Shown piece after piece: positions 1-64,000 of a DNA stretch of 64,000 bases. Origin of the DNA: a phage. Each line of letters opens with the position of its first letter. Positions within the stretch are counted from its first letter, which is position 1. The DNA lies in the sequence record PZ452579.1; one strand, given 5' to 3'. The notes beneath the pieces are model-generated. The model was not told the DNA's origin and made no database searches. It saw only the letters and a list, made by a program, of their open reading frames with translations. The translations under genes and the position numbers were made by a program.

Positions 1-447
1 GATTTTAGTCATCACGATTTCATCGGCATAAGGCAGGGCTTGTTTTAATAGAGCAGGGCCACCAATAACAGATACATCAACATGTTCAGTAGAAAGTTTA
101 AACGGTACGTCAGTTGCAGGGCTAAACAGGTTAATTTCACCACCCATTACCAAGGTAATAAATTCAGATTGGGTGATATAGAAATGCGCAAATTCGTTGG
201 TTTTGGACCTAGGCAGTTTTCTGGCCATATCAGTGACAACCACATGAGTACGATCTGGGAGTAGACGAGGTAATGATGCAAAAGTCTTAGCACCCATAAC
301 CATTACAGTGTTTTTAGTGCGAGCAACAAAGTTACTCATATCTTGTTTGATATGCTTCCATGGAAGTCCATCACCTAATCCAAAAGCATATTCCAGTTTA
401 TCATCAACTGTTTTAGACGGTGCGCATGCGAATACTAATTTAAGCAT
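1..447 (-). CDS. frd: dihydrofolate reductase, partial (C-terminus lies beyond window start)
   Basis: Minus-strand translation from ATG at 447 gives MLKLVFACAPSKTVDDKLEYAFGLGDGLPWKHIKQDM...VIGGPALLKQALPYADEIV, matching the T4 Frd/DHFR pattern (GLGDGLPW, VIGGPALL); runs off the window edge. Confidence 0.8.
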   Translation of the reverse strand, partial: MLKLVFACAPSKTVDDKLEYAFGLGDGLPWKHIKQDMSNFVARTKNTVMVMGAKTFASLPRLLPDRTHVVVTDMARKLPRSKTNEFAHFYITQSEFITLVMGGEINLFSPATDVPFKLSTEHVDVSVIGGPALLKQALPYADEIVMTKI

Positions 448-688
448 TTTTAAGTCCTTTAATAACTTTTTGGATTTGTGATTTAGACGAAACTAGTTCT
501 GTCTGAATTTCCCAACCATCGGTTTGGTCAAATGTTGTAACACAAACACGAGGTTTTGTTGTGTATCGTCCAGACAAATCAAATGCATCACCAATGAATT
601 CGGCCAAATCCGGATGGTCTAAATTAACTGAAGTATAAACTTCATATCCGACATCAGCGCCTTGAGAGTATTCAACAACAACATTCAT
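440..688 (-). CDS. hypothetical protein (frd-32 intergenic small gene)
   Basis: 82-aa ORF; its TAA stop overlaps the frd ATG region; preceded by SD-like GAGGA. Confidence 0.5.
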   Translation of the reverse strand: MNVVVEYSQGADVGYEVYTSVNLDHPDLAEFIGDAFDLSGRYTTKPRVCVTTFDQTDGWEIQTELVSSKSQIQKVIKGLKNA

Positions 689-690
689 AA

Positions 691-954
691 TTATTTCCTC
701 AGATTTTTCTTAACAACTTTCCAATCAGCTTTAAACGATTCAACATCAGAGTGGTGAATCCAGAATCCTGCACTTTCACCATCTTCGTAGAGTGGACATC
801 CATCACATTCTTCGTTCCAACCCATTTCACGTAAAGCTTCTTCAGCTTGTTCAAGGAGTTCAGCGTCTTTACCAACGATGTTGAAGTACCATTTACCTCT
901 AACTTCAGAATCTTTGATGCTCTGGCGTTGCAATCTCATTTTATTCTCCTTCAC
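691..954 (-). CDS. hypothetical protein
   Basis: 87-aa ORF tightly packed with neighbours on the same strand. Confidence 0.5.
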   Translation of the reverse strand: MKENKMRLQRQSIKDSEVRGKWYFNIVGKDAELLEQAEEALREMGWNEECDGCPLYEDGESAGFWIHHSDVESFKADWKVVKKNLRK

Positions 955-1000
955 TTTTATTTGATAGGGCTATGTTATAGTAGCCCTATCTTGTTATAAA

Positions 1001-1393
1001 CTACTTTTTAAAAGTTTTTTGCAAAAGTTTGATGATTTCGTCGACGTTGGTTTCATCTACGATACAATGGATTTTTGTTACACCTAAAGTTATACCTTCG
1101 TTAGTAGGTTGAGGCTTTACTAAATCTACCTCAGTAAAGTATTTGAACTCATCATAATAAATCTCAAAATAAGTTTCAATTTCACCACCAGCAGAACATA
1201 CAGTACCATCTTCCATAGTTACACTTACTACGTTTGACGTATCGCTATCATAATCAGGTTCCATTCCGTTTACAACAAAACTAGGCCCGTGGAGTTCAAT
1301 CAATTTTAACATCTTAGCGTTATTGTGTGGTGCTTCTTGAACAAAGTCGTCTTTAAATAAAGGGTTAATGATATAAGATTTTCCGATTTCCAT
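1001..1393 (-). CDS. hypothetical protein
   Basis: 130-aa ORF; upstream early-promoter-like GTTTAC/-10 and SD GAGGA. Confidence 0.55.
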   Translation of the reverse strand: MEIGKSYIINPLFKDDFVQEAPHNNAKMLKLIELHGPSFVVNGMEPDYDSDTSNVVSVTMEDGTVCSAGGEIETYFEIYYDEFKYFTEVDLVKPQPTNEGITLGVTKIHCIVDETNVDEIIKLLQKTFKK

Positions 1394-1475
1394 TTTGATT
1401 TCCTCATGTTGTTGATAGGTCTATACTAACACATCCAGGGAAGAAGTAAACAACTTTTTCGGCAATTTACAGATA

Positions 1476-1500
1476 CTCAAAAGGGAGACCGAAGTCTCCC
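1476..1500 (-). terminator. rho-independent terminator downstream of gene 32
   Basis: GGGAGAC-cgaa-GTCTCCC hairpin; on the minus strand followed by TTTTG. Confidence 0.6.
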
Positions 1501-1506
1501 GATTTA

Positions 1507-2409
1507 TTATAGACCAGCTAACAGGTCATCGAGGTCGCCATCATCAGAGGATGAGGTAGAGCTCATGAAGTCATCTTCAGTTTTTGCAGAACTAAAGGCT
1601 TCCATGTCTTTATCAAAATCGTCAAGGTCAGAAGCAACTTTATCTGCAACAGAAGCTGCTGCGGCTGCTGCACCACCAAGAGCGGCAGTACCAAGAACCT
1701 TAGCGAAAGATTCATTTAATTTTTCAAAGGATTTGAACTGGTCTTTAGCCGTCAAAGTAGTAAGGTCTACCATCTGGTCATATAGTTCTTTCTGGAATGC
1801 TTCGTCATTAATACGAGGAATTTCAGATTGACCCAAGAATTTAGATTCGTCATAGTTACTAAAACCGGAAACCTGCTTAGCTTTCAGAACGAAGTTAGCA
1901 CCTTCAAACGGACAAGTAACATCAACTGGAGTTTCACCCATTTCGGTATCAACAGCAATCATTGCATTGATTTTGTCCCAAATCTTTTTGCCGAAACGAT
2001 ATTTAAATACTTTACCTTCGTTATCTGGAGCTTGAGGGTCTTTAACAACCAGAATATTAGCCCAATAAGAAGTTTTACGTTTCAGTTGAGAATATTCAGT
2101 TTTGTTGGTATTGTACAGGTCATTTTTACTAATGTACTGACATACAGGACAAGAGTCATAATCACCATGTGTAGAAGAGCAATTTTCAATATACCATTTA
2201 CCATTTTTCTTGAAACCGTGGTTAACAAGAATTGCAAATGGTAGTGCATCATCAGTTTTTGCTGGCAAGAAACGAATTACCGCTTGACCATTACCGGATG
2301 CATCTAGCTTCAGCTTCCATTCGCCTTTATCTTCTGAAGAGAAACCTTTGTTACCATTCAGTTTAGCCATTTGAGCAGCGAGGTCAGCAGTAGATTTACG
2401 TTTAAACAT
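1507..2409 (-). CDS. 32: single-stranded DNA-binding protein gp32
   Basis: 300 aa; [36 protein letters not shown]... with acidic C-terminal tail, near-identical in pattern to T4 gp32. Confidence 0.95.
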
Positions 2410-2488
2410 TATATTTACCTTTATTTAGATTATTTAATTTATTTACAGTTGGTTGCTACGACACTTATACCTCGTAGCTGGTATGATT

Positions 2489-2496
2489 TATTTATA
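2489..2496 (-). promoter_or_regulatory. late-promoter-like TATAAATA (minus strand) upstream of gene 32
   Basis: plus-strand tatttata = TATAAATA on minus strand, about 80 nt upstream of the gene 32 start. Confidence 0.35.
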
Positions 2497-2524
2497 AAGT
2501 AATTTTAACACACAAGAATAAAGC

Positions 2525-3178
2525 TTAATACTTACATGATTTGATTGTTTCTATGAACAATTTCTTAGCAGCATTTCCATCGATTTGAAGTATTTTTCGA
2601 TATGCCTTTAATTTGGTAGAATAATTTTGCCAGACTAAGTTATCGGTGAGTTCGTCGTGCTTATCTATAATATTCAAAAACGAGTCCAACAATAAGAAAG
2701 TTTCAAATGAAATTATATTGCTTTGTAGCAATTTAAATATGTAGCTCGACTGAACGTTGTTATTATAATCAAATATATCTTGAAGCGCACTAACTTCAAC
2801 TTTCTTACTGAAATAGTAGATGTTACGTACATCTTCAGCAAACGTCTCCTTGGCTTGTTTGAGACGTCCAATATATTCCCTATAGAAAACTAATGCATCA
2901 GCGTCCGATATCTCACCAATCCATGCGTCTTGGTTAGCAACTAAGTTGCTTATGAATATCAAGGTGAGTTCCTTCAATTTATATTTCTCTGCTAGTTTTT
3001 CAAAGAAATATTTATCTCGGCGTTTTTGATACGCATTATCCGAAACACGCATGCACCAGTTATATTTGATTACGTCATACCGACCATTAAAATGTTGTTT
3101 GCACATCAAGTATAGTTTGTATACCGATTTTCCGTTAATATAACGTTCTCCATCAGGAGGCATGCGTATTTTAATCAT
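2525..3178 (-). CDS. 59: helicase loader gp59
   Basis: 217 aa; MIKIRMPPDGERYINGKSVYKLYLM...NWCMRVSD matches T4 gp59. Confidence 0.9.
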   Translation of the reverse strand: MIKIRMPPDGERYINGKSVYKLYLMCKQHFNGRYDVIKYNWCMRVSDNAYQKRRDKYFFEKLAEKYKLKELTLIFISNLVANQDAWIGEISDADALVFYREYIGRLKQAKETFAEDVRNIYYFSKKVEVSALQDIFDYNNNVQSSYIFKLLQSNIISFETFLLLDSFLNIIDKHDELTDNLVWQNYSTKLKAYRKILQIDGNAAKKLFIETIKSCKY

Positions 3179-3513
3179 AATAAGAAATCTAACGTATTAG
3201 TTTTTTCGCCACGAGCAACTGATGGGCGAAGCATGTTTTCGTCAATTGCTTCGCTTGTAATTTTTTCAACAATTCCTGTAGGAATAAATTTAGCAAATTG
3301 TGTTTCTGGAATAGAATTTTCTTCCAAGAAAGCAGTTGTTGCTTCTAAATAAGACATACCAAATTGTTCAACCATGGATTCGATAATGAATCCGTTTTCT
3401 TGACGGTCAAGCAATTTAGCGATATCATCTTTATCGTGTTTTACTGCTAATTCTTGTTCAGATAAACCGGTCTCATCAACCGGTTTAATATCACTTAGTG
3501 AAAACTGTGTCAT
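3175..3513 (-). CDS. 33: late transcription co-activator gp33
   Basis: 112 aa; MTQFSLSDIKPVDETGLSEQEL...TNTLDFLL matches T4 gp33; 4-nt overlap with gene 59. Confidence 0.9.
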   Translation of the reverse strand: MTQFSLSDIKPVDETGLSEQELAVKHDKDDIAKLLDRQENGFIIESMVEQFGMSYLEATTAFLEENSIPETQFAKFIPTGIVEKITSEAIDENMLRPSVARGEKTNTLDFLL

Positions 3514-3760
3514 AAAGCTCGACTACCTCTTCGTTTTCAGCTTCAAATTGGTCACGAGCATCTTTATGATAAAGAGCTAACAAACGATTAAACATTTTTC
3601 CATCAACGCCAAGCTCTTCTTTAGCACGAGTACGAATGTCTTTAATCAGTTCATTATAACCAGAAATTTTAAGTTTGTTATCGGAAGCTTCCTTGACTAG
3701 TTTAGCCAGTTCTTCACCATGCACATCTTGATTAAATTCAACTGCTTCTTTCTTAGCCAT
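3491..3760 (-). CDS. dsbA: dsDNA-binding protein DsbA
   Basis: Start set at internal ATG (MAKKEAVEF...) giving 89 aa as in T4 DsbA; SD GAGGT upstream; the track ORF begins further upstream. Confidence 0.85.
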   Translation of the reverse strand: MAKKEAVEFNQDVHGEELAKLVKEASDNKLKISGYNELIKDIRTRAKEELGVDGKMFNRLLALYHKDARDQFEAENEEVVELYDTVFTK

Positions 3761-3767
3761 GTTTACC

Positions 3768-4685
3768 TCAGAATTCATTAATTACACTTGTTAATTTAGA
3801 AAGACCAGATTTTACAAAGTATGAATAAATCTTGCCTTTAGGTTGTGGTTGATATGAGTTATAATACTCTATAATGGTTGAAGCAATATTATCAGGGATA
3901 TAATCAAAATCAATGAGAACCAAATTTTCTTGGTACCGTTTATATTCTTCTGCACTTAATAATACTTCAGCTTGAGAACGATCATTGGCAATTGCTTCAA
4001 TGATCGTTGTTTTCATGCTTGGAGTTCGTTCGCCTTCAACTCGAGTAAACCAGAAATCACCACGAACTCGAACAGACGCAACACCATCTTTACGGTCGCC
4101 TTTAAGAATTTTAGTCATGCAATCAATTTCGGCAGAACCATTCTTAATTTTAACCCATTTTTTCTGCGGTGGCGACCACTGTTTAACGTTAGGATATTTG
4201 TGTAATTGTGTAAAGTCACCATCTGATGCAACAATACATACCTTATGACCAGCTAATGACAAATATTTAGTTAATACACCGATATGGTCGTCCGCTTCAT
4301 ACTTGTCAATATCCATTACAACGTATGGCATGTATTTCTTAATCTCATCAACAACTTGATGGAGTGCAGTAAAATATCCTTCCCAATCCCACTTTGAAGC
4401 TTCACGATCAGTTTTACGATTTTTCTTGTAGTAGTAAGCAAAGTCGCGTCGCCAATACCCAGAAGTAGCGTTATCCATGCACAATACAAATTTTGTATAA
4501 CCTTGCTTACGGAACATCACTACGTTTTTACGAATTGAATTCAAGACTACATGACGAACCATCGGAACGGTAATTTTATCACCATCTTCAAAGTTGTTTA
4601 ATGCAGCTGCCAATGCAATGTTACTAAAGTCTGCAAGCGCAATACCTTCTTTGTAATCTTCATCCAACATCATTTCTAAATCCAT
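3768..4685 (-). CDS. rnh: RNase H (5'-3' exonuclease, FEN-1 family)
   Basis: 305 aa; MDLEMMLDEDYKEG...YEADDHIGVL...SDGDFTQL matches T4 RNase H. Confidence 0.95.
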   Translation of the reverse strand: MDLEMMLDEDYKEGIALADFSNIALAAALNNFEDGDKITVPMVRHVVLNSIRKNVVMFRKQGYTKFVLCMDNATSGYWRRDFAYYYKKNRKTDREASKWDWEGYFTALHQVVDEIKKYMPYVVMDIDKYEADDHIGVLTKYLSLAGHKVCIVASDGDFTQLHKYPNVKQWSPPQKKWVKIKNGSAEIDCMTKILKGDRKDGVASVRVRGDFWFTRVEGERTPSMKTTIIEAIANDRSQAEVLLSAEEYKRYQENLVLIDFDYIPDNIASTIIEYYNSYQPQPKGKIYSYFVKSGLSKLTSVINEF

Positions 4686-4763
4686 ATGAACCTCTTGTTC
4701 AGTTAGTCAACTTGGACTATAGTAACATACTAGTTCGAAAGCGTAAATAGTCTTTTACTCATT

Positions 4764-4771
4764 TATAAATA
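4764..4771 (+). promoter_or_regulatory. late promoter TATAAATA for gene 34
   Basis: exact TATAAATA about 35 nt upstream of the gene 34 ATG. Confidence 0.6.
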
Positions 4772-4805
4772 GTAAAATAGAACACATAATGATAAGAGGA
4801 CTACC

Positions 4806-7800
4806 ATGGTTGACATCAAACGTAAGTTCAGGGCCGAAGATGGTCTTGACGCAGGCGGTGATAAGATAGTTAACGTTGCGCTTGCTGACCGCACAGTTGG
4901 CACCGATGGCGTGAACGTTGACTTTTTGGTGCAAGAAAACACCGTACAGAATTATGACGAGACGCGCGCGTATACAAAAGATTTTATTGTTCTTTATGAT
5001 AATCGTTTTTATCAAGCTTTAAGCGATATTCCAGCTCCGGCGGGCCCTTTCTCTTTGGCTAAATGGAAGGCAACTCGTACAGATGCAGAATGGATTACAG
5101 TTCAAGGCGGAGATTTCCAATTATCAGTAGGTAACTCTATTGCGGTTGATACTTCAGCTGGCACTGATATTAATTTCACTTTGCCTCAAAATCCTTTAGA
5201 TGGCGATACAGTTATTTTGTCTGATATTGGCGGTAGAGTAGGCTATGTAAAAGTTCAAATTACTGCAGCGGCTCAAAGTATTGTAAACTTTAGAGGACAA
5301 CAGGTTCGTTCAGTTTTAATGACGCACCCAAAATCTAAAATGGTCTTCATTTTTAGCAACCGCCTATGGCAAATGTATGTTTCTGATTACGAACGTAATG
5401 CAGTCACAGTAACTCCTGCTACGCCATATCAAGCGCAACCTAATGATTTTATCATTCGACGTTTTACATCAGCCGCTCCTATTAATATTACATTGCCTCG
5501 TAATGCTAATAATGGCGATATTATTAATTTAGTGGATTTAGACAAATTAAACCCATTATATCACACAATTGTCAAAACTTACGATGATACAACTTCTATA
5601 CGAGAAGCTGGTGTTCATGTAGCAGAAGGACGTAATACTGCGGAAGCATTCTTTGTTTATGATTCTGCCAATAGTTTATGGCGTGTTTGGGAAGGTGACC
5701 AGAAATCTCGTTTACGTATAGTTCGTAATGATACTGATTTACGCCCTAATGAAGAAGTTCTTGTTTTTGGAACTAATAATGATACAATCTCGACGGTAAA
5801 TCTTACTTTGCCTACAGATATTTTGTCTGGCGATACTGTTAAAATATCGTTGAATTATATGCGTAAAGGGCAAACTGTAAAAATTAAAGCTGCTGAAGGC
5901 GATACAATTGCTAGCAGTATTTCTTTATTACAGTTCCCAAAACGTTCGGAGTATCCACCTGATGCACAATGGGTTTCTGTTAGTGAGCTGGAATTTAATG
6001 GTGATACTTCGTATGTACCTGTACTTGAGTTAGCTTATATAGAAGATTATTCATCTGAAACAAAATATTGGGTAGTTCAACAAAACACCGTAACCGTCGA
6101 ACGAGTCGATGCATCGAGCAATAACACTCGAGCTCGTTTAGGTGTTATTGCTCTTGCTTCTCAAGCGCAAGCAAATGTCGATTTAGAAAATGCTCCTGGT
6201 AAAGAACTGGCTATTACTCCGGAAACATTAGCAAATCGTACAGCAACTGAAACTCGTCGTGGTATTGCTCGTATTGCAACAACTGCACAAGTTAACCAGA
6301 ATACCGATTTTGCATTCCAAGACGACTTGATTATTTCTCCTAAGAAATTGAACGAACGTACAGCAACTGAAACCCGTAGAGGTGTTGCTGAAGTTGCAAC
6401 TCAGGCTGAAACTAATGCTGGCACAGATGATACCACTATTATTACTCCTAAGAAATTGGATGCCCGTCAAGGTTCTGAAGTTTTATCTGGTATTGTAAAA
6501 TACACATCTACGACTGGTACTACAGCTGCTACTATTCGTGGTAATGCTGGGACTAACGTTTATAACAAAGCCGTAGATAATTTAACTATTTCTCCAAAGG
6601 CTCTTGACCAGTATAAAGCTACCCCTACTCAGCAGGGTGCAGTAATTCTTGCTATTGAAAGTGAAGTTATCGCTGGCGAATCACAAGCTGGTTGGGCTAA
6701 TGCTGTAGTGACCCCTGAAACTCTGCATAAGAAAACTTCTACTGATGGACGTATTGGTTTAATTGAAATTGCTACGCAAGCAGAAACTAACACTGGAACT
6801 GATTATACTAGAGCAGTAACGCCTAAGACGTTAAATGATAGGAAAGCTACGGAAGGATTATCTGGCATAGCCGAAATTGCTACGCAAGTTGAATTTGATA
6901 CTGGAACTGACGATACTCGTATCTCGTCTCCACTGAAAATTAAAACTCATTTTGATTCTTCTGGCCGTACTAGTGTTAATTCTGATTCCGGACTTATTGA
7001 AGAAGGAACCTTGTGGAACCATTATACTCTTGATATTTCTAAAGCAAATGAAACACAACGCGGTACACTTCGCGTAGCGACCCAGGCAGAATCTAATGCA
7101 GGAACTTTAGATGATGTTCTTATTACTCCTAAAAAGCTTTTAGGGACTAAGTCCACTGAAACGTCTGAAGGCGTAATTAAGGTTGCTACTCAGGCTGAAA
7201 CTGTAACAGGAACTTCTGCTAATACTGCTGTATCACCTAAGAATTTAAAATGGATTGTTCAATCAGAACCATCATGGACTGCTACTACGGCAATTCGTGG
7301 ATTCGTTAAAACTTCATCTGGTTCTATTACATTTGTCGGTGACGATACTCAAGGTAATACCCAGGATTTGAATCTTTATGAGAAAAATAGTTATGCTATT
7401 TCTCCATATGAATTAAACCGTGTACTTGCTAACTACTTACCGTTGAAAGCTAAAGCAGCTGATAGTAATTTGTTAGATGGTCTAGATTCTCTTCAGTTCA
7501 TCCGTAGAGACATCGACCAAACGGTTAATGGTTCTTTAAGTCTTACTAAACAGACCAACCTGAGTGCTCCTTTAGTATCTACAAGCACCGCTTCTTTTGG
7601 TTCCGAAGCATCTGTTACTCGTAGATTAACTCTTAATGACTCTAGCGGTTCCGAAATAGTTTTCACTAAAGGAACCCAATCTCTTAGTAATAAAGAGAAT
7701 TTCGTTGTTAGAGCATGGGGTAATAGCGCTACAGATGGTGACCGTGATACAGTATTTGAAGCGGGTGACGAAACCGGATACCATTTCTATTCTCAGCGCG

Positions 7801-8639
7801 CTGCTGATAATAAAGTATCATTTAATATTAATGGAACACTTTATTCAACAGGCATTGTTTCTACAAATGGATTAAATGTTACAGGTGTTTCTACCTTTAC
7901 CGGGCCTATTAGTGCTACAGGCGAAATTGTTTCTAGTTCTCCTATTGCATTCAGAGCTATTAACGGTAACTATGGTGTTATGCTTTATAACGCTGGTAAC
8001 AGTTCTTATATTGCATTAACTAACTCAGGTGACCAGACCGGGACGTTTAATAACTTACGCCCGATCACGATTAACAACGCCACAGGCTTAGTTCGTCTTG
8101 ACAATGGTGTTCAAATCACAAGTGGTGCAACAATAACTACCGGTGGGTTAACTGTAAATAACAGAATTATTTCTAACGGCGTTAAAACTGCCACTGTTTA
8201 TACCGATAAACCAACAGCTTCTACTGTAGGTTTTTGGTCTATTGACATTAACGATTCTGCTGTATATAGCCAATTCCCTGGATACTGGACGCGTGATAAC
8301 AAAGGTAACCGTGACCAAGAAATTAAATATCCTGGTACTTTGACTCAATTCGGCAATAGCTTAGATTCGCTTTATCAGGATTGGATTTGTTATCCTACAG
8401 GTGCAAATGGTGGTAGCATTCGATATACTCGTACCTGGCAGAAAAATAAAGATGCTTGGACTTCATTTGCAATGGTATTTGATAGTGGCAACCCACCTTC
8501 ACCTAGCGATGTCGGTGCTATCCCATCTGATAATGCTGTTATTGGAAACCTTACTATTCGAGACTTCTTACAATTAGGAAATGTGAGAATTGTTCCAGAC
8601 CCGGTTAACAAAACAGTTAAATTTATATGGGTTGAATAA
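4806..8639 (+). CDS. 34: long tail fibre proximal subunit gp34
   Basis: 1277 aa; MVDIKRKFRAEDGLDAGGDKIVNVALADRTVGTDGVNVDF... matches the T4 gp34 N-terminus; SD AAGAGGA. Confidence 0.95.
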   Translation: MVDIKRKFRAEDGLDAGGDKIVNVALADRTVGTDGVNVDFLVQENTVQNYDETRAYTKDFIVLYDNRFYQALSDIPAPAGPFSLAKWKATRTDAEWITVQGGDFQLSVGNSIAVDTSAGTDINFTLPQNPLDGDTVILSDIGGRVGYVKVQITAAAQSIVNFRGQQVRSVLMTHPKSKMVFIFSNRLWQMYVSDYERNAVTVTPATPYQAQPNDFIIRRFTSAAPINITLPRNANNGDIINLVDLDKLNPLYHTIVKTYDDTTSIREAGVHVAEGRNTAEAFFVYDSANSLWRVWEGDQKSRLRIVRNDTDLRPNEEVLVFGTNNDTISTVNLTLPTDILSGDTVKISLNYMRKGQTVKIKAAEGDTIASSISLLQFPKRSEYPPDAQWVSVSELEFNGDTSYVPVLELAYIEDYSSETKYWVVQQNTVTVERVDASSNNTRARLGVIALASQAQANVDLENAPGKELAITPETLANRTATETRRGIARIATTAQVNQNTDFAFQDDLIISPKKLNERTATETRRGVAEVATQAETNAGTDDTTIITPKKLDARQGSEVLSGIVKYTSTTGTTAATIRGNAGTNVYNKAVDNLTISPKALDQYKATPTQQGAVILAIESEVIAGESQAGWANAVVTPETLHKKTSTDGRIGLIEIATQAETNTGTDYTRAVTPKTLNDRKATEGLSGIAEIATQVEFDTGTDDTRISSPLKIKTHFDSSGRTSVNSDSGLIEEGTLWNHYTLDISKANETQRGTLRVATQAESNAGTLDDVLITPKKLLGTKSTETSEGVIKVATQAETVTGTSANTAVSPKNLKWIVQSEPSWTATTAIRGFVKTSSGSITFVGDDTQGNTQDLNLYEKNSYAISPYELNRVLANYLPLKAKAADSNLLDGLDSLQFIRRDIDQTVNGSLSLTKQTNLSAPLVSTSTASFGSEASVTRRLTLNDSSGSEIVFTKGTQSLSNKENFVVRAWGNSATDGDRDTVFEAGDETGYHFYSQRAADNKVSFNINGTLYSTGIVSTNGLNVTGVSTFTGPISATGEIVSSSPIAFRAINGNYGVMLYNAGNSSYIALTNSGDQTGTFNNLRPITINNATGLVRLDNGVQITSGATITTGGLTVNNRIISNGVKTATVYTDKPTASTVGFWSIDINDSAVYSQFPGYWTRDNKGNRDQEIKYPGTLTQFGNSLDSLYQDWICYPTGANGGSIRYTRTWQKNKDAWTSFAMVFDSGNPPSPSDVGAIPSDNAVIGNLTIRDFLQLGNVRIVPDPVNKTVKFIWVE
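6200..7260 (+). repeat. in-frame degenerate tandem repeat units within gp34 shaft
   Basis: At least six units of about 40 aa with core ...TP(E/K)(T/K)L..(R/K).(A/S)TE..RG...(I/V)AT(Q/T)AE(T/S)N.GTD...; reflected at DNA level by recurrent acagcaactgaaac..cgt. Confidence 0.6.
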
Positions 8640-8647
8640 GAGGTTAT

Positions 8648-9772
8648 ATGGAAAAATTTATGGCAAGGTTTGGACAGGGATACGTCCAAACGCCGTTTTT
8701 ATCGGAAAGCAATTCAGTTAGATTTAAGCTAAGTATAGCGGGTTCATGCCCGCTTTCAACAACTAATCCGTATATTTTGTTCCAAAACGAGCCTTTAGGG
8801 TTGCAGTCTTTTGGTATTGGACTAAATGTTAGGGTAATAAATCCGGAAAATGGAACTATAGTTGATAGTAAATTATACAATTTTGCGCCTACAAATAATG
8901 CAACTTCAGCTGCATTTATTTCGTTTGTTAATACATACGCAGATAATTTCATTTTCGCATTTATTTCTAATAACAAATTTAATTTGCCGCCAGAAATAAT
9001 TGAATGGTTTAAAGCTGCTGGGAGTTCAGTTATACCGTCAATTGAAGTTGCTAGTCTTGTTGATATTTCATATTCAGCGTTTTATGTTTCAGGTAAAAAT
9101 ACTATTGCATTAGAACACATAAAATACAGTAATAAGAAAACAATTTCTGATTACGCAACTCCATTAGATATTGTATATGACTCTATTGCTGATATAGGTG
9201 CTACCGGCTATCCTAGACGTACATATGAAGCTCTAGAAACGTTTTTATCTCCTGTTGGAGGAACTAACAATGAAATAAAAAGGATGCCTACATCATCCCT
9301 TGTTACTCCTATCGCAAACTATGGATTAAAACCTACAGATTTTCTTTATTTGAAATTTCAATTAATGGCTGATGAAGAATTATTAGAGGAAGGAACCACA
9401 AGACTTTCAATTCGTTTCTTTAAGACTCCATCTAGCTCTCCTATATCATCTAAAGATATAAACTTTGATGGAACTGCCGGGGAGTGGAAGTTATATGAAG
9501 AATACGTTGAAATACCAGCTGAAGCTGATGGCTTTACAGTATATTGTTACCGTACGGCCTCAGTCGGTCAAGGTGGACTAAGAAATGTTATTTTCACTGA
9601 AGTATCATGTAACGGAAGTATAGCAAAACCCGCCGAGTTTGGTATAAACGGTATTCGTGTTAATTACATTGATGAATCATTAACCGGTAATGATATAATG
9701 GACTTGCCTACTCAGTTATCTAACGACACAGGTAAGGTATTTGGGCAGGAATTTAAAGAGTACACAGAATAA
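8648..9772 (+). CDS. 35: long tail fibre hinge connector gp35
   Basis: 374 aa; position and size match T4 gp35. Confidence 0.85.
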   Translation: MEKFMARFGQGYVQTPFLSESNSVRFKLSIAGSCPLSTTNPYILFQNEPLGLQSFGIGLNVRVINPENGTIVDSKLYNFAPTNNATSAAFISFVNTYADNFIFAFISNNKFNLPPEIIEWFKAAGSSVIPSIEVASLVDISYSAFYVSGKNTIALEHIKYSNKKTISDYATPLDIVYDSIADIGATGYPRRTYEALETFLSPVGGTNNEIKRMPTSSLVTPIANYGLKPTDFLYLKFQLMADEELLEEGTTRLSIRFFKTPSSSPISSKDINFDGTAGEWKLYEEYVEIPAEADGFTVYCYRTASVGQGGLRNVIFTEVSCNGSIAKPAEFGINGIRVNYIDESLTGNDIMDLPTQLSNDTGKVFGQEFKEYTE

Positions 9773-9773
9773 A

Positions 9774-9794
9774 GGAGACTTCGGTCTCCTTTTC
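9774..9794 (+). terminator. hairpin with T-run after gene 35
   Basis: GGAGAC-ttcg-GTCTCC followed by TTTT. Confidence 0.55.
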
Positions 9795-9797
9795 GCG

Positions 9798-9805
9798 TAT
9801 AAATA
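9798..9805 (+). promoter_or_regulatory. late promoter TATAAATA for gene 36
   Basis: exact TATAAATA about 27 nt upstream of the gene 36 ATG. Confidence 0.6.
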
Positions 9806-9831
9806 CTTTAATATTAATAAGGAGACACGAA

Positions 9832-10488
9832 ATGGCCGATTTAAAAGCCGGAAGTACAGTTGGTGGTTCCGTCATATGGCATCAAGGCAATTTTCCTTTA
9901 ATGCCAGCTGGCGATGACATCCTATATAAAACATTTAAATTATATACCGAATATAACAAGCCAAAAGCGGCTGATAACGATTTCGTATCTAAAGCAAATG
10001 GTGGGACATATCTCAAAAAGGTAATCTTTAACGAAGGTGTTGCAGTCAAAACAGCAGATGACCAAACGAATGGTATTTTTTCTGGTGGTGGTGACGCCGC
10101 GACATTCGACCAAACAAACATGGATATTGTTTCGTGGTATGGTATTGGGTTTAAATCATCTCAAGGTACAGGTGAAAGAACTGTTGTAATTGATACTCGC
10201 ACCGGTAATATAAGTTCTAAAGGCATTATTGAAGCATCTCAATTCAGAGCCACAACGTTAGCACCTTTAAATAATTACGACCTTACTCGCAAAGATTATG
10301 TTGATAGTCAAATAAATACAGTTAATGCTAATGCAAACAGTCGTGTACTCCGTTCAGGAGATACGATGACCGGCGCGCTAACCGCCCCAAACTTTTTCTC
10401 ACAGAATCCTGCATCTCAACCCTCGCATGTTCCACGATTTGACCAAATTGTTATTAAGGATTCTGTTCAAGATTTCGGCTATTATTAA
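9832..10488 (+). CDS. 36: long tail fibre proximal connector gp36
   Basis: 218 aa; MADLKAGSTVGGSVIWHQGNFPL... typical gp36 N-terminus. Confidence 0.9.
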   Translation: MADLKAGSTVGGSVIWHQGNFPLMPAGDDILYKTFKLYTEYNKPKAADNDFVSKANGGTYLKKVIFNEGVAVKTADDQTNGIFSGGGDAATFDQTNMDIVSWYGIGFKSSQGTGERTVVIDTRTGNISSKGIIEASQFRATTLAPLNNYDLTRKDYVDSQINTVNANANSRVLRSGDTMTGALTAPNFFSQNPASQPSHVPRFDQIVIKDSVQDFGYY

Positions 10489-10496
10489 GAGGACTT

Positions 10497-13400
10497 ATGG
10501 CTACTTTAAAACAAATACAATTTAAAAGAAGCAAAACTGCAGGAGCACGTCCTGCCGCTTCAGTATTAGCCGAAGGTGAATTGGCTATAAACTTAAAAGA
10601 CCGTGTACTTTTTACTAAAGATGACCAAGGAAATATTATTGATCTGGGTTTTGCTAAAGGCGGTAGTATTGACGGGAATGTTATTCATACAGGCAATTAT
10701 AACCAAACTGGCGATTATACTTTAAATGGCGTCTTCACCCAGACTGGTAATTTTAATTTAACTGGTATTGCTCGAGTAACTCGCGATATTATTGCCGCTG
10801 GGCAGATTATGACTGAAGGCGGAGAACTTATTACAAAAAGTTCAGGTACAGCACATGTTCGTTTTCATGATTCGGCTGATCGTGAACGTGGCATTATTTA
10901 TGCACCGGCTAATGATGGATTAACTACGCAAGTAGTTAATATCCGCGTTAAAGACTACGCCGCTGGTGATGAAAGCACCTATGCATTTTCGGGCAGTGGA
11001 CTATTTACTTCACCTGAAGTGTCAGCATGGAAATCTATGTCAACTCCTCAGATTTTGACAAATAGAGTTATTACTAATAATAAATCTACGAGCGATTATG
11101 ACATTTATTCTATGGCAGACAACGTTCCATTGTCTGAAAGCACTACTGCTATTAATCATCTCCGTGTTATGCGCAATGCTGTAGGCGCTGGTGTATTCCA
11201 TGAAGTTAAAGATAATGATGGAATAACTTGGTATACTGGAGATGGCTTAGACACTTATCTTTGGTCGTTTACCTGGTCCGGTGGATTGAAAGCAGGCCAT
11301 TCTATTTCTGTTGGTACTCCTGGTGGCAATAAAGGATACTCTGAATTAGGGACTGCTTCAATTTCTCTTGGCGATAATGATACCGGGCTAAAATGGCATC
11401 AGGATGGATATTATTTCAGCGTCAATAATGGAACGAAAACATTTTTATTTAGTCCCAACGAAACAACTAGCCTAAGAAAATTTGTAGCTGGATATTCTAC
11501 TACCGGAACCGATTTAACTACTCCTCCAACTGAAAACTATGCTTTGGCCACTGTTGTTACTTACCATGATAATAACGCGTTTGGAGACGGTCAGACTCTT
11601 TTAGGATATTATCAAGGCGGTAACTATCATCATTATTTTCGCGGTAAGGGTACTACAAACATTAATACTCACGGCGGTTTGTTAGTTACTCCAGGTAATA
11701 TTGATGTTATTGGCGGTTCTGTTAATATCGATGGTAGAAATAATGCTTCTACACTGATGTTTAGAGGTAACACAACTGGTAGTAGTTCAGTTGATAATAT
11801 GACAATTTCTGTGTGGGGTAATACGTTTACTAATCCTAGTGTAGGTGATCGTAAAAACGTCATGGAAATTTCTGATGCAACTGGTTGGATGAGCTATATT
11901 CAAAGACTTACAACAGGTGAAGTAGAAATGAACGTTAACGGTTCATTTGAATCATCTGGTGTTACTGCTGGAAATAGAGGAGTTCACACAACAGGTGAAA
12001 TTTCATCTGGAGCAGTGAATGCGCTTCGCATTTGGAATGCAGATTATGGAGCTATTTTTAGACGTTCAGAAGGAAGTCTTCATATTATTCCAACTGCTTA
12101 TGGTGAAGGCAAAAATGGTGATATCGGTCCACTTCGCCCGTTTAGTATGGCTTTAGATACCGGTAAAGTTACTATTCCAGATTTACAATCAAGTTACAAT
12201 ACGTTCGCTGCGAACGGCTATATTAAATTTGTTGGTCATGGAGCGGGTGCCGGCGGTTATGACATTCAATATGCTCAAGCGGCTCCTATTTTCCAGGAAA
12301 TTGATGACGATGCTGTAAGCAAATATTATCCGATTGTTAAGCAGAAGTTTTTAAACGGTAAAGCAGTTTGGTCTTTAGGTACTGAAATTAATTCGGGTAC
12401 ATTCGTTATTCATCATCTGAAAGAAGATGGTTCACAAGGACATACATCTCGTTTTAATCAAGACGGTACAGTTAATTTCCCTGATAATGTTCAGGTTGGT
12501 GGTGGTGAAGCTACTATTGCTCGCAACGGTAATATTTTCTCTGATATTTGGAAAACGTTTACTTCTGCAGGTGATGTAACTAATACCCATGACGCTATTG
12601 CTACTCGTGTTGCCAAAGAAGGTGATACGATGACCGGGCGCTTAACTCTTAATGCAAACTCGGATGCTATTGTTATTAACAGTGCTGCAACCGAATCTGG
12701 TTATGTGAAAGGACAAAAAGCAGGCGTTGATAACTGGTATGTAGGTAATGGTGGGGCTGATAATGCTATATCGTTTTATAGTTTCCGAACTAATTCAGGC
12801 ATATATGTTAATAATGGCGGTGATATTGCTTTAAACCCGGAAGGGTCTGCTACTTTTAATTTTAATAGGGATCGAATTTATATAAATGGGTCAGTCTGGA
12901 CCGCACACCAGGCTGGCGATTGGGGAAATCAATGGCGCCAGGAAGCTCCTGTATTTGTGGATTTTGGTAATGTCGGTAATGATAGTTATTATCCTATTAT
13001 TAAAGGAAAATCTGGTATTACTAATGAAGGTTATATATCTGGTGTAGATTTTGGTATGCGCCGTATCACTAATACATGGGCACAAGGTATTATTCGTGTA
13101 GGCAACCAGGAAGGCGATTCTGACCCACAAGCGATCTATGAATTCCACCACAATGGAGTTATGTATGTTCCTAACATGGTTAAAACCGGAGCAAGATTAT
13201 CGGCTGGCGGTGGTGACCCGGTGTGGACTGGACCATGTCTTGTTATTGGTGATAATGATACCGGATTAGTTCATGGTGGTGATGGGCGAATTAACATGGT
13301 TGCAAATGGAGTGCATATTGCTTCGTGGTCTTCATCTTATCATTCTCATCCTGGCCTTTGGGATTCAAACGGTGCTTTGTGGACAGAAGTTGGCAAAGCA

Positions 13401-13808
13401 GTTATTTCTCATGGTCATTTAGTTCAGGCGAATGACAACTATTCAACATATGTCCGCGATGTTTATGTCCGCTCTGATATTCGTGTTAAAAAGAACCTCG
13501 TTAAATTTGAAAATGCTTCTGAGAAGCTTTCTAAAATTAACGGTTACACTTATATACAGAAGCGAGGCCTAGATGAAGAAGGTAATCAGAAATGGGAACC
13601 AAACGCTGGGTTAATTGCTCAAGAAGTTCAAGCTATTTTACCTGAATTAGTTGAAGGTGATCAGGATGGTGAAGCTTTACTTCGTTTGAACTATAACGGT
13701 GTAATTGGTTTAAATACAGCTGCAATCAATGAGCATACTGCAGAAATTGCAGAACTTAAGTCAGAGATTGAAGAGCTTAAAAAATTAGTTAAATCATTGT
13801 TAAAATAA
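10497..13808 (+). CDS. 37: long tail fibre distal subunit gp37
   Basis: 1103 aa; [39 protein letters not shown]... gp37 N-terminus; C-terminal chaperone-like domain. Confidence 0.95.
13473..13805 (+). other. C-terminal intramolecular chaperone / autoproteolytic domain of gp37 (peptidase S74-like)
   Basis: SDIRVKKNL...[15 protein letters not shown]...[33 protein letters not shown] pattern typical of auto-cleaving tail-fibre chaperone domains. Confidence 0.6.
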
Positions 13809-13839
13809 TAAGAGGGGCTTCGGCCCCTTGGAGGTTTAT

Positions 13840-14613
13840 ATGGCAGTTGAAGGACCGTGGGTAGGATGGTCTGCAAGGGTACAGACTGGAGATCCTTGGA
13901 TGGGTGGTGCCGCACAGAGATTGAGAATGGGAATTCCGTTTTGGATGAGTAATATGATAGGTCGATCTGTTGAAGTAATTCACACACTTGGAGCAGACCA
14001 TAACTTCAATGGTCAATGGTTCCGAGATAGATGTTTTGAGGCAGGTAGTGCACCTATAGTGTTTAATATCACTGGAAATTTAGTATCATATAGTAAAGAT
14101 GTTCCATTATTCTTTATGTATGGCGATACACCAAATGAATATGTTACTTTGAATATTCACGGTGGAGTTCATATGTGGGGACGAGGTGGTAACGGTACTG
14201 TAAACGGAAACCCAGGCACAAATGGCGGCGATGTAATCCAAAATGATATCGGCGGAAGACTTCGTATTTGGAACTATGGCGTTATTGCATCAGGCGGCGG
14301 CGGTGGTGGTGCAATGTCGTTACAGAATAGCTGGGCGCCAAATGCTACAGCAGGTGGCGGTGGTGGTAGACCATTTGGCCTCGGCGGAGGCGGCGTTAAT
14401 TGGCCGGGTGGTAATGCTAGTTATGACGCCCCGGGCGGTGCCGGTTACACTTCCCAATTCGGCGGAGGCAATGGCGGTGATGCTGGAGGTCGTGGCGGAG
14501 ACGGATGGGGTAATCACTTATCTAGATCTGGCGGTGGTGCTCCTGGCAGAGCAGTATTCGGAAGTTCACCGTCATGGGGTGCTACAGGCACAATCTACGG
14601 CTCCTGGATTTAA
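13840..14613 (+). CDS. 38: T2-type receptor-recognising adhesin gp38 with glycine-rich motifs
   Basis: Start at ATG 13840 (SD GGAGG 5 nt upstream); [10 protein letters not shown]...; several poly-Gly blocks ([42 protein letters not shown]) separating variable segments. Confidence 0.85.
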
Positions 14614-14631
14614 ACGATAATACCTCTCAAT

Positions 14632-14639
14632 TATAAATA
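14632..14639 (+). promoter_or_regulatory. late promoter TATAAATA for holin gene t
   Basis: exact TATAAATA about 20 nt upstream of the t start. Confidence 0.6.
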
Positions 14640-14658
14640 TTGATAAATGGGAGGTAAT

Positions 14659-15318
14659 ATGGCAGCACCAAAAGTATCATTTTCGCCTAGTGATATTTTA
14701 TTTGGGTTGCTAGACCGCATTTTCAAAGATAACGCCTCTGGAAATATTCTTATTTCAAGAGTTGCTGTTGTAGTTCTTTTGTTCCTAATGGCACTAATAT
14801 GGTACAAAGGGAATATTTTTATGGATTATTACGTGAGGTCGAAATATGATACTTACACAGAAGTAATTCAAAAAGAAAGAAATACACGATTTGAATCTGC
14901 GGCTTTAGAACAACTACAAATAGTCCACGTCACATCAAGGGCGGATTTTAGTTCGGTGTATTCTTTCAGACCTAAAAATCTAAATTATTTCGTCGACCTT
15001 ATTGCGTATGAAGGTAAGTTACCTAGCACAGTAACTGAAAAATCTATGGGAGGATTTCCTGTTGATAAAACGACAGCAGAATATTCGGTCCATTTAAGTG
15101 GACTTCACTTTACTTCTAAAACAGATTTTGCTTTCTTACCTACCAAATCAAAAACTCCGGAACTGGCGTATATGTATAGTTGTCCTTACTTCAATTTGGA
15201 TAACATATATGCGGGAACTGTTTCTATGTATTGGTATAAGGGGTCGGATGTGTTAAATGAAGAACGCTTGGCTGCAATATGCAACCAAGCAGCAAGGATA
15301 TTAGGGCGGGCTAAATAA
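14659..15318 (+). CDS. t: holin T
   Basis: Start at ATG 14659 (SD GGGAGG); MAAPKVSFSPSDILFGLLDRIFKDNASGN...YMYSCPYFNLDNIYAGT matches T4 holin. Confidence 0.95.
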   Translation: MAAPKVSFSPSDILFGLLDRIFKDNASGNILISRVAVVVLLFLMALIWYKGNIFMDYYVRSKYDTYTEVIQKERNTRFESAALEQLQIVHVTSRADFSSVYSFRPKNLNYFVDLIAYEGKLPSTVTEKSMGGFPVDKTTAEYSVHLSGLHFTSKTDFAFLPTKSKTPELAYMYSCPYFNLDNIYAGTVSMYWYKGSDVLNEERLAAICNQAARILGRAK

Positions 15319-15591
15319 TTAGTTGTTAGAATACATCGTCAAATGGCGATAAATATTTTCAAAACCTTCATTGAATTCACTAATCAGTGTTTTCTTTTCT
15401 TCGGCAGTTAAATTTGTAATTAGTTTTCTGAACGAATTCTGATTTAGCTGCCGACCATCTTTTTTAATTCCAATCTCATTCAAGAATCCGATGAAATTTG
15501 CTCGGTCTTCAACAATATCTTCCCTCGAGAATTTAATCAAAATAGAAGCAACCGTAATAATTTCACGTACAATTTCAATATCTTTATTCAT
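15319..15591 (-). CDS. asiA: anti-sigma70 factor AsiA
   Basis: 90 aa; MNKDIEIVREIITVASILIKFSREDIVEDRANFIGFLNEIG... near-identical pattern to T4 AsiA. Confidence 0.95.
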   Translation of the reverse strand: MNKDIEIVREIITVASILIKFSREDIVEDRANFIGFLNEIGIKKDGRQLNQNSFRKLITNLTAEEKKTLISEFNEGFENIYRHLTMYSNN

Positions 15592-15637
15592 AACGTTTTA
15601 TTCATTCCATTTGGTTGATATGAGTATAGTACCATTA

Positions 15638-15853
15638 TCAGTGTTGATTGTAAACAGCTTTTTCTACACTTTTAACGTAATCAGTGTAGTCTTCCTGTTC
15701 ATACGAGTGTAAGGCCAAGAATGTGGCTAATAGTTCATTATAGACTAAAGCCTCACGCTCACGTTCTGCCTCTACTACGTTCTGAAGATTATGGCTCATA
15801 TCATTCCTTATAACTATCAATGTAGTCCTGTATGTCAAAGAATGACATTTCAT
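15638..15853 (-). CDS. hypothetical early protein
   Basis: 71-aa ORF; overlaps next ORF, true start may be internal. Confidence 0.4.
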   Translation of the reverse strand: MKCHSLTYRTTLIVIRNDMSHNLQNVVEAEREREALVYNELLATFLALHSYEQEDYTDYVKSVEKAVYNQH

Positions 15854-16088
15854 ATTCTAGGGCGTTAAGAGCCCGTTCTTCAGTATAGTCAGAACCAAAG
15901 ACGATAGTGATTTCACCAGGCTTCATGTGATTGAAATCAACACTAAAAGGAATACGAGAACATACTTCGTCTGCCATATCTACGATAACACTACGACACA
16001 CTTCTCGGTTAACCTGATAAAGCTCTGCAAGTTCTTCGCAACGAATAACAAGTTCAGTGGCAGGATTTTCTTTTATTTTAGTAAGCAT
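15801..16088 (-). CDS. hypothetical acidic protein, possible Arn-like (anti-restriction) by position
   Basis: 95 aa, acidic; occupies the T4 arn neighbourhood next to asiA; identity not verified. Confidence 0.45.
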   Translation of the reverse strand: MLTKIKENPATELVIRCEELAELYQVNREVCRSVIVDMADEVCSRIPFSVDFNHMKPGEITIVFGSDYTEERALNALEYEMSFFDIQDYIDSYKE

Positions 16089-16162
16089 AGTCTTTACCCT
16101 TATGTTTTTGTTTACGTTTAGATTGAAGTTCCGATTTCTTCTTGTCCTTATGGACAGAAGCC

Positions 16163-16390
16163 TTATTGAAATCGTGTTTTGCTACAAGATTGTTCATAAT
16201 GATTTATAACCTCATTTAAACATTTATAGGTAAAAGAAAACTTTTTAGCCACAGAACATTCGATGATGTGTTCTTTCAAATCTTTAGAGTCAGTATAACC
16301 CATCTCAGTAATAAAGTGGCGAATTAAAGCTTTATTCTTATCATTAACAGAATTAAAATAATCTGCTTTAGAATCAATTATTCTCATCAT
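16163..16390 (-). CDS. hypothetical protein
   Basis: 75-aa ORF. Confidence 0.45.
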   Translation of the reverse strand: MMRIIDSKADYFNSVNDKNKALIRHFITEMGYTDSKDLKEHIIECSVAKKFSFTYKCLNEVINHYEQSCSKTRFQ

Positions 16391-16655
16391 CTAATTTCCT
16401 TAATTGATATTGCAACGAGCTAATAATTTCTTCGTTCATTTTAATATACATGTCGCGCAAGAAAGGTTTTAACCCATCACGAATAATTGCTAACGTATCA
16501 CCTTTACATAAATTAACCAAATAAGGATGGTCTAAAGCATCCCAACCAGGCTGATTAGCATACATACCATAGTTTTCTTCCATCATATGATTAAGACGTT
16601 TGATATCTTGGATACGTGATTCAATAGCATCTTTCTGGAGTTGTTTAATATTCAT
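16374..16655 (-). CDS. hypothetical protein
   Basis: 93-aa ORF. Confidence 0.5.
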   Translation of the reverse strand: MNIKQLQKDAIESRIQDIKRLNHMMEENYGMYANQPGWDALDHPYLVNLCKGDTLAIIRDGLKPFLRDMYIKMNEEIISSLQYQLRKLDDENN

Positions 16656-17116
16656 TAATAAAGGTCCTCTGAATAAAGTTCTTTCTCACTTCCGCCACGT
16701 TCAATACGTACCTGTCCAGCATATGTTGCAATAATCATTGCTTCTTCACGAGTCCAGTAATTAGAGTATTGGTCGATAAAGCCTTGGTCGTCGCCACAAA
16801 CTTGTTGCGAGACTAATTGAGGACCAACTATATCAAGTACTTCAGCCATATCTTTAGAGTAATGACGAACTCCAGGAATAACCAGAGTTCCACCGCTCTT
16901 CAATTTAAACCTATTAGCTGCACATACTATAACACGTTGAACTTTTTGGTCATTATTCCAATAGCACGTTTGCCAACAGATTTCAGGAACTTCATTTATT
17001 ACATCATCAACAGAATAATTATAACCGTAGGACTGGAATTTTTCTGCTAGACTTTCAGGAGTCTCACGAGACAAGGCTAAATCTAATAACTCTAAACGTT
17101 CTTTAAATGATTTCAT
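16655..17116 (-). CDS. hypothetical protein
   Basis: 153-aa ORF; ATG overlaps upstream stop. Confidence 0.55.
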
Positions 17117-17442
17117 TTAAACCATTCCTTAATACGTTGCCAAATAGATTTTTGTGCTTGTTTATTTACACCAATCGAACGAATAACCGGTTGTGACTGC
17201 TGGTATTCTTTATAATCTTCTTTATAAATTTCGTAAGCTGCATCAACAAATGAACTGATCGCTGCCATGTAGTTTTTACGAAGGCCAAATGGCGCGTCAT
17301 TATTTTCACGAATAACCGTATATTGGCCTGCTTTAATCTTTACAATTGTCCCTAAATAAGCCCCGTGGTACCAAATATCCCATCCTTCCTGAGTAGGTTC
17401 TGCACATTTACGAAGTTCGTTAATAATATTCAGCTTATTCAT
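17113..17442 (-). CDS. hypothetical protein (motA-adjacent)
   Basis: 109-aa ORF with 4-nt overlap. Confidence 0.55.
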
Positions 17443-17452
17443 TATGTATTCC

Positions 17453-18085
17453 TCACAGTACGTTAGTTACAAGGGTAATGATTTCTTTGGACACATTAGG
17501 GAAGTCAATATAAGTATATTTACCACCGATCTTAATCTTAACATCATTTTCAAGAGAAGTAAACAGCTTTGATTCAGTTTCTGACATGTTGTATGCAAAG
17601 ATTCTAAGAGCGCCATCTCGACGAATTTCGATCTGACGAATACCTAGAACTCGTTTTGCAAATCGAACTTCCAAGTTACTACGGTTTTCACCAATTTCCT
17701 TAACTTCAACTTTATCTTTAATATTTTCAAAAACAAAGTTTGCTAATTCATGCATTTCAGGAGTAACTCCACGTGCTTTTCTAGTGTTACGTTTCTGAAG
17801 AAGTTCTGGAGCGTTTTCTTGGGCAAAGAGGTCTGCAGCTTTTTGGATAATATCCATTGCTTCGCCTGTTGCTACAAGTCCATCACCGGATTTTTCGACT
17901 AAACCTTTCTTAATCAATACACCAATGTTAGAGTTAACAACTGATGCATTGTATTCCGCTTCCAGAGCTTCACGGACATTGGCAGCAGTGGTGAAGTTGT
18001 TCTTAATGATATAAACCATTATTGCAGCAGTTTTTTCATTCAGAGCGTTTTCAGAAGCTTTGATGATGTAAGTAACTTTAGACAT
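17453..18085 (-). CDS. motA: middle transcription activator MotA
   Basis: 210 aa; MSKVTYIIKASENALNEKTAAIMVYIIKNNF...GVLIKKGLVEKSGDGL matches T4 MotA. Confidence 0.9.
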   Translation of the reverse strand: MSKVTYIIKASENALNEKTAAIMVYIIKNNFTTAANVREALEAEYNASVVNSNIGVLIKKGLVEKSGDGLVATGEAMDIIQKAADLFAQENAPELLQKRNTRKARGVTPEMHELANFVFENIKDKVEVKEIGENRSNLEVRFAKRVLGIRQIEIRRDGALRIFAYNMSETESKLFTSLENDVKIKIGGKYTYIDFPNVSKEIITLVTNVL

Positions 18086-18169
18086 TTTATTTCTCCAATT
18101 TGGTTGTTTTGTTTTGATAGGTCTATAATATCATGTTTGAAGCACATGTAAACTGTTTTGTGAGAAAAA

Positions 18170-18194
18170 TGCACAAAAGGGAGCCGAAGCTCCC
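18170..18194 (-). terminator. rho-independent terminator downstream of gene 52
   Basis: GGGAGC-cgaa-GCTCCC hairpin; minus strand followed by TTTTGTG. Confidence 0.55.
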
Positions 18195-18270
18195 TAATCA
18201 TGTTTGTCCAACCAATACAGCCAAATCACTAGTGCAGCTATTGCACTGAGAAATCCTAAGGCTAGGGCAC

Positions 18271-19596
18271 TCAAAGTGCCTCCAAGTCTTTAGTGTACTC
18301 TGTCACAACATCAGTAGACTTCCAATACTCATTTTCTTCTTTCTTAGCTTTAGCTTCTTCTGCCAGTTTACGTGCTTCGTCGGAAGTGATATGGAAGATG
18401 TTAAGACCTACCAGTTTATCGACATGTTCTTTATACATTTCGATTTGTGCTAGCTCTTCAGTCAAAGCTTTACGAGTCTTGCCCTGAATCACAATTTCGC
18501 CACTGATAACTTTTTTGATGAAGTGTGCCTTAGCAAAAGCAAGTTTAAATGCTTTTTCAGATTCAAGGATTTTGTTGTCAATACGTTTCTGAACGTAAGT
18601 CTTACGGACTTCAACAAAATCTTTGATTAAGTCCACTACGTTATCGTAGACCGCTAATTTACCCTTTTCATTAATCACTGTGATGTTTTGTGAACGACGT
18701 TCGATGAGACTGAAATCTTTCATGATTTTTTCATGACGTAGCTCTTCATCATCAGGAAGCGAGTACTCTTTACGGAACTTCACCTTAAACCCAAAGCCGT
18801 GTTCACCGCAATCATCTTCCCATGAGATTAGACCTTTATCTTCCAACGGGTCGAGAACCTTACTCACATACGTTTCACGGTCGAATTTATATGGGATTTC
18901 AGTTATCTGCATTTGAGTGCGAGATGTGAACTTATATGTTCCGTGAATCTCATAACGCCCATCAACTTCATGTACTTCACCACGGAATTCCGGGAATTCA
19001 ACTTTTGGCTTAGTGACATTTTTACCTTGAAGAGCTTGTAATACAGCCTTTTTGACTGATTTAAAACTATGAGGCAGAATATTTGTTGCGTAACCGGTTG
19101 CAATACCAGAGACACCATTCAAAAGAACTGTCGGAATAATAGGAAGATAGAATTTTGGTGGAATATGTTCTTTATCTTCATGAGCTGGAGCATATTCAGT
19201 ATCTTTATATACGTTATAGAAATTTTTACTTACACGAGCAAAAATATAACGAGATGCTGCAGCTTTTTGGACTGTTCTAGAACCAAAGTTGCCTTGGCCA
19301 TCTAACAGTGGATAGTTGTTGTTCCATGTGTTAGCCATTAATGCACCTGCATCTTGTGCAGAAGATTCACCATGGTGATAACCTAAATCTGCAACACCGC
19401 CTGCAATTGACGCAAGTTTATGAAATTTTTCTTTATTACCACGAGCCAAATCTAACGCACGATGAACCACAAAACGTTGAACCGGCTTAAATCCATCAAT
19501 CATGTTTGGGATTGCACGGTTTTCAACGGTGTACATCGCATATGCTAAGGCTTCGTTATCAATAATACTTTTTAGATTACGAGAATTCAATTGCAT
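18271..19596 (-). CDS. 52: DNA topoisomerase II medium subunit gp52 (GyrA-like)
   Basis: 441 aa; MQLNSRNLKSIIDNEALAYAMYTVENRAIPNMIDGFKPVQRF... matches T4 gp52. Confidence 0.95.
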   Translation of the reverse strand: MQLNSRNLKSIIDNEALAYAMYTVENRAIPNMIDGFKPVQRFVVHRALDLARGNKEKFHKLASIAGGVADLGYHHGESSAQDAGALMANTWNNNYPLLDGQGNFGSRTVQKAAASRYIFARVSKNFYNVYKDTEYAPAHEDKEHIPPKFYLPIIPTVLLNGVSGIATGYATNILPHSFKSVKKAVLQALQGKNVTKPKVEFPEFRGEVHEVDGRYEIHGTYKFTSRTQMQITEIPYKFDRETYVSKVLDPLEDKGLISWEDDCGEHGFGFKVKFRKEYSLPDDEELRHEKIMKDFSLIERRSQNITVINEKGKLAVYDNVVDLIKDFVEVRKTYVQKRIDNKILESEKAFKLAFAKAHFIKKVISGEIVIQGKTRKALTEELAQIEMYKEHVDKLVGLNIFHITSDEARKLAEEAKAKKEENEYWKSTDVVTEYTKDLEAL

Positions 19597-19600
19597 ATTT

Positions 19601-19741
19601 TCACCATATTAATGAACGAATAACCATTATAACATCTGAAATGAAAAGCACTACTTGGATTAGTCCAAACATCACACCATAGTACAGAACCGTAAGCAAC
19701 AACAAGAGCCCGAAGGCTCCTGCTAAGATTTTCTTAAACAT
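19601..19741 (-). CDS. small predicted membrane protein (not in ORF track)
   Basis: 46 aa MFKKILAGAFGLLLLLTVLYYGVMFGLIQVVLFISDVIMVIRSLIW; its ATG overlaps the upstream stop (TAATG). Confidence 0.45.
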   Translation of the reverse strand: MFKKILAGAFGLLLLLTVLYYGVMFGLIQVVLFISDVIMVIRSLIW

Positions 19742-19887
19742 TACTCGCCTTTTAATACGTTAAGAAGAGCTAAGACCGCTAAGGTACCTTGTGATACGGC
19801 CTGTTGAAATACTGTTGTTTCGCCTGTAACTAAAGTGTTAACGAATAAAAACGACCAACACAGCAATGCAATAATCCATGCTACCAT
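19741..19887 (-). CDS. small predicted membrane protein (not in ORF track)
   Basis: 48 aa MVAWIIALLCWSFLFVNTLVTGETTVFQQAVSQGTLAVLALLNVLKGE; SD GAGGT upstream. Confidence 0.45.
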   Translation of the reverse strand: MVAWIIALLCWSFLFVNTLVTGETTVFQQAVSQGTLAVLALLNVLKGE

Positions 19888-19939
19888 TTTAATTACCTCA
19901 AAAATAAATTAAAGGCCTATTAAGCTAGGCCTATATAAA

Positions 19940-20386
19940 TTAGTAACTCTGCAGAATGAATTTGAAATTATCTGCCAGAAGACGGTTCATTTCAGTGAGT
20001 GTTTGATATTCTGATGTATGATTGCGAGTGAATGCCAGAGCCAATTGTCCTTTACCGTAACCAGTAGTCAGGGGTTTCATGTTCTTAGCTGCAACAAAGA
20101 TTACATCATATTCAATATTGTTAGTGCCCATGGTACGGGCTAGTTGCGAACGGCCTTGACGAATGTGAGAAAGAATTGCATCCAACCCTTGTTTAGAACG
20201 TTGACGTCCTACAAAGAATCGTGCTGCTACTTGTCGCCAATCAGATGAACCTTTAACAAAGAAGTAAAAACCTTCACGAGAACGAAACTCTTTAGAAACT
20301 TCAGAACCGTATTCACCATTACGAACTACTGCAACAACTTCACCACCAACTGCCAGAAGGTCTTTACGAGTTAAATATTTGGACAT
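19940..20386 (-). CDS. ndd: nucleoid disruption protein Ndd
   Basis: 148 aa; ...[32 protein letters not shown]...[32 protein letters not shown] matches T4 Ndd. Confidence 0.9.
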
Positions 20387-20462
20387 ACTAATTTCCTCAA
20401 TTGATTAATGTTTTTGTAATCCATGAGAGCATTATACTCTGCTCTCAAGAGTTTGTACAATT

Positions 20463-20663
20463 TTATTCGGTCATATCAGAACGTTCAAAAAGCTCTTCAA
20501 CAGTTAAACATTCGGTGTCATCCTCAATAAAGAATCGGGTCCAACACGTTGGGGCGATGCAGTTATGAGTTTGTCCGGCTATAGAAGCTACACGAATAAG
20601 CTGCTGACCATTATTCAGGACAAATTTTTCACCAATTTCAACATCTTTAAAAAGCTTAGCCAT
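20463..20663 (-). CDS. hypothetical protein
   Basis: 66-aa ORF with early-promoter-like element and a 5' leader matching that of ORF 1001..1393. Confidence 0.5.
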   Translation of the reverse strand: MAKLFKDVEIGEKFVLNNGQQLIRVASIAGQTHNCIAPTCWTRFFIEDDTECLTVEELFERSDMTE

Positions 20664-20692
20664 TTTGATTTCCTCATGTTGTTGATAGGACT

Positions 20693-20722
20693 ACTATACC
20701 ATAATCCTACCTTGATGTAAAC
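20693..20722 (-). promoter_or_regulatory. T4-type early promoter (-35 GTTTAC, -10 TATAGT)
   Basis: minus strand GTTTAC, 18-nt spacer, TATAGT, followed by conserved CCTATCAA leader. Confidence 0.5.
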
Positions 20723-20914
20723 AATTAAATTACATTAAAATATGTTAAAGCCAACCATGTTCCAGTGAACGAACATGCGATGTAAAAACCCGTATCACAA
20801 ATTGTTCTTAGTACAATAAGAAGTGCATTTTTCATAAGTACCTCAATACAATTGAAAATATTATACAAATCATAGGGATACTAAGCAACCATATTCCGAT
20901 CCACATTTTAGAGC

Positions 20915-21178
20915 TCATATCTCAACTTCCGCGAGTTCCATATATCCTTTGTTGATAACCTCTTTAAGGTCTTTAGAAAGAATAACACTAAAATGGTCGT
21001 TCATATGTCCATTAACTAAACGAGTTATTTCGGCTTCAGATGACATATAAGGCACGTCTGAGTCCCAATGAGATAGACCTAAATGGGTATAAATCATCCC
21101 TTCGTCGTCTGCAGTGTTGTACATTGAAACAAATTCGCCTGTTACTTTATGTTTTGCGTAGAAAAATTTAAATTTCAT
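20915..21178 (-). CDS. hypothetical protein
   Basis: 87-aa ORF. Confidence 0.5.
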   Translation of the reverse strand: MKFKFFYAKHKVTGEFVSMYNTADDEGMIYTHLGLSHWDSDVPYMSSEAEITRLVNGHMNDHFSVILSKDLKEVINKGYMELAEVEI

Positions 21179-21246
21179 GATGTTATCCTCTTTTAGATAG
21201 GACTACTATATCATAGTCCTACTTAGTTGTAAACACTTTTATGAAA

Positions 21247-21804
21247 TTAAAGATGAAGATACCACCCGTTGTAGTTGCTCTTGCGGACGATTTTCTTTAG
21301 GTCTTCATGGTCTCCCACGAACTTTATAGAATAAGAGAAGACGTCAGGTGAGGTTTCTTTGACATCTAATATAATAATGCAATCTGCGACTCGATGGTTC
21401 AAGAAGGGCCCTATATTGATTCCATTACCACCAGGATAATCACCACTGTATCCTGTGGTAACCGAAATCCATTTAGAATCTATCTGGTGCGTCTTGACTT
21501 CGACACGCAACCCGCAGTATTTAGGATGAGCTAACACGTCCCATGCATACGTGTACGGGTCTTCTACGTCTTCATTACCTTTATTAACATATCCGTCTAG
21601 CCAATTTGCTACTACATACTCTGCAAAGACTGCAACCTTACAACGTCGAACAACGTCTTCTTTTATTTGACCTGGATCTTGTTTCAACGAGTACCGAGCA
21701 GTATCAGCGATCTTAACCTTCATTTCGCTAGTCAAAAACTCATTCGACAGGATAAATGTCGGAAGACTCTTCAGCCTCAACAGCCCCAAGTTCGTCTTTA
21801 CCAT
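21247..21804 (-). CDS. denB: endonuclease IV-like protein (denB position)
   Basis: Start chosen at internal ATG (MVKTNLGLLRL...) with SD GAGGT, giving 185 aa as in T4 DenB; assignment by position and size. Confidence 0.6.
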   Translation of the reverse strand: MVKTNLGLLRLKSLPTFILSNEFLTSEMKVKIADTARYSLKQDPGQIKEDVVRRCKVAVFAEYVVANWLDGYVNKGNEDVEDPYTYAWDVLAHPKYCGLRVEVKTHQIDSKWISVTTGYSGDYPGGNGINIGPFLNHRVADCIIILDVKETSPDVFSYSIKFVGDHEDLKKIVRKSNYNGWYLHL

Positions 21805-22027
21805 AGATACCTCTGATGTGTAGTTCACCAAAATAAATGCGGTCACCTTCTTCAAGATATTCTGCATCTACAGGCGGAATTTCAATAACAACTTCGTCGC
21901 ATTCTAACCAGCCGTAGTGTGCATCGCCAGGATGTTTTACCAATTTAGCACAATAAACTGATTTACACTTATGATGACCACGAAGATTAGCAATTTTGGA
22001 TTCTGATACGTCAAATGGATGAATCAT
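21740..22027 (-). CDS. hypothetical protein (denB.1 position)
   Basis: 95-aa ORF; overlaps the chosen denB start by about 65 nt, so boundaries are uncertain. Confidence 0.35.
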   Translation of the reverse strand: MIHPFDVSESKIANLRGHHKCKSVYCAKLVKHPGDAHYGWLECDEVVIEIPPVDAEYLEEGDRIYFGELHIRGIYGKDELGAVEAEESSDIYPVE

Positions 22028-22068
22028 AATTACCCCTAAAGAAAAAAGGGGGCCGAAGTCCCCAATTA

Positions 22069-23004
22069 TTATTCTGCAAATAATTCAGTAACGTCTGAAA
22101 TTACTTCGTAACGACAAGTACGCATCTTAGCATCACCATAGTCAACTGGGATAGACACAACATCACGTGGATGAACTTTAACCTTAACAACTTTATCTGA
22201 GCTAGAACCAAAGTAACGAATATATGATTTAGCACAAACATGTAGACCACGTGAGCAGGTTTGAGTATCATCATCGTTAACACGAGTACGAGGCATTGAA
22301 ACAACTTTACCAGGCGAGTTATCAAATGTGCCGCTATAGCAATCTAAATAGTCTTTACGAACTACTTTCCACGCATAGAAATGCCCATCTTCAGTGATTT
22401 CAATATCATTTGCAACCAAGAAGTCGAATAAACGTTGTACAGCTTTTTCGCTTGGGTTTTCTAACAGGTTTTCAAGGAACGGCAGATAGAATTTAAAGTC
22501 TTCGCCTTTTTCCATAGAATCAATAATACGATTAACCAGTCCTGAACGAATTTCTATACCTTGATAAAATAAACTACCACCTTCAATAGTAACATTACCG
22601 TCAACAAACTTAGTAATAGCTTTCTTGATGTTAATAAGTTCGACAGCTTTACTAAGGTTTCCTGCGACCAAATTAGCTTTAATTTCTTCAAAATTTGCAT
22701 GACTTGATGGGGTCGCATTGTATGCTACGCGTCCTTCAATGATTGAAATAAATTTAGATGACGCGTTCCATACGATTTCTGGACGATGACCGGTAATAAT
22801 AGGTTCATTATTTTCTGGGACCTGTTCTTCGTCTTCAAATTCAGCTGCTTTCTCTTCATCTTTAAAATTCTTAACAATCTTACGAAGAGTATCTGTTGAA
22901 ATGTCGAAGTAATCGGCAATTTCTTTACGAGTCCATTTGCCCGATTCAACCAGGCCGTAAGCTTCTAACTGTTCTTCTTGGGACAAGCATTTGATATTGT
23001 ACAT
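22069..23004 (-). CDS. rIIB: rIIB protein
   Basis: 311 aa; MYNIKCLSQEEQ...FYLPFLENLLENPSEKAVQRLFDFLVANDIEITEDGHFYAWKVVR matches T4 rIIB. Confidence 0.95.
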   Translation of the reverse strand: MYNIKCLSQEEQLEAYGLVESGKWTRKEIADYFDISTDTLRKIVKNFKDEEKAAEFEDEEQVPENNEPIITGHRPEIVWNASSKFISIIEGRVAYNATPSSHANFEEIKANLVAGNLSKAVELINIKKAITKFVDGNVTIEGGSLFYQGIEIRSGLVNRIIDSMEKGEDFKFYLPFLENLLENPSEKAVQRLFDFLVANDIEITEDGHFYAWKVVRKDYLDCYSGTFDNSPGKVVSMPRTRVNDDDTQTCSRGLHVCAKSYIRYFGSSSDKVVKVKVHPRDVVSIPVDYGDAKMRTCRYEVISDVTELFAE

Positions 23005-23013
23005 AATGTTTCC

Positions 23014-25227
23014 TTATTTGGCCGCTTCCACGGCCTTCATGAATTTAACGATTTGAGCGACTTGTTCTTTAGAAAGAGTACCACGTCGTCCCATGTAGTC
23101 TGACACAATATGATAATTGGTTTCGAATTCAATAACCATTTTATCATCATTATCGTAAGCATTATCTTTAAGCTTATCGAAAATTTTAGCACACAATTCT
23201 AACTTCCTGTTCAGGTCTCTGTTATCAGCACCTGCGAATCGATTCCATCCCCAACGATTATTTACTGTTGAAAGTTTTGCAAAATCTTTACTTATTTCTT
23301 TGTTCTTAGAGCTAAAATACTTACTAAGGAAGTTAAGCTCTTCATTACGAGTAATATGATTCAAATAAGGCTGTGCTCTACGACTTGGTGATACATACTC
23401 ATCATAATCCACTTTATCAATTAGCGTAATATAGTCATTAATTGATTTTTCGAACAAGCATTCTACTTCACCAAGTTTACGAACTTTCTTAGCAATCTGT
23501 GGACGGACTACAGTGAACTCTTTAATACCTGACAAATCAGCGATGCGGGTCAAGAAATTAGAATCATAGTTCAACCAACCTTTATCTGCGTCAAGACATT
23601 CAGCGTTAGAACGATTACGAATTACAACATAACCTTGAATCTCATCAGCTTCACTCGCTGGAATAAAGAGATCTTCTGATACCCAAACATCGTTTTCATT
23701 CTTAAAGAACCGATGAGCGCTTGGGGATTTAGGACGAGGCTGCGATGAACGTTCTTTAACTTCAATCCATGGTTTAACTAATGCAAGAATTTCAGAGGTC
23801 TTATAAAATTTAAGGCTATCACCAGCGAAAATAACCTTTAATCGTTCCAGAAGTTTCATTGCAACTTCATCTTCCGGGTTAATGAATAATACGCTACTAC
23901 CCAGTCCGGAAGGAACCTTATCAACGAGTGTTGATGCATCCGTGGAAGTCAAAGCATCATTCAGAGCACGCATCATTGGTACTCGGCCTTTCACATCGTC
24001 AATAACAATATCAATATGCTTACGACTAATACCTAGCAGGCTATTAATTGAAATAGTTGCAGACGAGCTTCCGCTTTCACGAATACGACGAAGTCGTGGG
24101 TCTGAAACGATATCGTATACAACACCAAGGTTGCACCATTCGGGACCCATTTTAAACCGTTTGTACAACTCAGAATAAGTTAGCTGTTCTTTAGAATATT
24201 TCAGTGATTCAATATTAGAACCAGCTTTTTCCATGTATTTACGAGCAGAGTAACCAAGAGAATCGATTTCACGGAATACATGACGTGGATATTCACAATC
24301 AATCCATTTCTTAGAATCTTCAGCAAATAATTTTGCATCAATTTCTGCAACACGTTTATGGATATTTGCTACTGTACGTTTATCAAATGACAATGCTTCA
24401 CGAGACGGAGCTACATCTAGTTCACCCATAGGGAATTTAATATAAGCTGTAGTGCATCGCGTCATCATCCATGTTTGTTCTTTAATAACACTTCCGATTG
24501 GATATACAATACCACCATAAACAGCCATGATATTACCACGTTCACCCCATGGAGCTTCCTTGGCTAAATAAACATCATCGAATTCCGGGAAGTATTTGAT
24601 ATCTTTAACACCACGAACTTCTGCAATATCGCCGAGAGGACGCATAACATAAGCAATTTCGGATGCGAACTTTTCAAAATCTTCTGGGTTAACAGGCACA
24701 ACTACTTCAACGCCGGTTCGGTCATCAGGACCCATCTTATCTACGAAGGTTGGCTTAATTTGTGGACCTGTGTCATCTTGGTAGATTACGTAACCACGAA
24801 CTTCACCGTTGTGATAAGACGTAAGGTTAAATGTATCGGTATATGCTAGTGGAGCTTTAGAGCCGAGTCCGAATCCACCAATGAAATCGTTACTCGATGT
24901 TTTAGTTGAAGCAAAATATGAATTATAGATTCCTGGCTCTTCGTCATTACCTCGAATAGTGAAATCACTCATACCAGGACCAAAGTCTCGAACTACAAAA
25001 CGTGGGTCTAAACGACCTGGAGCCTGAACAATAAACTTATCAGTGCAACCATTAAGAATTTGTCCATCGATACAGTTTGTGATTAATTCACGTACACAAG
25101 CCAATTCTTTGTTTGTATAAAGGTCATTAGACAAAATCTTATAAACTTTGCTATTGCCTTGAATAGTGAATGCTGTGCTCTTACCGCCTGAACCAATAAT
25201 CGTTTCTTTAGCCGTTTCAATAATCAT
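23014..25227 (-). CDS. rIIA: rIIA protein
   Basis: 737 aa; MIIETAKETIIGSGGKSTAFTIQGNSKVYKILSNDLYTNK... T4 rIIA pattern. Confidence 0.95.
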   Translation of the reverse strand: MIIETAKETIIGSGGKSTAFTIQGNSKVYKILSNDLYTNKELACVRELITNCIDGQILNGCTDKFIVQAPGRLDPRFVVRDFGPGMSDFTIRGNDEEPGIYNSYFASTKTSSNDFIGGFGLGSKAPLAYTDTFNLTSYHNGEVRGYVIYQDDTGPQIKPTFVDKMGPDDRTGVEVVVPVNPEDFEKFASEIAYVMRPLGDIAEVRGVKDIKYFPEFDDVYLAKEAPWGERGNIMAVYGGIVYPIGSVIKEQTWMMTRCTTAYIKFPMGELDVAPSREALSFDKRTVANIHKRVAEIDAKLFAEDSKKWIDCEYPRHVFREIDSLGYSARKYMEKAGSNIESLKYSKEQLTYSELYKRFKMGPEWCNLGVVYDIVSDPRLRRIRESGSSSATISINSLLGISRKHIDIVIDDVKGRVPMMRALNDALTSTDASTLVDKVPSGLGSSVLFINPEDEVAMKLLERLKVIFAGDSLKFYKTSEILALVKPWIEVKERSSQPRPKSPSAHRFFKNENDVWVSEDLFIPASEADEIQGYVVIRNRSNAECLDADKGWLNYDSNFLTRIADLSGIKEFTVVRPQIAKKVRKLGEVECLFEKSINDYITLIDKVDYDEYVSPSRRAQPYLNHITRNEELNFLSKYFSSKNKEISKDFAKLSTVNNRWGWNRFAGADNRDLNRKLELCAKIFDKLKDNAYDNDDKMVIEFETNYHIVSDYMGRRGTLSKEQVAQIVKFMKAVEAAK

Positions 25228-25239
25228 ATTTTTCTCTCA

Positions 25240-25440
25240 TCACAAGTTACGTTTAAAAATTTCTGCTACTTCAAGAAGTTCTTCTTTAGTAGCTGTATCG
25301 GTTTGTATTTTATATCGAATTTCTTTAAAGCGTTCTTTAAAGGACTCTGCTGATTCGATATCAAAAAATCTTTGGATAAGCCGGAATTCCCGGAGCACTG
25401 CTTTATCAAAAAGTTCCAAGTCCACGTTATATGTTCTCAT
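25240..25440 (-). CDS. hypothetical protein (rIIA.1 position)
   Basis: 66-aa ORF immediately upstream of rIIA. Confidence 0.6.
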   Translation of the reverse strand: MRTYNVDLELFDKAVLREFRLIQRFFDIESAESFKERFKEIRYKIQTDTATKEELLEVAEIFKRNL

Positions 25441-25532
25441 AATATTCTCTTCAGTAGATTCCTAGGGCACTATTACTAAAGACCATATAATCTATCATCT
25501 TATGTGTAATAGTGCCTCAGGCTATTCAGGAT

Positions 25533-26633
25533 TTACGCTGTGAAGATTTTATCCCACATCGCAACAACTGCATCTCGGTTATACTTCTTCCATACTGCTT
25601 CAGCACGTTTAACTCGAGCTTCGTACGTGTCAGTGAATTCTAATACAGCTTTTGTGTAAAGCGCAACTACTTCTTTCTTAGGAGTAGAGGAATCAATTTC
25701 TACACGCACAGTATCTGGGTCGTATTCAAATGTCGCATGAGGATAATCCTTAAAAACTAACTGGATTACAGGGACACCTTTAGAGATGGCTTCAATAGAA
25801 CTATTCTCTACCGTACCTGTGTCAGGACACGTATTAATAAGTGCTTTAGCTGTTTTAAGACGTTCCATGATTTCACTGTGTGGAGCATCAATAATAACAG
25901 GATACTTAGCCGGTGGTGCCCATTTGCTTGGACAATAACCAATACCATTTTCGCCTAGTGCTTTAATCGCTTCAAGAGCAACATCAGTACGACGCATTTT
26001 AGTGTCATAACGTTGTGCACTAATAATCAGATCAGTCGCCGGAAGAACTTCAGGTTTCTCATTCAAACAAATAACCGGATAATCTTCGGCTTCAAACAAC
26101 GGATTTGCTCGCCAATAATCATAATCAATTTTGTCAGTCAGACCTGAAGTCATATGACAATATTTGCGTTCAAATTCACGGAAGGCTTTAGTAGGAGCAT
26201 AACTCTTACCACCATTCTTATGAATTTGAATAGTCTGGTCCCAAATTTGAACAATGCCACGAGATACCGGTTCAAATGGTGTTGCCATAAAATTCTTATG
26301 AACTTTAGAGAGACCTGCGTCTTTAATTGCCTGAACGGTTAGTTTAGTCGGTTCCATAGTAACAACAAAATCGTATTCATGGATGCCGGCTAGTTCAACA
26401 ATCTTACGAGCCATAGTATAACTCATACCTAGACTGAATTTAGTCAGATGACCAACAGGATGATGATTAACTTTCCAATCACCAAATGTGTCATTATCAA
26501 AACCGATATAATCAATATCGGCACCAATAGAAACTAAATATTTCAACACATTTAAATGTACTGCTTCAAGACCACCTTGTACACGGTCAGGATTAAATGG
26601 GACTGCACGAGATGGGATAAACATAACTTTCAT
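25533..26633 (-). CDS. putative DNA-modifying glycosyltransferase (candidate hmC sugar transferase)
   Basis: 366 aa MKVMFIPSRAVPFNPDRVQGGLEAVHLNVLKYL...; sits between rIIA.1 and gene 39 where T4 has gene 60/mobA; GT assignment rests on position and recalled RB69-type literature, not on a visible motif. Confidence 0.55.
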   Translation of the reverse strand: MKVMFIPSRAVPFNPDRVQGGLEAVHLNVLKYLVSIGADIDYIGFDNDTFGDWKVNHHPVGHLTKFSLGMSYTMARKIVELAGIHEYDFVVTMEPTKLTVQAIKDAGLSKVHKNFMATPFEPVSRGIVQIWDQTIQIHKNGGKSYAPTKAFREFERKYCHMTSGLTDKIDYDYWRANPLFEAEDYPVICLNEKPEVLPATDLIISAQRYDTKMRRTDVALEAIKALGENGIGYCPSKWAPPAKYPVIIDAPHSEIMERLKTAKALINTCPDTGTVENSSIEAISKGVPVIQLVFKDYPHATFEYDPDTVRVEIDSSTPKKEVVALYTKAVLEFTDTYEARVKRAEAVWKKYNRDAVVAMWDKIFTA

Positions 26634-26675
26634 AATTAAGCCTTATTAAAATTAAAATGAAGCTCCCGAAGGAGC

Positions 26676-28493
26676 TTAGGACATCCATTCTTTACGAAGT
26701 TCTGAATCATCACCCATCAACATTTCAAAGAGTTCTTTCCAATTTTCAGGAAGTTTAACTACGTCGTACACAGGGTTCTGAATCATTTCACGATATTCTG
26801 ACTTTTCAAGGGAGCCTAATCCCTTGATGTATCGAATACTATGCTTAGGAAGCGTATCTTTAACTTCTTCATACTCAGCTACAGTATAAAACCATTTTTG
26901 AGTTTTGCCAATTTGTGCAATAATTACAGGTGTTTTAACAAAGCGAATACGTCCTTGTTCAAACAATTCAGGCCAATTACTAAAGAAAGCAAGCAAAGCC
27001 GGATAGATACTTCCAAGACCGTCATGATCGGCATCGGTCATAATTGCAATATTACGATAGTTCGTATTCTCTGCCTTTTCACCAAGAATAAGACCCGTGA
27101 TAGCACAGATATCAAAGAGCTCTTTGTTCTTCATCATATCAGCATATGACATACCCCAGCTATTCATCACCTTACCACGTAATGGGAATCCACCGTGTAG
27201 TTCACGGTCACGAACATCAATGAGATAACCAATTGCCGAATCACCTTCTGTTAAGAACAATGTCGTATCTGCATCTTTACCACATTGGTTAGCTTTAATA
27301 TGCTTATGAACCTTAGCTTTAGTTGCCTTTTTAGCTGCTTTAGTTTCTGCAGCCTTTTCTGCCGCCAATTTACGAGCTAATGCGGCTTCAACAATAGGCA
27401 TAATCAAGGCTTCGTTTTTAAGAAGTGCCTGAGCAATTTTCTTAGCATCTAATTGGATATGATTACGAATATCACCATACGTTGACGTTAAACGTTCTTT
27501 AGTCTGAGAATCAAAACGCATGTTGCTCATGTCTCTAATAAACATCAACATTGTGAGACATTCTTTAACACGAGCTTTAGTGACTTCAATACCCTTATAT
27601 TTCTTTTTAATACCGGGCAAAAGATGTTCGCAGATATCATCCATTACACATTCAACATGATGACCACCATTTTTAGTATGGATGTTATTCACATAAGTTA
27701 AATGACGGAAGCCATCTGGTGATGTTGTGAATGCTATAGAGACTTTATCATTTTCTTGAATGATGTTATCTTCACCAAATTGTTTAGCAAATCGTTTAAA
27801 ATTACCATCAACCTTTTTACCATTAAATGTGAACTTGATATCAGGATAAACGACTGCCAATGTTTGAAGTCGGTCTAAAGTAATATCTAAATAAATTTGA
27901 GATAAATTATGCTCTTCAAATGAAGTGAAATCAGGAGTGAAGATTACTTTAGTGCCTTTACCTTTAGATTTCTTAGAAGACCATGATTTGTTTTCCATTC
28001 CGTTTGAACAGTTAACAGTGATTTCATTTTCGCCATCTGACGTGATGCCTGTAAACAACGTAGAGAAGATATTAGTTAAACTACTCCCGACGCCGTTCAT
28101 ACCACCAGTCTTGCGTTCAGAGTCATCACCAAAGTTACCACCGGCCTTTGGAATAGTCCAGGCTGCTACAGGCCCAGGAATTTGTTCACCTGTTTGGTCG
28201 GTAACTAAACCTTGAGGAATACCACGTCCGTTATCTTCCACCGAAACTTGATTATTTTTAATTTGCACATCAATTTTATTTGCAAACTTAAATGACGTAC
28301 GAATAGCTTCATCAACCGAGTTGTCAATAATCTCATCGATTAATTTAACCAGACCAGGAACATATTCAACTTGTTGATATTTACCAAACAAAAAACGCTC
28401 ATGTGCTTCTTTAGCAGAAGAACCAATATACATACCACTACGTTTCTTAATATGTTCTACATCTGATAATACCTTAATTTCATTTTTAATCAT
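26676..28493 (-). CDS. 39: DNA topoisomerase II large subunit, single uninterrupted gene (T4 39 + 60 equivalent, GyrB-like)
   Basis: 605 aa; MIKNEIKVLSDVEHIKKRSGMYIGS... GHKL ATPase plus TOPRIM region in one ORF. Confidence 0.95.
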   Translation of the reverse strand: MIKNEIKVLSDVEHIKKRSGMYIGSSAKEAHERFLFGKYQQVEYVPGLVKLIDEIIDNSVDEAIRTSFKFANKIDVQIKNNQVSVEDNGRGIPQGLVTDQTGEQIPGPVAAWTIPKAGGNFGDDSERKTGGMNGVGSSLTNIFSTLFTGITSDGENEITVNCSNGMENKSWSSKKSKGKGTKVIFTPDFTSFEEHNLSQIYLDITLDRLQTLAVVYPDIKFTFNGKKVDGNFKRFAKQFGEDNIIQENDKVSIAFTTSPDGFRHLTYVNNIHTKNGGHHVECVMDDICEHLLPGIKKKYKGIEVTKARVKECLTMLMFIRDMSNMRFDSQTKERLTSTYGDIRNHIQLDAKKIAQALLKNEALIMPIVEAALARKLAAEKAAETKAAKKATKAKVHKHIKANQCGKDADTTLFLTEGDSAIGYLIDVRDRELHGGFPLRGKVMNSWGMSYADMMKNKELFDICAITGLILGEKAENTNYRNIAIMTDADHDGLGSIYPALLAFFSNWPELFEQGRIRFVKTPVIIAQIGKTQKWFYTVAEYEEVKDTLPKHSIRYIKGLGSLEKSEYREMIQNPVYDVVKLPENWKELFEMLMGDDSELRKEWMS

Positions 28494-28538
28494 GTTGTCT
28501 CCTCGTTATGAAGGTATTCTATCATCCGAAATCTAAAG

Positions 28539-28556
28539 CAAAAAGGGCCGAAGCCC
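28539..28556 (-). terminator. rho-independent terminator
   Basis: GGGC-ttcg-GCCC hairpin followed by TTTTT on minus strand. Confidence 0.5.
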
Positions 28557-28982
28557 TTATTTAAATTTAATTTTCTGAAGTGCATCAATTGCAGCCAAAC
28601 GCCCTTGTTCACTTTTAACTGTAATGACTACATCGCCTGATACGATCACCGAACCATCAACAAATTCTATAGAGCCTTTTTTGAAATCGACAGCTGTATC
28701 TGGTTCCGGAACTTCTTCAAAGAATTTAAATTCTGCACCATAAAGCAGAATATCACCTTGCATACTATGAATAGTTCGGCCGTAATCGCCTACGGCTTCT
28801 ACAGCAATAATCGAAACGCCGTAACCAATCATCTCTTCCACAATAAAATCTTTGGACAATAAAGTAGTATGCAGATTAGTATTAAGACGTTTACCAGTCG
28901 TATTAAGAATTCTCAAGAAATTATCTTCCTGTCCTTTGATAATACGATATTTCTTACCAACTTCAAAACCTTTAAAAGCCAT
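28557..28982 (-). CDS. hypothetical protein (39-adjacent; goF-like by position)
   Basis: 141-aa ORF. Confidence 0.5.
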   Translation of the reverse strand: MAFKGFEVGKKYRIIKGQEDNFLRILNTTGKRLNTNLHTTLLSKDFIVEEMIGYGVSIIAVEAVGDYGRTIHSMQGDILLYGAEFKFFEEVPEPDTAVDFKKGSIEFVDGSVIVSGDVVITVKSEQGRLAAIDALQKIKFK

Positions 28983-28984
28983 AA

Positions 28985-29164
28985 TTAACCCTTCTTAAGT
29001 AAGTCGTAAAAACCACCGTTCACATGTTTAGGAGCAGAAACCCGACGAGTAGACAGACGATGACATTCAGGGCAAACATCGTTTTCTCGTTCAGAAATTC
29101 TTTTAATTTTTTCATATTCATGACCACAATCTTCAGATTGGCATTTATAGTCGTATAACGGCAT
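28985..29164 (-). CDS. FmdB-family zinc-ribbon protein (not in ORF track)
   Basis: 59 aa MPLYDYKCQSEDCGHEYEKIKRISERENDVCPECHRLSTRRVSAPKHVNGGFYDLLKKG; CxxC...CxxC zinc ribbon. Confidence 0.6.
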   Translation of the reverse strand: MPLYDYKCQSEDCGHEYEKIKRISERENDVCPECHRLSTRRVSAPKHVNGGFYDLLKKG

Positions 29165-29166
29165 TA

Positions 29167-29595
29167 TTATTCCTTAAAATGTGCTTTCAACATTTGATAC
29201 AAAGACCATGCCTGGTCATTATTTTTGATAGTAATCGTCATCACAGGAAATTCAGACAATTCATCAAGTTCACCAGAATCTTGCTCTTCGGACGCTTGAT
29301 ACGGATTTCCAACTTCGTCAAAGAACTCTGCTTCATTCGTGGAAAGCCAGATAAAGTTTTCATCAAGGATATCACCGCCTGTTGCGTATCCAACCATGCC
29401 AGTAGATGTCACAATTTTAGTAGGACGTCCAAGATGGTCAACATCTAATACTTTAAATGGTTCCATGCCAAGACGTCGTGCATAAATCCCATTATCAGTG
29501 TGGTCTTTAATAAACTCTTCTTGGGCACGTTTATCTTTAAATTGGTACCATGAGTTAACGCGGAATTTATTAGCCATTAGTAAGTTTCCTTCCAA
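29167..29595 (-). CDS. hypothetical protein
   Basis: 142-aa ORF. Confidence 0.5.
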
Positions 29596-29849
29596 TAAGT
29601 TGTACCGTTTTCAGTGATTTCACGGAAGATACCATAGATAGGCATTTCATCACCGAGTTTTTCGTAAACGTAAACCACTTCGGTGTAGCATAAAAATTCG
29701 GTCCAGTTTTTCTGTACAACAACTAAATCAGGATTAAACAGAACATCTTCAAACTCATCGATGTTTGAATCAGTAGTTACGTTTTTAATGATTTGACGTT
29801 TCATAATATTCTCCTCTTGTTTTGATAGGTCTATAGTATCATAGACCAT
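29577..29849 (-). CDS. hypothetical protein
   Basis: 90-aa ORF. Confidence 0.5.
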
Positions 29850-29861
29850 AGTTGTTGTACA

Positions 29862-30386
29862 TCATTTTAGCAAAATAAAATCAACTTGTTCTGCCAATGA
29901 ACGTCTGAACATTAATTGACAACTTCCGAGGATGAAATCAGGTGCTTCATAGACCGCGATGTAGTATCCTTTAGCTTTCAAGAGTTCAACATCCACCTGG
30001 TCATCAAACCATGCATAAACCGCGTCAACACTTTCAAATCCAAAATAGAACCCTTGAGCCCAATCTTCACTCAATTCAAATGTATGCTCAATTCTATAGT
30101 ATCTTAAGATATTTTGTTCAAGGAGTTTGTCTTCATTTACTGTAGGACGATTAGGGACATTATAGTTGTCGCCGTGATGGTAGAAGTTACCTGAGAGTAT
30201 TCCATGCTTATCAAGGAACTCCCATGTTTCTTCAGAGTTGTCGGTGCCCGACCAACCGTATGGCGAACGAGGTTCTTTATTCCAAGAGGTTTCCCAAATT
30301 CTGACGGCTTTACCGTCTTCGATAGCAATTCCTGGTAATGATTCACGTTGAGTACAAAAACTACGTTCTACGCGGTAAACTAACAT
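29862..30386 (-). CDS. hypothetical protein
   Basis: 174-aa ORF with own early promoter and SD inside a hairpin. Confidence 0.55.
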   Translation of the reverse strand: MLVYRVERSFCTQRESLPGIAIEDGKAVRIWETSWNKEPRSPYGWSGTDNSEETWEFLDKHGILSGNFYHHGDNYNVPNRPTVNEDKLLEQNILRYYRIEHTFELSEDWAQGFYFGFESVDAVYAWFDDQVDVELLKAKGYYIAVYEAPDFILGSCQLMFRRSLAEQVDFILLK

Positions 30387-30412
30387 ATTATTCTCCTCTG
30401 GTTGATATGGTT

Positions 30413-30441
30413 ATAATATCAAAACCAGAGGAGAAGTAAAC
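30413..30441 (-). promoter_or_regulatory. T4-type early promoter nested in SD-sequestering hairpin
   Basis: minus strand GTTTAC, 17 nt, TATTAT; 11-bp inverted repeat CTCCTCTGGTT (30393..30403) / AACCAGAGGAG (30423..30433) flanks the -10 and includes the SD. Confidence 0.55.
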
Positions 30442-30445
30442 AACT

Positions 30446-30865
30446 TTATGCGAAAGCAGCTGGGCTATATTTTTTAATTTGGAATTCAGGAACTACCATG
30501 AACTGTCCAGCGAAAACGATGTTATAAAGCTTAACACCATCTTCTACCCAACGGTCGCTAATAAATCCGGCGATTTGCTTAGTTTTCCACGGTGTTCCAT
30601 CAGTTGCCGCAGCAATAGTAAATTCATGGTCTTTTTCAACAGAAACTGATCTGCATAGTCCCCATTTGAACGCTTTTTCTTCTGGTTCAATGAATTGGCT
30701 TGAGACATAACCAATGTTACCATCAGCGTCACGAACTTTAACTTCGTTACGTCCAAAAACCGGATCACTCACAGAAAGAACTTCAACCAACTTCCCGGCA
30801 ACTTTAGAGCGAGAAGCAACGGATACATATACGTAATCACCTGTAGAGAGATTTACAATATTCAT
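30446..30865 (-). CDS. paralog A of a three-member tandem family (unknown function)
   Basis: 139 aa; C-terminal GFISDRWVEDGVKLYNIVFAGQFMVVPE shared with neighbours. Confidence 0.6.
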   Translation of the reverse strand: MNIVNLSTGDYVYVSVASRSKVAGKLVEVLSVSDPVFGRNEVKVRDADGNIGYVSSQFIEPEEKAFKWGLCRSVSVEKDHEFTIAAATDGTPWKTKQIAGFISDRWVEDGVKLYNIVFAGQFMVVPEFQIKKYSPAAFA

Positions 30866-30874
30866 AATAATTCC

Positions 30875-31330
30875 TTAAGCTTTACGAGGAGACACGTAGC
30901 GAGTGATTTCAGATTCTTTAACAACTCGGAAGTCACCTAAGAATACGATATTGTATAACTTTTCACCATCTTCAACCCATTGGTCACTAATGAAGCCACA
31001 CATAGTATCAGTTTTGCTTGGATAACCGTATTCATCGATGAAGTCAAATTCTTTATCAGTCTGGAATTCAACACCTTTGCAAAGGGCCCATTTGAACTGT
31101 ACATTAGGTTCAGTAGAAGCAAAATGAGCGCTCACATGAGTTTCCAAGAATTTAGGACTTACGTAAGCGTACTGAGTTTCAGTTTTTCCAGAACTAGGAA
31201 TGATTCGAACTTTAACTTCTTTAACACGACCAGTACCATTAGTACGAAGTCCTACCACTTCAACTAGACGACCTGCAGCTTTAGAACGAGATGCAGACGA
31301 TACACGCTTAATTTCACCAATAGTAATCAT
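30875..31330 (-). CDS. paralog B of tandem family
   Basis: Start set at internal ATG (MITIGEIKRVSSASRSKAAGRLVEV...) aligning with paralog A; track ORF extends to 31393 across a promoter-like element. Confidence 0.55.
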   Translation of the reverse strand: MITIGEIKRVSSASRSKAAGRLVEVVGLRTNGTGRVKEVKVRIIPSSGKTETQYAYVSPKFLETHVSAHFASTEPNVQFKWALCKGVEFQTDKEFDFIDEYGYPSKTDTMCGFISDQWVEDGEKLYNIVFLGDFRVVKESEITRYVSPRKA

Positions 31331-31392
31331 AATTTCTCTCTCTTTGTTTAAATTGAATTCACTATACTCCATCCATCCTTGGATGTACAACA

Positions 31393-31887
31393 TTAATTAA
31401 GGATATTAACCACAGCACTACGTGGAACTACACTAAAATCACCTGCATGAACAACGTTCAGAAGTTCAACACCGTCTTCAATCCACTGATCGGTTACCCA
31501 TCCACTCACTGGTCCTGCGAACGGACGTCGAATTGAAACAGCTTTACACAACAAATCAGTAGGCTCAATAGGCTTAATCAGAGTACCGTACATACAAGCG
31601 ATATCCATATCAATACAGATGTCTTTAACGGGTTCTACTTCTTCAATCAACAGTTCAAAGTCGGTGTTTGGAAGGGCGGTAGTAGAAATTGTACCGTATG
31701 AATTTTTAATTTCTAAGAATAACCAAGGGCCTTCAGCTTGTTTGATGAAGTTAACAATAGTGAAACTATTACCTTGAGTGGCGCCTAAAATTTCACAAAA
31801 CTTTTCATACGCTCGCACTGAAGCACCGTACCAGTTGATTTGTTTTTCGTCTTTCAGGATGTAAGTAGCCGTAGTATTGATATTCAT
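31393..31887 (-). CDS. paralog C of tandem family
   Basis: 164 aa; C-terminal GWVTDQWIEDGVELLNVVHAGDFSVVPR. Confidence 0.6.
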   Translation of the reverse strand: MNINTTATYILKDEKQINWYGASVRAYEKFCEILGATQGNSFTIVNFIKQAEGPWLFLEIKNSYGTISTTALPNTDFELLIEEVEPVKDICIDMDIACMYGTLIKPIEPTDLLCKAVSIRRPFAGPVSGWVTDQWIEDGVELLNVVHAGDFSVVPRSAVVNILN

Positions 31888-31918
31888 AATGTTTTTCCTG
31901 TTTGGTTAAGATAGAAAG

Positions 31919-31948
31919 ATTATACTCCAACCATCCTTGGTTGTAAAC
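31919..31948 (-). promoter_or_regulatory. T4-type early promoter upstream of paralog C
   Basis: minus strand GTTTAC, 18 nt, TATAAT; spacer contains palindrome CAACCA-aggA-TGGTTG. Confidence 0.5.
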
Positions 31949-31953
31949 TGGTT

Positions 31954-32631
31954 TTATCGCTGTTTTACACTTAACGGGTCAGGATTCTCAGGGACATCTT
32001 CAAGGCCAAGCGCATAACGCTGAGCATATTTTAACATCAAAATATCTTTAGCACAATCATGAATACTATCATGGGCAACGAATCCTTTTAGCGTACCCAT
32101 CGGTAATGGACACATACTTAATCCTCGTGTCAACGAGTAAGCTTCGATTGCCGTACGAATATCGCGTTGAGCCCAGAATTTAACCGGTTCTAATTTATCA
32201 GTATCAATCTCTGGTTCAAGAACACCTTCATCACGATAGAGGTCACGAATCAAATCGACCAATATCGGGAAGTCAAAGCTCATACCACGGCACCACATCT
32301 GTGATTTCCATTGGTCAACTTTATTAGCTCGACAATAATCTAAAAAGATTTTAATGCCTTCAAGCGTAGTGACATCGTCTTCAGACGGAGCCAAGTTTTT
32401 ACGCGCTTCAGTCGATTGTTCTTTCCACCATTTCATAGTGGATTTAGCGAAAACTCGCTTCCCTTTCTGAGAAGCTAAATTAAATTTAATTCGCTTACCT
32501 CGTTGAACAAGTTCTTCAAATGATTCAACAACTTCAGGGTCAGAATTATATGCAATAACCGCAAGGTCGATAACAGCCGCTTTTGATGTATTGCCGAATG
32601 TTTCAAAATCTATAATAACATCAGTGCTCAT
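31954..32631 (-). CDS. dexA: exonuclease A (DEDDh family)
   Basis: 225 aa; MSTDVIIDFETFGNTSKAAVIDLAVIAY... matches T4 DexA. Confidence 0.9.
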   Translation of the reverse strand: MSTDVIIDFETFGNTSKAAVIDLAVIAYNSDPEVVESFEELVQRGKRIKFNLASQKGKRVFAKSTMKWWKEQSTEARKNLAPSEDDVTTLEGIKIFLDYCRANKVDQWKSQMWCRGMSFDFPILVDLIRDLYRDEGVLEPEIDTDKLEPVKFWAQRDIRTAIEAYSLTRGLSMCPLPMGTLKGFVAHDSIHDCAKDILMLKYAQRYALGLEDVPENPDPLSVKQR

Positions 32632-32640
32632 AATTTTCTC

Positions 32641-33954
32641 TCAAATAAAATGGACGTCAAAACGACCACGAGTCGTGCCGACATACAATAACTGTTTAGC
32701 TAATTCTGAATCAGCATAATGGATACACGGTGTATAAACAAAGGCCGTGTCAACAGACATACCCTGGGCCTTATGGAAGGTTGATACCGGTAGTGCCTTC
32801 ACCTTAGTGAACATACGTTTAGCATCCCAGAATTCGCTCCATGGGGCTTTACCACCTTTATTCCAGAATTTGTATGTTTCTGCGGTCTTAGCCAAAAACA
32901 AATTGAATTTATAAAGCTCTTCTTCAGAAGAAATAACCTTTATATCTTCGCGGATGTATTCTTCATCATCGCCATATGTTTCTACTGTAAGATTCCAGTA
33001 TCGTATCATATACTCGCCTGAAACACCACGTGCTTTAACGAATGTAGACGTTTCTACAGCATCTCGAATACGAACGAATTGCCCGTTATTGAAAAGCATT
33101 TCGGTCATATTTTTACCATCTAGCTTATATGTCTTAGTAAATGGCTCTTGTAGAACAATGACTTCGTCTTTAATAAATGGTTTTTCTGTTTCAAAAAGTT
33201 TTCGTCGAATAATTGAATTTAACTTGTCCACCGACTTATTTGTGAATGCCATCATTCGATTTTCGAAAAGGTCTTCAGGAGTTTTAACGACGTTAAAATA
33301 GTTCATCATATACGATTTAAGGTCTGTATATCCATGAACACCGTGCCCATCAACTACTTTATCGTAAATCCATTTGCCATTACGAATATCAGTCGCAACA
33401 TCAATAATTGGTGCATTGCTACGTTTAACTTCTGTAAGGTCGCATTGCACGAAGTCTTTGTGAGTGAAGAAAGGACTTAGATACGCAGTTGATTCGCCTG
33501 GGTCTACCGGTCGAATCTGGCATCGGTCACCAATTCCAATTACTGTGCACCATTTAGGGATACTAGCTAACATTATTTTAAACAGAGAACGGTCGCACAT
33601 TGACGCTTCATCAAATAACAGTACACGACACAAGGCTAAGTCGGGAACCTTTTTCTGTTCAAACAATACGTTTTCTTCGTATGTAGTTGGGTTGATTTTA
33701 AGAATGCTATGAATAGTCGATGCTTCTTGACCCGCAAGTTTGCTTAGAACCTTTTTAGCAGCATGTGTAGGGGCTGCTAAAATAATACCTGATTCTCCAG
33801 AAGAAATAAGGGCTTCAACGATGAATCTAGTAAGGGTTGTTTTACCTGTACCAGCGGGACCATTAATAGTTACGTGATGTTTCTTTTCTTTAATAGCGTT
33901 CATAACAACGTTGAAGGCGTTTTTCTGGCCTTCAGTCAAATCATCAAATGTCAT
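32641..33954 (-). CDS. dda: Dda DNA helicase (SF1B)
   Basis: 437 aa; MTFDDLTEGQKNAFNVVMNAIKEKKHHVTINGPAGTGKTTL... matches T4 Dda. Confidence 0.95.
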   Translation of the reverse strand: MTFDDLTEGQKNAFNVVMNAIKEKKHHVTINGPAGTGKTTLTRFIVEALISSGESGIILAAPTHAAKKVLSKLAGQEASTIHSILKINPTTYEENVLFEQKKVPDLALCRVLLFDEASMCDRSLFKIMLASIPKWCTVIGIGDRCQIRPVDPGESTAYLSPFFTHKDFVQCDLTEVKRSNAPIIDVATDIRNGKWIYDKVVDGHGVHGYTDLKSYMMNYFNVVKTPEDLFENRMMAFTNKSVDKLNSIIRRKLFETEKPFIKDEVIVLQEPFTKTYKLDGKNMTEMLFNNGQFVRIRDAVETSTFVKARGVSGEYMIRYWNLTVETYGDDEEYIREDIKVISSEEELYKFNLFLAKTAETYKFWNKGGKAPWSEFWDAKRMFTKVKALPVSTFHKAQGMSVDTAFVYTPCIHYADSELAKQLLYVGTTRGRFDVHFI

Positions 33955-34262
33955 CGTAAAGTCCCTGCAATTGGAATACTAACAATACGGCCTGTGTCCA
34001 GAATTCGTTGATACAATCTTTGCGTCTCCGCATCTAGTTTAACGTGTTTCATTTCAAGCTTATTAAACCAGAACTTACGCGGAGTTTCGACCATTCTTAG
34101 AACTCCCATTTTTAAATCTGTTTTATACTGTGTTTTCAAAGTATCGAAAACTTTATCTGCAATATCCTTTCTAAAAAATACTGCAGGACGATGCTCATCA
34201 AGTGGAACCGGGACAGTAAATCCTTCCATATCTCGATAAACTATTGCATATACATAAACCAT
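33951..34262 (-). CDS. hypothetical protein (dda.1 position)
   Basis: 103-aa ORF, 4-nt overlap with dda. Confidence 0.55.
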   Translation of the reverse strand: MVYVYAIVYRDMEGFTVPVPLDEHRPAVFFRKDIADKVFDTLKTQYKTDLKMGVLRMVETPRKFWFNKLEMKHVKLDAETQRLYQRILDTGRIVSIPIAGTLR

Positions 34263-34264
34263 AA

Positions 34265-35011
34265 TTAACCTTTAATCAGTTGGAATAATGATGCGCTAAG
34301 TGGTAAGCCACGTTTCAATTTTAATTTACCAATGAAACCAATCTTTTCAAAACGTTGCAGACCTTGGATAACTTTATCATATGTATCGAAAAGCGATTCA
34401 GCGTCAGTTAATTTAGTTTTAGTTTTCCAGTCAGAGCCTTTAAGAAGAACGTTGAGTTTAGTAAGTTCATGGCCTTCTGCTTGATGTGAGCCATTAATGC
34501 GTGCTTTCAAAGCAACAATTCTAAGTTTAGATTCGTTAGATAAAGGTTGATTTTTCATCATGTTCGCCATATGCTTAACACGATTTTCACGTTTTGCTCG
34601 GATTTTTAAAATAGTGTCATAAACCTTTTTAATTTGGGCCCATTTCTTCTCGTCGAGATTAAGTTTCTCTACTTTACGGGCAGAAGGATTAGCGATACGT
34701 CTTGCAATGGCATCACGTTTCCTAATAAGTTCTTCTAATGTTAAATCAGAACGAGCCGTGTTATATTTTTTCTTAACTGGGATAACATTACCTTTAATGT
34801 AGCCTATATCATTATTAAAACGTTCTAAGGATAATTTCTCACCTTCAACAGAGTTATTAAAAGATTCACCTGAGTAAGCGCAGACCTTTTGATCAAGAAT
34901 GTTTTTAAGGTAATTAAAGTCTAAGTTAAAATCCTTAGAGCGTCTCTTCGCAGAAGCTCTGGTGTGGTCAAGACGACGATTGATTTTGTTAATTTTATTA
35001 TTTGATAACAT
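34265..35011 (-). CDS. srd: basic protein, Srd-like by position and size
   Basis: 248 aa, Lys/Arg-rich; T4 srd is about 250 aa at this locus. Confidence 0.5.
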   Translation of the reverse strand: MLSNNKINKINRRLDHTRASAKRRSKDFNLDFNYLKNILDQKVCAYSGESFNNSVEGEKLSLERFNNDIGYIKGNVIPVKKKYNTARSDLTLEELIRKRDAIARRIANPSARKVEKLNLDEKKWAQIKKVYDTILKIRAKRENRVKHMANMMKNQPLSNESKLRIVALKARINGSHQAEGHELTKLNVLLKGSDWKTKTKLTDAESLFDTYDKVIQGLQRFEKIGFIGKLKLKRGLPLSASLFQLIKG

Positions 35012-35164
35012 AATATTTTCCTCTGTCTTATGGACGTTAGGTCATTTAGCTGATAAGCTTTATAATATCATGCCCTCAGGTAGTGTACACTCTTTTTTCG
35101 TAAAATGCTTTAATTTTTTATGTGTTATAATGGTTCTGAGTTCCATCCGGTTATTCCAATTCAG

Positions 35165-35773
35165 TCAGTAACTGACAATAGACAGATTCCAGATTGTATA
35201 ACGCCCATCTTGAATAATAGAATCTACACGCAGTGTAGTCCCTATAGGGAGCATAAATTCACATTCGTCAGATATAAGTCTAGCATTAGACCGTCTTGTC
35301 GCTTCAGGGAAAGCTCCATTGAACTCACAAGATGGCGCAGCCAGAATCATGTTAAGCATATGTTCACGGAAGTTGAAAGCAAATGGTGCATCTTTGATGC
35401 AGAACATATTAAATGTTCCGTAAAAATTATACGAAGCAAAGTTACGTGCTACACCGAACACTGGACTGAAGCTCATTACTCTGTCAAATTTAATAATACT
35501 ACCAATGCCTTTATCATCGAGTGTGGCCATAGTTTTCTTAGAGATTCCACGATACATTGTCTCAGGAACAGAAGACGACCAATTTCTACGAACAATTGCA
35601 CTTAAATCTTGTTGGATGCTATCAGGCTTGTTTTCCATACACTGCCACAGTACACTTTGTTCAATGTCGCTGAATTGCTCATCGATTTTGTACTGAAGCA
35701 TATCTTGATAATCTGGACATTGAGCACGACGAACCATTTCTTCAATTTCACACTCGTTATACGGCATAAACAT
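35165..35773 (-). CDS. modA: ADP-ribosyltransferase ModA
   Basis: 202 aa; YRGIS...ECEFMLP arrangement of R / S / ExE ART motifs; paralog of next gene. Confidence 0.8.
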   Translation of the reverse strand: MFMPYNECEIEEMVRRAQCPDYQDMLQYKIDEQFSDIEQSVLWQCMENKPDSIQQDLSAIVRRNWSSSVPETMYRGISKKTMATLDDKGIGSIIKFDRVMSFSPVFGVARNFASYNFYGTFNMFCIKDAPFAFNFREHMLNMILAAPSCEFNGAFPEATRRSNARLISDECEFMLPIGTTLRVDSIIQDGRYTIWNLSIVSY

Positions 35774-35830
35774 TTAGGTTTCTCCTGTGGTTGATAAAGG
35801 TATAGTATCATCGTCTGTAGAGTTTGTACA

Positions 35831-36412
35831 CTAAAAATTCAACATTTTCAAATGAATGATTTTGTATAATCGAGATAAAGGGTCATATTCTAAGTCTTCA
35901 ATTTCCACAATCTCAAATCGAGAGATGCCTGAGACCATGTACTCTTGTTCAGATTCAATCATATCTAGGACGTCAACACGCGTTTCTTCCATAACATGCT
36001 TAGGGTTCTTTCCGGCAAGTACAATGTTAATCATGTTTTGGTAGTAATCAAAAATGAATGGAGCATTCCTGAGACTAAGAATAGTGTACGTCTGATATTC
36101 CCATCTCCCGGAGAATTGACGAGCTGTACTGAAATCAGTTGTGAACGATGTTACTCGTCCAGGAGACCAATGGCATCCAACAGAAAGAAGGGAAAGACGT
36201 TCTACTTCTTCTGGAGTTACACCACGGTAGAGTTCTACTGGTACTGTAGAAGTCATATGCTTACGAACAAGATGGTCTAATTCATAGTGGAAATCCGGGT
36301 CTTCCTTAGAATCGGTGCAAGCCCAGAGAATGTTTTGTTCTTGGCGGGTGAATTTGCTATCAATCAGATTTGTTAGGTATTCGCGTTCTTGAAGTTCAGA
36401 TTGACATGTCAT
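35831..36412 (-). CDS. modB: ADP-ribosyltransferase ModB
   Basis: 193 aa; LYRGVTPEE...EQEYMVSG; parallel motif layout to ModA. Confidence 0.8.
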   Translation of the reverse strand: MTCQSELQEREYLTNLIDSKFTRQEQNILWACTDSKEDPDFHYELDHLVRKHMTSTVPVELYRGVTPEEVERLSLLSVGCHWSPGRVTSFTTDFSTARQFSGRWEYQTYTILSLRNAPFIFDYYQNMINIVLAGKNPKHVMEETRVDVLDMIESEQEYMVSGISRFEIVEIEDLEYDPLSRLYKIIHLKMLNF

Positions 36413-36628
36413 GATAGACCTCCATTTAAAGATAAGCCTATCATAACATGAGAGGAGGGAATGTAAACTACTTTTTAAGCTTTCCTACTAAAGGTCCATC
36501 AGGGCCAGGTTGTTCTAACATGAATAAGGACGCTTTAAAAAGCAATGTCAACCCTTTCACCATTCGATACCATGTCTCAAAGTCTTTTTCCTTGATTTCT
36601 AGTAAGAATTTCTCTTTAAATTTCTCTT

Positions 36629-36817
36629 TCATTTCCAAGGACTCCATGGTGGAGGGTCGTCATAATAAGAGGCAAGGTCTTTCAGGGCTTCAACAGGTAA
36701 ACTAAAGCCGTGTCGTTGTATAATACTATCTAGTTCATCAACAAGTTCACTACGATGCACTTTAGGAGCCTCAACTTCAGGCTCGTCAAACATACTCATA
36801 AGGTCCATATTATTCAC
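36629..36817 (-). CDS. hypothetical protein
   Basis: 62-aa acidic ORF. Confidence 0.4.
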   Translation of the reverse strand: MNNMDLMSMFDEPEVEAPKVHRSELVDELDSIIQRHGFSLPVEALKDLASYYDDPPPWSPWK

Positions 36818-37274
36818 CTAAATAAAAACTAGGCTGCTCGGAGAATGTTTCTAGCGCTACACCTTTTGTCTTAAAAAATTTCCAAATAGCTCGTTGCAAA
36901 TGGATTAAATCTGCTAATGATGTAATAAAGTATTTTTTGGCAAAATACTTGTGGTCTCGCTTTTCAAACAAGTCTAAACGCTTTTCAGGATTCGCATAAA
37001 CGGCATTTTCCGTAGATTCATAACCTAAGTCCTTTATGCCTTCTTCAAGACTAAACGGAGAATTTTTAGAATGAGTAATAGCTCCAACTCGCTCTACACG
37101 AATTTTGTAACCTTTAGGAATCTGCAATTTGCAGAATTCTTCTACGATATATTGCGGATTATTTAGACTTTTGTTAATGAGAATAGCTATTTCTAGTGGA
37201 GTCTTATCTTCCACTGGTATATGTTTAAATGACTTGGCTTCAAGCAAATACATTTTAAATAACATAGCATCCAT
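36810..37274 (-). CDS. hypothetical protein (mrh position)
   Basis: 154-aa ORF. Confidence 0.5.
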   Translation of the reverse strand: MDAMLFKMYLLEAKSFKHIPVEDKTPLEIAILINKSLNNPQYIVEEFCKLQIPKGYKIRVERVGAITHSKNSPFSLEEGIKDLGYESTENAVYANPEKRLDLFEKRDHKYFAKKYFITSLADLIHLQRAIWKFFKTKGVALETFSEQPSFYLGE

Positions 37275-37453
37275 TATAATTTCCTCGATGGTTCACCCAT
37301 ATAAAGTTTTACAATACGTTCGCCTTCATCTTCGACGAGCTTTTCTTCATGTTTCTGGAATTCTTTAGCCATATTCTCTTCAAGAACATCCAGCCAATCT
37401 TCTGGACCGACACCATCGTCCCAGCTTTTAAACCATTTAACTATCTTGTTCAT
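37274..37453 (-). CDS. hypothetical protein
   Basis: Start set at internal ATG 37453, which overlaps the upstream stop as ATGA; 59 aa. Confidence 0.45.
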   Translation of the reverse strand: MNKIVKWFKSWDDGVGPEDWLDVLEENMAKEFQKHEEKLVEDEGERIVKLYMGEPSRKL

Positions 37454-37650
37454 TCGCAGCTCCCTGAGCTTGAACCACAATCAGAATAACTTGACCCAGA
37501 ATCACCAGGCCAAGACGATACGTATGAATGATTATAACTTGAAGAGCTTGAAGCATTAACATGTTTTGTTTTTGGACGAACAACTTCTTCCATCATTCCG
37601 TCACCGATATATTCCCAACTTTTTTCGTGTGTATCAGGAATAGGCATCAT
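37450..37650 (-). CDS. small protein with Ser/Gly/Cys-rich tail
   Basis: Start set at ATG 37650 (SD GAAGGT); MMPIPDTHEKSWEYIG...ASSSSSYNHSYVSSWPGDSGSSYSDCGSSSGSCE. Confidence 0.4.
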   Translation of the reverse strand: MMPIPDTHEKSWEYIGDGMMEEVVRPKTKHVNASSSSSYNHSYVSSWPGDSGSSYSDCGSSSGSCE

Positions 37651-37663
37651 ACCTTCGCCTGGC

Positions 37664-37891
37664 TTAACAGCAAACAACTTCTTCAGTATCGTAAGCATTA
37701 ATTGTTCCTCGAACAAAACGAACACCACCATCATCCCAACGGATTTCGGCATTAAATTTGACGTCTTCACCATCCATCATGAATGAGTGTACGACTACAT
37801 CATCATAATATCCAAGACCGTATTTCAACGAAACTTCTTGAGCAATCAAAGCACCTAATGTGTTATTAGGTTTAATCCAACGATTTACCAT
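37664..37891 (-). CDS. hypothetical protein
   Basis: 75-aa ORF. Confidence 0.45.
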   Translation of the reverse strand: MVNRWIKPNNTLGALIAQEVSLKYGLGYYDDVVVHSFMMDGEDVKFNAEIRWDDGGVRFVRGTINAYDTEEVVCC

Positions 37892-37957
37892 ATTGTTCTC
37901 CTCTTGAGTAAGTAAGAATATCTTAACACAGTTTTTAGTGGTTGTAAACTATAGAAA

Positions 37958-37987
37958 CAAAAAAAAAAAGGAATCCCGAAGGATTCC
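37958..37987 (-). terminator. strong rho-independent terminator
   Basis: GGAATCC-ttcg-GGATTCC hairpin followed by an 11-T run on minus strand. Confidence 0.75.
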
Positions 37988-37996
37988 TTAAATTAT

Positions 37997-38233
37997 TTAA
38001 CCACTTACTGGTGTAGGGGTAAACATTGCAGCGTTCTTAGTTTTCCAGTCAGCTGCATCAGAAACTACAGTAGAATATGCCGCCTTTTCAGAAGGAAAGG
38101 TCTGATAATGAGAATCTGCAATCCGATGTTCGTTTGAATAAATTTCAAACGGTACAGAAACTTCCATACCTTTAACTTCTTTGCCTTCACCAGCCGGACG
38201 TGTAAAGGTTTTGATATTAACGTAACCACCCAT
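37997..38233 (-). CDS. soc: small outer capsid protein Soc
   Basis: 78 aa; ...GYVNIKTF...HYQTFPSEKAAYSTV... matches T4 Soc. Confidence 0.9.
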   Translation of the reverse strand: MGGYVNIKTFTRPAGEGKEVKGMEVSVPFEIYSNEHRIADSHYQTFPSEKAAYSTVVSDAADWKTKNAAMFTPTPVSG

Positions 38234-38278
38234 AATTAACTCCTTTGTTGTTTAATTACAGGTGTATTTATAACTCAA

Positions 38279-38800
38279 TCAGTAACCATTATCCTGACGT
38301 TCAAAGTTGTGTTGGTTTTTCAAGTAGTAAAGTTTAAAGATTTCTTCAGCAGAAAGACCCAGACCTTGGAACATATTCAGAACAAAGTGGAGGATATCAA
38401 TCATTTCAAATTTAATTTCAAGCTGGTCTTCAGGAGACAGTTCATCGATACGACGATTTCGATATTCAGTATGTTGTGCTTTCCAAGGCTTCCATACAGA
38501 GCTAGCGGCTTTTTCACCATTGCTCATACCGCCGAGAGAAGTCAGCAGTTCACGGAATTCATCATCAATATAATCTTTCTGATTACGCAGCCAATCAACA
38601 ACATCACCGGCAGTAGCCAATTCATCAGGATGTTTGTTATGTTCAGGCTTGTCATTTGCCAGACGAACCTGTAAAGATTTCTGCATATCAAGCATTACCT
38701 GCAGTGGGTCTTTATCTTCGTGAATAAGAGCATTAAAATAAGCTTCTTCTGCTTTATCAACACCAGAAATAAGTTGTGAACATTCGTTAAAGTGCGCCAT
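38279..38800 (-). CDS. 56: dCTP pyrophosphatase gp56 (MazG-like)
   Basis: Start at ATG 38800 (MAHFNECSQLISGVDKAEE...; SD AAGGAAA); the track's longer ORF begins at an upstream TTG. Confidence 0.9.
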   Translation of the reverse strand: MAHFNECSQLISGVDKAEEAYFNALIHEDKDPLQVMLDMQKSLQVRLANDKPEHNKHPDELATAGDVVDWLRNQKDYIDDEFRELLTSLGGMSNGEKAASSVWKPWKAQHTEYRNRRIDELSPEDQLEIKFEMIDILHFVLNMFQGLGLSAEEIFKLYYLKNQHNFERQDNGY

Positions 38801-38888
38801 TATTTTTCCTTTCAATTCAGTATAAGAGAGTTAATTCTAACATTAATTTTATAAAGCGTAATAAATAATAGGTAACTAAGGAGATATT

Positions 38889-39086
38889 ATGTTTAAACTT
38901 CCATCGTTAATCAACGCTATTAAAGGCAATAAAAAGAAAACTGCTATCGCTGCAATAGTTGTAGGTGGCATTATTTCATGGAACTTCGGGATTGCACCAT
39001 TGTTAGTTGCCCATGGTATTATAGTTCCTTCTGTTCCATTGGATACTGTAGTTGATTTGGCCTTTGCTATTATAGGGCTTGTTTAA
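38889..39086 (+). CDS. small hydrophobic protein on opposite strand
   Basis: 65 aa MFKLPSLINAIKGNKKKTAIAAIVVGGIISWNFGIAPLLVAHGIIVPS...; strong SD AAGGAGA; converges on primase gene with 4-nt overlap. Confidence 0.5.
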   Translation: MFKLPSLINAIKGNKKKTAIAAIVVGGIISWNFGIAPLLVAHGIIVPSVPLDTVVDLAFAIIGLV

Positions 39087-40105
39087 ATCTTCGAATAACG
39101 AGATAATCTCATTTTAGCATGCAACCCACTTGAAATATTCTGTTTCATATATTCTAAAATTTCTTGTGGTGTTGCATTTTCTTTCATTACCATATCATTC
39201 ACATCCTTTGATCTCCATGGAGCTCGATCCCAGAACATGACACGTTCGCCTGCATCAACTAATCGCTTCATACGAGCTATAGTATCCGGATGCCTAGGTT
39301 CATTATCCATTACCCATACCCGACGTTCTTTAAATGGTACCACATCTAAATCTATTGAGCCGCCTGTAATAGCGATTGCATTGGGTATGAATAAACTATC
39401 AATAGGACCTTCCATTACCCAGACGTCTCCTTCCTTAACACGTTCAACACCATAAATTTTTGTTGCAGACTCAAACGCTTTAATAGTGATATATTTCTGA
39501 GGAGCATCTTTACGAAGTGCACGTCCTTGGAATGACTCGGCCTTCCCATCTTTATTAAAAATAGGAATCACTAAACGCGGTTCAGGAATCTCTTTCTTAT
39601 ACGTACCCGGTTGAATCTTGTTGACCAATTTAGGCCATTCTAATGTGAACCATAATCTGTTCCATGATTCTTTAGGAATACACCGAGACTTAACATATTT
39701 CACAATAGGATGCTCTTCAGGCAGCTTGTCCAGACGAGAACAAGACGGCAAAGAATTTATAGTCTTTTTCTCCGGTTCTGGTTTATGTTCAGGAACCTTT
39801 TCAATCTTTGGTTCCATTCTAGCTTTTTCTTTACGAACTTCCATTAGATATTCGCGATAAAGCTCTTCATCATACTCTTTTAAGTATCCGGAAATTGTAT
39901 TGTGGTATTGACAATTATAGCAATGTACATTACCAGGAGTACCACCGTAATACCATCCGCGGGCTTTCATTGCATCTGTCTGAGAGTCGCCACAAACTGG
40001 ACAACGAAACGTTAATTTAAATGTGCTTGAATTATTGATTTGTCTAAAACGAGGGAGGTGAGAAAACGCACGATAAGCAAATTCATTATCTATCCATTCA
40101 GCCAT
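39083..40105 (-). CDS. 61: DNA primase gp61
   Basis: 340 aa; zinc ribbon CPVCGDS...CYNC and TOPRIM region; matches T4 gp61. Confidence 0.95.
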   Translation of the reverse strand: MAEWIDNEFAYRAFSHLPRFRQINNSSTFKLTFRCPVCGDSQTDAMKARGWYYGGTPGNVHCYNCQYHNTISGYLKEYDEELYREYLMEVRKEKARMEPKIEKVPEHKPEPEKKTINSLPSCSRLDKLPEEHPIVKYVKSRCIPKESWNRLWFTLEWPKLVNKIQPGTYKKEIPEPRLVIPIFNKDGKAESFQGRALRKDAPQKYITIKAFESATKIYGVERVKEGDVWVMEGPIDSLFIPNAIAITGGSIDLDVVPFKERRVWVMDNEPRHPDTIARMKRLVDAGERVMFWDRAPWRSKDVNDMVMKENATPQEILEYMKQNISSGLHAKMRLSRYSKI

Positions 40106-40144
40106 AGTATTCTCCAGAGGCCTTAAATTAATAAGGCCATCATA

Positions 40145-40639
40145 TCACAACTTATTAATATTTACTTTAATTCGCTTTCTTTTCTTGGAAGGAATTTGTT
40201 CTGGACCTTTATTTACGACTGCACCTGTAGTTGTTCCTGATGCAATAGCTTGAGGACTACCGCCTGAATCACCAGCAACCATATCCTCAAATAAAGGGAG
40301 TTCTTTAAATATTTCTTTCTGTTGTTCTTCCGTAATGTTATAGCGTGAAGCTACAGCACTCCAGGCAGACATCATTGAGGCCATTCCATTAAGACCTGGA
40401 ACAGTGCTCATCATTCGCTTCATTGAACGAACTGAAGCATGAAAAGGTGTATACGCCGCTTTTTCTTCGGGAGTAGAAGGACGTTTAAGAACACTTCCAC
40501 GTTCATCGATGATTTTGGCTTCGTATGCTTTCCATTCGGTAAAAGGTTTTTGCATTAGTCGAATAAACTTATATGCATAAACAGAATCTATTGCAGTGTT
40601 AATAATACCCATAGGTACCTCCTGAGTATATTTAATCAA
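40145..40639 (-). CDS. hypothetical protein
   Basis: 164-aa ORF. Confidence 0.55.
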   Translation of the reverse strand: MIKYTQEVPMGIINTAIDSVYAYKFIRLMQKPFTEWKAYEAKIIDERGSVLKRPSTPEEKAAYTPFHASVRSMKRMMSTVPGLNGMASMMSAWSAVASRYNITEEQQKEIFKELPLFEDMVAGDSGGSPQAIASGTTTGAVVNKGPEQIPSKKRKRIKVNINKL

Positions 40640-40829
40640 TTACAAAGATTGCTTTGTCACCATTTATATCTGTGACTTCATATGTAGTGCCTTCATACTG
40701 TGGAATATTCCAAATTACACCATCATTAGCTTTTACACTAATATGGTATTGGTGTTTTGAAACAACTTCATAATCTTCAAAACTTGTAAAAACACTAATT
40801 TTAGAACCAGTGCAAATTGCAGTAGTCAT
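40632..40829 (-). CDS. hypothetical protein
   Basis: 65-aa ORF. Confidence 0.45.
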   Translation of the reverse strand: MTTAICTGSKISVFTSFEDYEVVSKHQYHISVKANDGVIWNIPQYEGTTYEVTDINGDKAIFVID

Positions 40830-40830
40830 T

Positions 40831-41490
40831 TTAACCTCGATTCATAAATGCATTAAATATTTGGTCATCAACAGAAATTTCTAATTCGACTTCAATTGCT
40901 TCAGCCTTTTCTTCAGGTGGTAATTCGTATCCACACACTACAATTTTTTCATCGATATCAAAATATACAGAAGCAATACGATTAATGTTATTTTCAGTTA
41001 AGTCTAAATCAACATCAACATCTTTTTGACCTACACTTAAAGGATAACTAATACGGGTTATTTTATTATCTTTAACAAAGAGACCACCAACATACTCTGT
41101 ACTACGTTTGAAGTTTACACGTTTCCGAATCGAAAGATATGATGCATCTTTACCGTGAGCTCGGCTCATAGGACATAATGAATAGCTAGAATAAGAGATG
41201 TCAAATCCTACACCTTCAATATGAGCCAACGTGTCATGATTAAACCAATTATAGTCATATGCCAAATCCATTATATTGTAATATGTGAAAGGCACAGGAT
41301 TAACATCATATGTTGTACCTTTAAAATCTGCCCAGGCAACGATTTCGTTATCTTTAACAATTACAAAAATTACACCGAGATGGTATCCGTTATTATTTTC
41401 ATTCGGCGTTATATTATAACATTGTGCATTAGGAAATTTACCATATTTAAATGGCGCATTTTTGTGCATATAATAAATCATATTATTCAC
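40831..41490 (-). CDS. hypothetical protein
   Basis: 219-aa ORF. Confidence 0.55.
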   Translation of the reverse strand: MNNMIYYMHKNAPFKYGKFPNAQCYNITPNENNNGYHLGVIFVIVKDNEIVAWADFKGTTYDVNPVPFTYYNIMDLAYDYNWFNHDTLAHIEGVGFDISYSSYSLCPMSRAHGKDASYLSIRKRVNFKRSTEYVGGLFVKDNKITRISYPLSVGQKDVDVDLDLTENNINRIASVYFDIDEKIVVCGYELPPEEKAEAIEVELEISVDDQIFNAFMNRG

Positions 41491-41776
41491 CTGTGATTTC
41501 GGTTACGATATCTTTGTTATCGAAATTAGGGTCACAATACAAAACATAGTTGTACTGCATGATACCGCCAGACTTAAGTTGTTCAACAACTTTATTAACC
41601 ATATTAGGACGGTCTCGTTTAGTGATGTTCATGATATCAGAGAAGATTTGTTGTTCAACATCTTCTTGATTTGCAGTCATTGACCACTCACAGAGGTCTT
41701 TATCATAACCTGCCGTAACTGGAGCCGGTGCACATGATACTGCAAGTAAGATTGCTGCCAATGATAACTTTTTCAT
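41483..41776 (-). CDS. sp: Spackle periplasmic protein (lysozyme inhibitor / superinfection exclusion)
   Basis: 97 aa; signal peptide MKKLSLAAILLAVSCAPAPVTAGYDKDLCEWSMTA...GGIMQYNYVLYCD matches T4 Sp. Confidence 0.85.
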   Translation of the reverse strand: MKKLSLAAILLAVSCAPAPVTAGYDKDLCEWSMTANQEDVEQQIFSDIMNITKRDRPNMVNKVVEQLKSGGIMQYNYVLYCDPNFDNKDIVTEITGE

Positions 41777-41839
41777 TTTAACTCCTTAGTTGATTTGATA
41801 GGACTACTATACTATAGTCCATCTATAATGTAAACAAGT

Positions 41840-42088
41840 TTATTCTTTTTCGCGAATAATAATTACTTGTTGAGGCTGCTGAGCAGATTTCTTTTCGGCA
41901 ACGATAGACCAAATTAAAGTTCCAATCCAACCAATCATCGTCCAGTTAAAGAGTAAAGATACAAAGAAGATTGCTGTTGTGCTTTTTGTGCCACGAATAA
42001 GTGCGATTACCCAAGGCAACATGTAAATGATGATTGAACCAATACCTGCGATTAAAACTGCTACTGAACTAGCTACGAATAATTCCAT
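41840..42088 (-). CDS. small membrane protein
   Basis: 82 aa with two hydrophobic spans. Confidence 0.55.
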   Translation of the reverse strand: MELFVASSVAVLIAGIGSIIIYMLPWVIALIRGTKSTTAIFFVSLLFNWTMIGWIGTLIWSIVAEKKSAQQPQQVIIIREKE

Positions 42089-42149
42089 GTTAATTTCCTC
42101 TTGATTTGTTATGTTTATAGTATCTTGTTTTAACTTTGGTGTAAACCAA

Positions 42150-42518
42150 TTAATTAAATTTGTTTAAACGTTCAATACGCTGGACGTAGTTATTCGCGAT
42201 TTGTTTCTGGGTAGGCTCTTTACCAGTTGTTTCAACATAGCGAATGAATGCGATTTCAGTAGCCTGTAAGCAATGTTCTTTAACGCGCTGTTCTTTTGAC
42301 ATAGCTACAGTATCAGAATCACGATAACGTTGAGCATGAGCATCAGCTTGAATCATTCGATTACCTACAGTAACCGGGTCTTCCACTTCAACTTTAGGTT
42401 GTTCATATTGTTTAACATTCGGATTGTAAATCAGTTGGCCAACGTTATTAGGAATAAAGCCATGGGCACCACATCCGGTTAATCCAAATACCATTGCTAA
42501 AGCGATTAATTTTTTCAT
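42150..42518 (-). CDS. predicted lipoprotein
   Basis: 122 aa; MKKLIALAMVFGLTGCGA lipobox. Confidence 0.6.
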   Translation of the reverse strand: MKKLIALAMVFGLTGCGAHGFIPNNVGQLIYNPNVKQYEQPKVEVEDPVTVGNRMIQADAHAQRYRDSDTVAMSKEQRVKEHCLQATEIAFIRYVETTGKEPTQKQIANNYVQRIERLNKFN

Positions 42519-42589
42519 TTCAATTTCCTCTGTAGTTGATAGAAAGATAGTAACACAGTATGCGGTGCTTGTAAACAGTTATTTTAAAA

Positions 42590-42778
42590 TTATCGAAAAT
42601 CTGCTTCGAAAACTTTCTCGTCATTAACAAATGCTTTAACTAATGCGTTGTTCACTTCAGCAAGTTGTACCGCAACCCACTCGATTTCTTCGCGATCACC
42701 TGATAACATGATATCTTTAGTGAACATATTATCATTTTTAAACCAGCCAATAAAAGTAACTTTAGTTAATTTGCTCAT
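42590..42778 (-). CDS. dmd: Dmd antitoxin-like protein (inhibitor of RnlA/LsoA-type toxins)
   Basis: Start set at ATG 42778 (ATGA overlap with upstream stop): MSKLTKVTFIGWFKNDNMFTKDI...ALVKAF matches T4 Dmd. Confidence 0.75.
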   Translation of the reverse strand: MSKLTKVTFIGWFKNDNMFTKDIMLSGDREEIEWVAVQLAEVNNALVKAFVNDEKVFEADFR

Positions 42779-43092
42779 ATTTCCTCGCAAAATGCCCATT
42801 CAGCGTGATAAACTGTAGCGCCTTTAGTATCATTCATTTGAACTACGTCTACCGGAGAAATTACTCGATAGAGACGTGGTTCACCTCCATAAGAGCGTGC
42901 TGCTCGTCCTGCATAAATCTTTGCTAAACCGATATCTTCAGTAAAGAATACACGATCCAAGTTTTTCTTACGTCCAGTTTCAGACAGAACTCCTGTTTCC
43001 TCAGGAGGACAAAGCATGTTTTCGATGTTAGCTGAACTACTTGAACCGTGATAAAAAATCTTAAATTCTGCTTTACAATCGATGGTTTTCAT
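42775..43092 (-). CDS. hypothetical protein
   Basis: 105-aa ORF; FYHGSSS motif; own promoter-in-hairpin upstream. Confidence 0.5.
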   Translation of the reverse strand: MKTIDCKAEFKIFYHGSSSSANIENMLCPPEETGVLSETGRKKNLDRVFFTEDIGLAKIYAGRAARSYGGEPRLYRVISPVDVVQMNDTKGATVYHAEWAFCEEI

Positions 43093-43118
43093 TTTGTTCT
43101 CCAGTAGTTGATAGGTCT

Positions 43119-43147
43119 ATAATAACACAACTACTGGAGAAGTAAAC
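43119..43147 (-). promoter_or_regulatory. T4-type early promoter nested in SD-sequestering hairpin
   Basis: minus strand GTTTAC, 17 nt, TATTAT; 12-bp inverted repeat CTCCAGTAGTTG (43099..43110) / CAACTACTGGAG (43128..43139); 3' arm contains SD GGAG. Confidence 0.55.
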
Positions 43148-43522
43148 TTAAAAACGTAATTTAGATATATCTGCGTTGATTTCGTTTTGGTTTGCATCGT
43201 ATGCAATTAAACGAACCGCTTTAGATGGGTCATTCAATGCATAGAAATGATGGAACATTGCTCGAACGATATCACCATTTACGAGTTCTACTTGGATAGG
43301 AGAACCTTTTTCGAGTTGGAAATGTTCATAAGCTTTGATGGTTCGTAGATAATCAAGTTTTTGATTTCCGGCTCCAACTATTTGTACGATACGTTTGCCC
43401 ATGTTTTCCATACGAGATACAATAGTTTTAGGAGCAAGAATAACGTAGGTTGCCAGTGGAGAAACTACTTCAACAGTTGTGTTTTCGGTGATTGCAGTAA
43501 AAATTGCTTGAGACATATTCAT
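43148..43522 (-). CDS. hypothetical protein
   Basis: 124-aa ORF. Confidence 0.55.
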   Translation of the reverse strand: MNMSQAIFTAITENTTVEVVSPLATYVILAPKTIVSRMENMGKRIVQIVGAGNQKLDYLRTIKAYEHFQLEKGSPIQVELVNGDIVRAMFHHFYALNDPSKAVRLIAYDANQNEINADISKLRF

Positions 43523-43588
43523 AATGTTTTCCTCTTGGTTGGTGTAAGTTCATCATATCATGCCTAGAGGAAGATGTAAACACCGAAA

Positions 43589-43610
43589 GGAGACCGAAGT
43601 CTCCTTTTTA
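43589..43610. terminator. hairpin terminator (best T-tract on plus strand) next to gene 41 stop
   Basis: GGAGAC-cgaa-GTCTCC followed by TTTTTATT on plus strand; minus-strand side has only TTTCGG. Confidence 0.45.
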
Positions 43611-45053
43611 TTAAAATTTTAACTCATTGGCTAAGCTATCTAGGTCAGCACGTGTTGCTTTGGCTTTACCTACGCGTTCCGTACGATTCACCTCTGCCTG
43701 ACGCATCTGAGCACCTGCGTTTTCATTTACTGTGTTAGGTGTGTTCATGCCTTCTTGCTCAATCTCAATCCATTTCTGGTTGCCTTTACGTACACCCATC
43801 AGGAATTTATTCCACTTATTCTTATCGCCGTATCGTGATTTGATTTGTTTGATAAGTTGTTGTTCAGCTTGTGCAAGTTCTTCGGTTTCAATTACGGCCA
43901 ACATGAAATCTGCCGTTGCTGGTAAACCTGCTGATTCTGCAATATCACTCATGTTCATATCCGAAGCATCCCATGCTGCACGTCCTACTTGAGCTGCAGT
44001 CCATAGAACTGTTTCAGATTCTACTGCTAATGCACGAAGTTCTTCTGCGATAGCTTTAACTAATGTGTAGCTATTTTCAGTGTAAACTCTGATACGACAA
44101 GACCCACAAATACCTAAGTAATCAACCATGATTACAGATGGCACAAAGTTCTTCTTAAGTTTTAACTCATTAAGCAATGCACGAAATGTATTAGCATTAG
44201 CTCCACCAGTAGGATACTGTTTAACTACTAAACGTCCTAATGTTGTTTTTGAACGCCATTTTTCCATCTTGGCTTTATATTCAGCATAAGATACGTTACC
44301 ATCATCGATATCATCGAGCGATACGTCAAGCATGTTTGCATCTATACGCTTAGCACAAACTTCTTCAGCCATTTCCATAGAAATATAAAGAACGTTATGA
44401 CCTGTTTGAAGATAATCTGCAGCAAGTGAACAAAGGCCTAAAGATTTACCAACGTTAACACCGGCCATTAAAACATTCAGTGTACCGGTTTCAGCACCAC
44501 CTTTAGTGATTTTATTTAGAATGTTTAATTTGAACGGGACCTTACGTGCTTTGTTCAGATAAGAAAGCCAGCGTGCTTCATAGTCTTCCATCCAGTCGTG
44601 TCCAACATAACTATCGAACGAAATTGAAAGTGCTTGACGCATAATATCAGGAATAGCTCCTACATCAGGCATTTTCTTGTTACGTTGTTCTGGAGGTAGT
44701 TCAGCATTAGACTGAATCTCAATGATTTTGGATGTAGCATTATACATCGCTTTTTGCTGGACATATTTCTCAGTTTCTTTAACCAACCATTCGTGGTCTT
44801 CAGGAGTATCAGCCAATTTTTCAATTAGGTCTGAAGTTCCTTTATATTCGGCTTCAGTTAAAGAACTGTTATCTAAAGCCACCTTTAATGCATTGATAGA
44901 TGGCATTGCATTATATTCGTTAACGTGGCTCTTTATAATTTTAAAGACATTTTTTGCCGGTCCACGCTCAAAATACTCAGAATCCATATAAGGCCAGACC
45001 TTAGAAAAATAAGCCTGGTCATATACTAGATGAGACAAAATAATTTCTACCAC
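43611..45053 (-). CDS. 41: replicative DNA helicase gp41 (DnaB-like)
   Basis: 480 aa; Walker A GVNVGKS; matches T4 gp41. Confidence 0.95.
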   Translation of the reverse strand: MVEIILSHLVYDQAYFSKVWPYMDSEYFERGPAKNVFKIIKSHVNEYNAMPSINALKVALDNSSLTEAEYKGTSDLIEKLADTPEDHEWLVKETEKYVQQKAMYNATSKIIEIQSNAELPPEQRNKKMPDVGAIPDIMRQALSISFDSYVGHDWMEDYEARWLSYLNKARKVPFKLNILNKITKGGAETGTLNVLMAGVNVGKSLGLCSLAADYLQTGHNVLYISMEMAEEVCAKRIDANMLDVSLDDIDDGNVSYAEYKAKMEKWRSKTTLGRLVVKQYPTGGANANTFRALLNELKLKKNFVPSVIMVDYLGICGSCRIRVYTENSYTLVKAIAEELRALAVESETVLWTAAQVGRAAWDASDMNMSDIAESAGLPATADFMLAVIETEELAQAEQQLIKQIKSRYGDKNKWNKFLMGVRKGNQKWIEIEQEGMNTPNTVNENAGAQMRQAEVNRTERVGKAKATRADLDSLANELKF

Positions 45054-45062
45054 GATAACTCC

Positions 45063-45425
45063 TTAAAAGAATTTAAATTTTTTCTTGGTTCGTTCATTAA
45101 AAGCTTGTTGTACTTGCATTGTAACACATTTTTCAACATGTGGTGCAAGTTCTGCTTTTCTGTCCTGGTCAAGAACTGCAAAGTCCATTACGATTTTACC
45201 ATCAACCCAGTCTAGTTTTGTAATATAGACTATATGATGGGAACCGTCTTCAAGTGTAATCAGAATCTCTTGAATGACATTTTCCATTGCTGAACGGATA
45301 ATTTTAAGAGATTCATTAAACACTCGTTCTTTGCGAATGTCTTCCCCTTCCGAAGAAGGGGATTCATCAACGATTTCTAGATTTAAATCATCGAGATTAT
45401 TCATCGAAATCTTCCATTTCGTCAA
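45063..45425 (-). CDS. 40: head assembly protein gp40-like
   Basis: 120-aa ORF between 41 and uvsX. Confidence 0.6.
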   Translation of the reverse strand: MTKWKISMNNLDDLNLEIVDESPSSEGEDIRKERVFNESLKIIRSAMENVIQEILITLEDGSHHIVYITKLDWVDGKIVMDFAVLDQDRKAELAPHVEKCVTMQVQQAFNERTKKKFKFF

Positions 45426-46569
45426 GGTCGTTTTCTATATCTGCTGCAGACGGAGCATCAGAAGTTTTAACCGGAACTTTAGTTGTTGCTTTGCAATTAA
45501 TAAGGTCGTTAACAGCGTCATCAACTTCTTTAATAGAAGAGATAGCACCTAGTTTATATTTAGTTTCAATTGCATCTCGGAAAGGTTTGTGTTTAAACAA
45601 AGGTCCCCAGAATTCTACACAATCAGTAGCTTTAGCACGCCATGATTTTTCTTCACGAATCATTTCACCTGTTTCTTCGTCAAGGAATTCGCGAGCATAC
45701 CAACCGGCTTTAGGCTTAACTACAAAACCAATTTCAGTTGCCATTTCTAACAAGCCACTGAATGGGTCAATACCGCCATCAAAATTAACCGTGATCGGGA
45801 AAGTAGATTTCTCTTTAACTGTGCGAGATTTTTCTGCTTTCAACGTGAAGTCATAACCGGTCAATTCTGTACCTTCTTTAACCTGACGTTTAGAGATAAA
45901 AAATACCGTGTTGGCAGAATAAAGAATACCTGTACCACCGCCCATAATCTCTTTAGGATACAATCCGCCGATTTCCATTGCTGTATGGTTAATTGCAACA
46001 CACGGAATATCTTTAATAGTCAAATACGGGGTCACAATACGGAAAAGAGATTTAAGTGCCTTAGCACGAGACATATCACCTACGACTTTCTCGTTCAATG
46101 CATCTTCGGTTTCTTTCTTAGATGCAGTATTACCAATCGAGTCAATAAAGATAATAACTTTATCACCGCGTTCAATAGCGTCAAGCTGATTAGTCATATC
46201 AACTTTAAGTTGTTCGACAGATTGAATCGGAGTATGAACTACACGGTCTAAATCAACACCCATTGAACGAAAATAAGATTCTGAAGCACCGAATTCTGAG
46301 TCATAAAACAAACAGATTGCATCTTTATATTTCTTCATATACGCTGCAACCATAGTTAGTCCAAACAACGTTTTAAAGTGTTTAGAAGGAGCAGCAAAAA
46401 TAGTTAAGCCTGATTGCAACCCTGCATTCAGAGCACCACCTAGTGCAATATTCAACATCGGAATACGAGTAGGGACTTCATCACGATTATTAAACAGCTT
46501 AGACTTAGTCAAGTCTGCAGTCATTTTAGAAGTAGAAGCTTTAATCAGACGAGATTTTAAATCAGACAT
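45397..46569 (-). CDS. uvsX: recombinase UvsX (RecA-like)
   Basis: 390 aa; MSDLKSRLIKASTSKMTADLTKSKLFNNRDE... matches T4 UvsX. Confidence 0.95.
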   Translation of the reverse strand: MSDLKSRLIKASTSKMTADLTKSKLFNNRDEVPTRIPMLNIALGGALNAGLQSGLTIFAAPSKHFKTLFGLTMVAAYMKKYKDAICLFYDSEFGASESYFRSMGVDLDRVVHTPIQSVEQLKVDMTNQLDAIERGDKVIIFIDSIGNTASKKETEDALNEKVVGDMSRAKALKSLFRIVTPYLTIKDIPCVAINHTAMEIGGLYPKEIMGGGTGILYSANTVFFISKRQVKEGTELTGYDFTLKAEKSRTVKEKSTFPITVNFDGGIDPFSGLLEMATEIGFVVKPKAGWYAREFLDEETGEMIREEKSWRAKATDCVEFWGPLFKHKPFRDAIETKYKLGAISSIKEVDDAVNDLINCKATTKVPVKTSDAPSAADIENDLDEMEDFDE

Positions 46570-46667
46570 TGTATTTTTCCATAGGCATCATTATATTTTA
46601 CTCATGTTTAAAAGATAAGATGATTATATACTAAGGGTTATACAGCATTTAAAACTTTAAATGGCTC

Positions 46668-47216
46668 TTAACGAGCCCATTTGATGATTTCTGTAATCAA
46701 ATCATTACGTTCGCTTGCATTAAATCCTATAACTTTGTTAGCACCATCATGATTAAGTAATTGATACGTTTGGATTTTGTTATGAATTGCAAACTCTTCA
46801 AAATGTGAAATGACTGTATTAAAACCGAATGAAGACAAAGTAATAAGGTCGTCTTCAAAACTTTCAGTCATTTCGTTACGTGTTAAAATAATTGTGAACA
46901 CATCATGGTTTTGGCAAAGACGAATATAATCCTGTTCATAAACGTCAAGAACCGAGTCCGCATCTTGTCGAATACGTCCATAAACCCAGTTACTAATATA
47001 TCCACGGTCTAACAGATAAATCTTAGTAGGGTCTAAATAATTCAACATCGTTTCGAAACAGCCAACTTCGTTTCGAGACTTAACATCGAAACGTCCATCA
47101 ACTGTTCGTTTAGGGAAATCAATCTTTACATATCTTTCACTAATTTCCATTATGTCATTAATGAAAGTTGTTTTACCAGCATTATCCGGGCCATCTACTA
47201 AAATAATTTTAGCCAT
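46668..47216 (-). CDS. P-loop kinase, thymidylate/dNMP-kinase-like
   Basis: 182 aa; Walker A ILVDGPDNAGKTT and DR(G)Y-like LLDRGYIS; occupies the T4 beta-gt position. Confidence 0.6.
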   Translation of the reverse strand: MAKIILVDGPDNAGKTTFINDIMEISERYVKIDFPKRTVDGRFDVKSRNEVGCFETMLNYLDPTKIYLLDRGYISNWVYGRIRQDADSVLDVYEQDYIRLCQNHDVFTIILTRNEMTESFEDDLITLSSFGFNTVISHFEEFAIHNKIQTYQLLNHDGANKVIGFNASERNDLITEIIKWAR

Positions 47217-47217
47217 T

Positions 47218-48117
47218 TTATTCCTCGATTACGACATCTTCGTATTTAGGTATATTATACGGCGAAGAAATTAAAGCATTAAAGTAGATGAACTCACCAA
47301 GACCTGGATGGAATACTTCTTCAGGATTTTCGAAATATTGAATCTTCGGACGTCCTTTAAGAATTTGATAGTACTCAGTTTTAGTCGGTTTAAAAATTCG
47401 AATCAGCGCTTCTTCAGGATACTTATTTCTGTCGAAGCTATTATTTGGATCGGTTATATAAAGCGGTTGACCTAATTGAATTGCACATTCAACCACTTGT
47501 TCAAAACGATAGCATGGGTCACTAATTCGAAATGGATGAAAAATACCATCTAGATGAATAGGAGCCAAATCACCTACAAGACGCTGCATGATGGAAGGAC
47601 GTATAACTTTCTGGGTTATGATAATCTTATTACCATCGGCACCAGCGTTAACCAGCACTTCCTTTTGACGTTTATTCAACACAGTTGTTTGGATTGAACG
47701 ATTAACCGACAACATGTCGGTTTTTAAGAATTCGTCAATATAAAAACGTGGTTTATTAGGGTCTGCGGTGATATTGAAATTGAATTCTACATCAAAAGCG
47801 CCGTCATATCCAGTGATATCTGTGATTAGAAAATCACAATCATAATAAGCAATTAATGAATCAACCACAAATTCATTTTCAGACCAGAAATATTTACGAG
47901 TGTTATACGCGTTATCTTTATACCATAATGGAACAAACTTAAATTCTGGGAAAAGACGTTCACATTCTTTAATATCAGATGCATTACGTGGATATGTAAT
48001 CACATCACCTGGATTAGCACGGTGCAAATGAAGTTGGAAGTTGCCATCCTTAAGGATAGCATACTGTCCAGTTTCATAAGACCGCATACTCAAGATAGGT
48101 ACGCGGAAAATAGCCAT
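47218..48117 (-). CDS. hypothetical protein, translationally coupled to gp42-like gene
   Basis: 299 aa; ATG overlaps the gp42-like stop (TAATG); no recognisable motif. Confidence 0.6.
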   Translation of the reverse strand: MAIFRVPILSMRSYETGQYAILKDGNFQLHLHRANPGDVITYPRNASDIKECERLFPEFKFVPLWYKDNAYNTRKYFWSENEFVVDSLIAYYDCDFLITDITGYDGAFDVEFNFNITADPNKPRFYIDEFLKTDMLSVNRSIQTTVLNKRQKEVLVNAGADGNKIIITQKVIRPSIMQRLVGDLAPIHLDGIFHPFRISDPCYRFEQVVECAIQLGQPLYITDPNNSFDRNKYPEEALIRIFKPTKTEYYQILKGRPKIQYFENPEEVFHPGLGEFIYFNALISSPYNIPKYEDVVIEE

Positions 48118-48833
48118 TAGTCAAGGAATCCTTTAACATAATCAAAATCACGTTCAAACACATGGGCACTTACCATGGTATGAGTATAATCACCAACTTC
48201 TACACCACATTCGTTAGCGATATAATGAAGTAATTTTCCTTGGAGATAAAAATCCAACTGCATAACAACAGCACAGTTCTGAGAACGCATATGACAGTGG
48301 GTATAAAGCTTACCATCGCGAATATAATAAGTCACTGAGTCAGTACATGGATATTCAAGTGTTTCGTCCGAATCAAGCAAAGCCTGATCAGAACTTTCTA
48401 GAATTTGGAACACAACTCTTCGAGAGTTAGGCTTCTCTTTAAGTTCTTTTAGAAGAGCTGGTAATTGGGCTGCAATGCGAGGACCATAGAAAGTGTTGAA
48501 GTTCGCAGGCAAAGCATCTGATTTTGGTTTAGAAATAAATTTAGCGACATTAGGATATGCCTTAAACGCTTCTTCTGCATCAGTACCACCAGAAATCATA
48601 AATTTCCAGAAGTCTTCGGCATATTCATAAGAGATGCGGTTAATACGTGGGTCGGTCATTTTGAATGATGATGGAGTGTCAACAACTACTGTCATAGACC
48701 CAATTTCATTACAACGTCCAATACGAGAATCAGTTACGAATTCCGGGTTTTCTAAAATTTCACGATTGACTGCTTTAAATGCGGCTTGAAAATCTGCGGC
48801 TTTGATATATTTCATTGTGTTATGTTTTCCCAT
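48117..48833 (-). CDS. 42: thymidylate-synthase-family pyrimidine hydroxymethylase (divergent gp42-like dCMP hydroxymethylase)
   Basis: 238 aa; TS-fold signatures NSRRVVFQ, EYPCTDS, HMRSQNCAVVMQLDF, GVEVGDYTHTMVSAHVF; SD GAGGT upstream. Confidence 0.7.
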   Translation of the reverse strand: MGKHNTMKYIKAADFQAAFKAVNREILENPEFVTDSRIGRCNEIGSMTVVVDTPSSFKMTDPRINRISYEYAEDFWKFMISGGTDAEEAFKAYPNVAKFISKPKSDALPANFNTFYGPRIAAQLPALLKELKEKPNSRRVVFQILESSDQALLDSDETLEYPCTDSVTYYIRDGKLYTHCHMRSQNCAVVMQLDFYLQGKLLHYIANECGVEVGDYTHTMVSAHVFERDFDYVKGFLD

Positions 48834-48874
48834 GTTTACCTCAATACAGTTATTATATACTCAATTCATAAAGC

Positions 48875-49114
48875 TTATTTGAATTTCTTGGCAATGTTGA
48901 TATAACGTAAAGCTTCAGCATCGATACTTCCAAGAACACTATGAAGAAATGCATCAGCGTAATATTCTAGTTGAACAGGTTCTTTAATCACTTTAGCCGC
49001 TTTGGTTTCAAACAGGCCCATAAGGGCCTTTTTAAGAATTTGTTCGTTAGTGTTCAGTTTCATAGTCAAAATCTCTTCATTAAGTTGGTGGTTAAAAGTT
49101 TTTCTAGAAATCAT
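48875..49114 (-). CDS. hypothetical protein
   Basis: 79-aa ORF; ATGA overlap with upstream stop. Confidence 0.45.
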   Translation of the reverse strand: MISRKTFNHQLNEEILTMKLNTNEQILKKALMGLFETKAAKVIKEPVQLEYYADAFLHSVLGSIDAEALRYINIAKKFK

Positions 49115-50286
49115 TCTGGGTACCTCAAAGCGTCGTCAGAGTTAGTTATATCAATAATAGATATAGAATTTTCTGATAACCCGTTTTTAGATAACTGACG
49201 TTTATAATATCTTTCACAATATGTACACGTCGTCCCGCAGATTTCATTAGCACAATCGAAATCTGGATGTCTGAACCACCTTTTTTCTAAAAAGCCATCT
49301 AACAAAGAGGTTTCAATATTTACTGTATGTGAAAACTCGGTCTCATTTTCAAGAGTGAAAATAGTCTCTAAAGGCTTCCACAGTTCTAACAAATTACCTT
49401 CAAACTTTTCAGAAGCGTATGCTTCAAGAACTTTCAAAATGTAGTCTGTGCTACCTGTACGTCCTGAAACTTTGAATTGAGTGATACCGATATCATTATA
49501 AAGTTTCAAATCTTGAGGACGAACAAAACGAGTTCTCAACCAGTTAAATGGGTCTGTATCACGAGCTTTAATACAGTGCTGCATTGGATATCCGTTTAAG
49601 GATTTAGCATCATCAGCTGTAACATCAGTACTATGGAAAATATAGCAAGAGTCACGATAGCTACAATGTGTTGTATACCCTTTACCAGCATTAGAACAGA
49701 ACTCATTTACAAGAACTTCAAATATTATATTGTTCTTATTGCAAAACTCTGCTGCACGCTTCAGGAAAGAAACTGAACGGTTCTTATGAATTCCGCAACA
49801 GACCTTTTTGATATTATATTGGTCATGCAAGTATTTGATTTGAGTTACAGCATCGACATGTAGAATTGTTGAAACTTCAATCTCAATGTCTTTATTGACT
49901 TCACGAACAATTTCCATAACAACAGGGTTAGCGATAGTAATACGCCATACGCCTATTGACCAAAGATACTGAACATAATCCTGAATAGCTTTCTTCTTCC
50001 ACTCAACTAGTTCTCTTTTTGAACCAGGATTTATCGTGTTGAGCGTATAGTTAAAGCAAATACCTAATTCGTTACAACGTTTAACGTAATCTTCTAACAT
50101 CTTTTTGTCAACGTCAGGAAGCCTAAAATCAGGTCTGGCTGCTACAAAAGCCATTTCTCTTGTAGAGCCGTATACTTCGTTTATCAAGCTATTAGGATAA
50201 GTTTTATTGAGCTCTACGATTTTATCAAGAAGAGCTAAATCAAAATTCGTTCCGATTTTAAAAGTATTCATTTTTTTGCATCTCAC
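49111..50286 (-). CDS. hypothetical Cys-rich protein, candidate modification enzyme
   Basis: 391 aa; C-terminal cluster CANEICGTTCTYCERYY (Cx4Cx3Cx2C), possible metal or Fe-S site. Confidence 0.6.
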   Translation of the reverse strand: MRCKKMNTFKIGTNFDLALLDKIVELNKTYPNSLINEVYGSTREMAFVAARPDFRLPDVDKKMLEDYVKRCNELGICFNYTLNTINPGSKRELVEWKKKAIQDYVQYLWSIGVWRITIANPVVMEIVREVNKDIEIEVSTILHVDAVTQIKYLHDQYNIKKVCCGIHKNRSVSFLKRAAEFCNKNNIIFEVLVNEFCSNAGKGYTTHCSYRDSCYIFHSTDVTADDAKSLNGYPMQHCIKARDTDPFNWLRTRFVRPQDLKLYNDIGITQFKVSGRTGSTDYILKVLEAYASEKFEGNLLELWKPLETIFTLENETEFSHTVNIETSLLDGFLEKRWFRHPDFDCANEICGTTCTYCERYYKRQLSKNGLSENSISIIDITNSDDALRYPE

Positions 50287-50327
50287 GTTAATTGATGCGA
50301 TGGTTTTTGCAGGTCTTACTTAAATTA

Positions 50328-50729
50328 TTATAGATTCGGTTTATATGATTTAAATGTTTCGAATTCGCCTTTATTCATAAGAGCTTTGAATTCGTCAGGA
50401 CGCATAGCTTTGTCGTCGATAATCCAATCATATACTGGTTTATGTGTTAGCAAATTATGGTACTTTAAGCCAATGTTTGCCAAGTTCTGGATCAGACTTG
50501 GGAGAATGTCAATTGCTATACGACCAGGACCTACTGACTTCATACCGCGAGCAGTGTAAAGCGTTATGGTATGCCCTGCATCATACAGGGCATTAATGGC
50601 AGACACCATTTCGACGTCTGGTTTGAAGTTCACGTAATCACGATTGTTATTCCACTCTGTTATACAATCATCGACATCAAAACAAAGATTAAGCATGTTT
50701 TCTACACGGTGCATTAGATTCGTTCCCAT
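50328..50729 (-). CDS. HAD-superfamily phosphatase-like protein
   Basis: 133 aa; motif I LCFDVDDCIT (DxDxT); small KdsC-like size. Confidence 0.6.
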   Translation of the reverse strand: MGTNLMHRVENMLNLCFDVDDCITEWNNNRDYVNFKPDVEMVSAINALYDAGHTITLYTARGMKSVGPGRIAIDILPSLIQNLANIGLKYHNLLTHKPVYDWIIDDKAMRPDEFKALMNKGEFETFKSYKPNL

Positions 50730-52399
50730 TGATGAGTGATATCGCCACCGATTGGACGATAGGAAACACCAGTTTCTTTATCAGTTAGTACCCATTTACC
50801 AGGATTTTTTGTAATCAGAGTAGCCGTTACAGGTTCTGCTACGTCATAACTAATAGAGCCGTCTTGAAGTACACGGCCCATATTACGTAATTGCTTAGTC
50901 AGAAGTTCCATACCTTTATAATATGCGGCTACCGCTTTAAGTGGATTATTCTTGAAATAACCACCTAATGCAATCCAGATAATTGCCACTGCCAAATGAT
51001 GATACTCGTTAAACGAACTCATCTTTCCATATTTGTAAACTAATGGATTGATGTTAATAGTCACATTACAAGTTGTTTCATCAATAGTAAACTGTCCCCA
51101 GGTCGGATTAGCGTTGAATTCATCATAACCTGAAACAGCATAAAGCACTTTAGCTTCATCGTACAATTTTGGCCCGTAAATCTTGGTTTCGCCAAAATAT
51201 CCACGAGGGTCGATAAACTTGACTTCGCCGTTATCAGTAATCATAGTATTACTGAAGTTCGGGTCACCATGAATAACAGAGTACTGTCCCTGAGAACGGT
51301 TATGATAACGAATAAGGTGTTCTAAAGCTTGTTTCAGCATTGGCTTCAGACGTCCAATCTTAGTGTAGTTCACATGTGTGATTTTACCAAATGAATCAAT
51401 CAATGGTTGAATGCTTTCACAACGATCAATAACTTTCGTATAGAATTCTTTAGTGAAATCACGACGAACAGTTTCAGGACTTACAAAATAAGTGTCTGTG
51501 CTGAATTTCAGTGCATCTAAAATTGCATCAACAATTTGTGGACGAGCAAGACTTGATTTGGATTTAATATATTCAAATGCCGGCTTACCTTTAATGCGTT
51601 CCATTTCAAAGTTATTTTCATTAACAGAAACTAACTGAGGAACTGAATCTGATTTCACTTTAAGATACCATGAAATCTCATCTTTCTGAAGAGCTCGGCC
51701 CTGTTCGGTTAATGCGAATTTAGTTACAGTTTCTTCACCAATTTCAACTGCATTAAAACTACGATTAAGTTCACGAACTTCATGAGCTTTTTCAAGTTTA
51801 GGCATATCACCTAAATCAATTAGATTCATAAGCTCTGATTTATTGAATGCACTGCCGTAAAGGAATTCTACGAAATCACGTCCTTTGCAGTATTCGTGAA
51901 TTTCCTCATCAGTAGAACCCATGTAGAATTCCCAGTCTTTGAACTGATAAATTCCTACAACATTACCACCTGTTGAACCTACGTTAGTGATATTTTCACC
52001 GTCGAAATTATATCGACATTCGTCACCCTTAACATAGATTGCGTTAACATTCCAAGACCATGAACCAAAATCAGGAATAATATCACACCAGTTAACAATT
52101 ACATTATGGCCGTCTAAATCTTTGTGTAATTTAGCAAGAGCATAAGCAGAACCATACGCTTCATCAACTGTACGAATAGTCACATTGAACCCTTCTTGCT
52201 CACAATAAGCTCGAACAGTTTCAGCAAATTTTGAATGAACTACTACAATAATTTCATCTGCGCCAAGGTCAGAATAAATTGTATACAAATTGCTCAGAAT
52301 AGTGTCTTGTTTATAGTTCACAAGAACTTTTGGAATATGGTGAGTAATTGGATATAAACGAGTTGCCAGTCCAGCACCAAGAATAACAGCTTTTTTCAT
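50714..52399 (-). CDS. bifunctional sugar-1-phosphate nucleotidyltransferase / APH-like (anomeric) sugar kinase
   Basis: 561 aa; N-terminal AVILGAGLATRLYPIT (RmlA-like G-x-G-x-R-L); C-terminal VIHGDPNFSNTMI and FIDPRGYFGE (APH/choline-kinase Brenner and DFG-like motifs). Confidence 0.7.
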   Translation of the reverse strand: MKKAVILGAGLATRLYPITHHIPKVLVNYKQDTILSNLYTIYSDLGADEIIVVVHSKFAETVRAYCEQEGFNVTIRTVDEAYGSAYALAKLHKDLDGHNVIVNWCDIIPDFGSWSWNVNAIYVKGDECRYNFDGENITNVGSTGGNVVGIYQFKDWEFYMGSTDEEIHEYCKGRDFVEFLYGSAFNKSELMNLIDLGDMPKLEKAHEVRELNRSFNAVEIGEETVTKFALTEQGRALQKDEISWYLKVKSDSVPQLVSVNENNFEMERIKGKPAFEYIKSKSSLARPQIVDAILDALKFSTDTYFVSPETVRRDFTKEFYTKVIDRCESIQPLIDSFGKITHVNYTKIGRLKPMLKQALEHLIRYHNRSQGQYSVIHGDPNFSNTMITDNGEVKFIDPRGYFGETKIYGPKLYDEAKVLYAVSGYDEFNANPTWGQFTIDETTCNVTININPLVYKYGKMSSFNEYHHLAVAIIWIALGGYFKNNPLKAVAAYYKGMELLTKQLRNMGRVLQDGSISYDVAEPVTATLITKNPGKWVLTDKETGVSYRPIGGDITHQWERI

Positions 52400-52440
52400 G
52401 TTGAAGTCCTCATTGGTAAGTAGGAGTATTGTACACTATT

Positions 52441-52584
52441 CTAGTTAAAGCATTCATACTTTGCTTGTAGTCCAATCATAATCCATCCAATTACAAGTGT
52501 TGGAATCATTACTGGAGCCGTTAAGCTCCAGTAGATAGTCATGACAAGCATCAATAGTAAAAGTCCTATTGTTATTGCTTTCAT
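52441..52584 (-). CDS. small membrane protein (not in ORF track)
   Basis: 47 aa MKAITIGLLLLMLVMTIYWSLTAPVMIPTLVIGWIMIGLQAKYECFN; ATGA overlap with SIS gene stop. Confidence 0.45.
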   Translation of the reverse strand: MKAITIGLLLLMLVMTIYWSLTAPVMIPTLVIGWIMIGLQAKYECFN

Positions 52585-53216
52585 TGTTCGCCTCGTAACA
52601 TGGCACCTAGTGCACCGCCTGGATGGAACTTAAGGAAATCATTAGAGGTAAATCCGCGTTCAGACGAAAGGTTGATAGCGAACGTATCGATAAGCGCTAA
52701 CAACAATGTAGTAGACATTGTCGGAGCTAAAGAGTTCTCGTCAACTTCTACCGCGATACCGGTACAGAACGTATAATCAAAAAGAGCTTCGTATTCTTGT
52801 GGAATGTCAGGGTTACAATGTAACAGAATCTGTTTAACCTGAGGACGAATCATACGAAGATGTTTAGCAACACCTATCATTTCTTCAGTCTTACCAGAAC
52901 GACTGATGTGAATCAACACATCATTAGGTGCAATAAATCCTGCGTCACCATGAGAATAATGCCCAGTGTTCAAATACATGCTAGGAATACCTAGTGAAGC
53001 AAAAGTCTCGGAAGCTTTAGTTGCGATATTAGCATTCTTACCAACACCTGTAATAATTACACGACTTTCATAATTACTCAGTCCAGGGCGACGAAGAGTT
53101 TCAAGAATAGCATTATATCGGGCAGGGTTTTGACTAATTACTTTAGCCATAGTGGCAAGAGATGAAGCTTGTTTTACGATTGCGTCAATAGCGATAGTGA
53201 TTGGTGTAGTTTTCAT
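52581..53216 (-). CDS. SIS-domain sugar-phosphate isomerase, KdsD-like arabinose-5-phosphate isomerase
   Basis: 211 aa; GVGKNANIATKASETFASLG, SHGDAGFI, ISRSGKTEE, LAPTMSTT, FHPGGALG, closely paralleling E. coli KdsD SIS-domain motifs; no CBS domains. Confidence 0.8.
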   Translation of the reverse strand: MKTTPITIAIDAIVKQASSLATMAKVISQNPARYNAILETLRRPGLSNYESRVIITGVGKNANIATKASETFASLGIPSMYLNTGHYSHGDAGFIAPNDVLIHISRSGKTEEMIGVAKHLRMIRPQVKQILLHCNPDIPQEYEALFDYTFCTGIAVEVDENSLAPTMSTTLLLALIDTFAINLSSERGFTSNDFLKFHPGGALGAMLRGEQ

Positions 53217-53256
53217 ATTTCTCTCATTTAATTAGTTGGCCGTCCTTGGCATTATA

Positions 53257-55968
53257 TCAAAAATCAAACATATCGAACAGAGATGCTTTCTTCTCGTAAT
53301 CGAGTTTCGCTGCTGATGTGAATCCTTCAAGCGGTTTAATAAATGTCTTCTCAAGGAGAACAGTGTAGTCCATCCAATGAAGTACATCATCTTTGATTAA
53401 ATCAGTGATTTCCGTACCAGAAGGCCATGCGATACATTTATCACCGAATGGGTTTCCTTCACGTAAAGGCAGAACATATACTTTTTCACCTTCTACAACT
53501 TGTGGAGCATCAATATTACCTTTGATAGCCCGGTTATATGTCAGAATTCCACGAATATGGAACGGGCATTTAGGTCCTGGATATCCACCTACATCATATT
53601 TAGCAATGTTATTCGCAGAAGATACCGACGCGATGCTAATATAATTCAATTGACGGAATTCTTTTTCAAACTCTTTAAAATATTCTTGTAATGATTCTTC
53701 ACCTTCTTGAAGCATACGACGAATACATTCTTTAAGAGCTTTCTGTACTGCTTTAGGAGTCGAAGATTTCTGAGTCTCTAGACCCATGATTTTGAGTTTA
53801 GGCTCAGCGTATCTGGTTCCTTCCATATCCCACACGTTTAATGCATAACGTTTCTTACCAGTCCAGAATCCACCAATACCTTTAGAACCGAGCGGAGGAC
53901 CAGCGATAGCTTCTCGGTCCATGAACATTAAGTGTTGTTTATTGTTCATGTATTCACACATTTCACGGAAACCTTTATCAATAGCTGGTTCCATACGTTC
54001 ACGTGCAAACTTATCTAAGAAGTCTACCCAATGGTTGGTATCACGGAATTTAGATTCACCAACCTTATCGATAATTTTATCAGCAGATACGTAAATAGAG
54101 TCTGTATCACCATAAAGAACGAAAGCTTCACCTTCTGTACCACAAACTTCATTCAGATATTCATTAACTTTACGTTCAATCCACTGTAAAGCCATTTGAC
54201 CAAATGTTGTGATTGCAGTAGCATTACGCAAATCATAATAACGGAACCAAACGTTGCCAAGTGCACCATAAAGTGAGTTGATAAGCAATTTACGGTTAAT
54301 CTGTGCAGTCATACCTGCAACTTCAGTACGTTGAGCTCTAAACAACATTTCATTAAGAGATTTAGCAGACAACTTTTTAATCTTTTCTTTAATCTCATCA
54401 CTGAAGTCGAAACGATAATCAACATCTAATGGTTCGTCAACAGAAAGATTAGGATTATGTAAGGCCTCTTTAATTATTTCACCATTACGTTGAGCCGCAA
54501 GCATATAACCTTTATGTTCTTTACGTTGATTAAAGACTTTAGTGATTTCAGTTGGAACAACACCGTCACGGTCTTTATAATACATCATGCCGTTAGGAGA
54601 ACAACTGTACACATCAGAAGGACGTTCAGCAACAGCGTTAATATAATCATGTAATGGAGCTACTTTAAACGTTCCTGCTATTGTTTCTGGGCTAATATTC
54701 ACTTGGCGAATGATGCTTGGATACAGAGATGTTAGGTCGAAGCTCATCACATATTTGTATCGATTTGGAATAGGTTCCTTAACAAAAGCACCCGGGTAAG
54801 GTTGAACTGGATGCGAACGACCTTGTGGAATCACCTTGTTTTGTTCTTTAAGGCTATTAAAAATAATAGCGTCCCACGTTTTAATTGGGCTAAACACAGA
54901 TTGAATCTGTATCTTAGCATAATAACCCATGTCCAAGCTCAAGTTAATGAACTGACGCTTAGCATCAATTTGCAATACACGATACACGTCGATAATGTTA
55001 TAAGAAATATATCGTTGGTGATTGCTTTCACGAAGCTTAGAAATAGGGCCATCATATTTCAGTTTACCAACGTTCAATTCAAATTCTGAAATGTAATCCA
55101 GAGAATACGACGGTTGATTGGTAAAAGAGAATTTTTTGTAAAGGTCGATGTAATCAAGAACAGAGATACCGAACAATGTAATGATTTCTCGTGAACCATA
55201 CATGTTTTCAATAACTTTAACACGAGTCTTGCGATGTGGTGACAACCGTTTTGCTGTGGATTCGCCAAAAATATTCTTGATTCGGTTATACACATATGGA
55301 ATATCAAATGACTCAACGTTCCATCCAGTCAAAATGACAGGAGTTTTCTGTTGCCAGAAGTTGAGATATTCCATCAACAATTCTTTTTCGTTATCGAACG
55401 GCATATAAATGATTTTATCGATAATTTCAGATGGAACTTCATCACCGCCTTGTTCTTGAAGCTTAGCAGCGATTTCAATAGACCATTCTTCTACATTACC
55501 ATATGGAGAATTCAATAGATCAAATACGTAGAACCTGTCGTCAATTGAGTCATAATGGGTGATAGCATCAATCGGATGTTTTGCTTGTGACGGCTCAGGG
55601 AACCCGTCCGGAGATGTTACTTCGATGTCGAAGTTAGCCACACGAATTTTTGTATGGTCGTATTTGATTTCATAGTTATAAGTGTCAGACAAATACGCCA
55701 ATTTGAAATCGTCCATGCCAAGTGCTTCAAGTCCGATATCTTCCATGCGTTTAATCCATTGTGAGGCATCACGCATATTAGCGAACAACTTACGAGTACA
55801 CGGCTTACCGTAGATATCGAAATATTTCGTAGCCTGACTTTCTGGACAATGAGCAAACAGTGATGGTTTATATTCTACTTCACGAGTACGTTCACGGCCG
55901 TTAGAATCGATGTAACGTTCAAAAATTGAATCACCGATCTGTTCAACCGTTAAGTAAAATTCTTTCAT
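53257..55968 (-). CDS. 43: DNA polymerase gp43 (family B), RB69-type
   Basis: 903 aa; MKEFYLTVEQIGDSIFERYIDSNGRERTREVEYKPSLFAHCPESQATKYFDIYGKPCTRKLFANMRDASQW...; exo motif FDIE, pol motifs DTDS, KILINSLYG. Confidence 0.97.
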   Translation of the reverse strand: MKEFYLTVEQIGDSIFERYIDSNGRERTREVEYKPSLFAHCPESQATKYFDIYGKPCTRKLFANMRDASQWIKRMEDIGLEALGMDDFKLAYLSDTYNYEIKYDHTKIRVANFDIEVTSPDGFPEPSQAKHPIDAITHYDSIDDRFYVFDLLNSPYGNVEEWSIEIAAKLQEQGGDEVPSEIIDKIIYMPFDNEKELLMEYLNFWQQKTPVILTGWNVESFDIPYVYNRIKNIFGESTAKRLSPHRKTRVKVIENMYGSREIITLFGISVLDYIDLYKKFSFTNQPSYSLDYISEFELNVGKLKYDGPISKLRESNHQRYISYNIIDVYRVLQIDAKRQFINLSLDMGYYAKIQIQSVFSPIKTWDAIIFNSLKEQNKVIPQGRSHPVQPYPGAFVKEPIPNRYKYVMSFDLTSLYPSIIRQVNISPETIAGTFKVAPLHDYINAVAERPSDVYSCSPNGMMYYKDRDGVVPTEITKVFNQRKEHKGYMLAAQRNGEIIKEALHNPNLSVDEPLDVDYRFDFSDEIKEKIKKLSAKSLNEMLFRAQRTEVAGMTAQINRKLLINSLYGALGNVWFRYYDLRNATAITTFGQMALQWIERKVNEYLNEVCGTEGEAFVLYGDTDSIYVSADKIIDKVGESKFRDTNHWVDFLDKFARERMEPAIDKGFREMCEYMNNKQHLMFMDREAIAGPPLGSKGIGGFWTGKKRYALNVWDMEGTRYAEPKLKIMGLETQKSSTPKAVQKALKECIRRMLQEGEESLQEYFKEFEKEFRQLNYISIASVSSANNIAKYDVGGYPGPKCPFHIRGILTYNRAIKGNIDAPQVVEGEKVYVLPLREGNPFGDKCIAWPSGTEITDLIKDDVLHWMDYTVLLEKTFIKPLEGFTSAAKLDYEKKASLFDMFDF

Positions 55969-56049
55969 TTAATTTCCTTTAGACGAGTTATTGTCTTTTG
56001 TTTGTTGATGAACTTATTATACTCCAAATGGGACCGAAGTCCCATTGCT

Positions 56050-56418
56050 TTAATTACCAATTGTATATTTTGCTTTCAAAGTCCAGTCATCTTTCTGTTT
56101 AAAAGAGATAACTCGGAAGTTATTAGTCAGGCTAAATAGATCTTCACGAGCAGAGTCTTCAATAACAATCAATCCCCAGTCTTCAAGCAACTGGGCAATC
56201 GAATCACGTCGCTGATAGTCTTCACCGTCAATATCAACCTGACGTCCATCCATACGCAACATTTCTTTAAAGTGGACGATATAGTACTTACCTTGCTTTT
56301 GGAGGATATGACAAGACTGGTAAAGGACTTTATCCTTGTTATTAGCGATGCCCATACGGGTCAAAGTCTCTTTGACTTTCAGAAAATCTTCAGGGTTCTT
56401 CAATTTAATTTCAATCAT
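56050..56418 (-). CDS. regA: translational repressor RegA
   Basis: Start at ATG 56418 (MIEIKLKNPEDFLKVKETLTRMGIANNKDKVLYQSCHILQK...) gives 122 aa as in T4. Confidence 0.9.
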   Translation of the reverse strand: MIEIKLKNPEDFLKVKETLTRMGIANNKDKVLYQSCHILQKQGKYYIVHFKEMLRMDGRQVDIDGEDYQRRDSIAQLLEDWGLIVIEDSAREDLFSLTNNFRVISFKQKDDWTLKAKYTIGN

Positions 56419-56420
56419 TT

Positions 56421-56984
56421 TTACCATTCCAATGCTATTTTTTTAAATTGTTTTTGTTCTTTCACATTTTTTGTAACTTCTTTGAGAAACTCATCAGTGA
56501 CCATGGCCTTCAGTTCTTTAAGGACTATTGGCAACTTGTTATTTTTTTCAAGGAGCCGCTTATACTCGGTAGCATCATTCATGTTGATTGTGTAATGTTT
56601 CATCAACAGTTTGATAACTAGTAACTCTGAAGTGTCTTCGACTAGTTTAGCCCATTTAGAGAATCGACGACCACGCGGAATTGCCGCCATCATATAGTTG
56701 AAGTGCGCTTCATCACTTAATTCAGAACCGACTAAGTTCATCATGTAAACAGCTGGCATACATTCTGGGAACTGTGATAATGAGTTCTCAACCATAAATT
56801 TTGAGTAGTCGACCTGAGCAATTGACATAGATTTCTTTTCATTAATAGCATTAATGATTTTAAAGAATTCATTCTCAGGTTTTTCTTTAAACATATCAGC
56901 ACATTTTTGAATCGCATCAGCGTCATTAGACTTCCATGCAATTTGGTGCTCGTTAAGCCGGACGTCATCATCAAATAAGTTCAT
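56421..56984 (-). CDS. 62: clamp loader small subunit gp62
   Basis: 187 aa; position and size as T4 gp62. Confidence 0.9.
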
Positions 56985-56985
56985 A

Positions 56986-57948
56986 TTATTTCCAAGTCAG
57001 TTCGCAGGTCAGTTGAAGAAGCATATACATAACATGTAATTCAATATTACTTGCTAATCCATGAAACTTATTGTTTTCGCCTGCAATTTCATAAAGCGAA
57101 ATAATACTTTTACCAGGTGCAACTTGGTCATAACATTCTGAAACTAATTTATCGATGAACCATGAATAATCTGCAGCGTATTTTGGAGCTAATGCACGAA
57201 GCTGTTTGATATCTTTGTTCTTCATTGCTTCGATAACATCAGAGACTGTGCCACGGTCATTAGTTACGATAGACAAAATACCCGCATCAAGAACACCTTT
57301 AGACGAGTACTGGTCTAATTGACCAATTGTACGACGAAAGTCCGGGAAGTTCTTTTTAACCAGAGCTGCAACAACTTTCATATCGGCGATTTCGATATTT
57401 TCATTCTTACAGATTTCAACCATACGATGAATCATTTTCTTCATCATCGAGATTTTATCTTCTTCGGTTGGACGACCGAATTCGATAACTCGACAACGAC
57501 TACGTAATGGTTCAATAATTCCATCGATGTTGTTAGCAGTAATAACAATAGAGCAGTTACTAGAGAATTCTTCCATAAACGTACGAAGGTGTCGTTGTGA
57601 TTCGGCGAGGCCACTACGGTCAAATTCATCGATAACGATAACTTTAGGCTTGCCTTCCATTGAGACCGAACGAGCGAATGCAGTTAACGGACCACGCACA
57701 AAATCAATCTTACAATCAGAACCGTTGACGAACATCATTTCGGCATTGATATCATTACATAATGCTTTTGCTACGGTTGTTTTACCTGTACCAGGAGAAG
57801 GAGAGTGCAAAATAATATGAGGAAGTTTTCCTTTAGATACTAAAGACTTGAATGTTTCATGGTCATACTCAGGCAGAATACATTCGTCAATGGAAGAAGG
57901 ACGATATTTCTGTTCTAGAATGTGTTCTTTGGAATTGATAGTAATCAT
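56986..57948 (-). CDS. 44: clamp loader large subunit gp44 (AAA+)
   Basis: 320 aa; [29 protein letters not shown]...[10 protein letters not shown] matches T4 gp44. Confidence 0.95.
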
Positions 57949-58023
57949 GTAATTTTCCTCATTATCATTAAACTGGAGGATTTCTCCTCCATAATCGTAT
58001 CACAATAAACGTAAAGCTTTGAC

Positions 58024-58710
58024 TTAGAAGTCGTGAGTAGAATCGGCTTCCATCGCAATAACATAACTTACTTGAGAGCTTTCAAACTTGGCTGCAACTT
58101 TATCACCAGCTCCCCACAACATTACTTTATAGTTACCTGGCTGGATTTTCATATTAGCCATATTGATTACGAAGTTAAAGTTGTTAGAACCATCATAATC
58201 GGTAAGAGTCAAAGAATACTTAGGACGAGTTAGTCCAGAATCTTCAACTTTATTATAGCCATTGATAACAATTTTACCATCTTTATTTGTAATAGCAATT
58301 GTATCAATCTGAAGACCACGTGAAACTCGAAGTAATTGTTGAAGGTCTTCAGCTTTAATTTCAGTAATCACAGAAGCCACTGGGAATTGAATTGGCTTAT
58401 TAGGAAAAACAATGGTGCTCTTGTCAGCGGCAGGCCAATAAACTGTGGAACGTGTATCTGCAATTTTAATATTGCCATCAGTGTGCATTGAAATTTCAGC
58501 ATCGTCAGACACTAGACTCAAAATGCTTAAGAAGCTATTCAAATCATAAAGTGCTACGTCAAAATCAATTTCATCGGAGATATTTGCTTCCGCATAAGTG
58601 GTGCCATTAACTGCACGAGTCATAATAAATTTACCTTGACTCAGCAGAATGCCGGAGTTAATAGAGGCAAAGTTTTTCAGAATAGCGATAGTATCTTTAG
58701 ACAGTTTCAT
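58024..58710 (-). CDS. 45: sliding clamp gp45
   Basis: Start at ATG 58710 (MKLSKDTIAILKNFASINSGILL...; SD AAGGAAA); track ORF starts at an upstream TTG. Confidence 0.95.
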   Translation of the reverse strand: MKLSKDTIAILKNFASINSGILLSQGKFIMTRAVNGTTYAEANISDEIDFDVALYDLNSFLSILSLVSDDAEISMHTDGNIKIADTRSTVYWPAADKSTIVFPNKPIQFPVASVITEIKAEDLQQLLRVSRGLQIDTIAITNKDGKIVINGYNKVEDSGLTRPKYSLTLTDYDGSNNFNFVINMANMKIQPGNYKVMLWGAGDKVAAKFESSQVSYVIAMEADSTHDF

Positions 58711-58752
58711 TTTATTTCCTTTCAAGACAATTCAAAGTTTATAACAAATTTA

Positions 58753-59169
58753 TTATGCAGCAACCATCTGCTTTTTAATAGCTTCAGGCAGTGATTCAAT
58801 ATATTCTGGAATTTTAGAAGCAACAATTTCGCCAGCTGCAATTAGTTGTTCGTCGGCATCAACACAGTAGAAATCTTCTAGACGCTCAGAACCGTCTTTA
58901 TCAAGAACGATTTTTCCGCCAGCTTCAATAGAATCTTTATAGTGCTTACGCATTAGATGAATCCACATATCAGATACATCGTTATCAATAAAACCATAAA
59001 TCATAAAACGAGTTTCTTGTGGCAAAGATTGGAGTTTTTTAGCACTTGCGTCATCACAATGCAGGACCCATGCTTTACGAACACGATTATGGTTATGTGG
59101 GTTAGAGTCAGTACGGATAGAAGTAACTTTCAGATCAGCAGCAGTGAAACCTTTAGCAGTAGTAAACAT
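58753..59169 (-). CDS. rpbA: RpbA-like protein (RNA polymerase binding), by position
   Basis: 138-aa ORF immediately upstream of gene 45. Confidence 0.5.
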   Translation of the reverse strand: MFTTAKGFTAADLKVTSIRTDSNPHNHNRVRKAWVLHCDDASAKKLQSLPQETRFMIYGFIDNDVSDMWIHLMRKHYKDSIEAGGKIVLDKDGSERLEDFYCVDADEQLIAAGEIVASKIPEYIESLPEAIKKQMVAA

Positions 59170-59181
59170 ATTATTTCTCTC

Positions 59182-59373
59182 TTATTCGTAGAAGTCGGTA
59201 ACTGTCCATGCGGTATTGCGATTAGACATTATTTTATTATACTCGTCTTTAAAAGCAGATTTGAGCATTTGTTCAGTAACAATATGTTCTTCACCTGAAA
59301 ACGTATTGGTCAAAACATATTTTTTAATTTCAGGGACAACGAGAAGATGTTGGCCGGTTGAATACTCCGCCAT
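59182..59373 (-). CDS. hypothetical protein
   Basis: 63-aa ORF. Confidence 0.45.
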   Translation of the reverse strand: MAEYSTGQHLLVVPEIKKYVLTNTFSGEEHIVTEQMLKSAFKDEYNKIMSNRNTAWTVTDFYE

Positions 59374-59397
59374 TATAAATCTCCGAGATTAAAGCAA

Positions 59398-59405
59398 TAT
59401 AAATA
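59398..59405 (+). promoter_or_regulatory. late promoter TATAAATA for HNH endonuclease gene
   Basis: exact TATAAATA about 46 nt upstream of ATG 59451. Confidence 0.5.
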
Positions 59406-59450
59406 GGTTTATCAATTTATCTGTTGCTGTATCAAATAAGGATTTAGTAA

Positions 59451-60167
59451 ATGAATTATAACTCAATATACGAAAAGCTTATCACCAATGCTAAATCAAG
59501 AAGTTTAGATGGTTATACAGAACGTCATCACATTATACCACAATGTTTAGGTGGAAGTGATGATGCTTTAAACTTAGTAGACTTAACACCGGAAGAACAT
59601 TATTTGGCACATCAACTGTTGGTAAAAATCCATCCAGATAATGCCTCTTTAATATATGCCGCTCGTATGATGACCATATCATCTCCTAAAGCAGATAGAA
59701 GCAAAAACAAATTATTTGGATGGCTTCGACGTAAGAATCAAGAAGTTCAAAAGAACAAAGAATTCACTGCTGAAACCCGTAAGAAAATGTCTGAGTCTGC
59801 AAAAAATAAACCAAAGATTACATGTCCACACTGCGGTTTAACCGGCACTGAAGGAAACATGAGACGTTGGCATTTTGATAACTGTAAACAAGGCCCTACG
59901 CCTAAAATAGTAAAACTTGATCAAGAAACAAAAGATAAAATAATTAAAACCATGGCCACGAAAATTTGGAAAGAAGATTCTTGCCCGTTTTGTGGCTTAA
60001 CTACTAAGTTATCGGCGTTAAAGCCACATATAAAATTCTGTAAATCAAATCCTAACAGAAAGAAAAAAGAGGACAAGAAAATTAAATGTCCTCATTGCGA
60101 TAAAATAGGGATCCCTGCTAATATGCATCGTTGGCATTTTGATAACTGTAAACATAAGCCTCATTAA
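59451..60167 (+). CDS. free-standing HNH homing endonuclease with three C-terminal zinc-finger repeats
   Basis: 238 aa; HNH core YTERHHIIPQCLGGSDDALNLVDLTPEEHYLAHQ; repeats KITCPHCGLTGTEGNMRRWHFDNCK / DSCPFCGLTTKLSALKPHIKFCK / KIKCPHCDKIGIPANMHRWHFDNCK; opposite strand to flanking genes. Confidence 0.85.
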   Translation: MNYNSIYEKLITNAKSRSLDGYTERHHIIPQCLGGSDDALNLVDLTPEEHYLAHQLLVKIHPDNASLIYAARMMTISSPKADRSKNKLFGWLRRKNQEVQKNKEFTAETRKKMSESAKNKPKITCPHCGLTGTEGNMRRWHFDNCKQGPTPKIVKLDQETKDKIIKTMATKIWKEDSCPFCGLTTKLSALKPHIKFCKSNPNRKKKEDKKIKCPHCDKIGIPANMHRWHFDNCKHKPH

Positions 60168-61852
60168 GAGGCTTTCATTACAGTAAATCGTCCAACTTTG
60201 CTCATTTGCAAATGTTGTCCATAAGCTTGTGGGTCATGGTCTCTGTGACTAATTATAAACACGTTTGCATCGGTTAGAGAGTTAAGAATTGTTGAAATAG
60301 CTTTAATACCTTCAGAATCAGTCGCGGAATCCATGACTTCGTCCATAATTAATGTATTGATTCTAACACCAGAGACCTTTTCAGCAATATCTCGCCATGT
60401 AAACAACAATGCGATATCGATACGTGCCTTTTCACCTTGACTAAACGAAGCATAACTGAATTCTTCACGACCACGTGATTTTATAGATTCATTGAATTCT
60501 TCGTCAATAGAAAACACGTAATCAGCTTCCATGATTTTAAGATAATGGTTAATCTGCTTATTGAACAAAGGCACATATTTTTTAATGATAGCACCTTTAA
60601 TACCAGAATCTTTTAACATATCTGTGATAATACCACGATGGTATTTTTCAAGAACGATATCCGATTTTGTTTTAATGATTTTATCAAGTTCTTTTTGAAG
60701 CAAAGCTATCTCATCGGCATGGTCGATAAATTCCGCCGAGGCTTGTTCTATTGCCGCTTTAACTTTCTTAGCTTTATCAATAGTGGCAATCATTGCTTGT
60801 TTCTTGGTACGAATATCAGATGCAAGGTCCTGTTTAGTCTTAACATTAGCTCTATATTCGTCCACTAGGACACTCAGATTATCTCTGTGACATGTAAGTT
60901 GCTCGAATGAGTGATTACATTCGTGAAGCTTATCGGTAATCTTAGAGACAATAGGATCACCCTGGTGTAACTGTGATGCACAAGTAGGACATGTACCGCC
61001 ATCATGATACATCTTAATAACTTTGTTATATGAGTCAATTTTAGATTTAATCAAGAATGCTTCTTGTCCTATCTTGTTGAATGCCTCAGTAGGGTCTTCA
61101 TCAAGAACGATATTAAGTAGTCGCTCATTAGCTTCTTCGATTTCTGCTTTTAATGAACGAGCTTCTTTGGCTAGGTCGTCATACATATTCTGTAGACGCG
61201 CTACATTATCACCAGATAATTTCTTTTGACGTTCGATATTCTCGTTATAAATCTTAATTTGTTGGATAACACCATCTTTCTTGGCATCAAGAACTTGTCC
61301 CTGAGAATTAAGTTCGCGAACTTGAGACTTATTGATTTTATCCATTTCAGCGAGTGTGCCGACTTCTAAAAGGTCTTCGACAAGTTTTCTACGAGCAGGG
61401 GTGCTAAGAGCCATGAAAGGGGTATACCCTGCCGTCCCAAGCACAACGATTTGTTTAAAAGACGCGTATGACATTCCGATGCTACGTTCAAATTCTTCTT
61501 GGAAGTCACGACTGCTGGCAGATTCATCAAGACGAACGCCGTCAACGGAGATTTCGAAAATATTGGGCTTTTGACCACGTCTAATGAAGTATTTTTTATC
61601 ATCGAATTCCATCCAAAGCTCAACTAAGAGCTCTTTCTTGTTCGTGCTATTAATGATTTGCCCTTTCTTAACATCACGAAATGGTTTACCGAAAAGTCCG
61701 AAAGTAATGGCTTCTAACATCGTAGATTTACCGCCGCCATTTTTACCGGTGATTAATGTCTTTTGGACTTTATCTAATTGGATATCAATAGGATTCCCAC
61801 CTACCGACATGATGTTTTGATAACGAACACGATTTAATTTAAATGATTTCAT
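60164..61852 (-). CDS. 46: recombination endonuclease subunit gp46 (Rad50/SbcC-like)
   Basis: 562 aa; Walker A GKNGGGKST; matches T4 gp46. Confidence 0.95.
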   Translation of the reverse strand: MKSFKLNRVRYQNIMSVGGNPIDIQLDKVQKTLITGKNGGGKSTMLEAITFGLFGKPFRDVKKGQIINSTNKKELLVELWMEFDDKKYFIRRGQKPNIFEISVDGVRLDESASSRDFQEEFERSIGMSYASFKQIVVLGTAGYTPFMALSTPARRKLVEDLLEVGTLAEMDKINKSQVRELNSQGQVLDAKKDGVIQQIKIYNENIERQKKLSGDNVARLQNMYDDLAKEARSLKAEIEEANERLLNIVLDEDPTEAFNKIGQEAFLIKSKIDSYNKVIKMYHDGGTCPTCASQLHQGDPIVSKITDKLHECNHSFEQLTCHRDNLSVLVDEYRANVKTKQDLASDIRTKKQAMIATIDKAKKVKAAIEQASAEFIDHADEIALLQKELDKIIKTKSDIVLEKYHRGIITDMLKDSGIKGAIIKKYVPLFNKQINHYLKIMEADYVFSIDEEFNESIKSRGREEFSYASFSQGEKARIDIALLFTWRDIAEKVSGVRINTLIMDEVMDSATDSEGIKAISTILNSLTDANVFIISHRDHDPQAYGQHLQMSKVGRFTVMKAS

Positions 61853-62103
61853 ATGTATTCTCTTCGAATGAAGTCCTCTACATATTTTAACATGTCATCC
61901 CTATCAGCAAAATATTCATCTAGTTCTGCATACATAACAACACCTGGTGCGTACTCACAGGTAACATACATTGTTCCAAAGAAACGAGGAGTTGATTCCT
62001 CGTAATTCTCAGTCCATTCAACGATACCAATATAACCGTCACCAATACTAAATTCATGACGATGGATTTCATAATCAGTCTTCGTCATTATACGCATCCT
62101 CAA
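61849..62103 (-). CDS. hypothetical protein (46.1 position)
   Basis: 84-aa ORF; 4-nt overlap with gene 46. Confidence 0.55.
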   Translation of the reverse strand: MRMRIMTKTDYEIHRHEFSIGDGYIGIVEWTENYEESTPRFFGTMYVTCEYAPGVVMYAELDEYFADRDDMLKYVEDFIRREYI

Positions 62104-62332
62104 TACACGCTTCAGCCATTTTAAGAATAGAGCCAGGAGTATCGTTGTCCATTATATTAAAGCTAAATTCAATAGCCCAGTCGGTGCAGACATGAACTGC
62201 TTTAACTTCATTGCCTTCAACGCGTAATGGCTCAATCCAATACTTGATAGTGTTCTCGAATCCATCATCATCTTTAACGTCCATTTCAACTTCAAGCCTG
62301 AGTCCAGCATTGTTAAATTCATCTAAAGTCAT
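62075..62332 (-). CDS. hypothetical protein (46.2 position)
   Basis: 85-aa ORF. Confidence 0.55.
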   Translation of the reverse strand: MTLDEFNNAGLRLEVEMDVKDDDGFENTIKYWIEPLRVEGNEVKAVHVCTDWAIEFSFNIMDNDTPGSILKMAEACIEDAYNDED

Positions 62333-63348
62333 TGTGTTGCCTCAATATAAAGTTCGTTGGAATATTTGACCAGCGCTTCTCTGTCTTCGTCTGAGATATC
62401 TGGAATCGCGTCAATATATTCTTTAATGATATCTTGAAGTGATTTAATCTCGATTTCCTGGTCGTCATCAGATTCAACACTGTTATCAACTTTAGAAACC
62501 ATACGAAGAGAGTGAACTACTTTTTCAAGTTCAGATTCAAACTTAGTCAACTCTGAATCAATTTCTGATACTATAACACGTACGGCTAGATTGGTATAAT
62601 CAGAATAATTGATTTTGCCTTTAAATGGATAAGTGATTCGTCGATGCCATGTTGTTTCATTAGGAATAAATTCCATACGTTCAACATCAGTGTCAAATAC
62701 CCAGAATCCGCGCGGGTCGTTCTCATCACCTGCAGTAAGGGTCCATGGTGTCCCAATATATTTGACGTTAGCAGCTTCAGAGATTGTGTGGAAGTGGCCG
62801 GACCAGACTTGTTTATAGGTCTTTAAGAAATCAGGTTCAAGCCCATGAGACTTCATTCCTTTATAGAAATAAAAGCCATTCAGTTCCCAGTGACCAACAC
62901 AATACGCAGCAGAAGAAGTCTTGATGTGCTCTAAGATTTCACCTGTATTTTCTTCACACATCCATGGAACGATATCAATCAGACATCCATCAAAATCTAC
63001 AGTAGTTGGATGCTCGTAAATAGTAAAGTTTTCAAATTGAGTTAACAATTCAGAAACAGTGTTAGGTGTTATTGTATTCTTAAACGCCATGTCATGGTTT
63101 CCTATCGTGACATGAACGTGAATGCCTGCTTTAGAAATCATATCAACGATTTCACGATTGAATTCCATTGTACGATGTGTTATTGCTTTACGGACGTCAA
63201 ACCAATCACCGTACTGAATCCAAGTTTTAATCCCGTGTTTCTTAGAGTATTCAATTGCTTGTCGAATACCATCACGTTGAATATCTTGAACCCATGGGTC
63301 GTCTTGTTTGACTCCGATATGGAAGTCGCCTAAGTGCAAAATTTTCAT
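62329..63348 (-). CDS. 47: recombination endonuclease subunit gp47 (Mre11/SbcD-like)
   Basis: 339 aa; MKILHLGDFHIG...GNHD phosphoesterase motifs; matches T4 gp47. Confidence 0.95.
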   Translation of the reverse strand: MKILHLGDFHIGVKQDDPWVQDIQRDGIRQAIEYSKKHGIKTWIQYGDWFDVRKAITHRTMEFNREIVDMISKAGIHVHVTIGNHDMAFKNTITPNTVSELLTQFENFTIYEHPTTVDFDGCLIDIVPWMCEENTGEILEHIKTSSAAYCVGHWELNGFYFYKGMKSHGLEPDFLKTYKQVWSGHFHTISEAANVKYIGTPWTLTAGDENDPRGFWVFDTDVERMEFIPNETTWHRRITYPFKGKINYSDYTNLAVRVIVSEIDSELTKFESELEKVVHSLRMVSKVDNSVESDDDQEIEIKSLQDIIKEYIDAIPDISDEDREALVKYSNELYIEATQ

Positions 63349-63392
63349 ATTATTTCCTCATTAGTTAATTCATTCTATCATCCGTTTATAAA

Positions 63393-63422
63393 GCAAAAAA
63401 AAAAGGAACTCCGAAGAGTTCC
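63393..63422 (-). terminator. rho-independent terminator upstream of gene 47
   Basis: GGAACT-cttcgg-AGTTCC hairpin followed by a 10-T run on minus strand. Confidence 0.7.
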
Positions 63423-63595
63423 TATCCACATAGTACACCGTACAGAGGCTCATTTGAACTTTTAAATCGAATGGGCTTGTATGTAATAGTTCCTTCGGCT
63501 TTAGCTTTATCATAAGACTCTTTAAAACGTCTCATTCTTTCTGCTTTGCCTTTACGGATTTTATCGAAATTTTCAGAAGTCGGGATGTTCGTCAT
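63422..63595 (-). CDS. small basic protein (not in ORF track)
   Basis: 57 aa MTNIPTSENFDKIRKGKAERMRRFKESYDKAKAEGTITYKPIRFKSSNEPLYGVLCG; ends at the terminator. Confidence 0.45.
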   Translation of the reverse strand: MTNIPTSENFDKIRKGKAERMRRFKESYDKAKAEGTITYKPIRFKSSNEPLYGVLCG

Positions 63596-63634
63596 GCATA
63601 AGCACCTCTCAGAAAATGCCTAAATCAATTTCTC

Positions 63635-63856
63635 TCATCGTTTCCACCATTTCTTAACTTGAAACGAATCAACCCACACGAGTTGTTTTGGGTCTGCCTT
63701 TACAATAGGCGGACAAATTTCTGTAATAGAACCGTCGTGATATTCCTTTTCAGAAATTTTAACACAAAGAGGACCTCCCAATTTAAGGGTGAACCCTGCG
63801 TTCAGCTTCAGACGTTTAAACTTTGTTTGAACTAGCGCCATTAATGATGTCCTCAA
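63635..63856 (-). CDS. hypothetical protein
   Basis: 73-aa ORF. Confidence 0.45.
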   Translation of the reverse strand: MRTSLMALVQTKFKRLKLNAGFTLKLGGPLCVKISEKEYHDGSITEICPPIVKADPKQLVWVDSFQVKKWWKR

Positions 63857-64000
63857 TAGCCTGACGAGTAGTAACCCACTGGATTTTAATTAACTTGTCA
63901 TTATATGGTTGTCGTAGAATATCCCGAGATTTCTTAATAGCATATTCGTAAGCTTCGAAGTTGTTTTGAATTGCTGCTTCTTGAGCATGAGCATAAAGAC
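63814..64000 (-). CDS. hypothetical protein, partial (start beyond window end)
   Basis: open frame from window edge: ...LYAHAQEAAIQNNFEAYEYAIKKSRDILRQPYNDKLIKIQWVTTRQAIEDIINGASSNKV. Confidence 0.35.

Follow-up and report, generated by a model that had tools for sequence, protein, structure and literature searches.

The gene pair upstream of the holin gene of this phage raises the question of which protein, gp37 or gp38, carries the receptor-binding tip of the long tail fibre. In T4, where the genes are likewise arranged 37-38-t and the proximal shaft of gp37 is homologous, receptors are bound by the C-terminus of gp37 itself, and the unrelated gp38 serves as a chaperone that leaves the fibre once assembly is complete (PMC6851490; PMC12892980). 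In T2, T6, Ox2 and K3, studied by the Henning group in 1986-89 and by Trojet et al. 2011, a C-terminally cleaved gp37 is combined with a gp38 of about 260 aa, in which conserved glycine-rich motifs (GRMs) occur together with hypervariable segments (HVSs), and the present phage shares this logic. The stretch of DNA analysed here, sequence record PZ452579.1, is 64,000 nucleotides long and is referred to below as the window. With high confidence, the locus is read as encoding the receptor-binding tip of the long tail fibre in an RB69-like Mosigvirus, comprising a gp37 predicted to cleave itself and a gp38 adhesin cap. Such a module is already known, because a reference phage has near-identical proteins and the mechanism is textbook material with solved structures; publications from 1986-89 onwards cover how it is built, how gp37 is cleaved and what the glycine-flanked loops do, and structures became available for S16 in 2018 and for PP01 in 2026. 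The module adds no new biology, and it sets the host range, so that its correct annotation matters for receptor prediction and for the engineering of fibres in phage therapy.

The long-tail-fibre operon and the boundary of genes 37 and 38

The window derives from a Mosigvirus, an RB69-like T-even phage; the DNA of the region is 96.2% identical to Escherichia phage RB69, and other Mosigvirus isolates are 95-96% identical to the window over its first 25 kb. The plus strand displays the canonical layout of the T-even long-tail-fibre operon, in the order 34-35-36-37-38-t, as in RB69. Genes 34 (4806..8639), 35 (8648..9772) and 36 (9832..10488, with a Pfam Phage_T4_gp36 match) are taken from the list of open reading frames, followed by gene 37 for the precursor of the distal long-tail-fibre subunit (10497..13808, 1103 aa, stop included, with matches to Pfam Gp34_trimer, gp37_trimer and Peptidase_S74), gene 38 for the tail-fibre adhesin (13840..14613, 257 aa, stop included, with matches to Pfam GP38 and Gp38_N) and the holin gene t (from 14647, Pfam Phage_holin_T). 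Gene 38 is thus situated between gene 37 and holin t, separated from gene 37 by a spacer of 31 nt. In RB69 (NP_861944/NP_861945), the gene order and the lengths of the two proteins, 1103 and 257 aa, are identical. A second in-frame TAA (13809..13811) directly follows the stop codon of gene 37.

The spacer contains an intercistronic RNA hairpin on the plus strand, GAGGGGC-UUCG-GCCCCUU (13812..13829), and the segment 13795..13850 folds with -17.6 kcal/mol (z -2.65). A hairpin is located at the equivalent place in T2 and S16, where the stem sequences differ and the loops are UUCG or UACG. The Shine-Dalgarno sequence of gene 38, GGAGG (13830..13834, plus strand), adjoins the hairpin and lies 5 nt upstream of the ATG; it is kept in RB69, Ac3, QL01 and Sa45lw, and in RB69 both the hairpin and the Shine-Dalgarno sequence are identical to those of the window phage. 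On these sequence features, namely the upstream GGAGG, the resulting length of 257 aa and the start annotated in RB69, the start of gene 38 is assigned to ATG 13840. A TTG at 13828, which would give a protein of 261 aa, was considered and rejected, being located within the 3' arm of the hairpin and without a Shine-Dalgarno sequence. Open reading frames that overlap gene 38 in other frames or strands (13691..14620) are regarded as a side effect of GGN-rich coding, and it is the gp38 frame that gives the full-length Pfam match.

Neither a tRNA scan of the whole window nor an Rfam scan of the whole window at the gathering cutoffs found anything. Late-promoter boxes of the form TATAAATA occur 6 times in the window against 7.3 expected, which is not above chance. 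Three TATAAATA boxes are noteworthy by placement alone, being located upstream of genes 34, 36 and t.

The C-terminal chaperone domain of gp37 and its predicted cleavage

The C-terminus of gp37 is occupied by an intramolecular chaperone of the Peptidase_S74 family (Ser993-Lys1103, 111 aa; 13473..13805, plus strand). The family model (PF13884, 'Chaperone of endosialidase') matches gp37 residues 993-1052 (nt 13473..13652) with an E-value of 7e-13 and 49.1 bits against a cutoff of 22, spanning model positions 1-57 of 58. The first-pass annotation had described the last 110 or so residues as an S74-type chaperone, and this description is borne out by the Pfam match and by the profile matches to 7DC3 and 3GUD given below. 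It had also placed the module at 13473-14613, an interval that proves exact to the base: the codon of Ser993, the residue with which SDIRVKKNL begins, opens at nt 13473, and 14613 closes the stop codon of gene 38. Downstream of the chaperone core, residues 1075-1103 or thereabouts form a heptad-like helical tail, for which a weak match to the designed coiled coil 7WBN (E 0.6) may be taken as suggestive only.

In characterised members of the Peptidase S74 family, the catalytic Ser directly follows the scissile bond and a Lys is situated five residues downstream. The corresponding dyad, Ser993 and Lys998, is present in gp37 (SDIRVK), and it is invariant in six to seven relatives. Furthermore, S993, D994, R996 and K998 are all invariant in alignments with RB69, T2, S16, QL01, Cronobacter phage S13 and Sa45lw, at identities of 27-94%. 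The autocleavage site is predicted between Arg992 and Ser993 (DVYVR^SDIRVKK; 13470..13475, plus strand), from the alignment with the S16 site and with residue 1 of 3GUD.

The domain was also searched against the sequences of the PDB. With the single sequence of gp37 residues 943-1103, the S16 gp37 construct 6F45_A is matched across the whole C-terminus (E 4e-39), and MYRF is reached at E 0.012; convincing matches to the S74 family required a profile built from six sequences of the chaperone domain. This profile matches 6F45_A (E 5e-53), the intramolecular-chaperone autoprocessing (ICA) domain of MYRF, 7DC3 (E 2e-9), the tail fibre 8JOV (E 5e-6) and 3GUD, a chain from the neck appendage protein of GA-1 (E 7e-3). 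As deposited, 3GUD starts with SDERHK, and its first Ser aligns with Ser993 of gp37. In MYRF 7DC3, the Lys aligns with Lys998 and the crystallised chain has an Ala opposite Ser993. The S74 domains (PF13884, 3GUD, 7DC3) share with gp37 the C-terminal position in a trimeric fibre, the Ser-x4-Lys dyad, the AGxIAQ core and the helical tail, whereas the sequence similarity to 3GUD and 7DC3 is distant only (profile E 2e-9 to 7e-3). As a further difference, the cleavage in gp37 would also open up a surface on which another protein, the adhesin, can dock, as reported for S16 (PMC7917993).

In the case of S16, a homologous segment of 113 aa is reported to be autocleaved at DLNVS^SDRRIKK, exposing the docking surface for gp38 (PMC7917993), and this site aligns with DVYVR^SDIRVKK of gp37. 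For T2 and T6, PMC3157838, citing Drexler 1986, states that gp37 undergoes cleavage and that gp38 subsequently caps it. Homology to these characterised relatives gives good support to the S74 assignment and to a predicted cleavage at Arg992^Ser993. A direct demonstration of RB69 gp37 processing was not found in the literature.

Alternatively, the S74-like domain might be kept in the mature fibre as a degenerate, non-cleaving trimerisation or coiled-coil module, with gp38 attached elsewhere. The limitation of the Pfam match to residues 993-1052 would fit this arrangement, as would the circumstance that the cleavage in this phage and in RB69 is a prediction from homology. It is nevertheless very unlikely, because the SDxRxK motif with its Ser/Lys dyad is intact and invariant across relatives as distant as 27% identity, purifying selection on the domain is strong (dN/dS 0.07 vs RB69), the S16 homologue, whose chaperone domain is 55% identical, is reported to autocleave at the aligned bond, and T2 and T6 gp37 are reported as processed (PMC3157838). 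In the preferred reading, which involves removal of the domain, gp37 would be made as an 1103-aa precursor, and the 111-aa chaperone would nucleate and register the trimerisation of the β-helical gp37 tip. The chaperone would then excise itself by autoproteolysis between Arg992 and Ser993, dependent on Ser993 and Lys998, and the cleavage would bare the blunt end of the gp37 trimer.

Architecture of the gp38 adhesin

The gp38 protein belongs to the adhesin type along its whole length. Pfam GP38 (PF05268) covers residues 45-257 (E 4e-83, 278.9 bits, model positions 1-218 of 218), and Pfam Gp38_N (PF21721) covers residues 1-40 (E 6e-20, 71.3 bits, model positions 1-40 of 40). Simultaneously, full-length gp38 matches the crystal structure of S16 gp38 (6F45_D, E 1e-47), and residues 37-256 match that of the receptor-binding domain of PP01 gp38 (9V85, E 2e-74). 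The earlier claim of an adhesin unlike the T4 chaperone therefore holds on both Pfam families and both structures.

The possibility that gp38 acts as a T4-like assembly chaperone outside the virion, leaving the receptor-binding site in gp37, derives from nomenclature: the protein is named 'distal long tail fiber assembly catalyst' in AY303349, the first GenBank record of RB69, and in the records of several relatives. This name was inherited from the numbering of the T4 genes, and in the related GenBank records that carry it, 'assembly catalyst' is a misnomer for an adhesin-type gp38. According to the RefSeq note for RB69 itself, the adhesin of the T2 subfamily is its 'gp38', a protein unrelated to the T4 one. 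Only adhesin Pfam families were found in the present protein, and T4 gp38 is described as unrelated in the RefSeq note and in PMC6851490. Given the full-length match to GP38 and Gp38_N, the matches to the S16 and PP01 adhesin crystal structures, and a gp37 that ends in a removable S74 domain and not in a receptor-binding tip of the T4 kind, a chaperone role of this sort is highly improbable.

In S16, the N-terminal three-helix attachment domain of gp38 uses Trp residues to fill three equivalent pockets of the gp37 trimer (PMC6851490; the prongs also in PMC7917993). The attachment domain of the present gp38 comprises residues 1-40 (13840..13959, plus strand; Pfam Gp38_N). In an alignment of eight sequences, all have Trp at positions 7 and 20, and seven have it at position 35, where Phi1 has Tyr. 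From the reading of this alignment, Trp7, Trp20 and Trp35 are candidates for the three Trp prongs of S16.

The specificity region (residues 114-239; 14179..14556, plus strand) is composed of GRMs alternating with HVSs. The HVSs are situated at residues 120-128 (a), 158-170 (b), 186-189 (c), 201-207 (d) and 221-230 (e), and residues 129-150 constitute a β-helix return. The glycine runs are GGGGGG at 152-157, GGGGG at 172-176, GGGG at 182-185, and GGG at 208-210 and 231-233, and Gly amounts to 25% of gp38 overall and to 37% of residues 113-240, compared with 12.5% in gp37. A gp38 of about 257 aa with poly-Gly blocks, as first described, is accordingly what ATG 13840 yields: 257 aa, with runs of 6, 5, 4, 3 and 3 glycines. 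The local GC content rises to 0.49-0.51 at 14000..14750 from about 0.38 in the surroundings, because of the GGN codons of gene 38.

The two kinds of segment differ markedly in conservation. Among seven distinct gp38 sequences, the majority-residue fraction is 0.65-0.98 in the GRMs, with near-constant lengths, vs 0.32-0.46 in the HVSs, with variable lengths, and the GRM glycines are invariant in the eight-sequence alignment. Gene 38 as a whole is under purifying selection (dN/dS 0.07 vs RB69). The same GRM/HVS pattern is described by Trojet et al. 2011, who assign the specificity determinants to the segments between the Gly blocks; the suggestion of the first-pass annotation that these segments determine specificity coincides with this published model, which is shared by the authors of the S16 structure (PMC6851490) and of the PP01 gp38 study (PMC12892980), and the conservation count fits it. 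In addition, genetic and structural evidence that gp38 is located at the fibre tip of the virion and determines receptor specificity has been obtained for T6, RB5/RB32, Ox2, S16 and PP01 (Trojet et al. 2011; PMC6851490; PMC12892980).

In S16 gp38, a β-helix is followed by a three-layer polyglycine-II (PGII) sandwich of GRMs, and the hypervariable loops are the proposed receptor-binding site (PMC6851490); PP01 gp38 likewise forms a PGII sandwich with HVS loops (PMC12892980). From the matches to 9V85 and 6F45_D, we infer the same PGII-sandwich fold for the specificity domain of the present gp38. The biased composition of this region, with 37% Gly, could also be read as low-complexity, slippage-prone filler without a structural role, the specificity being located elsewhere in gp38. 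This would leave unexplained that no other part of the domain is as well conserved as the Gly blocks, whose lengths stay fixed among phages with only 46-73% identity, and that the Gly blocks of the homologues form PGII helices in crystal structures (PMC6851490; PMC12892980). Furthermore, T6 phages with single GRM or HVS deletions could not be recovered as viable phage, from which the authors conclude that all of these segments are needed for efficient adsorption (Trojet et al. 2011). A filler role thus has almost no likelihood.

Within the context of the PGII sandwich, a single gp38 would dock on the bared gp37 trimer via its N-terminal three-helix attachment domain with Trp7, Trp20 and Trp35. 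The GRMs in the C-terminal half would fold into the sandwich, and the projecting hypervariable loops would bind an outer-membrane protein, most probably OmpF, as for RB69 and FL31. A contribution of the LPS core, and possibly of FhuA or TolC, would accompany the binding to OmpF. The cleavage, the 3:1 stoichiometry of gp37 and gp38, the location of gp38 in the virion and the identity of the receptor are all expected here by homology. What this analysis observed directly are the genes and their domains, the residues for catalysis and structure, the pattern of conservation and the purifying selection, and nothing in the sequence contradicts the reading as a receptor-binding module.

Relatives, receptor specificity and the mosaic gene 37

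The closest forms of gp38 are those of RB69 and FL31 over the whole protein, and those of PP01 and Sa45lw in the N-terminal half. RB69 gp38 is identical at 255 of 257 positions (99.2%), the differences being M158V, at the first residue of HVS b, and L181I. In Mosigvirus FL31, gp38 is 96% identical, and M158V is the sole difference within the specificity half. The label 'T2-type' given in the first-pass annotation is therefore right for the class of adhesion module, and it does not extend to the nearest relative, since the closest forms are those of RB69 and FL31 and gp38 is only 44-47% identical to that of T2.

The chaperone domain has 36% identity to its T2 counterpart, which is shorter by 11-12 aa. 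The C-terminus of gp37 and the N-terminus of gp38 co-vary as a lock-and-key pair (PMC3157838), of which T2 represents another subtype than the window phage; a gp38 of the PP01 type is reported to be incompatible with T2 gp37 (PMC12892980). The tip of Salmonella phage S16 (6F45) shares with the window phage the gp37 chaperone with the SDxRxKK motif, the three-Trp attachment domain of gp38, the β-helix and the GRM/HVS sandwich. The structure of the S16 (gp37)3-gp38 tip complex was published in 2018 (Dunne et al. 2018). The S16 gp38 is about 42-49% identical to that of the window phage, and its HVS loops differ and are shorter.

The receptors of these related forms differ as well. S16 targets OmpC of Salmonella (PMC12892980), whereas the gp38 of the window type is linked to OmpF of E. 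coli. RB69 is among the receptor-tested phages, and its infection is reported to require OmpF and FhuA together with a complete LPS core (Trojet et al. 2011). FL31 depends weakly on OmpF and TolC, with a drop of about 1 log on ompF and tolC mutants (PMC12032242). From its sequence, the present phage is predicted to have an OmpF-dependent, RB69/FL31-like specificity. The receptor data for gp38 of the RB69/FL31 type are not clean, with OmpF, FhuA and LPS according to Trojet et al. on one side and the drop of about 1 log for FL31 on the other.

The gp37 protein has 95% amino acid identity to RB69 gp37, and RB69 differs at residues 825-992 or so, which are Ac3/Jbel-like in the window phage. Sliding identity, dS and megablast delimit a recombination patch at 12964..13472 on the plus strand, coding for the last 170 or so residues of the predicted mature gp37, that is, the distal tip with the docking surface for gp38. 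In the rest of gene 37, up to about 12960, the sliding-window identity is 91-100% to RB69 and 52-100% to Ac3; from about 12964 to 13488 it is 79-86% to RB69 and 92-99% to Ac3. The chaperone domain and the N-terminus of gp38 are similar to RB69 and Ac3 alike. In the specificity half of gp38 (14090..14613), the sliding-window DNA identity is 97-99% to RB69 and 44-69% to Ac3. The values of dS vs RB69 follow the same course, with 0.80 over gp37 residues 841-992 against 0.05-0.22 elsewhere; for the chaperone domain and for gene 38 they are 0.05-0.10. The best megablast matches of 13017..13472 are Jbel (97.1%) and Ac3 (96.3%).

On sequence grounds, gene 37 looks like a mosaic produced by modular exchange at conserved blocks, and comparable recombination has been described for gene 38 (Trojet et al. 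2011). The tip of mature gp37, which is homologous to the gp37 part of 6F45_A, is Ac3-like and not RB69-like, and therefore the exact docking surface differs from that of RB69; the N-terminus of gp38 is nevertheless identical to both RB69 and Ac3. The phage might accordingly represent a natural chimera with functional consequences, joining an Ac3-like gp37 tip (residues 825-992 or so), an RB69-type chaperone and an RB69/FL31-type specificity domain of gp38, with the boundaries of exchange at the conserved block of the chaperone domain and the gp38 N-terminus. Such consequences are considered unlikely; if they exist, either the chimeric combination or the lone M158 at the start of HVS b might alter the fit of gp37 and gp38, or the receptor preference, relative to RB69. 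Ac3, the phage resembled by the patch, is a Tequatrovirus. A further short stretch identical to Ac3, near 12067..12291, is located within the RB69-like part of gene 37.

Recombination patch and adhesin variation

Judging from sequence comparison, the segment at 12964–13488, encoding approximately residues 825–992 of the distal long-tail-fibre subunit gp37, is a recombination patch within gene 37. This segment shares 92–99% identity with the Tequatrovirus Ac3 and only 79–86% with RB69, and Salmonella phage Jbel is 97% identical to it. Outside the patch, genes 37 and 38 are RB69-like, and the dS against RB69, which reaches 0.80 in the patch, is 0.05–0.22 elsewhere. In the hypervariable loops of the adhesin gp38, the sole difference from RB69 and FL31 is Met158 (14311–14313), where both have Val; this residue opens the hypervariable segment HVS b, immediately following the GGGGGG motif.

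Hairpin and transcription of gene 38

A stable hairpin, GAGGGGC-UUCG-GCCCCUU (13812–13829), lies after the two consecutive stop codons of gene 37 (TAATAA, 13806–13811) and ahead of the Shine–Dalgarno sequence of gene 38. In T2 and S16, too, this position is occupied by a hairpin, with stems of different sequence and loops of UUCG or UACG, and this recurrence points to conservation of an intercistronic RNA element. The hairpin resembles the C(UUCG)G hairpins known from T4 mRNAs. A terminator appears unlikely, since no T-run follows the hairpin. Across the 64-kb window (1–64000), no tRNA genes were found, and no Rfam family was matched at gathering thresholds.

T4-late-promoter-like TATAAATA boxes are located on the plus strand just upstream of gene 34 (4764–4771), gene 36 (9798–9805) and t (14632–14639), the total number of such boxes across the window showing no excess over chance. 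No TATAAATA box was found upstream of gene 38, which argues that gene 38 is probably transcribed together with genes 36 and 37.

Start of holin t and a gp35 domain match

The listed ORF of holin t begins at ATG 14647, yielding MGGNMAAPKV, and the equivalent start is annotated in RB69. The more likely start is ATG 14659 (MAAPKVSF), because the GGAGG Shine–Dalgarno sequence at 14650–14654 serves this codon and the resulting product matches the N-terminus of the T4 holin. The FL31 holin is annotated from a later start, in agreement with ATG 14659.

In the fibre hinge protein gp35 (8648–9772), residues 58–131 match the Pfam ILEI family (interleukin-like EMT inducer, PF15711) with an E-value of 6e-7, barely over the gathering score.

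Follow-up and report, generated by a model that had tools for sequence, protein, structure and literature searches.

A predicted GT-B glycosyltransferase between rIIA.1 and gene 39 of a Mosigvirus phage and its probable role as second DNA arabinosyltransferase

In phage T4, the genes rIIA, rIIA.1, 60, 60.1, mobA and 39 follow each other in this order. At the corresponding place, a stretch of phage DNA of 64,000 nucleotides (PZ452579.1; the whole stretch is referred to as the window) carries one ATG-to-stop open reading frame for a 366-aa protein (25533..26633, minus strand), flanked by rIIA.1 on one side and by the 3' end of gene 39 on the other. Which enzyme does this gene encode, and at which step of DNA modification does it act? 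The preliminary description of the locus had stated that the frame has no counterpart in T4 and that gene 39 is uninterrupted. Both statements were right: T4 carries 60, 60.1 and mobA at this site, and gene 39 of the window is a single, unsplit 605-aa frame (26676..28493, minus strand) for the large subunit of topoisomerase II with GyrB, HATPase and Toprim domains. On the other side lie rIIA.1 (25240..25440, minus strand; Pfam T4_RIIA1, 2e-30) and rIIA (23014..25227, minus strand), so that all neighbours share the strand of the 366-aa gene. The same placement of a gene of this family has been described (PMC13390438).

The 1.6-kb region around the gene matched 164 phage records with 90-99% nucleotide identity, the best match being phage JM10 (98.8%), and the window is a Mosigvirus (RB69-like) sequence. 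In comparison to four orthologs, the frame exhibited a dN/dS of 0.03-0.10 (dS 0.07-0.29); it is a real gene under strong purifying selection. The base composition was uninformative with respect to horizontal transfer, with a GC content of 39.1% in the frame and 37.5% in the window. Shigella phage JK45 contains a full-length gene of the family together with a 136-aa partial tandem duplicate that comprises the 3' part and the spacer (L008, 684-1094). This is either a true duplication or an assembly artefact close to the start of the record.

The 366-aa protein affiliated over its entire length (residues 1-366 of 366) with PHROG 8302, a group of "unknown function" (4e-223), and was present in 156 phage records with 95-99.7% identity. 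Pfam contained no match at E<=1 and NCBIfam none. When all PDB chains were searched with phmmer (E<=10), the sole match was the protein of the entries 9IQZ ("phage HY126 glycosyltransferase", apo) and 9IR0 (with UDP), both released on 2025-07-16 and both with the HY126 glycosyltransferase as lone protein; the depositors' name for 9IQZ includes "GT subfamily 4-like N-terminal domain". The crystallised protein differs from the window protein in 4 of the 366 residues (N56T, G164A, I231V, S315F), none of which is located at a column that is invariant in an 11-sequence alignment of the family. An AlphaFold2 model built on an 11-sequence alignment (pLDDT 91.1, pTM 0.87) revealed an alternation of strands and helices in two halves. 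In Foldseek searches the model superimposed on 9IQZ with a TM score of 0.97 and on 9IR0 with 0.93 (99% identity to both). At E<=0.001 the PDB contained 249 matches, of which the best 50 were all GT-B-fold proteins. The next structural matches were the tetrahydrobiopterin glucosyltransferase (BGluT), BshA, PimA, MshA and WaaG, GT-B enzymes for UDP- or GDP-sugars, with TM scores of 0.6-0.66 and sequence identities of 10-14%. Among the best 50 matches to viral models (BFVD), the nearest ones outside the family were glycosyltransferases of Rhizobium phages. The gene had been called GT-like in the preliminary description, and structure prediction with Foldseek, suggested there as a check, bore this out: as modelled, the frame encodes a GT-B glycosyltransferase with two Rossmann-like domains, near-identical to the HY126 crystal structure.

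The usual nucleotide-sugar contacts of GT4 enzymes are a GG loop, an R-x5-R/K pair and a Glu pair. In the 11-sequence alignment of the 366-aa family, the invariant residues were G20-G21, E94, T118-P119, R125, Q207-R208, D210, R214, N267-T268-C269, G273-T274, E276, E281-A282, G286, H299-A300-T301 and E303. We take the G20-G21 loop, R208/R214 and the segment E276...E281-A-x3-G-x-P to be equivalent in position to the nucleotide-sugar binding sites of GT4 enzymes, E281 having been aligned with their EA..G.P.. helix by eye and not by structural superposition. The invariant pair E276 and E281 has the spacing E-x4-E, without the canonical E-x7-E, and a G is present at the -8 position. A match to the HMMs of CAZy GT4 or of Pfam Glycos_transf_1 plus Glyco_trans_4 was looked for and not found. 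A profile of the 366-aa family did not retrieve any other GT from the PDB sequences, and the family is an orphan by sequence, recognisable through its fold only.

The RB69 ortholog of the protein is ORF003c/gp3 (NP_861693.1), which was proposed in 2018 as candidate arabinosyltransferase on the basis of HMM/HHpred and Phyre2 analyses (366 residues, same locus; Thomas et al. 2018, PMC6024577). The same study also flagged the module ORF53_52c/ORF055c between DNA polymerase and uvsX (PMC6024577). In the records of the BASEL-collection phages ChristianSchoenbein and AlbertHofmann, the 366-aa gene is labelled "putative hmC-arabinosyltransferase". The cytosine of RB69 was subsequently identified as beta-D-Araf-(1-3)-alpha-D-Araf-5-hydroxy-dC (Lee et al. 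2026, PMC13326640), and both RB69 and phage NP possess 5-hydroxycytosine with an ether-linked arabinose (PMC13326640, PMC13390438). The view of the preliminary description that hmC is the acceptor base is at variance with these reports. For RB69, a proposal of 2025/26 assigns the first transfer to gp46:47 and designates gp3 "beta-arabinosyltransferase 2" (PMC13326640). Mono- and di-arabinosylated forms occurred in phage NP in a published ratio of about 1:4, and Bas46 and Bas47 are doubly arabinosylated (PMC12923530). Deletion of the "arabinosyltransferase Aat" of Bas46 resulted in a viable phage that was sensitised to a defence system, as summarised in a later article (PMC13216743, citing Mahler 2025).

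In the window, the 366-aa gene co-occurs with a module for the synthesis of 5-hydroxy-dCMP and UDP-arabinose. This base- and donor-synthesis module is located at 46668..53216 on the minus strand (Pfam; functions according to PMC13326640) and comprises, in this order, a 182-aa kinase-like protein, a 299-aa GT, a thymidylate-synthase homolog, a U32-like protein, a HAD-like protein of 133 aa, a 561-aa NTP-transferase/kinase and a 211-aa SIS isomerase. The homolog of thymidylate synthase represents the 5-hydroxy-dCMP synthase, by which the base is made (PMC13326640), and its sequence is near-identical to PDB 9IQC/9IR2/9IQU. The module begins about 20 kb from the 366-aa gene, and the earlier notion of a system split across two loci therefore holds, with the 366-aa GT belonging to the same DNA-sugar system. 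The U32-peptidase-like gene of the Mosigvirus module (49111-50286) was missing from the five Acinetobacter phage modules that were inspected and thus probably does not provide a core step of arabinosylation.

The preliminary description had also claimed that no glucosyltransferase homolog is visible at the T4 beta-gt position, which proved wrong in substance. The 299-aa frame of the module, the ortholog of RB69 gp46:47 (47218..48117, minus strand), is located between the gene 42 homolog and uvsX and thus at the T4 beta-gt position. Its AlphaFold2 model (pLDDT 94.2, 33-sequence alignment) has a GT-B fold and matched MshA, UDP-GlcNAc 2-epimerases and HepE in Foldseek searches (E 3e-6 to 1e-4), with 9IR0 at rank 32; Pfam and NCBIfam yielded no match for this protein. 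A paralogous origin of the two GTs was considered and discarded, as the families of 299 and 366 aa are not detectably related in sequence (hhalign probability 0.4%, no BLASTP match).

With two candidate transferases and two sugars on the base, the order of the steps was assessed from the distribution of the families. The 299-aa family was detected in 349 phage records of Escherichia, Acinetobacter, Klebsiella, Serratia, Enterobacter, Proteus, Yersinia and other phages and formed at least 137 protein clusters. The 366-aa family, in comparison, was limited to 212-215 phage records, even at E<=1, all from two groups: coliphages of the Mosigvirus type, each with a single copy, and Acinetobacter phages, which have two; the record sets of the two families were compared by counts per genus only. 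Wider relatives of the 366-aa family comprised 5 clusters in 5.8 billion proteins, and 10 representatives were found at E<1e-10 in 1.84 billion proteins. The 7 loci in IMG/VR were all of known isolate types. The far wider occurrence of the 299-aa family makes it the likelier base-proximal transferase. That the 366-aa frame is the best candidate for transferring the sugar to the base is not supported, given the GT-B protein of the module itself and its presence in 349 versus 212-215 records.

The reverse order, in which the 366-aa enzyme attaches the first, base-proximal arabinose and the 299-aa protein serves as nucleotide-sugar enzyme, as second transferase or in another role, corresponds to the original proposal for RB69 ORF003c (PMC6024577), and it is the 366-aa type of GT that was crystallised from HY126. 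A further argument comes from phage Thanatos, whose 300-aa protein TH1_063 was reported to act as UDP-xylose pyrophosphorylase in vitro (PMC12838424). Judged from its similar length and GT-like fold, TH1_063 seems to belong to the 299-aa family, and this report clouds the assignment of the 299-aa protein as first transferase. Moreover, a reconstitution of the first step was not found in the accessible literature, and purified GTs of phage DLP3 were inactive on 5hoC-DNA when applied singly (PMC13326640). About 135 phage records, however, combine the arabinose module with the 299-aa GT but yielded no hit to the 366-aa family, even at a threshold of E<=1, and these phages would be left without a transferase if the 366-aa enzyme acted first. 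Of these phages, at least Thanatos and Serratia phage LC53 were reported to be arabinosylated. Together with the GT-B fold of the 299-aa protein and the copy numbers described below, these observations render the reverse order unlikely.

In the loci of five Acinetobacter phages, the genes were arranged in one orientation as SIS - NTP-transferase/kinase - HAD - TS - GT299 - kinase - GT366 - GT366 - gp41, and this contiguity physically ties the 366-aa family to the pathway. The two copies of Acinetobacter phage Lazarus, gp072 and gp073 (L001, 7001-9296), were 41-43% identical to the window protein over the full length and 57% identical to each other. Their closer mutual relationship indicates that the duplication took place in the lineage of these phages, so that RB69 gp3 has no strict ortholog among the two copies. 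In phage Acj9, one copy is split in two (L014, 8846-9951). In relation to the reported sugar counts, the copies of the 366-aa family are always one fewer than the sugars. Thanatos has no copy and is mono-arabinosylated, with a single GT (PMC13326640), Mosigvirus phages have one copy and RB69, NP and Bas46/47 possess di-arabinosylated DNA (PMC13326640, PMC13390438, PMC12923530), and the Acinetobacter-type phage DLP3 is counted with two copies and is tri-arabinosylated (PMC13326640). This argument from copy number and phyletic distribution is correlational, and the membership of DLP3 gp76/gp77 in the family is assumed from gene position and numbering, the two genes occupying the positions of the two 366-aa-family genes in related Acinetobacter phages. 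Distribution and copy number in relation to sugar counts support the published proposal that the 299-aa GT acts first and the 366-aa GT second. In our assessment, the 366-aa enzyme is quite likely the second, chain-extending DNA arabinofuranosyltransferase and the 299-aa GT the base-proximal one. The fold, the near-identity to the UDP complex, the selection and the co-occurrence were computed here, the chemistry of base and sugars was taken from the literature, and the order of the two steps is what we infer.

The experiments with DLP3 also bear on the question whether the two steps are separable at all. DLP3 gp76 and gp77 together placed a third arabinose on RB69 DNA from UDP-Araf; both proteins were required and single GTs were inactive (PMC13326640). 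By analogy, the 299-aa and 366-aa GTs might act only as a complex. Gp76 and gp77 are, however, presumably paralogs within one family and not a pair of the 299/366 type, and many phages have the 299-aa GT without the 366-aa family. The two genes of Mosigvirus are separated by 20 kb and differ in their transcription context, and the crystals 9IQZ/9IR0 contain the 366-aa type of protein alone. An obligate complex is therefore considered very unlikely. Even less probable, to the point of being barely credible, is an activity of the 366-aa enzyme on a target other than DNA, such as a glycan or protein of the host or of the phage, with an accidental neighbourhood to rIIA. The family was found only in phages with the cytosine-arabinosylation module and is part of this operon in Acinetobacter phages, and its likely DLP3 homologs act on DNA (PMC13326640). 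What speaks for such an activity is that the structural neighbours of the enzyme work on lipids, small molecules and polysaccharides, and that a direct assay of the 366-aa protein or of its RB69 ortholog was not found in the accessible literature.

Concerning the expression of the gene, the preliminary description had reported an 11-bp inverted repeat in an upstream region (25455..25510) and had suggested that this region may give the gene a separate regulation. The repeat itself is real, with perfect 11-bp arms at 25466-25476 and 25506-25516 which can be extended to 16 nt (25461-25476/25506-25521); the range given before clips the second arm. The location was wrong. Since the 366-aa gene is on the minus strand, the stem-loop (25461..25521, minus strand) lies downstream, 3' of the stop (25533) and before the start of rIIA.1 (25440). 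The RNA fold had a free energy of -28.6 kcal/mol (z = -4.4), which was equalled by 1 of 200 shuffled sequences. The 105-nt spacer with the stem-loop (25436-25540) exhibited 0-3 differences in phages in which the adjacent 366-aa frame has a dS of 0.22-0.29, indicating that the spacer is constrained, and the variant of phage AV114 turns the 16-nt stem perfect. The stem-loop can be described as a conserved element of RNA or DNA located between the 366-aa gene and rIIA.1. It has no T-run, no Rfam match and no sigma-70-like match on the minus strand, and its arm sequence has no further copy in the window. A MotA box or late-promoter motif was not found by eye. A function as promoter of the 366-aa gene was ruled out by the 3' position and the lack of a sigma-70-like match on the minus strand, and with the hairpin downstream and no own promoter found, the proposed separate regulation by an upstream hairpin fell away.

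The true upstream region of the gene has a length of 42 nt (26634..26675), and no sigma-70-like promoter was found in it on the minus strand. Terminator scan and RNA folding detected a UUCG hairpin (26660..26677, minus strand) that resembles a terminator and has a U-rich tail. It overlaps the stop codon of gene 39, and several records of related phages label it "terminator". With no own promoter found and a terminator-like hairpin upstream, the 366-aa gene is probably transcribed by read-through from gene 39 past its terminator.

The junction of the 366-aa gene and gene 39 varies among relatives. The phages phiE142, AV114, p000v and phi25-307 contain a 265-aa NUMOD3 homing endonuclease between the two genes (phiE142: L002, 4027-4824). 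The Tequatrovirus phages CJY920 and fPS-90, the latter a Yersinia phage (L003, 2499-3396), have no GT gene. In fPS-90, the NUMOD3 endonuclease adjoins a 103-nt block that is identical to window positions 26585-26687 and consists of codons 1-16 of the GT gene, the 42-nt terminator spacer and the final 12 nt of gene 39. The block also occurs in CJY920. It resembles the trace of a homing event between genera in which flanking DNA was co-converted, and it lies at the mobA site of T4.

In the favoured pathway, with the 299-aa GT as first and the 366-aa enzyme as second transferase, the donor UDP-arabinofuranose would be produced by the module 20 kb distant. The 299-aa GT would transfer an alpha-arabinofuranose onto the 5-hydroxyl of 5-hydroxycytosine, and the 366-aa enzyme, as a soluble GT-B enzyme of GT4-like type, would add a second arabinofuranose onto the first sugar on the phage DNA. 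The second linkage would be beta-1,3, as reported for RB69. The expected product is the di-arabinosylated cytosine which prevails in Mosigvirus DNA and confers a stronger protection against host nucleases.

With UDP-Araf as the single donor for two linkages that differ in anomeric configuration, one of the GTs must invert and the other retain. The nearest structural neighbours of the 366-aa enzyme are retaining GT4 enzymes, whereas published analyses give a beta configuration for the second linkage and an alpha configuration for the first. We tentatively consider, with more doubt than confidence, that the 366-aa enzyme inverts on a scaffold resembling retaining GT4 enzymes and uses a DNA-borne sugar as acceptor, and that the stem-loop and the terminator could set the ratio of mono- to di-arabinosylated cytosine. 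The lack of the E-x7-E spacing and the invariant Glu94 at the tip of a strand in the N-domain could fit a switch to inversion. If true, the inversion would be an unusual mechanistic switch within a GT4-like scaffold, and the enzyme would be a rare glycosyltransferase with a DNA-attached sugar as acceptor.

The 366-aa gene was identified in 2018, crystallised in 2025 and reassigned to the second step in 2025/26. With a near-identical crystal structure already available the finding is real but not new, and the window adds no new biology. The system is of interest in that phages with arabinosylated cytosine are protected against restriction enzymes, some CRISPR systems and DNA glycosylases. Which host defences are effective depends on the number of sugars, and this is relevant to phage therapy with Mosigvirus phages and to their sequencing or engineering. 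The annotation has a gap here: no Pfam or NCBIfam model matches the 366-aa protein, and PHROG 8302 is listed with "unknown function" despite a structure and published assignments. Most of about 210 records name the protein "hypothetical protein", and some carry the mislabels "ATP-binding protein" or "DNA alpha-glucosyltransferase".

Among the known systems, RB69 gp3 and the HY126 GT agree with the window protein in length (366 aa), in the position between rIIA.1 and gene 39 and in the partner module. They show no difference of substance, the window being another Mosigvirus isolate. Lazarus gp072/gp073 have the same invariant residues as the window protein, and the DLP3 pair acts on arabinosylated 5hoC DNA with UDP-Araf (PMC13326640). 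Acinetobacter phages differ from Mosigvirus in having two tandem copies contiguous with the module and three sugars, whereas Mosigvirus has one copy at a distance of 20 kb.

The alpha- and beta-glucosyltransferases of T4 are, like the 366-aa enzyme, GT-B proteins with a UDP-sugar donor that serve to modify a C5-borne hydroxyl on the cytosine of phage DNA and counteract restriction. Sequence homology of T4 AGT or BGT to the 366-aa protein was not detected with phmmer among all PDB chains (E<=10), and neither enzyme was among the best 50 Foldseek matches of the model in the PDB or in BFVD; structures of T4 GTs are present in the PDB, e.g. 1XV5 (cited in PMC6024577). The T4 enzymes attach glucose to 5-hydroxymethylcytosine, whereas the system of the 366-aa enzyme employs arabinofuranose and, according to the literature, 5-hydroxycytosine, with a sugar as the probable acceptor. 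With the bacterial GT4 enzymes PimA, MshA, BshA, WaaG and the tetrahydrobiopterin glucosyltransferase, the 366-aa protein has the GT-B architecture of two Rossmann domains in common, from which it is set apart by a sequence identity of 10-14%, the E-x4-E pair and a predicted DNA acceptor.

Follow-up and report, generated by a model that had tools for sequence, protein, structure and literature searches.

Several genes of phage T4 are governed by promoters nested within RNA hairpins. On long transcripts of T4 e, soc, 49, I-TevI, I-TevII, I-TevIII and segB, and of mobE in phage Aeh1, a hairpin masks the Shine-Dalgarno (SD) sequence and/or the AUG; promoter-proximal transcripts start inside the hairpin, lack its 5' strand and are translated (PMC3014915, PMC2988022). 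The hairpin of gene e lowers lysozyme synthesis about 100-fold (PMC3014915), and the nested-promoter genes described are late genes (PMC2988022). A second relevant family comprises the PeSL cassettes, whose stem-loops lie between the promoter boxes or overlap them (PMC2839356, PMC4122927). Five stem-loop positions are on record (upstream of the -35, over the -35, between the boxes, over the -10, and from the -10 to +1), and the stem-loop has been credited with termination or attenuation and with being a target for recombination, but not with masking translation. Finally, T4 early SD regions hold strong sites for RegB with the consensus GGAGRAYARAA (PMC3014915). Our literature search for SD-masking hairpins at T4 early promoters returned late-gene cases only, and the older T4 literature may mention an early case; a search on T4 promoter P8.1 and on genome-wide start-site or ribosome-profiling data for T4 gave nothing usable.

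The window analyzed here, 64,000 nucleotides of phage sequence record PZ452579.1, belongs to a Mosigvirus (an RB69-like T-even phage) with its early genes on the minus strand. Three of its 18 early promoters carry a hairpin that masks the SD: those of a motB.2-like gene (promoter at 30441, site 1), of ORF040c-dmd (43147, site 2) and of modB (36468, site 3). All three are of the GTTTAC-N17-TAnnnT early type and the genes they serve are early genes; a Pfam search with the three regulated proteins gave no hits, and a PHROGs search gave an identity for ModB only. We take the sites to be T-even early promoter/translation-start cassettes of about 60 bp, in each of which an A-rich element would precede GTTTAC, a spacer of 17-18 nt would separate this hexamer from TAnnnT, and a leader of roughly 20 nt would run on to the SD and the ATG. 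These three promoters and a fourth considered below (43581, site 4) were independently predicted in RB69, by HMM in the case of Pe:7443 (Nolan 2006), the counterpart of site 1. Further upstream early and middle promoters lie at 31948, 37949, 37555 and 47278.

At site 1, the -35 hexamer GTTTAC (30436-30441, minus strand, as for all features below) is followed by the 5' arm of the hairpin, TTCTCCTCTGGTT (30423-30435), which occupies 13 of the 17 spacer nucleotides from the -35 end on and includes the anti-SD TTCTCC. The -10 hexamer TATTAT (30413-30418) falls in the apical region, where in the predicted fold it pairs in part with ATATCA as an inner 6-bp stem. From the T4 early-promoter consensus spacing we infer a start site at 30406, the A of ATCAAC and the seventh nucleotide past the -10, within the loop. 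The 3' arm, AACCAGAGGAGAA (30391-30403), carries the SD (GGAG, 30396-30393) of a 174-aa motB.2-like coding sequence (29862-30386; phrog_1106, 35% identical to T4 MotB.2). A preliminary description had placed a hairpin with 11-bp arms at 30393-30433; both inverted-repeat search and folding recover it there, with slightly longer arms that are 100% complementary (13/13 bp, hairpin 30391-30435). Minus-strand RNA from 30446 to 30380 folds at -23.9 kcal/mol, compared with -9.1 ± 2.4 for shuffled sequences (z -6.1; 0/200 as stable), and RNA from the predicted +1 folds at 0 kcal/mol.

Site 2 repeats this layout. Its -35 GTTTAC (43142-43147; RB69 Pe:20537) leads into the 5' arm TTCTCCAGTAGTTG (43128-43141), which accounts for 14 of the 17 spacer nucleotides, again from the -35 side; the -10 TATTAT (43119-43124), which follows TGT and is thus of the extended type, and the predicted +1 (43112, the A of ATCAAC by consensus) lie in the loop, and the 3' arm CAACTACTGGAGAA (43097-43110) contains the SD (GGAG, 43102-43099). 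The hairpin that had been described at 43099-43139 with 12-bp arms proved, likewise, to have somewhat longer ones: inverted-repeat search finds a perfect 14-bp core spanning 43097-43141. The RNA folds at -21.5 kcal/mol (z -4.9; none of 200 shuffles as stable), and at 0 kcal/mol when begun at the predicted +1. The coding sequence that follows (42775-43092, 105 aa) belongs to the RB69ORF040c family (phrog_2110), and its TGA overlaps the dmd ATG (ATGA, 42778-42775), so that dmd translation is probably coupled to that of ORF040c.

Both sites thus read GTTTAC, a 17-nt spacer opening with the 5' arm, TATTAT, 6 nt and A(+1)TCAAC, with a 3' arm that ends in GGAGAA 5-6 nt ahead of the ATG, and the proposed arrangement of a 5' arm in the promoter spacer and an SD on the 3' arm holds for each. 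These hairpins are real and far beyond chance expectation. The pairing between spacer and leader is also site-specific: the own spacer/leader duplex reaches -22.5 kcal/mol at site 1 and -22.9 kcal/mol at site 2, whereas cross-pairs among the 18 promoters average -5.2 ± 3.1 kcal/mol with a minimum of -16.3. Complementarity runs 7-8 bp past the SD/anti-SD core, in a sequence that differs between the two sites.

Two weaker instances had been proposed, of which one survives in altered form. At site 3 (-35 GTTTAC, 36468-36463; RB69 Pe:13466), described earlier at 36413-36455, the SD is indeed masked by a promoter-derived arm, but the arms are other than those proposed: the CCTCC/GGAGG pairing is non-specific (-9.2 kcal/mol, sixth in its row) and was replaced by a pairing of the -10 region with the SD and AUG. 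In the minimum-free-energy structures the 5' arm CATGTTATGATAGGCT (36435-36450) consists of the last 5 spacer nucleotides, the -10 TATGAT (36445-36440) and the discriminator, and the 3' side (36405-36423) takes in both the SD GGAGG (36423-36419) and the modB AUG (36412-36410); the predicted +1 (36433) again falls in the loop. This hairpin, 36450-36435 with 36420-36405, has a stability of -22.9 kcal/mol (z -4.0; 1/200 shuffles). The modB coding sequence (35831-36412) encodes a 193-aa ModB ADP-ribosyltransferase homologue (phrog_832; OL960576 annotation). At site 4, the ORF041c promoter behind the gene-41 UUCG terminator (43525-43581), the supposed hairpin at 43525-43570 did not hold up: the pairing TTCCTCT.GG / CC.AGAGGAA is weak (-11.9 kcal/mol, z -0.86), and 33 of 200 shuffled sequences did as well, which is not above chance.

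The upstream gene ends 0-4 nt before the -35. At site 1 the stop of a MotB-family gene (PF17613, 30446-30865) lies 4 nt before it, and at site 2 the stop of an RB69ORF041c-family gene (43148-43522) directly abuts it. As no terminator separates the upstream genes from these promoters, read-through is expected, with the MotB-family gene as the likely source at site 1. A terminator scan of the window did not call the stems of these sites, and no T-tract follows them; the tails, TAATATG and CAAAATG, are A-rich. TransTerm on RB69 lists no terminator at 7.4 and 20.5 kb, but, counter to the read-through expected there, it does predict a weak 5-bp one upstream of the modB promoter. The OL960576 annotation calls the site 1 hairpin a rho-independent terminator, a reading that we reject on anatomy (loops of 17-19 nt, no U-tract).

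SD pairing differs between the two RNA forms. When promoter-containing RNA is modeled, the SD stays unpaired with a probability of 0.00 (30441), 0.00 (43147) and 0.06 (36468); in RNA begun at the predicted +1, whose short leaders fold at about 0 kcal/mol, this probability becomes 0.36, 0.75 and 0.24, respectively. The predicted folding thus agrees with the idea, already present in the preliminary description, that the SD is locked in read-through RNA and free in RNA from the internal promoter. The same description went further in calling the architecture recurrent and in holding that it couples translation of each gene to its own promoter. Recurrence stands in the sense of three of 18 early promoters, but a swap control across those 18 revealed no general tendency of promoters to mask their own SD (p = 0.34), and coupling for each gene is wrong. 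Across 59 non-redundant promoters, the evidence for own-SD masking was borderline (Wilcoxon p = 0.14, binomial p = 0.036). On these two tests we reject a general rule and keep a subset: the feature is a property of some early promoters.

For that subset, we hold with moderate confidence that an early promoter nested in an SD-masking hairpin silences read-through translation of the genes concerned. Promoter DNA would double as the source of the hairpin's 5' strand, with the SD (plus the AUG at modB) as the 3' strand. Polymerase arriving from the upstream gene would transcribe both strands, a stem of -21 to -24 kcal/mol would form once the SD emerges, and 30S binding would be blocked. Polymerase engaging the nested promoter would start in the loop and produce a leader without the 5' strand, in which the SD would be free. 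The proteins would then be translated from their own immediate-early transcripts only, and read-through RNA, made in delayed-early or middle mode, would take the silent cistron along to the downstream genes. In this account, both the presence and quantity of read-through RNA and its translational silence are inferred.

Comparison across phages supports selection on the pairing. Within the genus, compensatory double substitutions occur at both main sites. In the 43147 stem, O157 typing phage 13 has G:C in place of an A:U pair, and the A.C intermediate occurs in JM17; in the 30441 stem of ECCR664, G:C has become A:U and U:A has become U:G, with all 13 pairs retained. Against such selection, a C.A mismatch in the stem is tolerated in the JS09 clade. 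In one alignment (A1), pairing over eleven stem pairs amounts to 92%, and at six of these both sides vary, with a covariation score of 0.295 against 0.121 ± 0.028 for shuffles, a count that is partly circular because the alignment rows were picked by pairing energy. Among 89 distinct GTTTAC promoters, 17% have an own spacer/leader duplex of -16 kcal/mol or below, compared with 2% of cross-pairs, and 6.7% reach -20 kcal/mol or below, compared with 0.25%.

The motB.2 family extends this comparison beyond the genus. We located its promoters through protein homology (tblastn against a phage collection); a protein-seeded scan of IMG/VR for relatives of the motB.2-like protein returned three near-identical loci only. 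Promoters of this family mask the SD in five genera with arms that differ: through the spacer in Mosigvirus, Tequatrovirus and Dhakavirus, and through the -10/discriminator (GACCTCC with GGAGGTC) in Kanagawavirus and Mosugukvirus. In T4 itself, modB has the same -10-to-SD/AUG hairpin, with a modeled probability of an unpaired SD of 0.00 in read-through RNA versus 0.58 in its own transcript; against the model, however, the SD of T4 motB.2 is predicted to be paired in promoter-proximal RNA too (0.01), and the T4 dmd hairpin is of comparable strength and leaves the SD untouched. The neighborhood of ORF040c varies as well. Where this gene stands directly behind the gene-41 terminator (LF82-8, SP18, IME281, PM2 and KLB31), the 5' arm is absent; LF82-8 and SP18 retain the CAACTACTGGAGAA leader, and the leaders of the other three differ. 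Pairing thus appears to be associated with the absence of an upstream terminator.

The strongest competing explanation is that these are generic PeSL stem-loops, that is, RNA elements at gene boundaries that attenuate or insulate transcription, or protect the 3' end of the upstream message once it has been cleaved, and in which the SD is involved incidentally. A variant holds that an untranslated cistron invites Rho-dependent termination, in which case SD masking would itself lead to attenuation. The PeSL papers indeed place stem-loops inside or overlapping T4-type early promoters (PMC2839356, PMC4122927), and one RB49 stem-loop reduced expression of a lacZ gene downstream of it to the same degree as a strong terminator did (PMC2839356). 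Four early promoters of the window (41835, 21234, 20722 and 1001) have hairpins of the same quality in which the SD stays free, as it does at T4 dmd, and the four sit in or beside promoter positions described for PeSL stem-loops; selection may therefore be for a hairpin of any kind, for which, in AT-rich DNA, a G-rich SD would be a handy partner. The terminator label in OL960576 and the alternation of hairpin and true terminator between lineages point the same way, the latter toward an insulator or 3' stabilizer. Against this stand the long loops, the missing U-tract and the silence of both terminator searches. Moreover, in the window, in T4 and in protein-defined homologues, which are sets that were not picked by this pattern, no hairpin overlaps the SD only in part, and the motB.2 family keeps its masking in five genera despite a 5' arm that has moved, which would be unexpected if any hairpin sufficed. 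We consider the generic reading rather unlikely.

A second possibility is that, on polycistronic read-through RNA, the hairpin protects the SD's GGAG against RegB, and against RNase E/G acting after it; the read-through message would stay intact for downstream genes, and promoter-proximal RNA, its GGAG exposed, would soon be cleaved. A Mosigvirus regB gene is present (H191), and the 3' arms contain near-perfect strong sites: GGAGAACAAAA at 43147 fits the consensus at 11/11 positions and GGAGAATAATA at 30441 at 10/11. RegB-like SDs are, however, as common at hairpin-free early promoters of the window (1001, 37949), and the hairpins of the modB type and of Kanagawavirus and Mosugukvirus mask GGAGG, a poor fit to the consensus. 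Shielding of this kind, which is compatible with translational masking and hard to separate from it, seems to us improbable as the main role.

The pairing might also serve the DNA, through promoter function, a cruciform or cassette recombination, or might be a by-product of chance complementarity between pyrimidine spacers and purine SDs. Cassette sequence recurs at 821 places in 266 records (2-6 places per record among the matches listed), genes have been gained or lost exactly at cassette borders (the motB.2-like gene is missing from phi25-307, ORF041c from LF82-8), anti-SD 4-mers are enriched in spacers generally (5/18 in the window, p = 0.03; 4/8 in T4, p = 0.004), and the two perfect Watson-Crick stems cannot tell the strands apart. 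A test of sense versus antisense stability gave p = 0.11, and a separate comparison stood at 12 versus 6. Yet several of the homologous hairpins rely on G.U pairs and hold together as sense RNA only, including those of T4 motB.2 (-23.7 sense versus -14.5 kcal/mol antisense) and modB (-18.8 versus -9.7 kcal/mol). With the compensatory substitutions and the site-specific complementarity beyond the SD core, this makes a DNA-level role or by-product very improbable. Least credible of all is translational coupling, in which ribosomes ending at the upstream stop would melt the anti-SD base of the stem and make downstream translation proportional to upstream: the stops are indeed close and the anti-SD is the nearest stem segment, but the footprint of a terminating ribosome reaches about 9 nt past the stop codon, enough to melt no more than 3 bp at 43147 and none at 30441 or at 36468 (5' arm 18 nt downstream), and near stop codons occur at nearly all early promoters of the window, hairpin or not, so we reject it on geometry.

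Returning to translational masking, we tentatively raise a broader possibility, which we regard as somewhat doubtful: that promoter-embedded SD-masking hairpins are a general T-even translational insulator, evolutionarily interchangeable with transcription terminators. Dose-sensitive immediate-early proteins (the ModB ADP-ribosyltransferase, MotB-family proteins, the Dmd antitoxin operon) would be confined to their own short-lived early transcripts, and the same DNA would be silent in delayed-early and middle polycistronic RNA, where the RegB GGAG would be hidden. Selection would then act on the promoter spacer twice over, once on the promoter DNA and once on the anti-SD in the RNA. If SD masking by nested early promoters is correct, promoter choice would set the translatability of early as well as late T-even genes, and immediate-early translation would be shut off in cis, with no repressor, once early promoters close. 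It would also explain the pyrimidine-rich anti-SD spacers of some early promoters and the hairpins annotated as terminators that have no U-tract, and would give a function to one subclass of PeSL stem-loops. In practical terms, such hairpins should not be labeled terminators, and inserting or deleting genes at these cassettes in phage engineering could alter translation of the next gene. The natural compensatory variants and those without a 5' arm are ready test constructs.

The window sites share the essentials of the T4 e, soc, 49 and I-TevI cases, in that the SD is buried in their stems (-23.9, -21.5 and -22.9 kcal/mol), together with the AUG in the case of modB, and in that the predicted +1 (30406, 43112 and 36433) would fall in the loop and leave out the 5' strand. 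They differ in the promoter: the T4 cases use the late gp55 promoter TATAAATA, whereas at the window sites the promoter is early and of the sigma-70 type, and its spacer or -10 region doubles as the 5' arm. Because the nested promoter is early and not late, the predicted timing is reversed, with translation first and silence later. The same window also holds the soc version, with TATAAATA at 38272 and a 13-bp stem (38264-38227) over the AUG. Stable hairpins at gene boundaries recall intrinsic terminators, including the T-even UUCG-tetraloop type, and the ORF040c hairpin and a true terminator share a position across lineages; intrinsic terminators, though, have a G+C-rich stem, a loop of 3-8 nt and a U-rich tail, in contrast to loops of 17-19 nt and A-rich tails here. 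Like RegB targets, the 3' arms of sites 1 and 2 match the strong-site consensus within early-gene SDs, but in read-through RNA the motif is predicted to be double-stranded, a state reported to resist RegB. The closest relatives in layout are the PeSL cassettes (Arbiol et al. 2010; Comeau et al. 2014), which likewise pack an early promoter with an A/T-rich region, plus stem-loop, SD and ATG, into a compact, repeated, intergenic unit tied to gene insertion and deletion, as here in phi25-307 and LF82-8. The PeSL stem-loops described all end before +1, with the SD drawn separately, whereas the window stems reach the SD or AUG; the window sites are thus a PeSL cassette register absent from the list in those papers. 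Set against the late-gene form of nested-promoter SD masking, which was already known, the early-promoter form described here appears to be new.

The window spans the early- and middle-gene region that lies downstream from rIIA; these genes are encoded on its minus strand, so its hairpin and promoter sites are to be read on that strand. A 2-kb stretch around the site matches many Mosigvirus (RB69-group, Tevenvirinae) genomes at 97–99% identity, and OL960576 record coordinates convert to window positions by adding 23013. A pattern scan for GTTTAC-N15-19-TAnnnT found 16 minus-strand and 3 plus-strand matches, and a set of 18 cassettes was defined by requiring a Shine-Dalgarno sequence (SD) and an ORF while permitting one -35 mismatch. 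These units are very compact: GTTTAC (-35), a 17–18-nt spacer, TAnnnT, 6 nt, a conserved start of the A(+1)TCAAC type, the SD, and an ATG ~20–25 nt downstream of +1, with the stop codon of the preceding gene mostly only a few nucleotides from the -35. An independent HMM analysis of RB69 in the supplement of Nolan et al. (2006) gave early promoters matching all four sites at which the preliminary description had placed an early promoter inside a hairpin whose 3' arm carries the SD: Pe:7443, Pe:13466, Pe:20537 and Pe:20971.

As a structural observation this arrangement is solid at two sites, with a third in altered form. At promoter 30441 (motB.2-like gene), the 5' arm TTCTCCTCTGGTT (30435–30423, minus strand; spacer nt 1–13) is complementary to the 3' arm AACCAGAGGAGAA (30403–30391, minus strand) at 13/13 positions, with a fold of -23.9 kcal/mol (z -6.1; 0/200 shuffles equally stable). 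At 43147, the promoter of the RB69ORF040c homologue, TTCTCCAGTAGTTG (43141–43128) and CAACTACTGGAGAA (43110–43097), both minus strand, match at 14/14 (-21.5 kcal/mol, z -4.9, 0/200 shuffles). The duplex between each site's own spacer and leader reaches -22.5 and -22.9 kcal/mol, respectively, against a mean of -5.2 ± 3.1 when spacers and leaders of different cassettes in the set of 18 are paired; both pairings are site-specific. The modB promoter (36468) had to be redrawn with other arms: a CCTCC/GGAGG pairing proved generic by the cross-pair comparison and gave way to a stronger hairpin, in which the RNA fold joins 36450–36435 (last 5 spacer nt, -10 TATGAT and discriminator) to 36423–36405 (SD and AUG) on the minus strand (-22.9 kcal/mol, z -4.0). 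The claim fails at the ORF041c promoter (43581), where the fold is no better than that of shuffled sequence (z -0.86; 33/200 shuffles as good). On RB69, TransTerm predicts a 5-bp terminator directly upstream of the modB promoter (RB69 13477–13490; window 36490–36503); the equivalent stem on the window minus strand contains a C.A mismatch and ends in a poor tail, so this predicted terminator looks doubtful. If active, it would reduce read-through into the modB site.

We set +1 at the seventh nucleotide past the -10, as in the T4 early-promoter consensus, and compared the probability that the SD is unpaired in RNA from upstream and in RNA from the predicted +1. The values were 0.00 and 0.36 at 30441, 0.00 and 0.75 at 43147, and 0.06 and 0.24 at 36468; leaders alone from the predicted +1 fold at only 0 to -3 kcal/mol. 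A terminator scan found none between the upstream gene and the promoter at these three sites. Stem stability here is far above the range reported as blocking initiation, and the T4 gene e hairpin cuts lysozyme synthesis about 100-fold (PMC3014915). The best-supported reading is nested-promoter masking limited to a subset of early genes: promoter DNA would also supply the 5' strand of a hairpin that masks the SD, and ribosomes would translate the cistron on its own immediate-early transcripts but not on read-through RNA. Such a function is reasonable and has evolutionary support. Since the ORF040c homologue and dmd overlap stop-to-start (ATGA, 42775–42778, minus strand), translation of the Dmd antitoxin is probably coupled to that of the gene which the 43147 hairpin would gate.

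Promoters for comparison across genera were picked by protein homology, not by structure. T4 and two relatives have a 17-bp bulged hairpin running from spacer to SD, and a Dhakavirus representative pairs TTCTCCTCATG with CATGAGGAGAA; in Kanagawavirus PEi20 and Mosugukvirus PM2, the -10/discriminator (GACCTCC or GCCTTCC) pairs with the SD and AUG. Predicted SD masking is retained across genera although the masking arm has shifted. At T4 modB the hairpin again joins the -10 to the SD and AUG, as at the window's modB promoter, with a probability of an unpaired SD of 0.00 on read-through versus 0.58 on its own transcript; T4 imm.1 has a weaker form. An IMG/VR pattern scan with GTTTACTTCTCC-N11-TAnnnT recovered many T4-like cassettes whose stems run 4–8 bp past the anti-SD core with differing sequences (TGTAGATG/CATCTACA, TCTAGTTG/CAACTAGA, GGTGGTT/AACCACT, TCATG/CATGA and others). 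In a fair test, 17% of 89 distinct promoters had an own duplex of -16 kcal/mol or lower, versus 2% of cross-pairs. Covariation (11 pairs, 92% paired, 6 changed on both sides; score 0.295 versus 0.121 ± 0.028) is inflated because rows were selected by pairing energy.

Masking is not, as had been claimed, a property of each early gene. Exchanging the 5' parts between the 18 cassettes left the native combination first for three, with no overall shift (p = 0.34); a non-redundant set of 59 promoters, drawn from the window, T4 and IMG/VR contigs, gave a marginal shift only. The proposed tie between translation and a gene's own promoter would thus apply to a subset, on predicted folds and comparative data, and not to genes generally. 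About 7/18 early promoters lie inside hairpins possible only in read-through RNA, and roughly half of those mask the SD. Promoters 41835, 21234, 20722 and 1001 have hairpins of -11.5 to -16.4 kcal/mol (41780–41823, 21180–21236, 20666–20711 and 963–990, minus strand) that leave it free: GATAGGRCTA in the spacer is complementary to TAGYCCTATC around the start site, with the -10 in the loop and a compensatory difference (GGACT/AGTCC versus GGGCT/AGCCC). Similar hairpins occur at T4 dmd and in Aeromonas phage 44RR.

These SD-free hairpins favour a serious alternative, a generic boundary hairpin acting as attenuator, insulator or 3'-end stabiliser, possibly via Rho on an untranslated cistron. It also gains from the alternation of hairpin and terminators across lineages. 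The gene-41 terminator stands immediately before the ORF040c gene in LF82-8 (same genus), Dhakavirus IME281, Gaprivervirus SP18, Mosugukvirus PM2 and Kanagawavirus KLB31, and all five lack the 5' arm; the CAACTACTGGAGAA leader is kept in LF82-8 and SP18, and IME281, PM2 and KLB31 have different leaders. Among the genomes compared, this arm was seen only with ORF041c upstream and no intervening terminator. Against a boundary role, however, the hairpins lack a U-tract, no terminator was called by the sequence scan or, at 7.4 and 20.5 kb of RB69, by TransTerm, and SD coverage is kept across genera. OL960576.1 labels the hairpin at 30441 a rho-independent terminator (7373–7417; window 30386–30430); lacking a U-tract and overlapping the promoter, it was rejected as such, and the label is probably a mis-annotation.

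Elsewhere on the minus strand, nine UUCG-tetraloop hairpins, a recognised trait of T4 intergenic regions, lie at 63404–63423, 56027–56046, 45343–45362, 43586–43607, 37968–37989, 28543–28558, 26660–26677, 18178–18195 and 1483–1500; several are followed by T-runs and are terminators. Upstream of the rIIA.1 homologue, an intergenic inverted repeat of 16 nt (25461–25521, minus strand; 88% complementary, loop of 29 nt) stops ~20 nt short of the ATG, leaving the SD uncovered, and a 12-bp perfect repeat, GAGCAATAACAC/GTGTTATTGCTC, with a 14-nt loop lies at 6116–6153.

As an added effect, the hairpin could plausibly shield GGAG from RegB: the two 3' arms fit the consensus for strong sites at 11/11 and 10/11 positions, and RegB cleavage is reported to be hindered by RNA structure (PMC3014915). 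Coupling via the upstream stop codon is unlikely given its unfavourable geometry. Within the genus, O157 typing phage 13 has substituted both arms at the 43147 hairpin (A:U to G:C), with JM17 a single-substitution intermediate (A.C); at the 30441 hairpin, ECCR664 keeps 13/13 pairs through G:C to A:U and U:A to U:G changes, and the JS09 clade has one C.A mismatch. Such compensatory changes, and homologous hairpins relying on G.U pairs, disfavour a purely DNA-level or chance origin of the inverted repeats. Compared overall, sense and antisense stability split 12 against 6, no clear strand asymmetry.

Control by a masking hairpin with a nested promoter is well established for T4 e, soc, 49 and I-TevI, but there the nested promoter is late and here it is early, so the timing would be reversed; a review names late genes as those regulated in this way (PMC2988022). 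The window has that late-gene form at soc (38227–38272, minus strand), where a 13-bp stem, CACCTGTAATTAA/TTAATTATGGGTG, comes right after the late promoter TATAAATA and covers the AUG, with the SD in the loop. The literature searched, key older T4 reviews excepted, gave no description of SD masking at early promoters. In a broad sense the sites are members of the promoter-early stem-loop (PeSL) cassettes of Arbiol et al. and Comeau et al., whose papers place stem-loops upstream of +1, read them as terminators or attenuators, and give promoter positions within or beside which the window's SD-free hairpins fall. Shared with PeSLs are repetition within genomes and gene loss at cassette borders: Shigella phage phi25-307 lacks the motB.2-like gene, its cassette being fused to cef (L142 80–230) with a 9-bp pairing retained (TTCTCCTCT/AGAGGAGAA), and LF82-8 has lost ORF041c exactly at the border (L143 60–230), changes that fit PeSL-type modular shuffling. 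The arrangement varies T-even mechanisms that are already known and does not amount to a new type of system.

Follow-up and report, generated by a model that had tools for sequence, protein, structure and literature searches.

Three adjacent genes on the minus strand of a 64,000-nucleotide stretch of phage DNA, here called the window, are related to one another, and upstream of two of them a palindrome with a six-base-pair stem and a four-nucleotide loop is embedded in a promoter. The two palindromes differ by a paired substitution, and the initial annotation took this as an argument that the palindrome is under selection, as either a DNA operator or an RNA hairpin. We asked what these palindromes are, whether their pairing is maintained, and in which molecule it would act.

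The three genes belong to the MotB family

The window was placed in the RB69 group (Mosigvirus) by megablast, with 99% identity to phage F27 and 96.5% to RB69; identity to RB69-like phages overall is 96.5–99%. According to the RB69 annotation, the minus-strand order of the region is dda, dexA, motB.1, motB, RB69ORF010c ('similar to motB') and motB.2. The three genes under study are as follows.

31393..31887, minus strand: gene C, motB.1, 164 aa; annotated as motB.1 in RB69
30875..31330, minus strand: gene B, motB, 151 aa, with its ATG at 31330; the same start is annotated in RB69
30446..30865, minus strand: gene A, second motB copy and homologue of RB69ORF010c, 139 aa, 9 nt past the B stop codon

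Membership of the MotB family was judged by the Pfam PF17613 gathering threshold of 25 bits, and all three products score above it: B with 132.4 bits (E 1.8e-38), A with 76.3 bits, and C with 35.8 bits over residues 85–159. Protein B also matches PHROG 1671 (E 7e-65), and protein C matches PHROG 2333 (E 9e-83). A and B are 44% identical across their full length (E 8e-33), whereas the similarity of C to A and B is confined to about 36–80 C-terminal residues (E 2e-10 and 2e-11); its C-terminal domain is of the MotB type and its N-terminal domain is unlike theirs. The three genes are therefore related through a common C-terminal core, as had been noticed from the sequence. They do not amount to a simple tandem triplication, A and B being full-length paralogues and C, which is motB.1, matching them in the C-terminal domain only. 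Structure prediction for protein C without an alignment was too poor to use (pLDDT 39), but its relationship is settled by sequence and profile homology, and the folds are already published.

A longer, 172-aa form of B, with an open reading frame start at 31393, is probably an artefact, since RB69 has a stop codon closing the extension; it is also disfavoured because the extension would translate the promoter. At the A–B junction, which has a 9-nt gap, an AAGGA Shine-Dalgarno sequence overlaps the B stop codon. No promoter was found between A and B, and the junction aaagcttaaggaattattATG is kept in every relative examined. Translational coupling of A and B is plausible from this arrangement.

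The paralogy of MotB and MotB.1 and the extra copy in RB69 were already known in 2021 (PMC7827196): MotB and MotB.1 have a common C-terminal domain and may stem from a duplication, and in RB69 motB is present twice and motB.1 once, alongside a 29-aa peptide (PMC7827196). Within the published MotB/MotB.1 family of the Tevenvirinae (Son, Patterson-West et al. 2021, PMC7827196; Kim et al. 2025, PMC12152347), B is MotB, its N-terminal domain KOW-like and its C-terminal domain OB-like; A is the additional MotB copy of the RB69 type, and C is MotB.1, carrying the family's C-terminal domain; an LSm-like N-terminal domain has been predicted for MotB.1 (PMC12152347). Nothing substantive differs in the window, where motB.1 is intact (164 aa) but split in the RB69 reference record. 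The gene motB.2 and its own cassette stand before motB.1 in T4 and after the second motB copy in the window.

Both palindromes occupy promoter spacers

The initial annotation had placed the palindromes at 31928..31943 and 31370..31385, and a pattern search found both there. Each lies within a promoter and within one copy of a direct repeat.

31928..31943, minus strand: stem-loop of cassette C, CAACCA-AGGA-TGGTTG, then GGAG (31925–31928), which overlaps the last stem base
31919..31948, minus strand: promoter of C, with -35 GTTTAC (31943–31948), a spacer that contains the palindrome, and -10 TATAAT (31919–31924)
31370..31385, minus strand: stem-loop of cassette B, CATCCA-AGGA-TGGATG, then GGAG (31367–31370)
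31361..31390, minus strand: promoter of B, with -35 TTGTAC (31385–31390) and -10 TATAGT (31361–31366)
31898..31945, minus strand: copy 1 of a 48-nt direct repeat, comprising promoter, stem-loop and start of the leader
31340..31387, minus strand: copy 2 of the 48-nt direct repeat, the recombination partner in motB.1-deletion variants

The palindromes are indeed promoter-embedded, each occupying the spacer between -35 and -10. The promoter of C, GTTTAC-N18-TATAAT, matches the sigma-70 consensus at 11 of 12 positions when scored as TTTACA-17-TATAAT, in agreement with the canonical early promoter that had been assigned to this gene; it is an annotated promoter in phage SA79RD and recurs unchanged in more than 100 phage records. 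The promoter of B, TTGTAC-N18-TATAGT, scores 9 of 12, and relatives have GTTTTAC or TATAAT variants of it. Both promoters are 31–32 nt upstream of an ATG that has a preceding Shine-Dalgarno sequence. The two copies of the direct repeat are 75% identical and spaced 558 nt apart; as both palindromes fall within it, the upstream cassettes of B and C are paralogous. When the 64 kb were searched for CANCCAAGGATGGNTG with two mismatches allowed, these two palindromes were the only matches (0.13 expected).

The paired substitution is genuine: pair 3 of the stem is A-T in one cassette and T-A in the other, fully compensated. Given three substitutions in the 27-nt unit, a compensated stem change has P ~0.01, which is suggestive only. 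Palindromes with a 6-bp stem and a 4-nt loop number 43 in the window against 22 ± 5 in shuffled sequences, and a single one on its own is unremarkable. As RNA, the B and C hairpins fold with -6.9 kcal/mol (z about -1.5), but 17–18 of 200 shuffled sequences fold as well, and neither hairpin reached thermodynamic significance against the shuffles. Cassette B has a competing fold in which the -35 pairs with the -10 region (-7.5 kcal/mol).

No U-tract follows either stem (the next nucleotides are GGAGUAUAAU or GGAGUAUAGU), and a terminator scan was blank at both palindromes. Classical intrinsic (Rho-independent) termination is therefore unlikely, and this reading was rejected. An Rfam scan of 29500–32700 at E up to 1 returned only a sub-threshold chance match to Y_RNA.

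The cassette precedes unrelated genes in other genomes

BLAST searches with the 39-nt C cassette gave matches at two to four places per Mosigvirus genome and also found copies in Dhakaviruses; short cassette queries gave two to five matches per Mosigvirus genome. In all, at least 768 records of the collection searched are similar to this locus. In Mosig- and Dhakaviruses the cassette, which we term RB69-type, also precedes an nrdC.4-like gene and two other genes. Salmonella phage SHP1 and phage Bp7 have it before an nrdC.4-like gene, and phage moha has two such cassettes ahead of adjacent genes of the nrdC region.

A scan whose pattern placed no constraint on the stem yielded 24 distinct homologous copies. 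The inner stem, CCA/TGG, and the loop are invariant among them, a part of the set having been gathered with a pattern that fixes the loop and the -10. The stems fall into three haplotypes (CAACCA/TGGTTG, CATCCA/TGGATG and CTTCCA/TGGAGG), all paired at both variable positions, and no uncompensated change was found at these two pairs in the 24 copies. Across the set, 95% of cells are paired, compared with 87% in shuffles and 12–51% in slid controls. In 7 of the 24 copies, RB69's own motB copy among them, the pair that closes the loop is A·C, and two loci (L014 and L029) have an altered GGAG after the stem. The variation of only two pairs probably reflects very few evolutionary events.

Both haplotypes of the window occur at nrdC-region loci elsewhere, where they precede unrelated genes. 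The difference between the B and C stems was therefore inherited from the cassette family, and is not a compensatory change made in place.

Pairing is maintained in a sister cassette

The motB promoter of T4, T6, GiZh, Bp7, ESCO10, A2 and several uncultured genomes contains a different hairpin, which encloses the -10. The T4 motB cassette reads GTTTAC AAACTCT TGGGACCA gagtataa TGGTCCCG. One cassette of this type is present in the window.

20431..20460, minus strand: sister cassette, T4-motB type, upstream of a 148-aa open reading frame (19940–20386)

This copy has the -35 TTGTAC and a stem, TGAGAGCA/TGCTCTCA, around the -10 (loop GAGTATAA), followed by GGAUUACAAAA; as RNA it folds with -10.2 kcal/mol (z -2.5). 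In the Tequatroviruses GiZh and A2, an RB69-type motB pair stands behind a T4/Dhaka-type cassette.

Copies of the T4-type cassette were collected with a pattern of the invariant flanks, in a scan that covered IMG/VR. The 23 distinct sequences obtained precede at least 12 different genes. In the stem 99.5% of cells are paired, compared with 81.6% in shuffles and 36–47% in slid controls, none of 500 shuffles reaching 99.5%. Both-sided changes were seen at seven of the eight pairs, and the seven covarying pairs make up at least nine haplotypes at the 12 or more loci. One-sided changes were all G·U or U·G when read on the sense strand, and A·C did not occur. An unrelated giant-virus contig that gave a single match to the pattern showed no pairing and serves as a negative control. 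G·U pairs confined to the sense strand point to a structure in that single strand rather than an operator. Where the stem lies with respect to the promoter varies from lineage to lineage.

Recombination between cassettes and loss of motB.1

Four relatives, phages NHEP36, JK42 and JK45 and the metagenome locus L026, have no motB.1, and in each of them a single chimeric cassette joins dexA to motB. The crossover in NHEP36 lies to the left of the stem, with C-type sequence through the -35 and then a B-type stem. JK42 has its crossover inside the stem-loop, in the central block, which gives the mismatched stem CAACCA/TGGATG. The crossover in JK45 and L026 lies to the right of the stem, so that a C-type stem is followed by a B-type leader. 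The repeats thus served as crossover sites that removed (or inserted) motB.1 in natural isolates.

JK42 is a viable phage with an A·A mismatch in its stem. Among about 250 matching phage records it is the sole full-length hybrid of the CAACCA/TGGATG type, and the reciprocal hybrid was not found in them. Non-compensatory changes in related phages had been named beforehand as evidence against selection, and they do occur to a limited extent, as this hybrid stem and the seven A·C closing pairs. Selection on pairing agrees with the paired substitution, with the 24-copy set and with the covariation of the sister cassette; the A·C pairs and the JK42 mismatch speak against it.

A RegB-like motif adjoins the hairpin

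In T4, the motB mRNA is cut in vivo in GGAGUAUAAAA, which is the minimal RegB/S1 substrate on motB RNA (Durand et al. 2006, PMC1702504). It follows the T4 hairpin directly. The RegB/S1 consensus consists of an unpaired GGAG and an A-rich heptamer, GGAGAAUAAAA / GG*AGRAYARAA (PMC1702504; review PMC3014915). A motif homologous to the T4 site is found 3′ of the hairpin as GGAGTATAAAA in T4, GGAGTATAAAT in RB69 motB, and GGAGTATAAT (C) and GGAGTATAGT (B) in the window; copies of the sister cassette have GGA(G/U)NAYAAA at the homologous place. Over the variable positions of the consensus (4–11), T4 motB matches 8 of 8, RB69 motB 7 of 8, and C (GGAGUAUAAUC) and B (GGAGUAUAGUG) 6 of 8 each, both with the GGA core; only the T4 site is proven, and A-rich, -10-like sequences, middle promoters included, resemble this consensus by nature.

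The first G of the motif in the window is the last base of the stem. The motif doubles as the -10 hexamer and is therefore absent from the promoter's own transcripts. RegB requires no sequence 5′ of GGAG, and so the hairpin lies outside its recognition site. The homology of the motif in RB69-like phages to the proven T4 site is a new lead, with cleavage itself putative.

Pairing most likely acts in read-through RNA

The cassettes have consensus promoters, are dispersed before unrelated genes and keep their pairing through compensated changes. Relative to the promoter's own start site, the 5′ arm of the T4-type hairpin and the whole of the RB69-type hairpin lie upstream, so that as RNA the hairpin can be present only in transcripts that come from further upstream. 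The stem starts shortly after the stop codon of a co-directional open reading frame, at a median of 7 nt in the RB69 type and 12 nt in the T4 type (nearly all copies). The position of the hairpin upstream of the start site, together with the one-sided changes that are G·U on the sense strand only, points to read-through RNA as the selected molecule. From these sequence comparisons the selected structure is most likely one of RNA transcribed into the cassette from the preceding gene, which would be dexA for cassette C and motB.1 for cassette B.

The palindromes are thus probably stem-loops of modules of about 50 nt, of the PeSL (promoter-early stem-loop) type, that act as read-through RNA structures at the boundaries of transcription units. 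The hairpin would mark such a boundary in either or both of two ways, by attenuating read-through and by capping the upstream message at its 3′ end, and the embedded promoter would restart transcription for the next gene. The GGAG-UAUAA motif may supply the cut that makes the upstream 3′ end. A literature search found no usable maps of T4 transcript 3′ ends or start sites.

A more specific form of this proposal, which we put forward tentatively and consider unlikely as it stands, is that the cassette class is a three-part insulator acting at the RNA level, in which an early promoter is combined with a covarying hairpin and a RegB/S1 cleavage motif. Cleavage of read-through early transcripts at GG^AG, just 3′ of the hairpin, would leave the upstream message with a hairpin cap that protects the upstream fragment. 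The downstream gene's read-through copy would be marked out for degradation, and each gene would then be expressed from its own promoter only. In the RB69-type cassette one set of nucleotides would do double duty: in DNA they would be the -10 hexamer, and in RNA they would supply the A-rich half of a RegB site.

The palindrome might instead have no function of its own and travel with the duplicated promoter cassette, the compensated difference between copies going back to one templated event that recombination later spread among them. Quasi-palindrome correction and gene conversion are well documented in T4 mutagenesis. Such an origin fits the RB69-type stems, in which two pairs vary and the haplotypes are common to several loci, as few events would leave them; it also fits the weak thermodynamic signal, the excess of small palindromes in the window (43 against 22 expected), and the tolerance of A·C closing pairs and of the mismatched stem of JK42. 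Nevertheless we regard it as improbable. At least nine haplotypes at seven covarying pairs, without A·C and at 12 or more loci, are hard to obtain in the sister family without selection, and there is one hybrid stem in about 250 phage records although crossovers in the 10-nt central block should make them.

Of the two possibilities raised by the initial annotation, operator or RNA hairpin, the hairpin is favoured by these data and the operator is not. As an operator, the dyad in the spacer would bind a dimeric phage or host protein that controls the early promoter, for example in autoregulation by the MotB family. The dyad between -35 and -10 is perfect, its inner stem and loop are invariant among homologous copies, and MotB is a DNA-binding protein (PMC6070864, PMC7827196), but PMC7827196 describes its DNA binding as non-specific and unrelated genes follow the same cassette. 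The sequence of the sister stem drifts while its pairing is kept, with one-sided changes that are G·U on one strand only, and the placement of the stem relative to the promoter varies by lineage; we therefore consider an operator very unlikely. Selection of the stem-loop mainly as a recombination device, a structure-prone exchange site for gain and loss of accessory genes, is likewise highly doubtful, for although three classes of crossover in or beside the cassette gave natural phages without motB.1, and a PeSL crossover in RB49 lies within the loop and mini-circles were found (PMC2839356), the crossovers described here are spread over all three shared blocks, as plain homologous recombination predicts, and the G·U bias on the sense strand is left unexplained.

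Significance

The finding in itself matters little, since MotB/MotB.1 paralogy and promoter-embedded stem-loops are both in the literature. What the analysis adds is modest. The covariation is now quantitative, and with the G·U bias it suggests that PeSL stems are selected as single-strand structures, most likely of RNA. A clean natural series in four phage genomes or contigs, which between them show three crossover positions, records the removal of motB.1 by recombination between cassettes, and JK42 provides a ready-made stem-mismatch mutant. Finally, the proven RegB site of T4 motB belongs to such a cassette, which connects two literatures without mutual citation and offers a possible, testable function for the hairpin.

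Comparison with known elements of T4-like phages

Several T4 genes, namely e, soc, 49 and I-TevI, have hairpins that sequester the Shine-Dalgarno sequence and contain an internal promoter (review PMC3014915). The cassette of motB.2 in the window is of this design.

30386–30441: motB.2 cassette, with the 5′ arm within the promoter spacer, the -10 inside the loop and the Shine-Dalgarno sequence covered by the 3′ arm

The B and C hairpins, unlike these, make no contact with the downstream Shine-Dalgarno sequence or start codon. Their stems fall short of the ribosome-binding sites, and the sequestering mechanism is therefore inapplicable to them.

The palindrome cassettes are instead copies of a known element of T4-type phages, the PeSL (Arbiol et al. 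2010, PMC2839356; Comeau et al. 2014, PMC4122927). Like PeSLs, they have an early, sigma-70-type promoter in the gap after a co-directional gene (-35 TTTACW/TTGACA, about 17 nt, -10 TAYWAT), before an open reading frame with a Shine-Dalgarno sequence. Their stem-loop is within or abuts the promoter, lying between -35 and -10 in B and C and over the -10 in the copy at 20431–20460, and G-T pairs are tolerated. The module is repeated, with many copies per genome that adjoin accessory genes, and when two of them recombine the intervening gene is deleted or exchanged, as seen here in JK45, L026, NHEP36 and JK42. Arbiol et al. noted the G-T pairs, measured promoter and terminator activity, demonstrated recombination between copies, mapped a crossover in RB49 within the loop and detected mini-circles (PMC2839356). 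The T4/PST pair and vibriophages were later added to the phages with PeSLs (Comeau et al. 2014, PMC4122927), and PeSL-like repeats at the internal-protein loci of T-even phages go back to Repoila et al. 1994, as cited in the PeSL papers (PMC2839356, PMC4122927).

The window's cassettes differ from published PeSLs in several respects. Their stems are short (6 bp) and AT-richer, whereas those of the RB49 and phi1 PeSLs are polyG/polyC. Measured promoter and terminator activity is published for the RB49 and phi1 PeSLs only. Neither covariation analysis nor RegB appears in PMC2839356 or PMC4122927, and the RB69-type copy with its AGGA loop, together with its spread through Mosig- and Dhakaviruses, is an addition to the element described in those two papers.

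A promoter hairpin covering the Shine–Dalgarno sequence of motB.2

Inspection of the region upstream of motB.2 revealed a promoter combined with a long perfect inverted repeat, and a second cassette of the same design was found elsewhere in the window.

30386-30441, minus strand: motB.2 promoter cassette, -35 GTTTAC, 13-bp perfect inverted repeat
43090-43147, minus strand: second Shine–Dalgarno-sequestering cassette of motB.2-like design, GTTTAC TTCTCCAGTAGT...ACTACTGGAGAA, then ATG

In the motB.2 cassette the 5′ arm of the repeat (30423-30435) occupies the promoter spacer, the loop contains the -10 sequence TATTAT, and the 3′ arm (30391-30403) covers the Shine–Dalgarno sequence GAGGAG. Its predicted fold has an energy of -23.9 kcal/mol (z -6.5); that of the cassette at 43090-43147 is -21.1 kcal/mol. 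Transcripts from the motB.2 promoter itself would lack the 5′ arm, and in read-through RNA the ribosome-binding site of motB.2 would be masked. The design is retained in T4, Dhakaviruses and Kanagawaviruses, with arms that differ in sequence but are compensated. In phage SA79RD the motB.2 cassette is annotated as a terminator.

Related loci lacking or disrupting motB.1

Shigella phage JK42 is a natural isolate without motB.1, and its sole dexA-motB cassette (locus L113, 1500-1530) has a mismatched hybrid stem, CAACCA/TGGATG. JK42 is therefore a ready-made strain for testing stem function.

The motB.1 gene is intact (164 aa) in the window and in the other motB.1-carrying Mosigvirus loci examined. 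Comparison of the RB69 reference locus (AY303349; L001, 1913-2409) with window 31393-31887 showed two single-T insertions in RB69, which divide motB.1 there between an ORF of 132 aa and RB69ORF012c, of 29 aa. The 'category 3' peptide of 29 aa discussed in PMC7827196 is thus a frameshift fragment of motB.1, arising from either mutation or sequencing error.

Hairpins and early promoters across the window

Compared with dinucleotide shuffles (22.4 ± 4.9), the window contains about double the number of perfect palindromes that have a 6-bp stem and a 4-nt loop (43, both strands). A stem-loop is present at only a minority of the early promoters.

1423-1451, 15626-15655, 18125-18153, 35802-35831 and 42547-42576, minus strand: examples of early-type promoters
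20431-20460, minus strand: T4-motB-type cassette, -10 enclosed by the stem TGAGAGCA/TGCTCTCA, followed by GGAUUACAAAA

Most minus-strand early-type promoters have a TG-type extended -10 with TAYTAT, and most share (c)TATCAAC, a block of about 7 nt 3′ of the -10. This pattern is replaced by GAGTATAAT in the cassettes upstream of motB (B) and motB.1 (C) and in the 20431-20460 cassette. The latter, which lies upstream of a 148-aa ORF (19940-20386), belongs to a dispersed covarying family whose members precede 12 or more genes in other Tevenvirinae.

Hairpins with a UUCG loop occur at the following sites.

56015-56050, minus strand: stop codon, then hairpin GGGAC-UUCG-GUCCC, then ATTT GGAGTATAAT
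28500-28560 and 63370-63430, minus strand: terminator/middle-promoter composites, UUCG-loop hairpin and T-run

The GGAGTATAAT block at 56015-56050 is the same as that in cassettes B and C, and no clear -35 was found at this site. In the two composites a canonical terminator hairpin leads directly into a sequence that looks like a MotA-box middle promoter (TGCTTTA, 12 nt, TAGAAT), an arrangement similar to that of the 'PmSL' elements described by Comeau et al. 2014.
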